This document shows, piece by piece, positions 1 to 64,000 of a stretch of 64,000 nt of DNA (positions are counted from its first letter, which is position 1; every line of letters begins with the position of its first letter). Position numbers and translations under genes: made by a program. The stretch is from Eledone cirrhosa. Lineage: Eukaryota. The notes under the pieces are model-generated. The model saw only the letters and a program-made list of their open reading frames with translations. It was not told where the DNA came from and did no database searches. Location: the NCBI GenBank assembly GCA_964016885.1, contig OZ024741.1, positions 97,402,001 to 97,466,000 of the forward strand. The letters run 5' to 3'.

Positions 1-1291
1 TATATATATATAAAATTAAGGATACTATTTATGGTTATGTATATACTAAAACTTTTTATAGTTATGTATATTTTAAACCCTAAACAGTGAAGGTCAGTAA
101 TTAACTCCCCTTAATTACACACACACATACTTCTGGATAATAAACCGCTGTAAATTTTCGCAGCAGAATCAACCTATTCTATAAATTTGGATTAAATAAC
201 ACCGAGCCGCAATAAGCTAAAATAATTTAATTTAATGCATCAAACATCCAATACGGAATAATCGTTACTTATGTGATGGATGTAAAAACCATAAATTACT
301 TTTTCTGAACGTGAAAATGGTGGTGGATACGAAAACCATAACTTTCTTTTGCTTCTCCTTTTTATTTTTATTTTTATTTTTCTGCACACATACTTTTTTA
401 TTATATACAAAAAATACCTTACCACTACAACCACGATAATACTCTTACTTACCCGCTTAAAGTACTTGTATTACATGTAACACTCTGCTACACAATAATC
501 ATATATAAATGAGACACACTTGCATGCCCCACGTGTAACTAACGCATACACTAACTACTACATCTGAATAACAAACTATCCTCTTGCATTATCTGTGTTA
601 ACTGCCGAATGTATCTTAATTTTGTTTTAATTTTAATTATGATTTTGATTTTGAATTTGAATTGCTATACAGAAATAGTATATGTCACTCCACTGTTCAT
701 CAATATATATGTGTGTGTCTGTATGTCTCTTGCGTTGGAAAGGAGGTCAATTATGTGTACAAACATTGAAAAATGCTCCGGAGACGCCAAGCCTAGGTTT
801 GGATGAAACACTTTAAGTGAATAAATGCTTTGAACGTAGCTTTGATTCTTGTGATTCTATATATATATATATATTTATAACCAAGAAAATATGCTCACTG
901 TGAACGTCGAGAATATTATGTATTTTATTACATTACTGATGATTCCATTCTTTTCCGCTGTCGACAAAAGTGGAAATATACTTTTACTTGGGACGGTATG
1001 TACCTGGCAAATATAACAGGTGTGGTAAGTGTAAAGATGCAGATATAACATCCAGTTCATTCAAATTTTTTTTCAGGAAATGAATGTTTATGTAGTGATA
1101 AATCAGGCAGTCCAGATGATATCCTCGCCTGTTGAAGAACTACATTTTTATTAGCTCTGTCTCCCCCTCTCTATTTCTCTCTCACTTTATTTCGTTATAC
1201 TTATCCTCTCTCCTGAGATTTAGTGCACTCTCTCTCTTGCTCAGTTTCTTACTAATTCACAATCTCTTTTTCTCTCTCTACATGTCGCATA

Positions 1292-1298
1292 CCCACAA

Positions 1299-1382
<84 letters not shown>
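1292..1382. repeat. (CA)n microsatellite, representative of dozens of (CA)n/(TA)n/(CT)n tracts across the window
   Basis: Pure dinucleotide run seen directly. Such runs generate the [12 protein letters not shown] ORFs in the track. Confidence 0.98.
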
Positions 1383-1384
<2 letters not shown>

Positions 1385-1499
1385 TCTCTTTCTCTCTCCC
1401 TCTCTATATATCTTACACCATGTATTTTATATCTTGAGAAATATAGTTTTTAAAAAAGTTGGTCCGATGTATAAATTAACTTCAATATCATTATACCAT

Positions 1500-1810
1500 T
1501 TATTTGGTTTTGTTAAGGCCGGCAGTAAATATTATTATTGAGAAAAAGAAAATACTTTGTTGGATAATTGATATAGCCGCAATAGGTTATAAAGTCTGTG
1601 AAAAGGAATCATTTGAATGTATTCAGAGCATATTTGAGAAGTTTACTCAATGATGAACATGTAAAAGCTTAAAGTCCCGTTAGTAGTATTGGGTGACTTC
1701 GGGAACAGTAAGAGCAACAATACAGCAATCGAAAGTGAAATATTTAAATTAGGATAAATTGAGTTAATTTTTCACAAAACGTTATTAAAAAAAAGTTATA
1801 TTCTGAGTAT
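1500..1810 (+). mobile_element. Decayed 3' fragment of an R4/Dong-like non-LTR retrotransposon (restriction-like endonuclease region)
   Basis: Manual translation IIIEKKKILCWIIDIA...VCEKE...VPLVV.G resembles the CxIIDIA..KExEK..VPxVxGxLG pattern; stops and frameshifts present. Confidence 0.55.
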
Positions 1811-2352
1811 AGTTGTTGAAATATAAGGGAAATAAAAGTATCTGTAATATATTTTCACATATTTGTAAACTCTATCCTTCCACTATATATCCGGCATAAA
1901 GCGTCTTCAGTTGAACGAGGTCATAATAACTGTACATAATTTAGTCACGATGTCAGCAAATTCTGGAAAGGGAATTAATTTTAATCGACTACATTACGTT
2001 ACAGTTATTGATTTTCTTTACCAACAAAAAATGAAAAATATAGCCAATGTCAATGGAATTTGCACATAATCTAACACATGGATAATTTAAAATATTAATA
2101 AAACATAGAAACGCCATTATGCAATTTCACACAAATCTCCGTTTCAGCCATTTTAAATAGTATTATAGAAACAGAGACGGCATATTGAATATGATGGAGT
2201 ATTAATACTACTCATACTATATATCGTTTGTTCTATATCCCTAAATCTCTTCTTAAGAATGTAACTGATTACCTTTGTATTGGGTTTCATTTATTACATA
2301 TATAAACATACACAATTACATTTATATAGAGATTTCCTTTGGCATAATAATG

Positions 2353-2432
<80 letters not shown>

Positions 2433-2456
2433 TTATATATATATATATATATATAT

Positions 2457-2660
2457 AGTAATAATAATAATAAATGTAAAGACTAAAATCCCAAAAGGGC
2501 TCGATAAGGATAAATATATATAAAATATATAAGAACCCTAGAGCAAATATTTATTAAAATAACAGATTAAAGTTTAAGCAAAGAATCGCTGCTTTCAGAA
2601 GATCCCGTTAATGATGAAATCAGCGATTCTTTGCTTAAACTTTAATCTGTTATTTTAATA
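2457..2660. mobile_element. Family A short element with terminal fold-back (arms 2552-2591 / 2621-2660), between (TA)n tracts
   Basis: 40-bp inverted arms TATTAAAATAACAGATTAAAGTTTAAGCAAAGAATCGCTG. The centre holds a degenerate hammerhead-like GAAGA-TCCCGTTAA..-GAAA. Related sequence at 22816-22925, 34031-34134 and 36650-36910. Confidence 0.75.
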
Positions 2661-2669
2661 TATATATAC

Positions 2670-3109
2670 ACTAGACCTGAAAAATGTGCAAGCTGAAAAG
2701 AGCCACAGAATGTTATAATAAACCTTCAAAAGTGTGGGACTAGAGTTGTTGCTAAAAAATATTGTAATCATTATCCATTCTGTGGCATCCTTTTATAAAA
2801 AAAGAGACTCATAACAAACTCAAGACGACACGATCATTATTTAAGCTAATGTTCAATATCTCATATTAGATGTTTTGTAATGATTAATATGAAATGCACT
2901 TAAACCGAATTCTATATTATAAATTCACTTAAATAATTATCGTGTCGTCTTGCGTTCGTTATGAGTCTCTTTTTAATAAAAGGATACCACAGAGTGTACG
3001 ATAGATAATGTTTACAATATGTTTGAGCAACAACTCTAGTCCCACATGTTTGAAGGTTTATTATAACATTCTGTGGCTCTTTTGAGCTTGCACATTTTTC
3101 AGGTCTAGT
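2670..3109. repeat. Long imperfect inverted repeat (arms 2670-2845 / 2928-3109), MITE-like or fold-back
   Basis: ACTAGACCTGAAAAATGTGCAAGCT... is the reverse complement of ...AGCTTGCACATTTTTCAGGTCTAGT; ~80-bp spacer. Confidence 0.85.
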
Positions 3110-3881
3110 TTAATATTTTTTAAGGCAACGCTTGTAATAACTCTAGTTAAACATGATATATATTAATAATAAATTATCGTTGTAATGTAATATCATTATA
3201 TAATTATATAATTGTAATGTAATATAATTATATAATTATATAATTGTTATTTTATAAATGATCTTATAAATATTATTGTAAGATGTATAAAAATATTTTC
3301 AGACTTTTAATATAAACAACTACAAAAAACAAATCAATATTAAGTAAATATATTTCATATAATAATTGTTATAGTTGACTTAATAAAAATTAAATATTAC
3401 ATATAAATAGTCTAACATAATAATAGTAAAATAATCTAACATAATAATAATAAAATAATCTAACATAAAAGGAACAATGAAATGGACAAATATACAAGTA
3501 GATATAATACAGCGATATTATCAGCATGTTATAACGAACTGAAAAAAAATAGTCATTATAAATTTAAGGAATCATATATAAATTAACAATATACCTTACC
3601 AAGACGAGAAAAATATGTTTATGATAAAACGACGAAATACAGGAGGAAGATTCGAAAGCGAAACGATAAATAAACGTGCAAACAAAGTGGCAGGTGCTTT
3701 TGAGCAACAATTACTCTCATTGGTTGATTAGAAGAAATTAGCCAATAAGTCAATACATTACAAAAGATGTTTGGCAGGCATCACCACGGCCAGCGAAACC
3801 CCTTGAACCTTTTATTCACAAGCTACGCATATATGTCAGACATGCAGACTTAAAACATATATCTGTTAGTCACTGCGTGTC

Positions 3882-3988
<107 letters not shown>

Positions 3989-4412
3989 GGTTGCAGGCAA
4001 ACACATTTTAAATAAAGTTGGCATAATGAAATACATTTCGCAGAATGTAGCATGCATCAAGAAATTTGGCAATGAGATTTCGCAGTAGCGTGTGTGTGTT
4101 TCTGTGTGTTTGTGAGTGTTTATATTTTGTATGTATTAGTAAGTGTGTTTGTCTTCAAACGTAATTAAATCATATTATATATCACATGTCTTTACATATC
4201 ATAAATTCAGCAGTGAAAATAAAGACAAACACGCATATACGCATGCAATACTACATTCACGTATACAACCAACCCAACTCTTACACATGTTGATATAAGT
4301 TACAAATGTACAATGGACACACACATACACACATGTATATACATATATATATACTTACATATACATATATATATATATATAATGTATACACACACTTATA
4401 CACATAAATAAA

Positions 4413-4472
<60 letters not shown>

Positions 4473-5249
4473 ACTAATATGTGTGTGTGTGTGTAGCTGT
4501 GTAAATATATATCTGTTTATTCAAGTGTTTTGGTTTATGAATCTCAACGATTGAGGTGTGAGAAAAATTATGGCAGACGAGATTAATGGCTAAATAAGTC
4601 TTCATGGATTTTTAATACCTCTCTTCAAAACATTACCTCTAACTTTTTATTTCGTTATCTTATGGCACCATGTCGTTTTGTCACTGACACATCCCACTAC
4701 AACATCGTAAACTCCGTCAATATCTCGGATAACAACTTCACCATCGTCACTATTACTTCCTACAAACCTAGTAGTAACTTCAGTATTATTAGCACTAACG
4801 CCAACCTAACAATAAACATAATTATACCAGCAACAGTGAAGCTTTATTCTATACAAACTCATTTCAACTAATAAAAAAAATATCACCGTCATTGCAATAG
4901 TAGCAAAGAATCTAACTTCACAGAAACAATATCGAAACAAGAAACTGTGTTGGAGCCATTATCACTATCATGGTAAATAACTACTTTATGAGCCAAGTGG
5001 CGTGTTTTTAATCGATCGCTCATCATTCTAATAGATATAAGCAAACCTACCACAAATCAAAATCTATTGTTATAAGAATAGAAGACATTACATAGTGGAA
5101 TCCAAATTAGGTTATGTCAGAGAATATGGCAGGTTTAACGTCTGAAATTCACATTTGATCGTAAGGTTATTCCACCCTGGTAGATAACTTGGTTATGAAA
5201 ATATGCATTATTTTTAGCTTTTAACTCTCTATCACCGATTCTTTCAAGA

Positions 5250-6050
5250 TGTTATGCATTCTATGTTATCAGGTGCTTTTGAAACAAAGTGTAACAGATT
5301 GATAATGGAGTTTAGGACAATGCTGTTGGCCATTCTGTTAAGGGCCTACATACATTGGTATCTTCCTGCCCCCTGGTATGCTTGATACGTCAGCGACTGC
5401 AGATGAATGAGAGGACAGGACAAAATTTGCTACATTTGTTTCTTTTCCTGCTAGAATTAACCAAAAGAGCCGCATTAAACTATTCAGCGTTGATATGCAA
5501 TGCGCAGTGCACCTTTACTAGCAGCTTCGCACGAATTTGGTTGAGAAATACTCTCCCTAATAGGGTTGCTAAGACACTGGTGCCTCCGCCGGAGTTAGCC
5601 CCTTGAAGACACAACAATGAGGTTATGCTAAGAGCCCTGTTACCAATGTGGAGATTTACAACTGTGTATCTCCTGCTTGTCATATCTGCACACGTCACCA
5701 CTTCTCAATCGCCATAGGACTTTCAGCTCATAAAGTGACAGACGCGAAGATCATAAAAGACATTTGTACATCTTTGGATTATAGTTGCAAACGCCTGTAT
5801 TACAGGAGTACCACTCTCTAAGTTTTAGTGGTTATTGTCTGGTGACAAGCCTTAGCCAAGTGACCAGTAATCACATCAAGCACAGGATTTTTTCAAAGTT
5901 TTCTCTCTTAGAAGGATACTGTAACAACAGCTAGGGTTCCTTTACTCCAAATGGATTCTCTTCTCTTACCATCTGTGACCACTACATCTGTCGATAAGCT
6001 GCAGCAGGTTGTTGCTTTATTTCTATATCCGTAAATCAGGGTCTCCGCCA
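5250..6050 (-). mobile_element. Possible decayed BEL/Pao-type LTR retrotransposon gag/protease remnant
   Basis: Minus-strand frameshifted KRENFEKILCL..GHLAKAC (zinc-knuckle-like) and NGPTAL.TPL-like segments; higher GC than the flanks. Confidence 0.3.
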
Positions 6051-7089
6051 GGTGCAAATAATTATTGAATGTTAAATGCTAAATAGATATATACAGTAAA
6101 GGTTTAAGATTTAACGTTTTAAAGCTTAACAGATGCATACACACATGCACGCTCGCAAAAAAATCCCACATCCACCTACAGAATATATACATATGTAAAC
6201 ACTGCTGTATAGTCTTTGATTCTAACGTGTTTCTCCGCGCTTTGTCAGGGCTTTTCTCATCTCGCAGGGTGAACAACCACCCTCTCCCCAAGCAAGCTTT
6301 GGTGGGATTGCTGGTTTAGTGGTAAACGACCCAACCATGTGACAGGTTGTACTGAGCTACATATTACCATAGTATTCAGCAGCAATCTGACATAATACAT
6401 GCATATATACAATTACACATGAATTATATACATATTATTTTAACTTTAATTTAAATTTATTTATTCTCTAATTACCTTTTTATTAACATTTATTTACTGT
6501 TTTTTTTTAAGCCTTCATTTGCTTTCCTCTAATCATCTACATTAACATCTGATATATATCTCACAATATTTCGCATATACCTTCACTTCCTTGCTTCATT
6601 ACAAAACTTCCTTTCGGGTATTTAAGAAAAGCATGTATTAGAAAGATAACATTAAACCTAACATATAACCGAGAAAGAAATAAAATATGAAAACACTTAA
6701 ACCACATTCCTACGCAAACATACAAAAGTGCGAACATATTCGCATATAAAGAACACGTTAAATACTCCTGTCGTACACTGTGAAAACAACGATTGCGCAC
6801 GGGGCTATTTTGCCTATGTGGCTTCATCTCAAGCTAAAGATATTCTCTAATGACACGGACCACTGAACATTGATTATGTTGCTTTAACTCCGTTAAATAA
6901 AATGAAAACAAAATTATTAGAAAAAATGATAACAATGGAAAAGTATCATCTTTTTATTTCTCTTCCGTTTCCACCGATCAAACATTTTCCGTTATACTGC
7001 TCCCTGTGTGATATTTCTGTTTATAGGCTTACATAGTTGCACGTACATATTTTCACACATATTTACACACACACACACACCCAAACCCA

Positions 7090-7165
<76 letters not shown>

Positions 7166-7716
7166 TATATAAAGAGAGAGAGAGAGAGCGAGAAATGGAT
7201 AAATAAACATATGCAAATATATAAACATATAAAAATACATAAATGTTAGTGTTCATATTTACATATACATATGTGTGAGTGTGTTTGGGTGCGTGTTTGT
7301 ATGTGTGTGTGTGCGTGCGTATATGTGTGCGTGTGTGTGTATGAGTGTGCGTGTTTATGTTTTGGTTATCATACCCATCCAAGCAAGCATCCCTACTCTC
7401 TCAAGAGTCCAATATCTGATGAATCACAGAAGTCGAACGTGTGAAGTTCATGTCTCCCTGACAGACCTGGCGTTTCCTCACCGTAAACGTGTGTCAAATT
7501 TGATATTAATGTATGTTGATACATCCTCTATTGGGTCAATGGAAGCGTATCTAAGCGGTTATAGGAACGTTACTTAATACGCTAACACATGTACATAAAT
7601 CCATAAATCTATACACAAATTAGCGCGTATTTTGCTAAGCAATCATGGTATGCATGCATAAGTTAATATTGCCTCAAGATTGCACATTAAACGATTAGGA
7701 TCAGTTGTTGAACTAG

Positions 7717-7818
<102 letters not shown>

Positions 7819-7893
7819 TTAAGCCAACAATATATGTGTGTGTATATATGTGTGCGTATGTATGGGTGCATAAATGTGTGTGTTAGTTTGTTT

Positions 7894-7932
<39 letters not shown>

Positions 7933-8260
7933 CTTGAGTCATAATTTTTCAAAGAAACTAAATCCATATAGGCCCATCACTTTCCTTCGCTTTCTCTGTC
8001 TCTCTTTATCGTTTGGACTATCTATCTATGCCTCTATATATTGCCTTTTTTTGTCTATTTCTCAGTGTTCATATTGTTCTTGCTTGCTCTTTTTTTCTAT
8101 AACCACAACCATCTCTTTATTTTAATCTATATGCAACAGATGAACATATGCGTTGTTTACACGTTTTTTCTTAAATTACAGTTGCATAAATATTATGCAT
8201 GCATATTCTGCACGTTATTTTATACATTAATAATTTGTTTGCTATTTATTTTCTTTATAG

Positions 8261-8710
8261 GCAGGCAGAAAGTTCTTTGTTTTGTTTCAAGTGGAATAAG
8301 ACCCATTGAATAATGTAGTTTTACGCCAACCCTAAAACACCGGTATAATTATGGATTCTTTGTCTCGATATTTAGTTTTTTTAATTTGAACCAACTTCTA
8401 CTAAATAGGTACCGAACTAACGATGAACAACCAGAGAAAACAAGAATATCTTTACACGTTCTATTTACATCTACTAATTGCCACACTTTTAAAAGGGGAA
8501 TAGGCGCATTATTATATGTAATCACAACCACAATGGCTCTGAACCTAACATGCGATGTTCAATCCTGGACTCCATCGAGGTTGTGTCCTGATGTTTGATT
8601 TTGTCTAAACAACGAGAGCAAATTACCCACGAAAAAATCTGCAATTAAATCCCCTAACGATCACTGATTTGCAGTGAATTCAGAATCCATTGATTTTATT
8701 GTCAACGAGT
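8261..8710 (+). pseudogene. Possible N-terminal (LRRNT) remnant of TLR-like pseudogene 1
   Basis: Polypyrimidine-AG acceptor-like site ending at 8260; frame reads LCPDV*FCLNN, a CPxxCxC cap with one Cys changed to a stop. Confidence 0.3.
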
Positions 8711-8936
8711 ATTATAATAATACGCTTTTTATGGATTATAGGCAACATATTTAACACGCCCTATAAATTCAACATTTAAAATAAGATATTATTTGCATAA
8801 ATAATGTACCAGCAGTGTACTTAAATGTGACTGTCTATTATATATATATATTTCATAAATAAATTATGAATGAATTCGAAAGGAAGCTAGATGTGGTTTA
8901 GCAAACCTTTCTACATATTCACACAACATTAATGTC

Positions 8937-9125
8937 TGTGGATTGGCAGTATCGGTAGAGGTTCGGACGCCATGCTTTGACGCATATAGTTACGGCCCTT
9001 GCCATTCTGAGTTCAAATCCCGCCGAGGTTAACTTTGCCTTTCATCCTTACGGGGTCGATAAAATAAAGTACCAGTAATGTACTGGGTAATTTTCTGGCC
9101 TTGTGCCAATAGTAGAAACAATTAA
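8937..9125 (+). mobile_element. tRNA-derived SINE with MetaSINE-like core
   Basis: A-box-like TGGCAGTATCGG, B-box GAGTTCAAATCC, core GCCTTTCATCCTTACGGGGTCGATAAAATAAAGTACCAG; many copies in the window. Confidence 0.85.
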
Positions 9126-9908
9126 TGTCTACATATCTTGTTGGCAAATTCTCCCCTTTGGAATATATATTTTGTATGTCTTTAACATTATATCATCATC
9201 ATCATCATCATTATCATATATATATATATATAAATATACACAAATATCATTTCAGCGAGATCGGATTTCGGCTGTGGTCGAAAACAAAGCGAAACGCAAT
9301 ACCCACGTTATGCTAGCAAGCGTTCCATGGACCTAATAAAGACCAGAGCAATACACATAGGTTATAAAGGCCAAACAAACTGAGATGGCGGTCAAGAACC
9401 TATCAACCACCTAAGCCAAAAAGACAAGGCAAGCCAAACAGGTCAAACAAATATATATATATATATACATACATACATTGACAATTACATATACATGTTG
9501 TACTTCAAAAGCATAAGGATGTGACTGTAACAATTGAAACAAAATTACACAGGTAAAGTTGAGAATACGGAAATGATAACTTTGAAATAAAAAAAAAATA
9601 TATAATTGTTTATAGTATAAAAATATTAACACAAGAACAAACAACCTATTTAAAAAAAGACTTAAACTCAAAAAGGAAGGTAGTGAAGACATAAAGTAAT
9701 GAGTATATACATGAGTAAGCGAAAATCAAATGCTCTGCAAAATGCAAACCAGTGTCATAAATCATTAGTGAATATTTATAAAGTATTAAACAAACAACCA
9801 TTAGTACAATGCAAACAAAAGTTAACATCTTTGTAAACACATAACGCATCAGAGCAAGCAATCACGCAGAAGCTTATATCAACGATTAGACAGGTAAGGT
9901 TATTATTA

Positions 9909-10100
9909 TGTAGATTGGCAGTATCGGTAGAGGGTCAGACGCCATGCTTTGCAGCATAGAGGTAGAGTCCCTTACGGCCTGACATCAAATCCCGCCGGGG
10001 TAAACTTTGCCCTACATCCTTACGGGCTTGACAAAATAAAGCACCAGCTAGGCACTGGGGTAATTGCTGGCCTTGTGCCAAAAGTTGAAACAATTATTTT
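9909..10100 (+). mobile_element. SINE copy (same family)
   Basis: Aligns by eye to 8937-9125. Confidence 0.85.
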
Positions 10101-10132
10101 ATAGAAACACAATTTTGATATCCTTGGGCAAT

Positions 10133-10165
<33 letters not shown>

Positions 10166-10170
10166 ATATA

Positions 10171-11165
10171 TAAAGGGAAAAAATGAAACTAAATTTCATT
10201 TCTCACTCTTAGAACGGCTGTTACTTAAATATAAGTTTGTATACGTACATACATATATGTATACAGACGTACAGTAGTATGTATATATATATATATACAT
10301 ACATGCACACATATATATATATGTACGTATGGATTCACCGAACATTTATTATAATGCTCGGTGTGTTTGTAAACAAACATCCCGAATTAAGCCGTACAGT
10401 GTCTAGCAACCATCGTTGCTCATTTGTACAACACTGACAAAGGAACGCTGTACCAGTTTCAAGCTTATTATCTTATCGTCAGCAACGTATAACTTCCTGC
10501 CAGATGGTTGAACGTCTGAAAGTATTTACTTTCCTTATGCATATTAACGGCTGAGCAGCCTAATTTGCATATCGAGTGAGTTAATCGGCCGGGGTACCGA
10601 AAACACACCGAGCATTATAATAAATGTTCCGTGAAACCATACGTACATATATATATATGTGTACATGTATGTATATATATATACATACTACTATATGTCT
10701 GTATACATATATGTATGTACGTATACATACTTATATTTAAGTAACAGCCGTACTAAGAGTGAGAAATGAAATTTCGTTTCATTTTTTCCTTTTATCGTTT
10801 TCGGTACCCCGGCCGATTAACTCACTCGATATACAAATTAGCCTGCTCAGCGGTTAATATGCAAAGGAAAGTAAATAATTTCAGACGTTCAACCATCTGG
10901 CAGGAAGGTATACGTTGCTGACGATAGCTAATAAGCTTGAAACTAGTACAGTGTTCCTTTGTCAGTGTTGAACAAATGATCAACGGTGGTTGCTAAATAT
11001 TGTAAGGCTTAATTCGGGATGTTTGTTTACAAACACACCGAGCATTATAATAAATGTTCGGTGAATCCATACGTACATATATATGTGTGCATGTATTTAT
11101 ATATATATATACATACTACTGTACGTCTGTATACATATATGCATGTACGTATACATACTTATATA
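10171..11165. mobile_element. Family B hammerhead-bearing repeat (~430-bp unit): one copy plus ~1.3 inverted, circularly permuted copies
   Basis: 10171-10604 is the reverse complement of sequence in 10601-11165. The right part repeats AAACACACCG at 10601 and 11031. The junction shares AAAC microhomology. Confidence 0.85.
10913..10953 (+). ncRNA. Minimal type I hammerhead ribozyme (family B); mirror copy 10446-10487 on minus
   Basis: CGTTG-CTGACGA-T-AGC TAATAA GCT-T-GAAA-CTAG-TA|CAGTG; stem III palindrome ACTAGT; GUA cleavage triplet. Confidence 0.85.
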
Positions 11166-11289
11166 TATATACATATATATATATATATACATGTGTGTAT
11201 GTGTGTGTTTATGTGTGTGTGTGCGTGTGTGTGCGTGTGTGTGGGCACGCGTGTGTGTGTGTGTGTATAAACGTGTATCTGGTACCACC

Positions 11290-11600
11290 AGCCTCAGAGC
11301 GACGGGCCACTATGCTCTTCCATCATTCCCTCTCTGGGAAGGTTTGATGACAAGACTCAGCCGTGTGGCTTTGGTTCTTCAAAGCCCCTCATTGTTGGTT
11401 ATCTTGTTTTGTCCAGGATCTTTCGGAGGCATCTTTGTTGGAAAGTATCATGCTGTTCTTTAGTTATGACGATATTCTTCAATATGCCAAATGCATATGT
11501 TACTATTGACTTAATACTTGACCAGAATAAATTCTATTTCTTTTTTGATGTTAGGTTCTTTGATTGCCATATTGATTGTGGTTCGTTGAAGACTACCCTT
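11290..11600 (-). mobile_element. RTE-like LINE fragment (post-RT thumb region)
   Basis: Minus translation FNEPQSIWQSKNL...SIVTYA...FQQRCLRKIL matches the IWxSxxL...F...CLRxIL pattern. Confidence 0.65.
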
Positions 11601-12188
11601 GAAATATATATAATAGAATAATTATGGTCTTATAAATATAGTTTCCATTTATTTAATATCATTGAATATTTACTCCGGAAATCTGTCGGGTGCTTTGAAT
11701 CAGATAACTGATATATATATATATTGTGTGTGTGACTTTGTCTAATTTATATATATATACCCTTTGAATTTAATATATACTCCCGTAAGGTTTAGTAAAA
11801 CTTTAGGCATTATTCGGCTATGATTTCTTGCAACAATCCTACTCGCCGACAGGCACCAATCACAAACTTTATACCTTGAGCACTGGCCACGTGATGGTTC
11901 TTAACTATTTTGGTAACATTTATGTGCATGTTTTCTTCTAACTTCAATTTTGTAACTAATTCCGTCTAGTTAACTATTTGTCTAGTCAATTTCTACAGGC
12001 TAGGAGAAATACTAGGTAAGTGTCATATAGCTGTACATCGCGGAAAAGAATATGTATCATTTATCTATTATTTCTTCATAAGTACATATTAAACTTATAG
12101 CCTCGTTTAAAGGATTTTTTGTGTGGTTAATTTATACTGATTGGGAGAGAAAATGCTGTATATACTTTCTCTAATGATTCTTTGGACT

Positions 12189-12264
<76 letters not shown>

Positions 12265-12274
12265 TCTTTGGACT

Positions 12275-12318
<44 letters not shown>

Positions 12319-12824
12319 GCCAATCATTGTAAATTTGAATCAGACATACAAAAAGATATATATATATATGAATTAAATAAGCCCAAATCATAGTAAATTC
12401 AAATATCACAAAAAGAAGGAAAGAAAGCGGTGGGGGGAATGATTTGCATCAGAAATGAAACATGGATTACAGGTTAAAATATAGTCTAGTTAGACGTGAA
12501 ACAAAACGAGGATGTAGTTTATGGAACACTCAAATGATTTAGAAGTCGACCTTAAGTAGGAACAAAGAACATTAAGGAAGACATGAACGGTACTTTGCTT
12601 TGAAAATTTGGAAAGTAGGTTTAAAAGTATGAATTTTCATAAGAATTTAGTAGTTGTCACTGTCGCGTAGCGGCAAGTACTAGAGACGTTGGTGATCCTT
12701 GGGTTCAAACTTGTTCAAGAAGTGCATGTAAACTTTTTCAGTTTTTATTTTACAACCCATAGAACAAAACTGAGAGGGTTTACTGGAAACCCTACTCCCG
12801 ACCAGAATCGAACTTCAGAACATG

Positions 12825-12882
<58 letters not shown>

Positions 12883-12887
<5 letters not shown>

Positions 12888-12925
12888 AGAACTGATTCAT
12901 TCGGTAGAAATCATCAGGAAGCCCG
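12883..12925 (-). ncRNA. Degenerate family C hammerhead next to (TA)n
   Basis: Minus strand GCTTC-CTGATGA-TTTC TACC GAAT-GAATCAGTTC; homologous to 37005-37059. Confidence 0.55.
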
Positions 12926-13039
12926 GATTTCTGCATCTTTTATATCTACATAGTTAATTCATTTGGCCATCAATGTTTATCTCTGAATGACAAACGGTCA
13001 AAAATACAAATATAAATATATATATATAGTCTAGCAATT

Positions 13040-14660
13040 TGGGACATACAGGATCTCGATCATAGAATAATTAGTTCTATCTCATGTCTTTTATAGATAT
13101 AATAGAAGTGATATATTTACATATTTGAAAACATACTTTCATAAAATCTTTAAATCTACAGCAACCCTTTGTACGCGCACCATATTTCTCAGCAACCAAC
13201 GCAGGAAAATGATTTAGCCTGAGCCATTCCAATAATGACTTTTAAATCTTATATTTTATACATGTTAGTTGGAAATCGCTTCCAAACAGAGTGCATTTTC
13301 GTAAATGATCACCGTTAGAACGAATTGAATAATTATCTACAAGCAACTAATGCTACGTATTCAGCAGTTCTATGAACAAATGTTCCACGTAATAATGGGC
13401 CTCTTTATATTCGATAATGTGTCGCTTCATCAAAATATTTTGTTTTCACTTTTATTATATTTTTAAGAAAAAAATCAAAATTGCGTAGCTCATTCCGCTT
13501 GTTTGTATGCAATGGGCTATTGCATATGTGTTGTTAATTGAAATGAAATGGCTTCGTACCTCCGAGATTAGAGATTATAATGCTGAATCACCTATTGGCG
13601 CTAGTCGCTACAACCGCTTACTTAATAAAAAAAAAAAGGAATTACGTGGCATTTCTGAAGCAAGTGAAATTATCTGCAATTCTCAAAGAATAGTTGTATA
13701 TTTATCTAATAACATATTGTATCTTCTCCGGAATCACTCTTTCAGAAACCTAATCTACAATTTAATTATTTGTTGGAGTAAATAAAAGACCATGAATCTA
13801 ATCTAAGACTTGATTTATAGTATTAGCAACATCGGGCTTCCTAAACACAGACGGAATCTAATCTATATCATAAAAATATTTTGTATGTACTCTACTTCTT
13901 TGGAAAGAAAAAAAATGTCTTCCCTGTCAGATATAAATGTATATTTTATAATCAGGCGTCTTACTTTATTGCGGTTTTCATTAATTTACTGTCACTCTCA
14001 GAAGAACCCAATTGTGGCAAAACTTTATAGCCACATTGTGATAATTGCGTCAGCTTGTGATGACTGTGTGAGTCACTGAGATTTTTACGATTTTCACATA
14101 TTTCTTTAACATGCACACAGAGAATCTATCACAGAAACCACAAATGATTCTTACCGATGACTGAGAATATAATTTCTATGCGATTCAGCTGAAGTGGACA
14201 CATCACCTCTGAATGATAACCAAAGATTCAAGCCGTTTCTGCTATCTAATTATCTACGCCTATATTCCTACTCATAGATAGTGAGAGGAATTTTACCGCA
14301 TTGAATATTTTACAGCTATAATATGGCGGTTGGCATGATAAACAATGTGACACATTCCCTCAGTTAAATATTTTAAGTAAATTTTGCTTTACAACTCAGA
14401 ACTTATACATTTAATTACCAATATAGTATAAAACATTCCATAGAAATAGGATAGTAACCATTAATACTCCATGCTATTAAGGAATAGAAGAAATAAACTC
14501 AGTTATCTGCAATGGAATACACTACGCATCTAGAATATTATTGCCCTTAACCTAAATAACTTGAGCTAGTGCTAACGACTATACATATGTTTAACACAAC
14601 TAACTGTAAGAGTGATAAAGTATTATTGCAAGACGACTGAACATAATGTTGCGCTTTAAA
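13040..14660 (+). pseudogene. Decayed Toll-like receptor gene 1 (LRRCT/LRR/TIR remnants)
   Basis: In order: EMKWLR (LRRCT-like), VYLSNNILYLLRNHSFRNL (LRR), ACDDC..FYDFHIFL, *YG..DKQCDTF/LS* (14337-14367, like DKxYDAFLSY), ILHAIKE*KK..LS and MEYTTH (TIR); many stops. Confidence 0.65.
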
Positions 14661-15296
14661 TTCAACATATAATAATCAAGATTACATTACTCATACACAT
14701 AATCGCACACATGCAAACACACACACATACTTACGTACTCACACACCCACACACACGTACACATGCACACAAACACAAACACACACAAACACACACACAC
14801 ACACATATGTATATATGTATATAAGGAATACTCTCATAAATGCGTGCTTTTCCTCATACGAATTGTCAAACACGTGAACATTCCTTCACACATACACAAA
14901 AGCGCACACAAGCACACATAAAAAAAATCACACACAAACACATACACGGGCAGACGGTGAGAGAGTGGGGAAGATCGAATAACTTGCTATTTTTATGTCA
15001 GTGAAGTCTCACCAAAAAACGCTATCGTCGTCATCGATATCATCATCATTATTGTCATCTTCATTGTCATCCACCTCACCTTTCCTCATCATTCATCATC
15101 ATCCTCTCCGTCGTCATGAATGTTATTGTTGTTATTGTTGTTATTATGTATTTCACTTTTCAACAACGGCCGATATTCCGCTATCATAACATTTCAAATA
15201 CATAGTTAACTACATCACAATAAATCTATTAGCTATAATAGTATGCGTGTATATATGTGAACGTGCGTAAATGTGGTTGTAGCAGTGCATACCTAC

Positions 15297-15377
<81 letters not shown>

Positions 15378-15379
15378 TG

Positions 15380-15480
<101 letters not shown>

Positions 15481-15835
15481 CATATATATATATATATATA
15501 TAAATGCTTGTATGTACGTGTGTGTGTGTGTGTGTGTTTGGATGGATATATATGTACTGTAAACAAAAGATATGGATTTCCTCGTTCTGTCAGTGGAATG
15601 TGGACTATTTCGATATAGAGTGGTGTAATACGTTCTCTTTAATGTTGCAGAAGGGACATTATTCTGTTTTCTTTTAAATTCTACCTTGTATGCAATTTGC
15701 TGCAGTATTATATGTACACTGTTTAATCTCCGGAACAGATCTTTCAACATCTGTTTATATTAGTTCAGCATATTCTATTACGCAAGTAGCACTGGGTGAC
15801 GTTCCAACTACTAAAATTAATACTATATCATAGCT

Positions 15836-16278
<443 letters not shown>

Positions 16279-16316
16279 ATATTAATAAATTGAAAATATA
16301 TTTATAAAACCATAAT

Positions 16317-16384
16317 TATTTTATTATATATATATTCCAAGGGCAACCAAGGCAAATTATGATGCGCTTTCATCAGATAAAATA
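16317..16384 (-). ncRNA. Hammerhead ribozyme with one core substitution (GGAA for GAAA)
   Basis: Minus: TATTTTAT-CTGATGA-AAGCGCATCA...TGGTTGCCCTT-GGAA-TATATATA-TA|ATAAAATA; 8-bp stem I, stem II and palindromic stem III. Confidence 0.65.
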
Positions 16385-18029
16385 CAGATTTTTTTATAAA
16401 CAAATTTTGACATACACGGAAAAAAGACAACCTTAACGGTTGAAGTTCCCTGGATGGTGGAGATAATATTTTATTGAGGGTGATACAAACTTACTAGTGA
16501 GTATGCAAATGAGTGTCAGAAAAATTGAAAAACAACGGTTTATTTAAATTAAACTGTTGGAAGAAAGGAGATGTAAAAGGGAGAGGGAAAATATTGAGAG
16601 GGAGAGAGCAAAAATATTGAGAGGGAGAGAGAAAAAATATATTGAAAGGGAGGGAGAAAGAAGAATATATTCAATATTTACTCCACTAACAGTTGAGTGC
16701 TTTATATCGGTTATGCACATTTTTAAGCTTGTTGAATCCCAACAAATTAAAGATAACCTCTGCATATATATATATATGATATGATATGAATTAGGAAAAG
16801 AGAAGAATACAATAAAATACTATAATGGCTTATGGATTCGTAATCTGAGTAAATGAACCTAACGTTTCTGACCCTAGAACAACACCAGAAAATAGAAACA
16901 TGCGTATGTGCATGTTCCTTTTTGTATGTACTTGAGTATTTTTTGGTGCGTTTGCTTGCATTTTTGTTTCTCTGTCCAAAATGTTAGGTTATGTCGGACA
17001 GATATGCGTTGCAAAGTATATTTTTTTTACTTCAGCTCATTACACCTAACATATTTCAGTGATTTCTAGAAAGACTTAGGGAACGGAAAGATTCTACGGA
17101 CTGAACTTTTTGTCAACAGTAAACGTTTTCTGAATTAAACAATGTCTATTTGATGATAAATCGGTGACGGATTAGGTACGTTACAATATAAGTAAGACCT
17201 GACAGTTTTCCACAATTTCACTCATTCTCATATAAGTCACTTATATGGAGTGGGATATGCAGGTTATATATAAAAAAAGTAGTTTATAAGCAAACATTTT
17301 GATCCGATGGAAACCTCCAACCCATTTTTTGATTGGTGAGAGACGTCTTCTCTTGTGAAAATGGGTATACCTTTCATTATGTAAAATCTCCCAATTTTGC
17401 CTCATTTCTACCCGTTTTGGGGCACTATTTTCATGCTACTACCTGTTTGGGGTTTTAGAGGTTGGCGGTTCTGCAGTGTTATACATTCATATGTGATACA
17501 ATATATTGTGTCTACTTAATTTTCGTTGATGGAGGTAAATGCAACTTGTTCGACGTAGGTGGGCATTGAACGCGGAAAAGCAGATATTGCAAATAAGTCA
17601 AAATAATTACTTCTTTCCACCCACGCTGCTTCAAAGATTAAATGAATCCAATAAAAGAAAACCAAAAACAGTTATACGATAATTGTTCTCAGAATTTGGC
17701 CACACATGTAAACCTTCTCTCATTTTTTCTTTATAGAGATTGTATAATCCAATCCATATGTAGTGACAAGTAAAACCAAATCTGAGGGGAAATACAAGGC
17801 ATTGATTCAGTAGAGAAACATTATCTATGATGAGCATTTCCTGGAAAAAAATAATTAAAAAAATTGGAAAGAACAGATAAAGCTATTGTTTCTGATGGCA
17901 CTCATTAAAATAGTTTATGCATATTTACATTCATCCCGCACATTAATAATAATAGCTGACGATGATGATGATGATGATGATGATGATAATGATGATGATA
18001 GTGGTGTTGATGATGATAATATTAATAAT

Positions 18030-18215
18030 AATGGTTTCTGAAATGGGCACAAGTCAGCACTTTTGGGGTGACTGGTAGTTTCTTTTATCGACCCCGTAAG
18101 AATGAAAGGAAAATCTAATCTTGGCTGGATATGAACTCAGAACGTAAAGCAACATAGCTATATGCCATAAGGCATGTGGTCTGGCATTCTACTGATATTG
18201 CCGATCGTCCGCCCT
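18030..18215 (-). mobile_element. SINE copy
   Basis: TTTTATCGACCCCGTAAGAATGAAAGG...GAACTCAGAACGTAAAG is the reverse complement of the SINE core. Confidence 0.75.
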
Positions 18216-18219
18216 AATA

Positions 18220-19385
18220 ATAGGGCTTACATATACGGGACAGTACAATAGACAGGGACAGTGGGGCTTTTATAAAAACTACAATTAAATCAATTGATAA
18301 AAACTAACAATTAGCTAAAGAAATACAATACAAATTCCACAATAGATGGAGGACAAAACAGCATCGACTCAGGAGCCTCACCAACCTTGAACCACATGGT
18401 GTTCCAATCGCACTCGAGGAGAGCGCCTCTCTCCTCGACATATAATCTAGCCTATAGGCGCATTGTGTGTGTAGTCCCATTCAAAAAGAACATCCTCGCA
18501 GCATTAACCCACCTTTTACTAAATGCACAGAGGGAAGCACTTCCATATCCAGCCTCACCTTGCTTTTCAAGTGAAACATAAAAAAGGTGATAAGAGACTG
18601 GTCGAAAAGAAACGTGTCTCTCTTCCTTACTTTTAGCCTCATCCACCACAAAACCTTATTCGCTACAACCACCAGACATAGGTAAGCTACCCGCCCTTCC
18701 AGGTCAAAAGAAGGCGGTGGGGTGATATTCACGAATGACTCGGCCGATAGCGGAATCCATCCTTCAAGTAATAAAACCTGTTTCATATAATTCCACAAGT
18801 CAGTAATTCACCGAATCTGGACGAGTGAGTTCAGAACTGTTTCGTGCTTCAGCGAGCATCTCGAAGAGTTTTGCCTGATCACACTTACATACCTGACGAG
18901 ATTAGTTCGGACCGGCAGTGCCCTCCAGCAGCACTGCCAAACAGAAGATTTCTAGAAATTATCCATAGTCCTCGGCTCGAAAGACCTCCGGAACAGTCTG
19001 GTCGGTGTGTTTCGTTGACGTCTAGAGCCTCTTCGAGAGTGTCGTCGCAGTTGCCCACCACTAATCCTCCAGAGAACTCTGGGGTGTGATTTCGTAGAGC
19101 AGACCATCCAAACCGGGTGACTTGCACCTCGTGCACAAAACCACAGCATCACGAATCTCGGCTGATTTTATCAGCTTTCGCAGGACACAACATCGGCAGG
19201 CGAGTATCGTGGAAGCTTGTCGAGGTAGGACCAACCAAAATCTGCTGCGGTATACGACCTCGGGTCCATCGAACTGCTTTCGTTCACTCGTTTCTTAGAG
19301 CACGTGCCTTACCTGTGACGTTGCAGCCTTCGTGTTTCACATTGAAGAAATGGTCTAAAGCCATCCTCGCGGCTAACAGGTAATC
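18220..19385 (-). mobile_element. Tx1/L1-like LINE 3' fragment (C-terminal zinc-finger region and 3' UTR)
   Basis: WNYMKQVL...VNITPPPSFD..CLVVVA..LWWMR is homologous to ORFs at 42264-42503; shared 3' UTR motif AGACAGGGACAGTGG. Confidence 0.75.
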
Positions 19386-19529
19386 TATTTTATCTACCTG
19401 ATCCCACGCCTTTCTATTTTTGTTTCACTACATTTGTATTAAATCCTATTGAAACTATTCTAATCTCTGTCTTTAGAGACCCGCCCACCACCACGACCAG
19501 CACCACTAACTGTTGTTGACCTTTGTAGA

Positions 19530-20010
19530 GATGATGATGTTTACTCCTAGGTTGTTAAAGGTGGTTATTAGATATTTTCCCTAGACAATTCGAGATCATG
19601 TCCACATTTATGGCTCGATTGTGCCAGACCATCATCACGTTATTGGCCCGTATGTAAATCAGAAATTTTTTTACGATGGTTGTTAAGGTAAAAATGCTTA
19701 CCAAACTGTATACCTCGTCACTGCCACATGAACACATTGAGACATCGAATCGAATAGGACATTGTTAATAGATTTTTTTTATCCAGGAGATTATTGATTA
19801 AGAAATAGGACGTTTTTTCTATAGTGTGATATAAATAAACTATCGTATATATTTGTGAAATTGCGAGCGAAAATGCATGGCTCCCTGTGAAACACAAGTT
19901 GCCTATTTTTGTTTTATTAAATAGCTAACTCCCTCTTCTATTTCAATATATAGGGTATGTCATCTAATTTTAGGATAATTTGTGGATTACCTGCCCTTAG
20001 TCCTCACCCA
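19530..20010 (-). mobile_element. Penelope-like element reverse transcriptase fragment (Neptune-like)
   Basis: Minus: WIKK...FDVSMCSCGSDEVYSLVSIFTL...GQ*RDDGLA, matching FDVTMGSxDGAEVCELVG...GLYRDDGL. Confidence 0.8.
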
Positions 20011-20018
20011 TATTTTCT

Positions 20019-20119
<101 letters not shown>

Positions 20120-20646
20120 CAAACATCACGGACACTCTATCACAAAAAAGAAAAATATTATAAATAACCTCCTGTCCTAAAGAGGTGAGTGGTATAGTGG
20201 TAAAGTTGTTGGACTAATGTCGTGGGTTTGATTCCTTACTCCACACATCTCACCACACAAAAATAACCGTACTAACCAATATATACCCATGGCCAAACAA
20301 GACATTAACTAAATACCAGGGCTAACTAAAACAGTACCCCACTCCCAGAACTAAATAAGACACACCGCAGTAAAATAACTGTACTGACCTGGTCAAGACA
20401 CCCCCACCAAATATATAAAGCTGTTGACCATATCTACTGTCGACCTTCACGCACCGAAAACATATATACCATAGTTAGCTTATATATATGCTCATGTTTA
20501 TTTGTCACTATCAATATATATGTCTTCTAACAAACAGCATTGTATAGCACCTCTTTTAATACCCGATCTTATTATTACATAACAACCACCAAATGTTTGT
20601 ATATGAGTAGTATGTAAGTACGAATGTAATTATATTTGTATGTATT

Positions 20647-20678
<32 letters not shown>

Positions 20679-20698
20679 TTATATATATATATATATAC

Positions 20699-20752
<54 letters not shown>

Positions 20753-20779
20753 GCATAGATGCATCTAATTGTGTTTGCT

Positions 20780-22290
<1,511 letters not shown>

Positions 22291-22778
22291 CACGCAAGCA
22301 CACATACACAGACAGACATACACACGCGCACAAAGCGCGCGCACACACACATACACATACACACTCACACACACACACACACACACACACACAGATATAT
22401 ATATATTAAATTATGGTAGCAATTATAACGTGATTCTCTCGAGTGTACTAGAAATAAATGGATCATGGGCGATTTAGAATTATATTACTAAATACTAAAT
22501 CTAATGAACGTGTAGGCTAAGAATTCCACATGTTATATTTACTTCACATTGGTCTAATTACATATATTATATGCATTTATTCAGGTTTTGTGTTACCATG
22601 TAGAATCATATGGTAATGTGTGAAAACAATGGAAATCACGCCTTCGTTGTGAAAGAAATGCAAAGTTAATGTAATGACAGAAGAATGAAAATAAATATAT
22701 ATTCAAATCATATATATATATAATTGGTGTTGGATGCTTAAATATTATTCGTCGCAACAATGATTATCCGTTTCTTAT

Positions 22779-22815
<37 letters not shown>

Positions 22816-22819
<4 letters not shown>

Positions 22820-22919
22820 TAAAATAACAGATTAATTTGCTCTACGGTTCTTATATATTTGATATATATTTATCCTTATCGAGCCCTCATTGGATTTTAG
22901 TCTTCAAATTTATTTATAT

Positions 22920-22925
<6 letters not shown>
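22816..22925. mobile_element. Family A fragment with internal inversion junction, between (TA)n tracts
   Basis: TTATTAAAATAACAGATTA is joined to the opposite-strand ATTTGCTCTA..TTATCGAGCCC (compare 2460-2570). Confidence 0.65.
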
Positions 22926-22994
<69 letters not shown>

Positions 22995-22995
<1 letters not shown>

Positions 22996-23276
22996 CAGAT
23001 TAAATAAAGATCACGTAGATATACAATACAACAGGAGGAACATAGTAGCACCACTGACGATGTTGCAAATGTGCAACGAAAGAACTTTGTTGAACTATAT
23101 ATATGTGTCTATATTATATCTGTATTTTTGACCGTTGGTCAGTCAATGGTAAACATTGAAGACCGAATGAATTAACTGATATAAAAGATACAGAAGCGAA
23201 AACCAACCAAACAGTGAGTGTGTTCTGTTATTAATTCTGGGAATATTATTACAACAATATGACCCTCCCCAAGTAT

Positions 23277-23281
<5 letters not shown>
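22995..23281 (+). mobile_element. Family D element with hammerhead at 23049-23092, between (TA)n tracts
   Basis: CACCA-CTGACGA-T-GTTGCA AATG TGCAAC-GAAA-GAAC-TT|TGTTG; 3' part shared with 15906-16110 and 38068-38215. Confidence 0.8.
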
Positions 23282-23342
<61 letters not shown>

Positions 23343-23345
<3 letters not shown>

Positions 23346-23745
23346 TATTAAATTGTTAAACAATATTCGGTGATTATGTCAAAGAATGATTTTTACAGTA
23401 GATTGGAACCACTTAACGGAAAATAATTTTCAGGAGTTATTAATATAGGTGTTAATAAAATAGATGTTCTTTTGGTCAGTAACATTTTATTATACATATT
23501 TCGGATGTGCAACAGTACGTCCTCATCAGACAAAATATAATGATACATGACATACCCTGAGATGTTAAATGGTTAAGATTTAATCAAGGTAGCCACTACC
23601 TTGATTAAATCTTAACCATTTAACATCTCAGGGCATGTCATGTATCATTATATTTTGTCTGATGAGGACGTACTGTTGTACATCCGAAATATGTATAATA
23701 AAATGTAATTGATCAAAAGAACATCTATTTTATTAATACTTATAA
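23343..23745. mobile_element. Family E fold-back palindrome (arms ~23443-23592 / 23596-23745, 3-nt loop CCA) with a hammerhead in each arm
   Basis: Plus-strand ribozyme 23652-23704: ATTTTGT-CTGATGA-GGACGTAC TGTT GTACATCC-GAAA-TATGTA-TA|ATAAAAT; mirror copy 23484-23536. Confidence 0.9.
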
Positions 23746-23782
23746 TATTTATATATATAAACATATACATATATATATATAT

Positions 23783-27673
<3,891 letters not shown>

Positions 27674-27803
27674 TAACTATCTTATATATATATATAACTA
27701 CAAACATTAATTATCAAGAATCGCATTTCGGCCCACGAAATAACGAAAAACAACCTCCATATATATATATGTATATATTTATATACATATATACATGTGT
27801 GTT

Positions 27804-27852
<49 letters not shown>

Positions 27853-27854
<2 letters not shown>

Positions 27855-28158
27855 TAAATAAGAGAGACGGTTTTATTCGCACATCATTTTATTATAAAAT
27901 TGCATTATACCTATTTCAAAGTTGCAAGGGTGGTTATGTATTTTCCTATCCATTGATATGTTACTGGTTTTACGTGGTTTTTACATCGTTGTCGAGTGCC
28001 AATATAGGTACCAATCGATGGGAAAGTACATCTCATTCCTTCTGATGAACACATGCTAGGGGGTTATTATATTAGCACCCTTGCATCTTTGAAATACTTA
28101 TAATGTTATTATGTAATTAAATGAAGATGTACGAATAAAACCGATTCTCTTATTTATT
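27853..28158. mobile_element. Diverged fold-back (arms 27853-27932 / ~28076-28158) with hammerhead-like core 28042-28102 on plus
   Basis: CTGATGA-ACACATGCTAGGG...CCCTTGCATCTTT-GAAA-TACTTATA; AATAAATAAGAGAGACGGTTTTATTCG mirrors CGAATAAAACCGATTCTCTTATTTATT. Confidence 0.7.
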
Positions 28159-28262
28159 ATACTAAAACTCCGGTTGATACCATACACAGAAAAGGAATAC
28201 ACATTCTAGAGTGTTTTACGTCTGTTTACGAATAAGTTGCTCAATCAACTTTCATCAAGTAA

Positions 28263-28335
<73 letters not shown>

Positions 28336-29689
28336 TGCGTGTGTGTGTTTGTATTTATATTTATATTAATAGTAATATTTATCACAGTAAATTTTAGTCA
28401 TTTACTAGGTGTATTGTAGCTCAATGCTATGATAGGATCAAGCAGAGCCAGTATATACTTACAATGTACTTATACACCAAAATAAAACGTTCAAGACATT
28501 TAATCACTGACAATTGTTTCTTCCCATGAAAATATACAACCAACAGCAATTTATTTTAATTAACAATTTGCTATTAGTTATCATAAACTATAGGAATCAT
28601 TAGAGTGTAATTAAAATTCGAAATGATTTATACATTATCAATTCAAATCATTTAACAGATAAGATATATATCTTATATAATTAAGTAGTAGGTGAAAATA
28701 ACAGGGTTTCAATTGTATTAAAATAATTAAATGTTATTTGGAAGAATAGTAACATTTCAATAATGAATCAAAGTTATATAGTTTTATCAAAGCAATATTC
28801 ATAGTTTGTAAAAGAGAATCCATCATATAGTCGAAAGCTATTTACTGCCGACTTAACATTGTATCTGAAAACAATAAATTATACGGTGTGAATATATATA
28901 TATATTAATGTTTAATTTGTTACAGAAATGTTAAATAGACGATAGTAATTATCTAATAATCAATAATATTTGTAATAGGAATATAATTATATAAATAAAT
29001 ATTGTGCCATTTACGTATTTCAGAATGCTAGTGAAAAAGAAGTAATTTATGGGATTATACCGTTGTTAGAGTTATAAAGTAAACTTTTAATTTTGCGTTA
29101 TCTAAGTATTATTGCTAAGTACATATATTTGAATTAATACATGTTAATCATTTACACTTACATGAAGAATATTTATCTTATATGTGGCAACAAGGAATAT
29201 GTGTGAGATATATAAGAAAATTGATACATTATAATGAAATAATCGTTTCTACTTTTGATCAGATAAGATAATGTATTGTATTAAATCATTTTATTAATTT
29301 TTTTTTATTAATGTATCTGTATCATATACTATATATAAATATGGGAGACTACCGATAGGTCATAACATTATTATGAATTTAACAAAAGATTAAGTACTAG
29401 TTGAAATGTACAGACAATTAAATTCATGTGTTTAACTTCTATGCCGTCTAATACATTTTTATCCTATAAATTTACGGCACAGAATAAAATGGAACATCCC
29501 AGTAATTATATTTAAGTATTGCTTAATCTTAAGGTAAACAAATTAGAGGTGGTATAAGATTTTATTAATTAAACAAATATATCACATAATCTATATAAAT
29601 ATTAAAGATTATATATAAATATATAAATATTAAAGATTAATGGTAGATTATTATATTTTTATGGATTCAGTATAAAATAAAGTTGGGTT

Positions 29690-30150
29690 AGTTAAACGAT
29701 TGTAGGGGTTTATGCGGGTAAATGGTAATCATTTCTGATTTTGTATTTAAAAGGTTAGCTTTGGATTATATTGATGAGCTGAAATACCATGAGGCATAAT
29801 CTACATATTCTACTGTTAGATTTATAAGACGAGGACCTACCTAATGTTTCCCAATTCAATGTATATGTTATATTCTCAGTTTCTAAATACCAGATAAAAC
29901 TATCTAATGATGTCATGATTTAAGTTAGGATTTTTAAAAGACCGAAGACGGGATTTAAAACCTTTTAAAAATTTAATTGAGGTAGCTCCTAAGTAACGTG
30001 TAGACTGAAGAGATGTGTTAACTGTGTAGCCATATACTATATTATTAGGAAATAAGCAATTACGGCTAAGTGGGGACATTGTTTTATTTCTACAGTTAAC
30101 ATTTGGATTAATTTTAGAGTTAGTATAAGGGATTATATATATTAGGTTAA
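29690..30150 (-). mobile_element. Penelope-like element GIY-YIG endonuclease fragment
   Basis: NCRNK.MSPLSRNCL..NIVY..TV....YLGATS..F...SFKNP followed by IWYL...NWETLG...Y...ICRLCL. Confidence 0.85.
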
Positions 30151-30599
30151 TATCATTAATTGGAATATCATGGTTGCTGTGGGTGTTAATATAATATATA
30201 AAGCTGGAAGTAATTTGTATGTTATTAAGGGTTATTGATATTATTATTTCAAAGGTTACTTTGTTGTTTTGGTTAGATGTATTAAATCCTTCTAAGAGTG
30301 CATAGAAGCATGGCAGAGAAGTTTGGGAAAGTGCATTAGATAAGGGGGAGATTAATCCGAAGGGGAAAGCGTATTTTTTTTCGTTTGGATTTGAAATATT
30401 TTCCGCAACCCCAGTCATGTTTCTTTTTTGACACATCTCGTGTATTGTACACAACTTTCACATAAACTGATAAGTAAGATCATGCAGTCGTGTTTGACGT
30501 TACATATATATACTCATGCGAGTAGACACTATTAATAATTTAAACATTATATCCCTTCATATAGACTCCGATTTAAACATACATATATGCGCATGCATG

Positions 30600-31700
30600 T
30601 GTGTCTTTGTGTTCACTTCTACTGATTGATACGCTTCTGATTATATAGCTGTTCTTCATCATAACTCATCTATCCCGCATTGTTTTGCTGACAACTGTTC
30701 ATTCTTCACAAGAGATTTACGGGCTTCAAATGAAAATATTTAAATTCAGTTAAACGCAATTATTTAAAGTAATAAATATTTAATGATATTCCAGCAGCGA
30801 AACAGAACAAACAGAATAACAATTAATAAAATGTAGTTTGCTTAAAGCAAAGTATATAACATATAATGGGAAAAGTGATATAAGAGTAACCAATGCAAAA
30901 TGGACGGTAGGTTGTAGGTAACGCAAAAGTTAGTGTAATCTATATTTTGCTGCTGTTGTTTTTCCGTCCTAATATTTCGAAACTTAAAATTCCCTTCTTC
31001 AGAGTTAATGAACCCTTATATAAAATGTTCCGGTTTCTTCTCTTAGGAATTAAATTTAGATTAGACAAACAAATATGTAAGTGCCTCACTAAAATTAAAA
31101 CAATTCGTACGTACGGATAAATTAGTGACCTCTAAACGATTGATTTTTGGAGATATATGCTACAGTGTTCCTGACGAAGTAAACAGAAAATCGATAAGTT
31201 TAGTCGCATCTTATGTTTCTGCGTTTGCCATGATCTATCCCTTAGTTTCCTGAATGTCTCTAAATCCTCAGCATTCCAAGTTGTTTATGTATAAGTTTTG
31301 GATGATTGATTAGATTATATTGAACAGTAGTAAATTATACACTTTCGCAAGAAAATTTGTGGTAAGTCGACATCAATTCAATTTTTGCACTTGTTTCTCT
31401 TTATCCGGTTTCCCATAACTGAATTATTTGTGTGGAGGTGTTTATAGAATTATGGTGTTATCAGTTAAGGATATCTTATCTAATTTAGTGTTATTGCTAT
31501 GGTGTGCATTTGGAAGTGCACAGACGAGAAATGTTTGTGCTTGTGTTACAAATGTAAAGCAATTGAGCATTGAGATTTTATAGAAATTTGTATATTAGAT
31601 ATGTCATAGTAATATATAAGGCAAATTACTTCTATCAAAATATATACCAAACAATTAACACATTTGCAGCACATAGGTAATCAATTATAAAATTCAACCT
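30600..31700 (-). pseudogene. LRR remnants, probably the ectodomain of TLR-like pseudogene 2
   Basis: Minus: QLLYICNTSTNISRL, KLDKISLTDNTI, RLEVTNLS (LxxLxLxxN-like repeats) with stops. Confidence 0.45.
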
Positions 31701-32046
31701 TTGAATATTATTTTTAATCAAGTCTGGATGAATTTCAAAATATCACACGTTCCTACCACGAGAGAGCAGGTGAATAATACATCATTAAAGTTATCAATTA
31801 TTAATTTGATGATGCGGATGTAACGTCACGAAAAGTTATGATTCATATGGGTTTTAGAAATCTCTTATTTAGAAACAAATGCAAAAATCAAATTTGGCGC
31901 CAGTCAAGTTTTCAATGAGCTGGCGATGTGTAAAATAAAAGGAGGGATATGAAAATCGAAATTACGTATTAAATGGAGTTAATTGGGATATGGAGTTAAT
32001 TGGTAATAAAAAAGTGTGTTTCGTAATATTTATGTATGAAAACAAC

Positions 32047-32937
32047 GGTGGATTGACAATATCAGTATCGTGTCGGACACCATGATTTGCAGTACTGAGT
32101 TATGACCCTTTATGCTCTGAGTTCAAATCGCGCCAATTTTAGCTTTGCCTTACGAGTCGATATGGTGAATTGGCAGTATCGGTAGAGGGTTGGACACCAT
32201 GCTTTCTAGCATAGTTACGTCCCTTTACAGTCTGAGTTCAAATCCCGCTGAGGTTAACTTTGCATTTCATCCTTACGGGGTCGATAACATAAAGTACCAG
32301 TAATGTAATGGGTAATTGCGGGCCTTGTGCCTAAAGTAGATACAATTATTTTATTAAACGGGCAGTATCGGTAGAGGGTCGGACACCATGCTTTCCAGCA
32401 TAGTTACATCCCTTTACGGTCTGAGTTCAAATCCTGTCGAGGTTAACGTTGTCTTTCATCCTTACGAGGTCTATAAAATAAAGTACCAGTAATGTAATGG
32501 TTAATTGCTGGCCTTGTGACAAAAGTAGAAACACTTATTTTATTAAAAAGACGGTGGATTGGCAGTATTGGTAGAGTCGGACGCCATGCTTTGTAGTATA
32601 GAGTTAGGCTCCTTTATGATCTGAGTCCAAATCCCGCCGAGGTTATCGTTGCCTTTCATTCTAACGGGGTCGATAAAATAAAGTACCAGTAATGCACTTG
32701 GTAATTGCAGGCCTTGTGCCAAAAGTAGAAACAATTATTTTATTAAACAGTATCGGTAGAGGGTCGGACGCCATGCTTTGCAGCAAAGAGTTACGGCCCT
32801 TTATGATCTGAGTTCAAATCCCACCGAGGTTAACTTTGCCTTTCATTCTAACGGGGTCGATAAAAGAAAGTACCAATAATACACTGGGATAATTGCTGGC
32901 CTTGTGCCAAACGTAGAAACAATTATTTTATTAAACA
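32047..32937 (+). mobile_element. Head-to-tail array of five SINE copies
   Basis: CAGTATCGGTAGAG..GAGTTCAAATCC..GTAGAAACAATTATTTTATTAAAC repeated about every 185-195 bp; first copy truncated. Confidence 0.9.
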
Positions 32938-33413
32938 GCAGTAACGTGTTGGTTTCTATGTAAACTACATTTCATTCACCCAAACATATTGTTGGCCTTA
33001 TGCCTAATTCAGAAACACACATATATGTATGAAAGAGATGGCAGCAGCAAAGGGACAAAAGGATAGTGCCATAAATAAACAAGGGAGATAAGAGAAATAA
33101 ACGGGACATAAGTTAAAAACAATTATCGTTATCGCGATTCGAACTTCGAGGACAAACCCTGGATTATTGTATTATTAAACAAGGAAACAACTTTACCATA
33201 ATTTTCATTTAGATTTTGTTCATGTTTCATAACAATATATTTTCTTCATCTCATATATACAAACTGTTTTAGTGGGTTGGGGGTATTTTCGTCAGACAGT
33301 ATCGCATTTCTTTCCTTTATAAGTAAGTGAGGAGTAAGATATATTATTTCCGTTAGATTCCCGGAAATCGACTCGTGTATAGTTACTTTATTCGGAAATA
33401 TAATTCTTGTAAA

Positions 33414-33490
<77 letters not shown>

Positions 33491-33652
33491 GTATATATAT
33501 ATACACTAAGATCTGCTTATTTATAGGTGAAACATTCTGCTTGCTATGTTTTTTTTAGTACGTGTGCGTGTGAATTATTCTGTGCACTACAATATATAAG
33601 GGAATTCTACTGCATTAAACTTAATATATGCAGTGTATGCGTGTATGCTTCC

Positions 33653-33702
<50 letters not shown>

Positions 33703-33946
33703 TTATATTATGGTTCTAAACGGTCAGGGATTAGAAATCCCCATCATTTTAGTCGGTAGGGTGAAGTGGAAATATAAGGAAGCGTTCAATGACATATATA
33801 GATGGCACTAACTTGAGCATTATAGACTATTAAATACTTCGAATACCATATGCAGTCGTATTCAGGTTTATTTCATCTCATTTCGCTGAGGATGACGCTT
33901 AGAAGATATCATCCTACCATTTGACCTGCCTGTGCGCGTCAGATTG

Positions 33947-34030
<84 letters not shown>

Positions 34031-34034
<4 letters not shown>

Positions 34035-34134
34035 ATAACAGCTTAAAGTTTAAGCATAGAATCCCTGCTTTCACCCTTAACGTTAAGGGTGAAAGCACCG
34101 ATTTTTTGCTTTAACTTTAATCTGTTATTTTAAT
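34031..34134. mobile_element. Family A loopless palindrome centred on CCCTTAAC|GTTAAGGG (34081/34082), within (TA)n
   Basis: Arms are reverse complements; sequence shared with 2552-2660. Confidence 0.85.
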
Positions 34135-34147
34135 ATATATTATTATT

Positions 34148-34235
<88 letters not shown>

Positions 34236-34269
34236 TGGGTGTGGATGGGTGTATATGTGTGTTCCGCGT

Positions 34270-34405
34270 TTAATTAGGCGTAACCACAGTAAGTAAGGTA
34301 TTCAATACATAGAGTATAGGTTTTTAATATAGAAATGGGTTCTACCGGACTGGAACGGATTCATTCGAATGAAACAGTTCTATTGCTGTAGAGGCCATTT
34401 CGATA
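34270..34405. mobile_element. Family C element with palindrome centred on CATTC|GAATG (34366/34367)
   Basis: Arms 34328-34366 / 34367-34405; homologous to 37025-37120. Confidence 0.75.
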
Positions 34406-34418
34406 TCTATCTATCTAT

Positions 34419-35011
<593 letters not shown>

Positions 35012-35043
35012 TTATGAAGAGAGAAGAAACATTTAGATATAAT

Positions 35044-35436
35044 TAGTAATAAAATGTATCATACCTAAACTGCTCCTAAATTCCTCGACTACGTAGTTTC
35101 GTGGCATAAACAAAAACAATATATCATAAAGATATAGAGTCCCTGCGAGGTCTGCCGACTTATCAAGAGAATACCTCATTTTACTAGTCTCAAGAACGCG
35201 TCTACACGACGTGAGAAAGAATCCCAAAAGGCGGAGGGGGAGATAGTCACGCGATATAACGGTCGAGAAACAGAGCTAAGCCTCTTATAACCACGAAGAA
35301 AATACCACAGAGGCGGAGGGGGTATTCATATCGAGCCGCAGAAGAGGTGGTGAAGAAGGCTAGAAGTATGAGTAATGGAAGCTTTCCAGTTGTCCCCACA
35401 CCTCAAAGATTGCTCGACCAGAGGGAGTTATTAACA
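35044..35436 (-). mobile_element. Possible solo LTR
   Basis: GC-richer ~390-bp block bounded by an imperfect TGTTAATAA/TTATTACTA terminal inverted repeat; internal GGCGGAGGGGG duplication. Confidence 0.3.
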
Positions 35437-35491
35437 ATATATTTAGATACACACAGATACATGCGGACACACACATATATATATATGTATG

Positions 35492-35579
<88 letters not shown>

Positions 35580-35581
35580 AG

Positions 35582-35613
<32 letters not shown>

Positions 35614-35798
35614 GGAAAGTGCATGACCCCGACAGCAGAGCTCAGGCCGTTTCAAACGGCTATTTCTGGACCTTCGTTATATATATATATATATATATAT
35701 ATCATTTTAACCAAAAATTCAAATATAGATAACTGCCTTGAAGCTCATATACCTGTAATTTTGCTTTTCTGTGTCTTGTTTTTAAAATTTATTAACTG

Positions 35799-35860
<62 letters not shown>

Positions 35861-36078
35861 CACACATTTATATTTTTATATATTTTTATATCTGTATATC
35901 TTTTTGACCCGAAATAGGCGATCGAATTTTCGCTATGTGGATGATTAGTTTAACCACCATCTCGCCTTTAACGTAAGTTGTAAGCTCTAATTCATATGAA
36001 TTATCGAGCGCTTGCCACACAACTCGGAAGTGATTCTCGTTAATTCCTGAGCTGAAATCCGATTCTCGCTAATTTTCA

Positions 36079-36131
<53 letters not shown>

Positions 36132-36565
36132 AATTATATAAAAGTGTGTGTGTGTCCGTGAGTAACTCTACAACATAAACACTCACATACACACGAGTAT
36201 GTGTAAGCGTGTAAAATCATTTTAATATCTGCTGCAAATACATATGGGTCAGTGTTTACCTCATAGTTATGCAGTTCAGCAGAGATTACGTACATTTTTA
36301 TTTGAACAATATATTGTAACTTATTTCCAATATCATCATTTACCTGATCTGACGATCGCCTTATGGGAATCCGAATACATTCAGAATTTGCCTGCAACAT
36401 ATTTGAACATATAACCACATAACTGGCAAATCATTGTTCTCTTACGATAAACCTATCTCCCGCCTTTCCTCTCGATCTTACCGAATATCGTATTTATGAA
36501 TTAAACGTTTCGTCCTTGCTTACAATACTCAAGTAAGATTTTAGTTATACACACACGCACGCACG

Positions 36566-36639
<74 letters not shown>

Positions 36640-36649
36640 GAGAGAGAAA

Positions 36650-36910
36650 AATAATAAATGTGAAGACTAAAATCAAAAGTGGGCTCAATAAGGATAAATA
36701 TATATCAAATATATAAGAACACTAGAGCAAAAATTTTAAGTTTAAGTTTAAGTTTAATTTTAAGTTTAAGCAAAGAATTTAAGTTTAAGTTTAAGTTTAA
36801 TTTTAAGTTTAAGCAAAGAATCGCTCTGCTTTGACCCTTAATGGGATCTTTCGATCTCCTTAGGGGTGAAAGTAGCGATACATTGGTTAAATTTTAATCT
36901 GTTATTAAAT
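36650..36910. mobile_element. Family A element with terminal inversion and internal TTTAAG tandem expansion
   Basis: Aligns to 2460-2660; centre CCCTTAATGGGATC...TTAGGGGTGAAAG. Confidence 0.75.
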
Positions 36911-36925
36911 ATATATATATATATT

Positions 36926-37130
36926 AAAAGCTTCTACAGGACTAGAGCTGCTTCATTCGTTAGAATCCATCAGGAAGCTGACGGTCAAGGTAATACTTAC
37001 ACAATCAGCTTCTGATGATTTCTCACGAATGAAACAGTTCTCGTCGTGTAGAAGATTTTCTATATTAAATATTCATACTCCACTTTGTATTGAGCACCTT
37101 TCCTACTGTGGTTACCCCGACAGAACCCGG
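36926..37130. mobile_element. Family C fold-back (arms 36926-36981 / 37005-37059) with hammerhead-like core 37012-37040 on plus
   Basis: CTGATGA-TTTC TCAC GAAT-GAAACAGTTC; the mirror arm reads CTGATGG-ATTC TAAC GAAT-GAAGCAG. Confidence 0.75.
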
Positions 37131-37136
37131 GATAAA

Positions 37137-37181
<45 letters not shown>

Positions 37182-37934
37182 CTAGTGATATATTAAGCAT
37201 TATTTTTCCTCTACCCTAACTGAAATATCTGGTATCTGGACTGCCTTAGGCGTTATCCAAAGAACGGTATCTGTCAGAATAATTCGTACCTACATTCAAC
37301 TGGATGACACGTTCAGGAATGCAGGGTATACATTCAGAAATATTATGCAATGATATTGCAATTGTTCGGAAGTACATATTTTCACAACAGGCATTGTGTT
37401 CGTGTAAATAATGTCTCAAGCTAGGCAACGCGTATATTAACTACCTTATTACCTTCGTTTAAGTACAAGGCATCCATTCAGCAAAATGGGGTATATATTG
37501 AAAATTGTTATATTAGAATATGAAAGCTTTAGATTTAAATATCTGAAATAGTTTTCACATATATATTTCAGTATGAAGGGAGTAATTTCATTTACCCTGT
37601 TATTACTATTATGTAATTAATTCAAATTACAATCAAGTAACGCAATAAGAATGCATTGCTGTAGGTGCATAGTTGTAATTAAACTCATTGCAGTGAGATA
37701 TCATTGGATCTATAATATTCGAACATAGCTAACATAATGAGTATGAACTATTGGCAGAGAATGTTTGTAATTCATAGACTGGTTCAGCCAAAATACTTTT
37801 TGCAATGCATAAAATTATAATCTTGAAAAGTCGCTGACACACTCAAACACACGGATCCCGTACACCGATATGTTCCACAAACACACACACATCTATTTAT
37901 CCCCCCCCCCCCGCTTCTATCTTTATGTATATGC

Positions 37935-38039
<105 letters not shown>

Positions 38040-38067
38040 AATATATGTATATATATATATATATATG

Positions 38068-38215
38068 GTTATACATGGGGAGGGTCTTATTTGTGTAATA
38101 TTGCCAGAATTAATAACAGAACACACTCACTGTTTGGTTGCTTTTCGCTTCTGTTATTAATTCTGTTATCAATTCTGGCAATATTACACAAATATGACCC
38201 TCCCCAAGTATAACA
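38068..38215. mobile_element. Family D 3'-end fold-back (arms 38068-38121 / 38161-38214)
   Basis: GTTATACATGGGGAGGGTC... mirrors ...GACCCTCCCCAAGTATAAC; same 3' end as 23220-23281. Confidence 0.85.
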
Positions 38216-38287
38216 ATATTTGTTTCGACACACGATTTCATATAAAAAAACCTCGCAAAACTAATTCATCGCCGCTATATATGTATG

Positions 38288-38476
<189 letters not shown>

Positions 38477-38504
38477 GTATATATATGTGTATATATATAA
38501 AAAT

Positions 38505-39105
38505 GTCAGGTCACCAGTTGGTGCTACTGGTAACATGTATCCCAGTATAACCTGCCTCATGGTCGGGTCGTGGCGACTAAACTGGCAACCCCACCAAAGT
38601 TTCATGGTGGGGAGGGTGACTTTGGACATCCTGAAGGACTAAAAACAAAACCTGTCAAAGGAGCTCTTAAGAATCAATGGCCATCCAAAATCACCGGGAG
38701 AGATGACCCCTTAACCTTTGTGAAGGCAGAATTCTAGGAGAAGGAAAACTCTGATATAACACCTGCAACTCTGATGGTATCCAATGATGTTGACTTATTC
38801 TTCTTTTTGGTAAATATCATCTTGGTTAAGAGAGTGGGACTGGCTTTGTGCAGTGCCTTTGCTCACTATAAAAGCTTCACGCCACAGGCATTGCTTTATA
38901 TCTGGAGATCTCTCTGCACTTGTCGTCACATGGTACCATGGGCCCAGCACTATGTGTCAATAATTGTCACAAGTGTAGTGTTTGTACCAGAGTTTTCAAG
39001 CCGCTGGCTGGACTAAAATGTCACACTCGTTCAGCGCATCGGTAGGGGTTCTCCTACATGGATATAAAGTAGTGGCCGTACTCGAAAACGAGTTGGCAGC
39101 CATCA
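38505..39105 (+). mobile_element. Probable RTE-type LINE 5' UTR fragment
   Basis: Contains CTAGGAGAAGGAAAACTCTGA and GGCGACTAA, motifs I recall from RTE 5' UTRs; bounded by (TA)n. Confidence 0.45.
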
Positions 39106-39107
39106 TG

Positions 39108-39144
<37 letters not shown>

Positions 39145-39149
<5 letters not shown>

Positions 39150-39710
39150 TTGTAATAAAATGAAAACGAAATTTCATTTCTCACTCTTAGTACGGCACTT
39201 ACTTAAATGTAAGTATGTATGTATACGTACATACATATATGTATACATACGTACAGTAGCATGCATATATATATATATACATACAGGTACACATACATAT
39301 ATGTACGTATCAGTTTAGCGGACGCTTATTATAACGCCCGCTTTGTTCGTTTGTAAACAAACTGAACAGCCTGAATTTATGCCGTACGGTGTTAAGGCAA
39401 CCACGTCACCTTTTTGTTCAACACTGACACAGGAACGATGTACTAGTTTCAAGCTTGTTAGCTATCATCAGCACCGTATACCCTTCTGCCAGATGGTTGC
39501 ACGTTCGAAAGTATATACATTCCTTATGAAAAATTAACGGCTGAGCAGCCTAATTTGCATATCGAGTGAGTTCGGCCAGGCGTACCGAGAACGATAAGTT
39601 GTAATAAAATGAAAACGAAATTTAATTTCTCACTCTTAGTACGGCACTTACTTAAATGTAAGTATGTATGTATACGTACATACATATATCTATACAGACG
39701 TACAGTAGCA

Positions 39711-39772
<62 letters not shown>

Positions 39773-39943
39773 CATACAGGTACACATATTGTTCCTGTGT
39801 CAGTGTTGAACAAAAAGGTGACGTGGTTGCCTTAACACCGTACGGCTTAAATTCAGGCTGTTCAGTTTGTTTACAAACTAACAAAGCGGGCGTTATAATA
39901 AGCGTCCGCTAAACTGATACGTACATATATGTATGTGTACCTG

Positions 39944-40009
<66 letters not shown>

Positions 40010-40249
40010 TGCTACTGTACGTCTGTATACATATATGTATGTACGTATACATACATACTTACATTTAAGTAAGTGCCGTACTAAGAGTGAGAAATGAAAT
40101 TTCGTTTTCATTTTATTACAACTTATCGTTCTCGGTACGCTTGGCCGAACTCACTCGGTATGCAAATTAGGCTGCTCAGCCGTTAATTTTCATAAGGAAA
40201 GTATATACTTTCGAAGGTTCAACCATCTGGCAGAAGGGTATACGGTGCT
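39145..40249. mobile_element. Family B hammerhead repeat: ~1.4 tandem copies (period 449) plus one inverted near-monomer
   Basis: ATAAGTTGTAATAAAATG at 39145 and 39594; inversion at ~39790; minus ribozyme 39436-39476 CGGTG-CTGATGA-TAGC TAACAA GCTT-GAAA-CTAG-TA|CATCG. Confidence 0.9.
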
Positions 40250-40474
40250 ATAGTAAGGTAGAATATTAAATATCAAGTGTTAATTGAACAAGTACTTTCA
40301 TGCTTTCGCAATCTTCAGGTTCCTATTAAGTGGTGACAGTCAAGTTTGCAATATTCAACTGTCTGTTGAAAATTGCAAACTTGACTGTCACCACTGAATA
40401 GGAACCTGAAGATTGCGAAAGCATGAAAGTACTTGTTCAATTAACACTTGATATTTAATATTCTACCTTACTAT
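40250..40474. mobile_element. Family F near-perfect fold-back (110-bp arms, loop TGTCT 40360-40364) with a hammerhead in each arm
   Basis: Plus ribozyme 40402-40438: GAAC-CTGAAGA-T-TGC GAAA GCA-T-GAAA-GTAC-TT|GTTC; mirror copy 40286-40322. Confidence 0.92.
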
Positions 40475-40550
40475 TTCATTATAATATCATTATAATTTTA
40501 AAGGATTGTAAATAAAACGAGTAAATCAGACAAATTTGGAATTACTTTTA

Positions 40551-40593
<43 letters not shown>

Positions 40594-40721
40594 GTATATA
40601 ATTGGTGTTGGATACGTAAAGCGTCCGTGTGTGGTAGGCCGTATGAGCACTCGATGCCCTCATAGTGCAGAGTATGATATCAGAGAAAAAAAGAGAATCA
40701 GTGTTGCGAAAGGAATGTATT

Positions 40722-40818
40722 TGACATATTACAATTGTTTCTCGGGTGACCAGCTCGAGGCACGATCGATGTGGTGATCAAACCTGACTCTCAAATTGCG
40801 CGGTCCTCGGATACGTCA
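40722..40818 (-). ncRNA. Hammerhead ribozyme with long (62-nt) stem II domain and CCGAGGA core variant
   Basis: Minus: TGACGTAT-CCGAGGA-[62 nt]-GAAA-CAATTG-TA|ATATGTCA; 8-bp stem I, palindrome ACAATTGT. Confidence 0.7.
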
Positions 40819-40884
40819 TATATATACATATTTATACATACATACGTACATACATATACGTACATACATACATAAATACATACG

Positions 40885-40915
<31 letters not shown>

Positions 40916-41613
40916 TAGAATATTGTTTAAGTGTAATAATTGTTTCTACTTTTGGCATAAGGCCAGCCATATAATATCTGAAACCACTCATTGTAGAACA
41001 AACATAAGATTAAATAATTGGTACACATGAAATATTTCATTGGTCTTTCTTTATCAAATATCTGATTCTGTTGATGTTTACAGAAAGATAGCAGGAATTC
41101 AAATTAAAATATCAACGTGATGCTGTGATATTATTAACATGTAAATAAGAAGTGAAAATGTGATATAGACATTAATTAAATTTTCTCGACCCCAAGTTAG
41201 ATACTTAAGTATCGTTTCCTATAGAATTAAATTCGAACTAGATGTGATTTAAGAGGATATAGTTTCACTGTTCACATAACTGTCTAAGTTATATTTTATG
41301 TATGATGTAAATTCCATTAATTAATTAGTGATATTCTTTCCTCACTGAAAGAACTACTGGCGAACGTATCGCTGCATGGAAGTCACATGGAAGTCACATG
41401 ATACATTCATTACTAACATAGCAGAGAATAAGATTCGCAATTCTTAATCATATGTCATTGATTTCCTCACGTTTGCATCAGCATATTAAAATATAACAAT
41501 CGAAAGTATAAAAGTCTGTCAAATTATAAGAAAATCAACTAAATATGAGTTATCACAAAATATACAAGTTGATTCTTCTAACAATAGTTCCACTACAAAA
41601 TTAGAATTCATAT

Positions 41614-41665
<52 letters not shown>

Positions 41666-41735
41666 ACTACTATTACTACTACTACTGCTGTTGTTGTTGC
41701 TGCTGCTACTACTACCCACCCCACTACTTCTACTT

Positions 41736-41772
<37 letters not shown>

Positions 41773-41823
41773 ACTAACTACCACCACCCCTACCACCACC
41801 ACCATTACTACTACTACTACTAC
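41614..41823. repeat. (TAC)n/(TGC)n trinucleotide microsatellite at the 3' end of the Tx1-like LINE
   Basis: Seen directly. Confidence 0.95.
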
Positions 41824-41829
41824 GTCTAA

Positions 41830-44800
41830 TTTCATTTATTGGCCACCAGGGCCGACACATAGGTGACAATCAAAAGACAGGGACAGTGGAAGTTTACATA
41901 TACAACGTGTAAACAATATAAATAACAATAAAAATACATGGAAAATTCCCCAATAGGGTGGATAACCACCAATCAGGTACCCCACCAATCCTGAACCACC
42001 TGACTCTTCGAGAACACCCGGGAAGGGCCCCCCCCCCTCTCATCCTCAAATTCACCCACCTACAGGTGCATTGTCAGAGTAGGCCCACTCACACGGGCCA
42101 TTCTCGCCACATTCACCCCCCTTTCAGCAAATGTACTGGGGGGGGGGGGGGGCAGCACTTCTCTATCCATCCTCACCTTCCTTTCCAAGTGAAACTTGAA
42201 AAAGTTGATGAGGCATTGGCCGAAGAGAAAAGTGACTGTCTTCAGTCCTTTGGACCTGGTCCATCATACAACCTCTTTCGCTACTGCTACCAAACAGAGG
42301 AAAATTGCCTGCCCTTCCTGGCCAAAGGAAGGCGGCGGGTCGATCTTCACTATGGACTCGACCGATAGCCAGATCCGTTCTACACGCGACAATAGCTGTT
42401 CGACATAACTCCACACGTCAGTAAGGTACGGACACTGGACGAGTGCGTGCAGTACGGTTTCGTCGCTCTGCTTGCATCTTGAGGCAGGTCCGTCTGACAG
42501 CACTTCCGTGCCTGTAGAGTTTATCTCGAACTGACAGTTCCCTCCGTAGCACTGCCAAGCGTTTTATGTTTGGAAATCATCCATCGTCCCCGGCTCGAAA
42601 GTCCTCCGGAACACAATGGTTATTTCGACGCCCAGAGCCTCTCCAAGTGCGCCGTCACACATGCCCACAACTAATCCTCTATAGATCTCGAGAGTGGAAG
42701 TTCCACTGACCACATTGCCCGACAGGTATAGGGCAATGAGTGCCTGGCAACATTCCAGATTCCAGTCAACCAGTCTTGGTCCCTTCTTGGCCTAGGACTG
42801 CAGCTCAGTCAAAGAGACGAACTGCGGAGAGGCCCATCTGACAAAGAGCGACCACACCTGTTCACCGTTTAGGCAGAATATCTGAAAATTCCGCAGCCTC
42901 AGCGAATGTCTGCGCATCATTAGCCACGGCACGCCCAGCCCTCCATGTAGAGGGTGCTGGCAGCAAATGGACCAGCTCACCAACGGAACCTGTCGCCGCC
43001 ACAATGATTTGAAGAAGAGCTGTTACAAGTTGGTGAGGCGTGAACGGAGGCAAGGGGTGAGGGTCAGGCGGTATTAGATGACGGACGCGATGTAGGCCTT
43101 CGACACCTCCGCCCGACCATTCAGCGATAGCTTCCTCACAGCCCATTTCTGGGTGAGACTGGCTACCCTACTCGTAACCTCATCCCAATTCGTATCCACC
43201 TGGAGGTCTGGCCCGAACCAAACCCCGAGCAACTTTACCGGTCTGTCCGCCCAGCGCCTAACAAAGGCTGTTGTGTGGTATGAACTTTCCTCTCCAGGTG
43301 CCGAGTTACAAGCCCACCGACTTTTCCGGGTTAAATTTTGCTAGCGTCAACATTTCATATTGCTCCAATCAGTTATGTCGTCCTCATTAACCGGCACAAC
43401 CTTTCCGCGTCCAGGTTCAAACGGGATGCCCTGCGACAGCTCCAGCTTCCGCAGTAAAGGCTCAAGAGTCAATACGTACAGAAAAGAGGAGAGACGGCAC
43501 CTTTTACGAACCAATCAGGAGATCTGAAATGGTTCCCGGAGGTGGCCATTAACTTTGACCACCGAGCAGATGCAACTGTGCATTGTAGCGATCCAGATTC
43601 TGTAGACAGGGCCGAAGCCAGCTGCATTGAGAACAGCCCCCAGATACCGAATGCTTTTTATTTATCTAAATTGATTAGAGCCCCACCGAAGCCACTTTTC
43701 AATTCTAACCTCTCTATGATGTATCGCATGAGGTGGAGGTTGTCGTGTATGGACCTGGTCGGTATTGCGCAAGTTTGCACTCTTCAACCAAATCTTCGAT
43801 AACAAGCGCCAACCTCTTCGCTTTTGTCAAAATCTGAGGTCGTTGAGCTGGCAACCCTGTTTCCAGGGTGACCCCAGTCCATGAACGTTTAAACATCCTA
43901 CTCTTAATATGGCCATGTTGGTAGGCTAAAAGAGAAAGGGAAAGTTTACTTACCTCCTTTGGTCTGATGGAGGCGAATGGTCCGACCTTCATAGACGGTG
44001 GGGTTTCTTTTGGGATCCCCTTAAAAAGTTTCGATGTGGGTCTCAGTTTCGGGGTTCCCACGTCTCGAGGACCGCTCTCTCGAATTCCTTGGTAGGAATC
44101 AAGCAACATTCGTACTAGAAACAAATCTTCTGGTACGCAAAATGCGGTCGTTTTAAAACCCCCCCCCCGCCATATGTTTTAATTTCTTCACTTCGCGCTA
44201 CGACGGCTATCAATTTCTCGTTGGCACTTCTGACAAGCACGAAGTTTTTTTAGGTTTTGTTGGTGCTGTTTTATTTGTTTTCCTTTGGGTGACTGGTGGT
44301 TATTATTTTGTTCGTTCATCCGGTTGTGTCTGTGTTTGTTGTAGGCGTTGTGTGTGCAATTCTGGTGTCTCTGTGTTTATTTGTTCTTGTGTCTGTTTAT
44401 GTTATTTACGTTTGGGGGATTGTCGTCATGTAGTGGTACTGGTGTTGATGTTGATAGGGAAGTGTTTACCTTGGTGTTGTCTGCATTTTTGTTGTGGTTC
44501 TTTTTGTGCTTTATGGGTGCTTTGTGGGTGCTTTTTCTTTGTGTGTAATCTCTTTGCTTTTTGGCGGATTTCGGTTTTCTCTCATCTTTATTACTGGAAG
44601 ATGATGGGTCTCTGGCTGTAAGTGTATGTGTGTTTGCGTGTGCGTTTGTGCTTTTGTCCATGTGTATATTTTTAAGGGGAGGAGGAATGGGAGAGATTCC
44701 TCGTTTTCCCCCTTGTTTGGTTTTGGTGTTGGTGGTGGTTCGACTGTTTTTGATGTTGCTGGGGGTGCCGGGGTCAGTGTTGGTGAGCTTACCGTCTCGG

Positions 44801-45390
44801 CACTAGCGTTTGCAGCAAAGGAGGTTTGTGGCCCCTGCATTTTGGGCGGATGACAGAAGGCTCGCAGATGCATTACTTCACCGCAGACGAAGCAGTGCGC
44901 CGTCTTCCTTCAATAATTAACTGAATCATTGAGGCGTTCTGCAGGCAGACATTTTTTAGACCATTCTGGTTTTATTTGGAGAAGAAATTCCAAATCCATC
45001 CGGGAGCAGTCCTCTCTCTCTCTCTCTCTGTTTTTCTGACATCTATGAGGGTAGTGTACGTACCCTCCACGATTACAAATCCCGGGAGCATCCATAGGTT
45101 CATTCCTGGTGGGATCCTAGGAATGGAGACCTTCGCTGCTTTATGCCCATGTAGGACTGGTACATAACGATGCGTTCCGTTCTGCAGGGGTTCACGTATT
45201 GCTTAATAGCAAGGGCTTCGGTTTTGAACAGCACCAAGATGATGCCGAACTGTCTGGTCCTTGCTTTGTATTCAATGTCATATTTGATGCATTCCAAAGC
45301 AGACTAGACTTCTGCCTGACTGGTGAGTCCGCGTAAAAAGTCTGCACCGGAATTCAGCGAAAATGCAAAGTCCTCCTCTGCATTGCCGCT
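41830..45390 (-). mobile_element. Tx1/L1-like LINE, internally deleted and decayed: ORF1 CCHC knuckle, RT and C-terminal zinc finger
   Basis: ORF1 CFVCGEVMHLRAFC (~44850-44900); RT-region pieces (KILTKAKRLALVIEDL, HPLHGGLGVP); RCKQSDETVLHALVQC..VWSY at 42264-42503. Confidence 0.85.
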
Positions 45391-45399
45391 GTAACTACA

Positions 45400-45530
45400 A
45401 GGTCAGCAATTTGGCGAGAGGCGAAAGTCAATTATATCGACCCCAGTGCATTACTGGTACTTTATTTTATCGACCCCGTAAGGATGAAAGGAAGAGCTAA
45501 TCTCGAGAGGATTTTAACTGAGAACGTAAA
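45400..45530 (-). mobile_element. SINE copy (long subfamily)
   Basis: TCGACCCCAGTGCATTACTGGTACTTTATTTTATCGACCCCGTAAGGATGAAAGG. Confidence 0.8.
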
Positions 45531-45532
45531 GG

Positions 45533-45765
45533 GTCATCACTCTATGGTGCAAAGCATGTTGTCCAACTCTCATCATTTTCCATGCTTGCAAGGGTGTGGC
45601 GGGTCCTATTCAGCAGAGCATCACTCCACTTGTCACGGTTCTTCGTCATCTCCACCGTTAGCTTCAGCGATCTGAGGTCTGCTCTCACCACCTCCGCCCA
45701 TGTTTTTCGTGGTCTTCCTCTACTACGTCTTCCTTCAACTGGCATTTCTTGGCACTTCTTCACTA
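45533..45765 (-). mobile_element. RTE LINE 3' end fragment
   Basis: KKCQEMPVEGRRSRGRPRKTWAEVVRADL...DKW is a typical RTE C-terminus. Confidence 0.85.
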
Positions 45766-45850
45766 TATCTAGATGAATATAGAAAGTTTCTCAGACGGAC
45801 AGATAATATAAAAATAGACCGTTGATTGTACACACACACACGCACAGGCA

Positions 45851-45895
<45 letters not shown>

Positions 45896-46626
45896 ACACA
45901 CACACACTCATACATATACATGCATATATTTTTTCTTCTTCTTCGCCCACCTATTCCTGAGAGGGTCATGGGGCGGAGTCCTTAAACACTCCTTCCAGGG
46001 GGGTTCTGTCAGAAGCAACCGTCTCTAACTGATCCGGCTTGATCCCCAAGCATGACCAACCAATCTCATGGATGGTATCCAACCATCACACGAGGGATCT
46101 ACCCCCAGGTCTCTCACAGGTTGGTTTTGTCCGGAAAGTCTGTCCAGCGATTCTTTTCTGAGACATTCTAACCACATGCTCATATTATCGGAGTAGTAAT
46201 CTCTCAATTTGGAGAAGTAGCGGTTCTATCTTGAGTGATTCTGATATCCGAGTTACACATGTTTCTAGAATAATATTACTTCAAAGACCCTTCGGAAGAA
46301 TCCCATTTCGGTCGCTTGTATTCTTGATCGTATAATTTCATTACCCACATACCTGCATATTATGAATCAAAACATTAAATCTTCCCAATTTATTTTAATT
46401 TTTCATAGCATTGATAGAAAATAGTGTATGAAATTGTAAGCAATGCCAAACGAACAACAATATAATCAACAAAATGTTAACGGTAGAAACAACGTATAGC
46501 ATGAGAGTAACTAAACCTTTAAGCTAAAATGTGAGTTAAAGATTTGCATATTAAACTATTAGCAAGAAAATCCTTTGCCAAATGTTCCATTAACATATAG
46601 AATGTACCATGGGATATACATACCCA

Positions 46627-46670
<44 letters not shown>

Positions 46671-46674
<4 letters not shown>

Positions 46675-47272
46675 AGATAAGCAGAACAAGCAAAATTCAA
46701 CCCATTTTTCAAAATAAATCAAAATTAATTTACAATTAACATTAATCAAAATTAAAAAGTATAATATAAATATTTACCTATTCAGATAGCCCTTACTGTA
46801 CAGTTTCACTTTGCAAAGCATTAGATATCACATTGATATTAATGGAAAAACAAAGATCATCAGAGAAGCATTTTCCTTTCCTAGGGTTAAAAACCTCAGG
46901 AACGATAAAATATATGACCTCGTCCCCAACTGACACGAGTCTAAAGGTCGTAAAAGTGACCCGTATGTTCGCTGGTGTGAAGTGAAGGCGGGAAATCGCA
47001 GACTTGTTGTCTATAGTCGCCACTAAAAAAATAGCAGCTAGATAGAACGACAGATTTGTTCTCTACATAACGGAGAATATGAATAAAGTTAATATATCTG
47101 AGGGTACAAGGTACCCCCAGAAATACATAGGTTGTCTATGATTCAAGGTAGTTCTATGGTAATAATTTGATATACCAGAACTTAATATCAAGATAAGCAG
47201 AACAAGCAAATTCAACCACTTTTTCAAAATAAATCAAAATTAATTTACAATTAAAATTAATCAAAATTAAAA

Positions 47273-47280
<8 letters not shown>
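46671..47280 (-). mobile_element. Family G: ~1.2-mer of a 516-bp unit with hammerhead at 46789-46869, between (TA)n tracts
   Basis: ~95-bp direct repeat at 46671 and 47187; minus: TTCT-CTGATGA-T-CTTTG..CATTA ATATCA ATG TGATAT C TAATG..CAAAG-T-GAAA-CTGTACAG-TA|AGGG. Confidence 0.88.
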
Positions 47281-47352
<72 letters not shown>

Positions 47353-47370
47353 GTGTGTGTGTGTGTGTGC

Positions 47371-47432
<62 letters not shown>

Positions 47433-48164
47433 GTGTATATATATATATAGAGAGAGAGAGTGAATGTCAAAACGTGATATGAAGCTCATAATTCATATTA
47501 GATTAGAAATGATTTTTCATTACGCCACAGGACCACACCATTCCTGCAAGACTATACTATAGGCGTGAACATTGAACAAAGTCCCTCTTGGGTTACCCTG
47601 CCCCTGCCTACAAAGTATACATCTACAAGCTTAATAGAACTGAGAGTTCCATACGCCGAATATTATGCAAGCATGACAAACGAAAATGCATGTTAGAGAC
47701 ACACAACAAAGAAGGTATCATGAAACACCAATGTGCCCATACTCTGGAATATGATGATATTTACAGCCGGGAAATCCAGACGTACTCGTTGGACACTGCC
47801 ATCATGAATCGCCAGTGTCACCTAACGAAAATATTAGACGCTGAGAGTAACAAAAGGTCTTGTAGTCACACACAGAAAATAGATTATTAAAATTAACAAT
47901 AAACATAATCCCCATATATGCACCAGGGATTACTAAAATTTATGGAGACAAATATATAATCAAACTTTCAAGAATTAATATATATGAATCATAGTTCAAA
48001 CAGCATTAGTAGCCACTGCACAAATATAAAACTAAATACACTTAATACAATACAAAATACGAATCCAAAAACACAACACCCATGTTGTATAAATCTCTGC
48101 CTCGTACAGTTATGAAATAGACATGCATTGAAAATATGTTTATTATTATAATCAATAAATAAAC

Positions 48165-49085
48165 GGTGAACAGGTGTGGTCGCAGCTTGTCTCTTTGACT
48201 GAGCTGCAGTCCTGGCTCAAAAGACCAAGACTGGGTGATTAGCATTTTGAATGTTGCCAGGCGCTCGCTTCCCTCTACCAGGCGGGCAATGCGGTCAGTG
48301 GAATTCCACTCTCGATTTCTATAGTGGTGGGCAAGTGCAACGACGATCTCTGAGAAATTCTTGGCGTCGACGAGATGGAATTAGCTAGACATTTCCGGAG
48401 GACTTTCGAGCAGGGAGCTATGGACAATTTCCAGAAATCCTTGAGGATTAGAGATAAACTCTATTGGCACGGCTGTGTTGTCAGATGGAGATGTCCGTGA
48501 TGCGCACTGAGCGAAGAAACCGTTTTTCAGGCACTCGCCTAGTGCCCGTGTATTTCTGACGTAAGGGGTTAAGTTGAAGAGCTGTTATCATGTGTGGGAC
48601 CGATCCGGGTGTCGACCGAGTCCGTAATGAAGATCGCTCACCACCTTCGTTTGCCGGGAAAAGCAGGCAGTTTTCCTCGGTCTGATAGCTGTAGAGAAAG
48701 ATGTGTGGTGGACGCGACTGATAGGTCTGAAGACAGACACTTTCCTCTTCGGGCAGGCCCTTGTCAATGTTTTCAAGTTCCACTTGGAAGGAGAATAAGC
48801 GTGGAGAGAGAAATGCTGCCCCCAGAACATTTTTTTAAAGGGAGGTGATTGATGCGAGGATGGCCCGTGCGAATAGCCCACTCTGAACATTCGCTGGAAG
48901 GATGGAGAGAACGAGGGACACCCTCCCTGGGTGGTATGCGTCCCTTTTGAGGAATTCTGATGTTGATATTTGTTTGTCAATTTTTTTTTTTTTTTAAACT
49001 TTAATTCGAATATATGTGACCCTCCACTGTCCCCTGTATTTGTGTTGTCCTCTATGTGGGCCGTTGTGGCCAATTGTAAAGACAT
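48165..49085 (+). mobile_element. Tx1/L1-like LINE 3' fragment
   Basis: Homologous to 41840-42880 in the opposite orientation; same 3' UTR CCACTGTCCC..GTGGCCAAT. Confidence 0.8.
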
Positions 49086-49114
49086 TATTATTATAATTAA
49101 TGGTTTCTTATATA

Positions 49115-49415
49115 GGCCCAATGCTAGCAATTTCTTTTGTGGGTGAGTCGATTAAATCGACCCCAGTGCGTCACTGGTATTTTATTTTATCGATCCCGTA
49201 AGGATATAAACCAAAGTTAACCTTGGCGGGATTTGAACTCACAGCGTATATGGCCTGAGTTCAAATCACTCCGAGATTAACTTTACGTTTAATCCTTGCG
49301 GGGTCGATAAAATAACGTACCAGTAATGCACTGGGATAATTGTGCCACAAGTAGAAACAATCCAGTAATGCACTGGGTAATTGCTGGCCTTATGCCAAAA
49401 GTAGAAACAATTATT
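49115..49415. mobile_element. Two 5'-truncated SINEs joined head-to-head (minus 49115-49241, plus 49255-49415)
   Basis: GGATTTGAACTCA...CTGAGTTCAAATC junction. Confidence 0.85.
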
Positions 49416-49799
49416 ATTGATTATAATAATAAAGAAATTATTATCATCATAATAATAATACTAATAAAAATAAATACAAAATTATTAATTATTGCACTTA
49501 AACATTATTTTTGTCGACATGAGTATCTTTCGGGTTTAGGTGTGCTTTTGTTGTTCCCCAGGATGTAAATATCTCATCACGTATTCGTTTGTTTTATATT
49601 CTTATTATTATAAACTCCAAAATGTGTCTGTTTCAAAGCGATTATAATCATGATTTCATCTTCCTCACGACATCTGCTGCATTGAAAGAGAACAGATAAT
49701 AAGAATTGAGTAATAAAAAAAAAGAGTTTAATATGAAAGAGAAGTTAAATACAAAAAGTCTAAATACATAATATTAAAATTCCTGCTATCAACTGGAAT

Positions 49800-50150
49800 A
49801 TTCATTAATTGACCCTATAAAAGATCGCAAACTTCTAAGACGCCAGACGTTTGTGCCAGGGAAGTAAGTCTTTGTTTATATTCTTATTTTTTAAATACAC
49901 ATTATTAATGGTAGTGAGAGATTTTTCGTGAAAATATCGATTATGGAAGTAAATTCCGTGCACTTTTACCGAACTACTTGTCTTTTGTCAATAGGTGATT
50001 AAATGAATGCGATTGAGGTTACATTAAAAACGACATATAGTGTTTCAAATACCCATCATACAGCTCATTAGAGGGAATTCAACTGGTTACGTTTTGCTCA
50101 ATTTCAAAGAGAATGTGGGTAATAATTAAATCCTTGGGTAGCTATGATAA
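49800..50150 (-). pseudogene. TIR-domain remnant of TLR-like pseudogene 3
   Basis: Minus, frameshifted: FI.SY.KDLIITHILFEIEQN (box 1 region) and KTY.PW (box 3 region). Confidence 0.4.
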
Positions 50151-50322
50151 AATTCATAATTCATTCGAAGATTTAATCACATACACACGAGCACAATCAC
50201 ATGCATAATACATAATCATAGATGCGCACATACACACGCACAAATAAACACACATACACACACACATATATATGCGTGTGTGTGTGTGTGTGTGTTTATA
50301 TATATATATATAAATACATATG

Positions 50323-50362
<40 letters not shown>

Positions 50363-50371
50363 TACATACAT

Positions 50372-50405
<34 letters not shown>

Positions 50406-50535
50406 CCAAAATTAAGATACATTAAATAAAATAAAATTAAATTAAATTAAGGGTGTCATGCCGGATAGACATGCGCCATATCACCCGTAAAATATGCTCC
50501 AACATTCTAATGAATAGATACGAGCATTTTATATA

Positions 50536-50761
50536 AACTAGAAATTGATTGACATATAAATAAACATATGAAACAATCACAGCTAGGTAGGTAACTAAAT
50601 AAAGTTTAACTAGAACTTCAAAAATAGATACCTTATATATGTTTGAAGTTCTAGTTAAACTTTATTTAGTGACCTACCTAACTATGTGTGCTTACACACT
50701 TTACAAATTATTCCCCGAGATTGTTTCATGTGTTTATTTATATGTCAACCAATTTCTAGTT
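50536..50761. repeat. Imperfect fold-back (arms 50536-50622 / 50642-50761, ~30-bp indel), ending in (TA)n
   Basis: AACTAGAAATTGATTGACATATAAATAAAC mirrors GTTTATTTATATGTCAACCAATTTCTAGTT. Confidence 0.85.
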
Positions 50762-50924
50762 GATATATATATATAAAGATGAAATAAAAGATGGTTATAA
50801 GAGTTCCATATATTTTATTATACGTATTTCGAATACAAAATCATCCTGGGACAGATAAAAAATAAGGTACAATGATATAAGGCATAATAGCACTTTTTTA
50901 TAGGAAAGTGCTAAGTATTTCTTC

Positions 50925-51030
50925 GACCCACGACAGCAACGGGAACAATATGGACACATTCAGTAAAGACCTGATAAACACATTTCGCGAACTAGGCCTT
51001 AAAATCAGAGGCAACAGGAACATCGTTTTC
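50925..51030 (+). mobile_element. Penelope-like RT fragment (after the YRDD motif)
   Basis: NGNNMDTFSKDLINTFRELGLKI..NRNIVF resembles GxxxDxxxKDIIxxFxxxGLKI..N..IVxF. Confidence 0.7.
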
Positions 51031-52229
51031 CACATGCCCGAATGGAGGTCCAGTTTAAAAGTGGCTCCAATAATATACAGACGTGGCCATGGAGGACCCC
51101 GAAACCAATGGAAGCACATAGATGTTAAAAGTGTGAAACATTGTTTATACTAAATAAGCTATCTAATAGATTGAGCACTATTTGCCTTTATCTTTCATCA
51201 ATTCACAACCACACACACATTTTCTTTTCTTTTTCAAGAACTGGGAAAAAGTCAGAGACGCACAAACACGCATATATATATACAACCATGGTCTCCCTTT
51301 CCTTCCGTATATATATATATATATATATTTATATATAAAAGCCAGTATTTTATTATTAGCATAAATGTAAAGTTAAAGCGTTGTTCTCTTTACTAATAAC
51401 GAATATATCATAATATATATAGTCTCCATATTTTTTGTTTTGGATACTGTCTTCCAATCTGTAAACTATCTATCAGGCTTTCATATTAGGTGGATCGATA
51501 TGAATATAAATGCACTGGGGAAAATTATCTGCGTAACCTTTACATATATTGATACGATAATAGCCAATAATACTTGAATAGGCACTGAAACATATTAAAA
51601 GTGCTAAAGTATTGCTCTAAGCTGTAAAATACAATCTGCAATTTTCTGGATACGAATTTCAATGTCGTTTATTTTACAGCTACATCAAATTTGGTGCTAT
51701 CATCTGTTTAAAACAGTTTCCATTCAAAATATAATGAAATCAGTAAATAGATTTTTAAATTCTTTGTGTAATTTTATGCAATTTAGGAAAGTATAAAGGA
51801 TTTTATATAACTTGTAGTTGTTTACAAGTTCAAATATTTAACTTACATAAGATCTGATGAAAATAGAATACCGTACAATTTAATAATATAATGCTTCTGA
51901 GAAAAGAAATAACGTAGGATATATAGCACTTAAAGCTAGTGATTCATAACAGAGTGCCTGTCTATCGATGCATCTATCTTTCTTTTCTTCTATTTATCCC
52001 GCATTTTTCTTTCATTTGCTCCCGGTTACTGTCACTGTTCGTATGTACATACAATCACATACATACATGAATATATATATATACATACATTCACATACGC
52101 ATACTTGCATCCACAAACATAGATACATACATTCATACATACATACATGCACGCATATTTGTATGCATGCATAGGTAGATTCTTACATACATAAATACTT
52201 ACATACTTACATACATACTGCATCCTAGA

Positions 52230-52790
52230 GGGATGCGAGCTTCAATATGAGAGTAATATAGATAAGCAAATACATCTGTCATGGCCAAAAACAGGCATAT
52301 TAACTCCCATTCTTTCAATCCAATAAAAGGAAATGACTACCAAATACCTGATGCATCAATGAGATAGGTATGCAGCGAAATTACCTACATCTGATGAAAA
52401 ATGCAGTTTCTGTGTAATATACATCAAATTCTTCCGCAACACCATAGAAAGTGTCCATAGGTGTCATAACATAGTAGATATGAGGCATCCTGTAGTGGTT
52501 TTAAAATCACCTTAAGAATATAAACAAAAGAATCTCTCAACTATCTTTTTAAAATAGATATCTTATACAGTGCAGTCTGCAATTAAAACACCACTCTATC
52601 TAATAGCGGTTTCTCATGAAAAATATCTTACTCTCCTAAACAAACAAACCTAATTCTTGGGGGAAAATACGAAGAAACCAATATGTGTCTCCCATCCATT
52701 CTCGCCCAAAGTTAAAACCAACTTATTAAAAAAATATCACTGCCCTATTAACAAGTTCTTCCCTATAGTATAGACCAAGTATAGACCAAG
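52230..52790 (+). mobile_element. R4/Dong-like non-LTR C-terminal fragment
   Basis: SIQ*KEMTTKYLM...DEKCSFC resembles AIQEQEIxTKYL...DxKCRxC. Confidence 0.55.
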
Positions 52791-53415
52791 TTTTAACAAG
52801 CAAACAGTGAAACTCTACTGTGACATCTATAATATATATCTATCACTGAAGAAACATTTTATGTAAGCACTTCACTATATTTCACAAGCCCATATAATAT
52901 ATATTCACCAATCCTAAACACAATCAACTTCATTCTATTATACACAAGCCTAAATAAGAGTTATCCACCCTGATTTAACTGATAGCTGAACACACTAAGT
53001 TTTCTCCTCTTCCATAATAACTCTCTAGGTATCTTAATAAACAACCATAATAAAGATGTCGGTCTGACGACCTGCGAAAATAGCAATTTCCTAACCAAAC
53101 GTCCATATTTGACAGATGATAATGTGAAGTTTATCTAATTGTGTATATTTCAATTGGTCCTATGGACTGATTGCCCTACCAGCTTTGAATACATATATGT
53201 TAGAGTGTCGGGGCCCGAGAGGTGACACTTTGCAGTTTGGAATTTGCAGTCGAAATAACAAGACCTCAGCCGTCGGGCCCCGACGCATTAATATAATTAC
53301 ACTCTTATCCCAATAATCTAGTATTCTGCTGAATAATGATCTTACTAATTTAAAACTGGTATAATCCAGATCTTCATCTCTCTCAGCCCCTCTCTTCCAC
53401 CCCACCCCTATTTCA

Positions 53416-53509
<94 letters not shown>

Positions 53510-53638
53510 TGGTAATTATCTCTACATACATTTATGGTCCTATGAATATACTTGCTTATTTCAGCCTCCATGTCGCCTATTTTTATATTGCCACTTACCT
53601 CTCATTCTTAATACACACAAACACACACACACACACAC

Positions 53639-53696
<58 letters not shown>

Positions 53697-54569
53697 GTAT
53701 ATACAAAATCCCCCTCACACACATATATATATTTCTATAATTGTGTAAATATATGTACATGCACACATACATATATTAACACCTACACGCGTATATATAT
53801 ATATCATACATGCATGCAAACTTATATTCCGATGAATAGGCTTTATCTCTTGACGAAGGTGAGGTGTCGTTATATAGAAGGAAATTCTCACAATATAACA
53901 TTAAATTGCTTTTCAGTTCTTTTTACACTCAAGTCAAGTCTAATTGGAAATAATATTAAATTTAGGAAGTCGAAAAGAAAACGAGATGTAGTGAAATGTA
54001 TCTATAGAAATATTGCGAAGATGGAAACTATTGATTTGAAATTAATTTATCCAATGTCTATGGACATGGAGTGGGGAACACACATGTAATAGAATTCAAT
54101 GCATGTGTAAGTATTTTTGTGCGGGCGAAGGTGACATTATGAGTTATGTACGTTTCTGTATCGTGTGTATTTAATTACATATGCGTACATGTATATGCAA
54201 GCATATATGTGACGATTCGTGCGTTTATGTGTGTGTACAACGTGATTTTGTCGTGCATTTATACGTAGAGACATAAGGGCAAACTGTGTTAGATGATAAT
54301 AGATTGAAATCGCTTCTAATTCTTATAATATACCTATAGATTATGCACACACACACTCACACACACACACACAAATATATTTATATATATTTATATATAT
54401 TTATATATATATATAAATATATATATATATAAATATATATATATATAAATATGTGTGTGTGTCAATAATATATATATATATTATTGAAGTCGATATGCAA
54501 TTACTGTTGAAAAAGGTACTCAATATATTAGTAGAGTATAGGCATATTCATTTTATTATAGAAATTATT

Positions 54570-56000
54570 TCTATAGGACAGTTTTGGACCGAAATTGGTA
54601 GGCTACAGGCTAGTTAATGTACTTCTGCAACTCTTTGTTGTAAATGTGATGGTGAAATCTGAAGTTCTCGATGGCCCTCAGATCTCTGCTATCGAAGCCG
54701 TCAATCCTCATTGCCAGTGTCTTTGTGGGAGCGAATCACGTTTCTGCTCGATCGACCGATACGTTGAAGATACAGTGCTACGTCTTCAGAGAGAATGAGC
54801 GTTGGTGCACAAATATCTTGACCTCGGTAGCCAGGCAACATCTGCGGTTCCATTTTGGTGACTATCGGCCCCCGGCAAATGAAGGAGCTAACAAACTCCA
54901 TGACATTAGGTCAAATATGAAGCGGAGGATGATCTAGGCCACTGCCGACTTCCATCTGCTTGTCTTCGCCAGCTTATCAGAAGACCAACCTAAACGGCCC
55001 TGAACAGATTAATCGAGTTTCTGAATAGCGTGGTGTCGTTCGTGTACGCTTGGTCGATAAGGTCATATTTCCCGAAAATAACGCCTGAAACTCTCTCAGA
55101 AAATGTGGTTATTAGATAGTCAAAGACACAGTTAAAGAAGTCGGAGGCAGCTACGCAGCCCTGTCTAAACGTTCTGTTGATCGGTAGCCAGTCCGTGTCC
55201 TTCCCGTTCACCCGCATGCAACTCTCGACCCTCTTATAGAGCCTTTGGAACAGGGTGGTGATCTTGAGAGTTGCACTGGTTAGCTTTAGAATTTTACAGA
55301 GGGATGGGTGATCGAACGTTTCGAAAGCCGCCCTGAGGTCGACGAAGGCAACGTAGAAGCTGTGACTTCTGCGAAACTCCCGAGATCTTTCATTAATAAG
55401 AGAAAGGTCAAACTTGTAGTCGGAGTAAGATCATTTTGAGATGAAACCGGATTGATGTTAACGATATCTACTTCCAATGACGAGAGAAGTACGGCTTAGG
55501 TGGACCTTGGTGAAAAGCATTCTGTGATGATGACGATGTTTTGGTATCTTTCATCGGGGTTGTCTAGATCCGGGGACCGGCACGAGGTCTGAGGAGCTTG
55601 TTGAACACCTGACTGAGGTCTTTGTAACTTTCCGCTGCCTCCAGGCGCTCGGCAACTTCCACCTAAAACGTCTCGTGATGGCATTCGGTTGAACCGGCGG
55701 TACTTATTCATATCACCACAAGGTGAGTTTTGCAGCAAATGATAATTACCTCCAGTGGCGTCTGCAGAGAAATCCAGAGCTGATTGGGAAGAGGTCTTTA
55801 GTTTACCAGAACATCATCCGAAGACTGGTTGACGCTTGACTTAAAAAACTTCCTGAGATCGGACTCGTTCTCGGCCAGTGCGCCATGGAATATGCATATG
55901 TATAGGCTATATTGGGAACTCGGAGACAGGATGAGTCAAGGCGGGGTTGGTACATGGTGGTAAGTCCGCCCGCACCCGCAGCCTGAGCTTCAGTGTCGCA
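54570..56000 (-). mobile_element. Decayed LINE RT fragment (RTE-like)
   Basis: RVNGKDTDWLPINRTFRQGCVAASDFFN...AYTNDTTL, i.e. the QG..P.LF and YADD motifs. Confidence 0.8.
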
Positions 56001-56004
56001 GCCA

Positions 56005-56042
<38 letters not shown>

Positions 56043-56079
56043 GTGAACAAGCATACCACACAAACTAATAACACGCCGC

Positions 56080-56480
56080 ATGCAGCTCGGGTATGTAATT
56101 GTAGAGACCAAACTTGATTCCCACTGGAGAAAAATACCTGTTCTGGTAGCTTGTATATAAAGCAGATATACAGAGAAATATCTACATTTGACTAACCGAA
56201 AATACATTTAAATACCGCTTTTCTCAACACCTTTATACGTTCAATAACAGGCGATTGCAGAATTCAAAATCTCTCTCGAAATATATTTATAAATTTAAAA
56301 AGAATTGGTTGTCAAACCTTACCATTAATTAGATATTGTGGCAAAGGCAAAATCTTGTAACGGATGTGGCACAATGCGGCATTTATGTTCCAGTTAAAAA
56401 CTAAATACCCTAGCTTTATCACCTGTCATCTTGAACGATCAGTAGGAAACACTTTCCCCCTATTTATACACAAACTAGTT
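56080..56480 (+). mobile_element. Penelope-like GIY-YIG fragment; probable long 3' UTR to ~58760 with degenerate hammerhead at 58662-58690
   Basis: CNCRDQT*FPLEK..YKADI..IYI*LTENTFKYRFSQHLYTF..IVAKAKS..HLC; CCGATGA-AGGAC TAGT GTCA-GAAAC downstream. Confidence 0.8.
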
Positions 56481-57753
56481 TTGTTTGTGTCACTTCAAAC
56501 ATATTTACTCCCTGGACAGTACATCACTACCCCACGGTTTATCCACCACATAACGATGTGTATCAGACTGTGTAAATGTAGGAAGACACCACTCCAAAAC
56601 CCAAACCCTACCCTGTCTAGACGCTATATCTCAGCTACCACTGCGGGTATCCTATAATTAAAAACGATATGTTTCATACATTTCAGGACTCTTATGCGTT
56701 ACCATGCTAACCATTATTCTTCATTCCATGACTCCACCACCAATATATATTTATAATCTTCTAGTCCTTCTATTTTATTTTACTTCATATGTTTATATTA
56801 TAATTTTTAAATTTTCAATTTGAATTTTTTAATTTTTAATTTTTAATATCCTAATTATGAATGTGTCTTCTTTATTTATTTATTTTTTTTAATTAAATTA
56901 AAATGAAAAAAAAAAAAATTTATTTTCTGATATTTTGTAATTGTTTTGTTATATTATCCAACGTGTCAAACTTTCATTTTTCCATTTTCCATTTCCACGT
57001 CTACAATTTTCATCGTTTTCATTTTTCCTTATTTCCTTTAATGTTCATACTTTATATGTGCCTAACACCTACACCACACCAGCACTACCACTAACATCAT
57101 CATATATAATCCCATAATGTTTATATTTTAATAATCTTCATTGCAGTTAATTCCTTTATATCTCCCTAAGTTATATTCATATATCTTATATATTTCACAT
57201 ATTTACTTAACACAAATGCCACTCTCCTACCACTCACTCATTCACCCATCATAGTTTCCATCACTACCGTTATCCTATATTCAACCACCTTTAGATATCA
57301 CAGCTCCACACTTCATATTCCATTGGGTCGTCAAGTATGAAATTTGTAAAAATTTGCTTCTTATTTTGACAAATTTCTACAAATTTCATACTTGATGACC
57401 GTATATAATTTTATATTCATATAATCTTCATCGTACTTAATCTTAATTTTTAAACTGCATCGCTTTATATTCTTTACTCATCTCCACCACACCAACACCG
57501 CCACCGCAACCACTACTAAACGCCACCATAGTATCTACAGCCCCACCCGCTCATCGTATATATGTATGCATGTATAGGAACTTGTATGTTCATATTTAAG
57601 TATGTATGTATATATGCATGGCTGTGTGTAGGCAAGGCTGTGTGTAAGTATATATATGCGTGCATATTTTTATGTGTATATTATATGTGGATGTGTATGT
57701 GTATATGACTATATATCTGTGCGTGCGTATATGTATGCATATGCATATATATG

Positions 57754-57803
<50 letters not shown>

Positions 57804-58204
57804 TGTGTGTGTGTTTAGGTTTTTACGCGCATATGTTTCATGTATACATATATTTATGTATCTTTTCATAACCTTTTATGATATTTTATAATCATTTATA
57901 ATTTTAAAATAATTTTAAATCATATTTCCGTGTATGTCTTTTACATGTATATATATTTATTTACATATCTGTAAGGATCTGCCTATGTCTATGTATGTGT
58001 AAATACGTTTGTATATATATTTACGTACGAGTGTAATTGTATACATATGTATATTCTATCCACCACTTCATCCTCTGAATCCTACGAAACTATTCACTAA
58101 GCCCACTATACACCCATCTTCATATTCATCACCTCGCCCCACTGTCCACTTAAACATATATAGCTATGTACATTATCAACCATTATTAATTTCTTTTTCA
58201 ATCC

Positions 58205-58306
58205 CTCCAAGGTCGACTTTGCCTTTCATCCTTACGGGGTCGATAAAATAAAGTACCAGTAATGCACTGGGTAATTGGTGGCCTTGTGCCTAAAGTGGAA
58301 ACAATT
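58205..58306 (+). mobile_element. SINE 3' half
   Basis: GCCTTTCATCCTTACGGGGTCGATAAAATAAAGTACCAG core. Confidence 0.85.
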
Positions 58307-58761
58307 AAGTTCTTTTTCACACAACCCGCCATTGCCACAACCAACATGACACTTCCTATCTTAATTAACCTACCCTCTTCCTATTTCTATACTGTGTCCT
58401 ATTGAAACTTTAGTTCGTGTCCGATGACACTGAGATAATCAGACTAAACTCCGGTGTAACAAAACTCACTATTTAGCCTTAATTAAAAGAATATATATAT
58501 ATATACACACACACGCACACACACACACACACATCCACACACACATTGTATATATATGTATGGCTGACTAAATATGCATGTGCGTTTTCTCCTTTTCCCC
58601 TGTTCCTTTTTTATTTCACTCTTTTCTTTTTTTATTTATCTTCAATTTCTAACTCTATTTTCCGATGAAGGACTAGTGTCAGAAACATTTCGTAACTTTC
58701 TTTCTATTTCAAGATTTATTTATATTTCTACAATGTACTGTATCATTTCCTATTTACTTTT

Positions 58762-58874
<113 letters not shown>

Positions 58875-59099
58875 GAGGGTAGGAGAGAGAATGAGAGTGC
58901 GTTTGCTGACGTCTGTCTGTGTGTACGCATACGTATACTTCCCTACCTATCTACGTAAATACATACATATTCAAACATGTAGTAGCAATTTATTTCTTCA
59001 CAGCCCTGTTACTTCACACTTTTGTTACTATATTATACCCCGCGGCTTAATTATATTTTAGTACATGACAATTTTAATATCGCGTCTGACGTTAACTCA

Positions 59100-59930
59100 T
59101 TCTGTCTGCATTTCATACTATTCTTGCTATTAATTCATTTTTTACACTCAAACGTTCCTCTCAATTCATATATCTCAAATGTCTAGTGTTTATAGAATAA
59201 ATGTGTATATATTCATTTATTTACTTTTAGTATTGTGAAAACTATTTTCTGGACTTACTTGATCTTTTATCTACAACAAGAGCGTATTTCGATATTAGAA
59301 GAGACGTTTATCACATCTTTTAATATTTATAGTAACGCAATCTTTTCTTCACTTTCAAAGCGTTGCTGTATATCAGAATTCCATTGAGAAGTTGCTGAAA
59401 GAACCTATAAAATAATTGACAGTACGATCACGAGCTTGGGATGTAGTATTCTACATTCCATCTTACATTTGTCGGTCTCTTTCAATGGTTTCATAATAAT
59501 ATTGTTTGAACGTGTTAACGTTATTCGTCTCTGTGGATGTAGTAATGATATAAATCTTTTATCGTATTTAGTATCAGGAAAAGTAGGATGTGCCTTCACA
59601 AATACATCTATTCTCCAGATTCTGTTCATTTTTCTATGAGTGCCTTCCATAATATTTAATACATTTCTTATAAATGCTGATCGACATTTAATATAGCATA
59701 GCTGTGAATCAACATTTTACTTAATCGTTTGTAGGAATGAAACAAGAAATCTAATATACGAATTTAAATATTGACATTATACGTTATTAAATATATGAGA
59801 ATTAAATCGAGCATCAGCAAGATTTAGTTTTCAGGGATGCCAAAGAAACATTTGACCATCATTGAAAAATTCTCATGCTACGTTATTCTTCCACCGTAAA
59901 CCATTCTAAGCGAATTTGGCATTGCATATA
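59100..59930 (-). pseudogene. LRR remnants, probably the ectodomain of TLR-like pseudogene 3
   Basis: Minus: PNSLRMVY, LLMLDL, IRILDF, VINVSSNI, HLRYMN segments with stops. Confidence 0.45.
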
Positions 59931-59949
59931 TTTATATATGCATATATAT

Positions 59950-62900
59950 CATCATCATCATCATCCTTTAACGTCCATCTTCCACGCTTGCATGGGTTTG
60001 GACGGGAATTTTCCCACTTGAGGCAAGATTGGTTGTCTTGCTCGTATAGGACTGTCTGGCGGGTTTTCTACGGCTAGATGCCCTTCCTAACACCAACCAC
60101 ATTTACAGTGTGGACTGGGAGGTTTTTACCGTGTTACCTACACTGCCACATTACAGCGCGGAATGTGTGTTTTTTTTTCGTGACACCTACACGACCTCAT
60201 TTATTTCGGACTGGATGTTGTGGTACCAACATATCTTTACATCGAAAGGGGTGGTGTGGATGGGGTGGGAGTGGTGGGACGGGGGTGTATTTTTGTTAGA
60301 GGTGCCTACTGACTGTAGGTTTCGCTTTGTACTTAAGCAAGGCGGGTCTTCTGTATTACTGTGTAGCGCCAAAGATCTCGGTCCAGTGACATTGTCTTGG
60401 AGAGGTGTAAGTGTGTGAGGTCAGAATTTATCAAGTCGTCCCAGGTTTTTCTGAGTCTGTCGACTCCGTGGCTACCGTCTATTTTTATCGCCCTGCACTT
60501 TTTTTATACAGCTGTCGTCTTTCATGCGCATCAGGTGACCATACCAACGTAGTCTTCACTCGAGTAAACAACATCTGATTCCTCTTATTCCTAATTTCTC
60601 CCTTAGTTCATTTATGCTTTGCCGTTCACGTATATTAGTATTACACATCCAACGGAGCATGCAAGCTTCGTTCCTCTCCAGTCTGCGTATATCCTCTGCA
60701 CACAATGCCCAAGTCTCACTTCCATGTAACATTGCTGATCGCATGCAGGCATCATACAAACTGCCTTTCATTTTTAGAGAGAACCCTTTAGCGGCCAGTA
60801 GTGGTATAAGCTCTCTGAACTTTTTCCAGCCAGTTCTGACTCTAGCTACTGTACTTTCAGAGCATCCTCCACCACTGCTGATTTTGTCACCCAGGTAACG
60901 GAAGGTGTCCACTATTTCTATAGAACCATCTGTGCAATGGAATGAGCTAGTATTCTGTGGGCATTTGCTGCTACTTATTGCACCAGAGCACCGGCCACAT
61001 ATACAATCTATATTCTTAGTTAGCTTACCTGTGATCCCACTACATCATTTATGCAGCCATACTTTGCATTTGGGACATACAATGGAGTTTCTGCCTACTC
61101 CTTTCCTACACACTGAGCATGGCCATTTCCCAGATGGGACCAGTGCCCTATTTTCCTTCCTACAAACTAGAACTTTAGTCTTAGACAGGTTAATTTTAAG
61201 CCCTTTTGATTCTAGGCCATGCTTCCATGTTTGGAATTTCTTCTGTAGTTCAGCCATTGATTCAGCTATGAGCGTTAGATCATCTGCGTATAGAAGTTCC
61301 CATGGGCCGCCGGTCTTGAACACCTCTGTTATAGCCTGAAGAGCAATAATAAATAGTAGGGGGCTAAGGACGGAGCTCTGATAAACACCACCTTTTATGC
61401 TAAACTCTTCACTATATTCGTTGTTAATTCTAACCTTGCTGACTGTTTCTTTATACATGGCATGTATAGCTCTCACAAGCCATTCATCAACACCTTGTTT
61501 TCTAAGGGCCCACCAGATAATCGAGCGGTGTACTCTGTCAAAGGCTTTCTCCAAGTCAACAAAAGCTAAGTATAAGGGTTTACTTTTAACTAGGTACTTC
61601 TGTAGTTGTCGTACAATGAAAAGACCGTCTGTAGTACTTTTACCTGACACAAACCCGAACTGCATTTCATCTAGATCAATTCGCTCTCTGAATAGCTGCG
61701 CTATTACTTTTTCTGTGACTTTCATGACCTGGTCAATTAATTGAATGCCTCTATAGTTTACCCTATCTAGGGCATCTCCTTTACCCTTGTAGCAGTTACT
61801 GATGATGCTGCTACGCCAGTCCTTTGGAACGACCCCATTCTGTATGACTTGGTTTACTATCCGGGTGACCAAAGTGTGTCCCATCCTTCCAGATGCTTTC
61901 AGCATTTCACCAATTATTTCCGAACGCCCAACCGCCTTGCCTGTCTACATGTCTTTGATCGCCTTACTTATTATACTACCTTCAACTTGCACTGCTGGTC
62001 CCTCTATTGGATCGATGTGAGGGAGACTGTCTTTCTCCCAATTATTATCCTCATTTAGTAGCCTTTCGTAGTGACACTTCCAAGCTACCTTCTTATCAAC
62101 GTCAGTGAGGCAAGTACACCATCATCATTAAGGACACACTTCTCCCCGACAATATCACGATTTTCCTTGACACCTTGCCTAGAAATCCTGAACACCTCAC
62201 GTTTTTGGTCCTCGCGTTGTAGAACATGCTTGAACTTTCTTTCCTCTGCTTCCCTTCTTGCGAAGTACACTTGTATCCTAGCTTCCCTCCTGGCCACTTG
62301 ATAGTCTTCTCTACTTCCCCCATCCCGCCATGCTTTCCAAGCCTGCTTTTTGGCCTTGATTGACCCCTCCACCTTACTGTTCCACCACCAAGTTACTCTC
62401 CTCCTGCCTATAGATCTGCTCCAGCCACAGATTTCATCTGTCGCCTTCAGCAGGTTAGCTTTCAGGAATTCCCACTGTTCCTCTATATTGTACGACTCTA
62501 ATTGCACTACCTTACTATCAAAAGCATCAAGTAATATGCTTTTAAATTTATTACTGGCTGTGGGGTCCTTTAGCTTCCATATTTTTCTCCTGAGGATAGT
62601 CCTCTTCTGTTGTCGAGTACGTCTCGTCCTGACTATGAGGTCACTAATTATGAGTCTATCTTGAGAGGTGCATTCTTCATGGTGGAGGGATTTAGTGTTT
62701 ACAACAGACACTCTGTCACGTCTTCTGGTAAGGATATAATCTACCTGGCTGGTGTGTTCCCCTGATCTATAGGTGATCAAGTGATTGTCTCGTTTTTTGA
62801 AGTTAGTGTTACAGATAGTTACGTTATTTGCGTCACACAATTCCAGGATTCTGGAGCCTTCCTCATTTCTAGTACCAAATCCATAGCCTCCATGGATTAA

Positions 62901-63620
62901 GCCATAGCCGTCACAATGTTCTCCAACGTGACCATTTAGGTCGCCAGCGATAACTATGTAGTCACTGTCGGTTATTTGGGAGGTAGGGAGCATTAACGTC
63001 TCATCGAATCTGTCTTTTATAACGCCGGGCAGTTTGGATTGTGGTGCTTATGCAGATATTATTGTCACGGTAGTTCTATTGAGGACAAGTCTTATTTTAA
63101 TTATTTTGTCTTTCACTCTATTTACGTCTATTATCTTATCTGCCCACTTTTCTGCTACCATGAAACCTACTCAACCCAGCCCATTGTCATTTCCCACCCA
63201 GAAAAGCTTATAGCATTGTTCTTTACCCACAATGAATCTAGCAGACCCAACCCTCCACCTGGTCTCTTGAATACAGCAAACATCGACCTCATTACGTTCA
63301 AGCATTTCTACAACTTCGTTAGAGCGACCTTTTAAGGTGCCTACATTCATGGTACCAACTCTGAAGTTTGGGATTGCGTTTGGAGGGTGGGAACGGTGGG
63401 GCGCAGGGAGGGAGATGGGGTCGTGTTACCCATCCGCGGCCGAAATAAAGAGGCGGAGTTCTTGCATTCTCGTCCGGCAGCATGATGTGAATTTGTCTTT
63501 ATCTTTGGCATTGTCACTGAATGTCCAGATTTTTTCTTCTTTTCAAACTCTCCAGAATTCCGTAGTCCATCTATCATATCGAAAGGCAACCAGGTCTAAA
63601 CTTAAGTGATAGCATAGGCC
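59950..63620 (-). mobile_element. Near full-length RTE-clade LINE (APE endonuclease plus RT), frameshifted, with (ATG)n tail
   Basis: 62085-62993 GDLNGHVG..QVDYIL..SQDRL (APE); 61045-61905 YRGIQL..QFGF..FVDLEKAFD..LLYADDL; Cys-rich insert CSVCRKGVGRNSIVCPKC; 60556-60912 FRYLG..HGSETW; (CAT)n at 59950-59965. The 5' end position is approximate. Confidence 0.95.
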
Positions 63621-63669
63621 GCTGACTTATGATTGGCCCACGTAATAATGGTGGTGAGTTTTATATGGG

Positions 63670-63925
63670 GCGAGAAGGTTTAAATAAAATCCTTGAATTT
63701 TGGGCATAATTTAACAAGCATAAAAAATACAAGAAGATTGTTTTGAAAAATACGATAGAATTATCGAATAGCATTAAAAAAGCAAAGATTGGATTCTGGG
63801 CGAAATGATACAGATAGATGAATGGACCAGGGAATAAAAAATGGAGAGAAGAGTGAAGAAATAGCTAGAAATAGCGAGAAGGTTTAAATAAAATCCTCGA
63901 ATTTTGGGCATAATTTAACAAGCAT
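63670..63925 (+). repeat. 52-bp direct repeat, period 204
   Basis: GCGAGAAGGTTTAAATAAAATCCT.GAATTTTGGGCATAATTTAACAAGCAT at 63670 and 63874. Confidence 0.9.
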
Positions 63926-64000
63926 TAAATAATATATATACAAATGAATATATTATTGGGATAAACACTGATACAAGTATATATGTGTTCGTATTGCAAA

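What the first reader, a model, noticed from the sequence alone, without database searches (positions are those of the whole stretch)
39145..40249. Circularly permuted family B; the inverted copy starts at the ribozyme cleavage site
Seen: the predicted cut is GAAACTAGTA|CATCGTTCC. The inverted sense-strand copy begins at ~39787-39791 (TATTGTTCC...), within a few nt of that site, and runs one unit to TACGGTGCT, just before the CTGATGA core. The related locus 10171-11165 uses different permutation and junction points, and stem I differs while keeping its pairing (CGGTG/CATCG versus CGTTG/CAG(C/T)G). Inference: the templates were self-cleaved monomers or circles, and the fold has been conserved.
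Basis: partly seen in the sequence, partly recalled or inferred. Interest (0 to 1): 0.75.

Follow-up and report, generated by a model that had tools for sequence, protein, structure and literature searches.

The report
Two-armed Penelope-type hammerhead retrozyme insertion
This is one insertion of a very abundant protein-free repeat that carries a predicted self-cutting RNA motif; across the genome its arms start at the predicted cut site no more often than chance, but they end at two fixed sites, one per arm, which likely records a borrowed Penelope-type retrotransposon enzyme copying the RNA from both sides of a DNA break.

Summary
The anatomy is real: a 449-nt unit with a type I hammerhead motif, 1.4 units on the minus strand joined head-to-head to 0.93 unit that starts 1-4 nt after the predicted cut. 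The inference drawn from it is not supported. The family has 25,073 core matches. Of 150 arm 5' ends at other head-to-head junctions, 7 lie within 10 nt of the cut, 7.0 expected; 99 of 152 arms run through the cut. Self-cleaved linear monomers are therefore not the main template. The fixed ends are the 3' ends: two sites about 60 nt apart on (AT)n, paired long+short in 45 of 76 junctions, never long+long or short+short. An RT+GIY-YIG Penelope-like family in this genome shows the same rule. This is a non-LTR retrozyme with a Penelope footprint. Circular templates stay unproven: two arrays grew by duplications whose seams are not at the cut. Covariation is one pair in stem I. The right arm's end near the core is likely a later deletion. 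This scan reported the same reading before on other DNA of this genome.

The parts
39108..39147 (.). (TA)n tract at the left arm's 3' end (likely target microsatellite)
   Evidence: 159 of 187 fixed-site ends are followed by (AT)4
39145..39788 (-). Left arm, sense on minus strand, about 1.4 units: 5' end at u146, 3' end at the 'long' site u296
39145..39593 (-). One full 449-nt unit (u297 round to u296)
   Evidence: folds with z -6.6 against shuffles, much of it from the self-complementary AT/GT tract
39435..39477 (-). Predicted type I hammerhead: 6-bp stem I, core, 4-bp stem II behind a U-U mismatch, 2-pair helix III in a 6-nt palindrome, GUA triplet; predicted cut 39441|39440
   Evidence: no Rfam hammerhead match among the 150 of 160 rows shown
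39786..39791 (.). Head-to-head (5'-5') junction, u146 of the left arm against u2-u5 of the right arm
39788..40249 (+). Right arm, 0.93 unit, u2/u5 to u420; lacks the expected 'short' end, likely trimmed by a later deletion
   Evidence: deletion inferred
40250..40553 (.). Separate head-to-head insertion ('family C'): terminal repeat of an RT+GIY-YIG Penelope-like element, hammerhead-like cores at 40318(-) and 40406(+); right arm ends at its short site on (AT)n, left arm truncated against the finding
10170..11168 (.). Related locus (subfamily B2): left arm 10170-10604, 1.00 unit, long end; right arm 10601-11168, 1.30 units, short end; cores at 10482(-) and 10918(+)
   Evidence: L146

Best explanation
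This is one head-to-head insertion of a high-copy, non-coding hammerhead-motif repeat (a non-LTR retrozyme) that was likely copied into an (AT)n tract by a Penelope-like RT/GIY-YIG enzyme acting in trans. Shown: two arms joined 5' to 5', 3' ends at two fixed internal sites used one per arm, (AT)n flanks, scattered 5' ends, read-through of the cut site. Inferred: the enzyme cuts both DNA strands; each 3' end primes reverse transcription, one at u296 and one at about u234, on the same RNA or on RNAs of one source locus; each cDNA stops at a variable point and the two are joined with little or no overlap. The template is continuous across the cut: a re-ligated circle (about 0.5) or an uncut multimer. 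The start of this right arm near the cut is likely chance, and its end at u420 likely a later deletion shared with the neighbouring family C insertion.
For: 76 head-to-head against 3 tail-to-tail junctions in 127 loci. 45 long+short, 0 long+long, 0 short+short of 76; the other 31 have an end elsewhere or at a locus edge. Subfamily B2: 7 long+short, 0 long+long, 1 possible short+short of 15 pairs (hand count). Family C, which lies downstream of RT+GIY-YIG frames, gives long+short in 8 of 10 pairs and no like pairs (hand count). 159 of 187 fixed ends abut (AT)4. The two arms share a rare variant in 12 of 41 pairs (11 of 40 without the B2 locus) against 0.5% of 427 control pairs. PMC11167929: a purified PLE protein cuts and extends both strands of AT-rich DNA, starts at two internal RNA sites that define the 'tail', and does not need hammerhead cleavage. 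PMC8557442 and PMC3846280: inverted head-to-head copies with the tail often on one end only.
Against: No autonomous partner sharing sequence with this unit was identified among 50 GIY-YIG loci or 91 unpaired 5' flanks. Cleavage, expression and circles were not observed. 29 of 41 arm pairs share no rare variant. Only 6 of 12 multi-unit loci are more alike within than between loci. Two arrays (L255, L155) carry two-unit duplications with seams away from the cut, so arrays also grow without circles. No empty target allele was seen, so (AT)n as a pre-existing target is inferred. The deletion at 40249/40250 is inferred from two missing ends only.
Confidence: 0.8

Rival explanations
1. Templates were self-cleaved linear monomers, so arms start at the cut.
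For: The right arm here starts at u2-u5; 4 of 150 other junction ends lie in u1-10. A few true run-offs cannot be excluded (upper CI of the stop rate 0.10).
Against: 7 of 150 within 10 nt against 7.0 expected; 99 of 152 arms cross the cut; both arms cross in 31 of 76; 0 of 30 in B2 (hand count). Two of the three sampling motifs do not span the cut, so cut-started copies could be sampled.
Confidence: 0.05
2. Same Penelope-type insertion, but the templates are uncut linear read-through transcripts of tandem arrays that grow at the DNA level; no circle is needed. The 5' hot spot at u273-278 would be a transcription start.
For: L255 and L155 show two-unit duplications with seams at u139-218 and about u276-335, not at the cut. 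L039 (6.4 units) shares its haplotype with one longer array, L249 (8.9 units), that could be its linear parent. PMC11167929 found unprocessed RNA the dominant substrate. 10 of 150 5' ends fall in 6 nt at u273-278 (scan p 0.011).
Against: The catalytic core is unchanged across six subfamily consensuses (85-97% alike); the four changes in the motif fall at N7, loop II and one kept stem I pair, which suggests cleavage matters, though weakly. A palindromic helix III is reported to cleave in tandem arrays (PMC4209133, PMC7229834), which would cut linear multimers, yet no stops are seen at the cut.
Confidence: 0.4
3. A DNA-level satellite or fold-back element; the inversion comes from DNA repair or hairpin self-priming, and the hammerhead is a passenger.
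For: DNA-level duplication of units occurs. PMC3846280 discusses self-priming for palindromic PLE junctions.
Against: Fixed, polar 3' ends, strict long+short pairing, 76:3 orientation bias, and junctions whose two 5' ends usually differ, which a fold-back would not give.
Confidence: 0.05
4. A LINE (APE-RT) mobilises the unit as a SINE, with L1-type twin priming.
For: An APE-RT LINE-like frame lies in the window at 61045-63047; 5' inversions by twin priming are known for L1 (recalled).
Against: In twin priming the two arms copy adjoining, non-overlapping parts of the RNA (recalled); here arms overlap and 58 of 152 exceed one unit. The same ends occur on a GIY-YIG element.
Confidence: 0.07

Closest known systems
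Metazoan non-LTR retrozymes (PMC7229834: passages and Discussion read; bioRxiv 10.64898/2026.07.22.740005: parts 1-3 of 5 read)
   Same: Non-coding tandem units of a few hundred nt, each with a type I hammerhead motif and short palindromic helix III; thousands of copies; co-occurs with PLEs, which both papers propose as the mobiliser.
   Different: Circular RNA and cleavage were shown there and not tested here. In the parts read, neither paper describes head-to-head arms or fixed paired 3' ends.
EN+ Penelope-like elements: pLTR, inverted 5'-truncated copy and 'tail' (PMC11167929: parts 1-2 of 4 read; PMC8557442, PMC3846280, PMC4209133: passages read)
   Same: Head-to-head inverted copy, tail on one end, two internal start sites, AT-rich or (TA)n targets, hammerhead in the repeat.
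   Different: No ORF. The tail is about 60 nt against 30-40 nt. The whole element is the repeat. No coding partner with shared sequence was identified.

Membership tests
Non-LTR retrozyme | Short non-coding unit in tandem copies | tested here: met
   449-nt unit; arrays up to 8.9 units; no frame of 110 aa or more over 39145-40249
Non-LTR retrozyme | Type I hammerhead motif in each unit | tested here: met
   Core and three helices; 97.8% of 852 cells paired in 71 distinct sequences; sample partly selected on the motif; not matched by Rfam in the rows shown
Non-LTR retrozyme | Self-cleavage in vitro | not testable with these tools
   Needs a transcription assay; 8 of 9 predicted Xenopus elements did not cleave in the bioRxiv paper
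Non-LTR retrozyme | Expressed as circular RNA | not testable with these tools
   No RNA reads were available to test it
Non-LTR retrozyme | Dispersed high copy number, no LTR/PBS architecture | tested here: met
   10,391 exact and 25,073 degenerate core matches, reversed controls 0; dispersed loci
Penelope-like element (autonomous) | RT + GIY-YIG ORF | tested here: not met
   No ORF in the unit; PLE-protein hits in family loci show no fixed link to the arms
PLE-mobilised non-autonomous element | Head-to-head inverted 5'-truncated copy | tested here: met
   76 head-to-head, 3 tail-to-tail
PLE-mobilised non-autonomous element | Two fixed 3' ends (tail on one end) | tested here: met
   45 long+short, 0 like pairs of 76
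PLE-mobilised non-autonomous element | AT-rich or microsatellite target | tested here: inconclusive
   159 of 187 ends abut (AT)4; no empty allele seen
PLE-mobilised non-autonomous element | Sequence shared with the pLTR of an autonomous partner | tested here: inconclusive
   None among 50 of about 10,600 GIY-YIG candidate loci

The most novel reading that the evidence does not exclude
A dimeric Penelope enzyme loads two reverse transcriptases about 60 nt apart on one small RNA circle made by the hammerhead; both run round it from opposite ends of a double-strand cut and often stop at one hairpin loop (u273-278). The strict long+short rule would then be the genomic record of an asymmetric two-primer mechanism and of rolling-circle retrotransposition, which is proposed in print but, in the papers read, not shown.
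Probability: 0.35. Interest if true: 0.7.

Novelty: new member of a known kind. Interest (0 to 1): 0.42.

Why it matters
Which enzyme moves animal retrozymes, and on what template, is open. This family gives exact start sites (u296, about u234), a strict one-of-each rule, and intact-looking PLE frames in the same genome, so an in vitro test on linear against circular RNA can be set up directly. It also shows that one arm starting at a cut site is no evidence of cleaved templates.

Tried and rejected
Rfam scan: only microsatellite-driven miRNA matches in the 150 of 160 rows shown, no hammerhead family. Sequencing runs: no RNA holder listed. Contigs of four runs laid on 38600-40960 gave no joint across the insertion, so no empty allele; the repeats fragment the contigs. 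A recalled Pfam accession for a PLE domain was not in the library; GIY-YIG was used. Search for the autonomous partner: 50 GIY-YIG loci and 91 unpaired 5' flanks gave no fixed link; family B hits near GIY-YIG frames vary in spacing and strand, and three of those loci were chosen for being close. Alternating units (L255, L039, L252) were first taken as dimer or trimer circles; polarising variants put the seams of L255 and L155 away from the cut, and L039 does not alternate strictly, so they are not used as evidence for circles. 5' peaks at u82-90 and u121-138 are post hoc, and the second borders the AT/GT tract where mapping is soft. The 0 of 500 shuffle result for covariation was discounted: it reflects one inherited change. 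Look-ups of earlier findings by place (near) and by sequence returned nothing.

Full report
Anatomy. The unit is 449 nt (39145-39593), sense on the minus strand, with a type I hammerhead motif whose predicted cut falls between 39441 and 39440. I number the unit from the first base after the cut (u1). The left arm (39145-39788) is about 1.4 units, from u146 round to u296, and ends on a (TA)n tract. The right arm (39788/39791-40249) runs on the plus strand from u2-u5 to u420. The arms meet 5' to 5'. The locus at 10170-11168 has the same shape in a second subfamily (B2): 1.00 unit plus 1.30 units.

The family. A 36-nt core motif has 10,391 exact matches in the 3.0-Gb genome and a degenerate form 25,073; reversed controls give 0. 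For a sample I pooled the first 100 listed matches of three motifs on contig C1, one spanning the cut and two not, into 111 clusters and fetched 100 of them. I added the 30 best BLAST loci and the two window loci, and dropped 5 duplicate or overlapping loci, leaving 127. Arms were mapped against subfamily references with (AT)n runs shortened. Adjacent arms were head-to-head in 76 cases, tail-to-tail in 3 and same-strand non-colinear in 10.

Leaving out the locus itself, 7 of 150 junction 5' ends lie within 10 nt of the cut (7.0 expected); in the C1 census alone 5 of 114 (5.3); over all arms 9 of 237 (11.1). As a stop rate, 7 stops against 131 passages gives 0.051 (CI 0.021-0.102) against a baseline of 0.046. 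In B2, 0 of 30 ends lie there (hand count). 99 of 152 arms cross the cut, 58 are one unit or longer, and both arms cross in 31 of 76 loci. The start of this arm at the cut is what chance gives in about 1 arm in 20, and the template was continuous across the cut. The 5' ends are not quite uniform: 10 of 150 fall at u273-278 (post hoc scan p 0.011), and 3 of 30 fall at the equivalent place in B2 (hand count). That place is the loop and 3' arm of the last predicted hairpin before the long end. It may be a stall site or a transcription start; this is unexplained.

What is fixed. 3' ends cluster at u284-297 ('long', mostly u296) and u224-244 ('short'). Among 76 head-to-head loci, 45 are long+short, none long+long, none short+short; 31 have an end elsewhere or at the edge of the fetched DNA. 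B2 gives 7 long+short, no long+long and one possible short+short among 15 pairs (hand count). 159 of 187 fixed ends abut (AT)4. The two arms share a rare variant in 12 of 41 pairs (one of them the B2 locus, where subfamily variants inflate the count) against 0.5% of 427 same-subfamily control pairs; 29 share none. At least some arm pairs therefore come from one RNA or one source locus.

Link to Penelope-like elements. The genome has about 10,600 GIY-YIG candidates, 150 scored, and long frames with RT and GIY-YIG domains. The hairpin right of the finding (40250-40553) belongs to a second high-copy hammerhead-like family, C, found downstream of such frames in L209, L210, L213, L218 and L220. Its head-to-head copies are long+short in 8 of 10 pairs, with no like pairs (hand count). 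In print, a purified PLE protein cuts and extends both strands of AT-rich DNA, starts at two internal RNA sites that define the 'tail', and works without hammerhead cleavage (PMC11167929, parts 1-2 of 4 read). Inverted head-to-head copies with the tail on one end are typical of PLEs (PMC8557442, PMC3846280; passages). No coding partner that shares sequence with this unit was identified.

The right end of this locus. By the pairing rule the right arm should end at the short site, about 260 nt further, and the abutting family C left arm should end at its long site; both stop at 40249/40250. One later deletion explains both (inference). The end beside the core is thus unlikely to reflect ribozyme processing.

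The ribozyme. In 71 distinct 67-nt sequences, 97.8% of 852 cells pair; only one pair (stem I, third from the core) changes on both sides, G-U 35, U-G 17, A-U 16; stems II and III show no compensatory change. The sample was partly selected on the motif and the change is inherited, so this is one or two events. Across six subfamily consensuses (85-97% alike, 129 of 468 columns variable) the catalytic bases are unchanged and the four changes in the motif lie at N7, loop II and that pair: consistent with selection, weak alone. Helix III is two pairs in a palindrome, the form reported to work as dimers (PMC4209133 passages; PMC7229834 passages). Activity is untested.

Circle or uncut multimer. For circles: no stops at the cut although the motif is kept, near-identical arrays with private variants (L039, L042, L080), and circRNAs shown for other animal retrozymes (PMC7229834, Discussion read). 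Against: only 6 of 12 multi-unit loci are more alike within than between; L255 and L155 carry two-unit duplications with seams away from the cut; the L039 haplotype occurs at one other, longer array that could be a linear parent. I put circles at about even odds.

Comparison and novelty. It files as a non-LTR retrozyme on every feature testable here; cleavage and circRNA were not testable. It works like a PLE insertion but is not an autonomous PLE. A PLE origin of retrozymes is already proposed (PMC7229834; bioRxiv 10.64898/2026.07.22.740005, parts 1-3 of 5 read). Four searches listed no paper whose title or abstract start reports head-to-head, long+short arms for a retrozyme or this family; PMC6962438 (passages) only counts hammerhead matches in a squid genome. 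I read no supplements, and those of PMC7229834 and the preprint may list related families; subscription papers are not searched. The host group is not established here. Earlier notes of this scan give the same reading for arrays elsewhere in this genome; I stated my reading before opening them, and they are not independent support.

Verdict. Observation partly confirmed; headline inference not supported; new member of a known kind, with a clear and testable Penelope footprint. Interest 0.42.

Noticed in passing
window 40250-40553: Family C: head-to-head terminal repeat of an RT+GIY-YIG Penelope-like element with its own hammerhead-like motif; many copies have both 5' ends at one place about 40-50 nt upstream of the core, a possible fixed transcript start (sample biased by the query).
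   Followed up: partly
window 23480-27560: Another family: hammerhead-like cores at 23529(-) and 23659(+) head-to-head, next to a 558-nt tandem array with a long inverted block.
   Followed up: no
window about 38505-39104; L049, L075, L108, L147: A separate high-copy repeat that ends at one fixed point and is joined to AT-rich parts of this family in four other loci; kind not determined.
   Followed up: partly
unit u273-278 (window about 39163-39168): 5' ends pile up at the loop of the last hairpin before the long end: 10 of 150, and 3 of 30 in B2; stall site or transcription start.
   Followed up: partly
L255:983-2973; L155; L252; L039: Higher-order (two- or three-unit) repeats inside arrays; in L255 and L155 the seams are away from the cut. 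L039 differs from its sister array L249 by an A>G change in 6 of 8 unit copies.
   Followed up: partly
L207:2809-5622, L208:1988-4519, L206:1275-4562: Long open RT(+GIY-YIG) frames of 938, 844 and 1096 aa from at least two young Penelope-like families; candidate mobilisers.
   Followed up: partly
window 61045-63047 and 54993-55430: Broken LINE-like RT and endonuclease frames on the minus strand.
   Followed up: no
window 32172-32943; 8937-9131; 9909-10103: A SINE-like repeat of about 190 nt, in four tandem copies at 32.2-32.9 kb.
   Followed up: no
runs X5, X6 laid on window 39364-39645: Contigs of two other organisms carry this repeat family, so it is not confined to this species.
   Followed up: no
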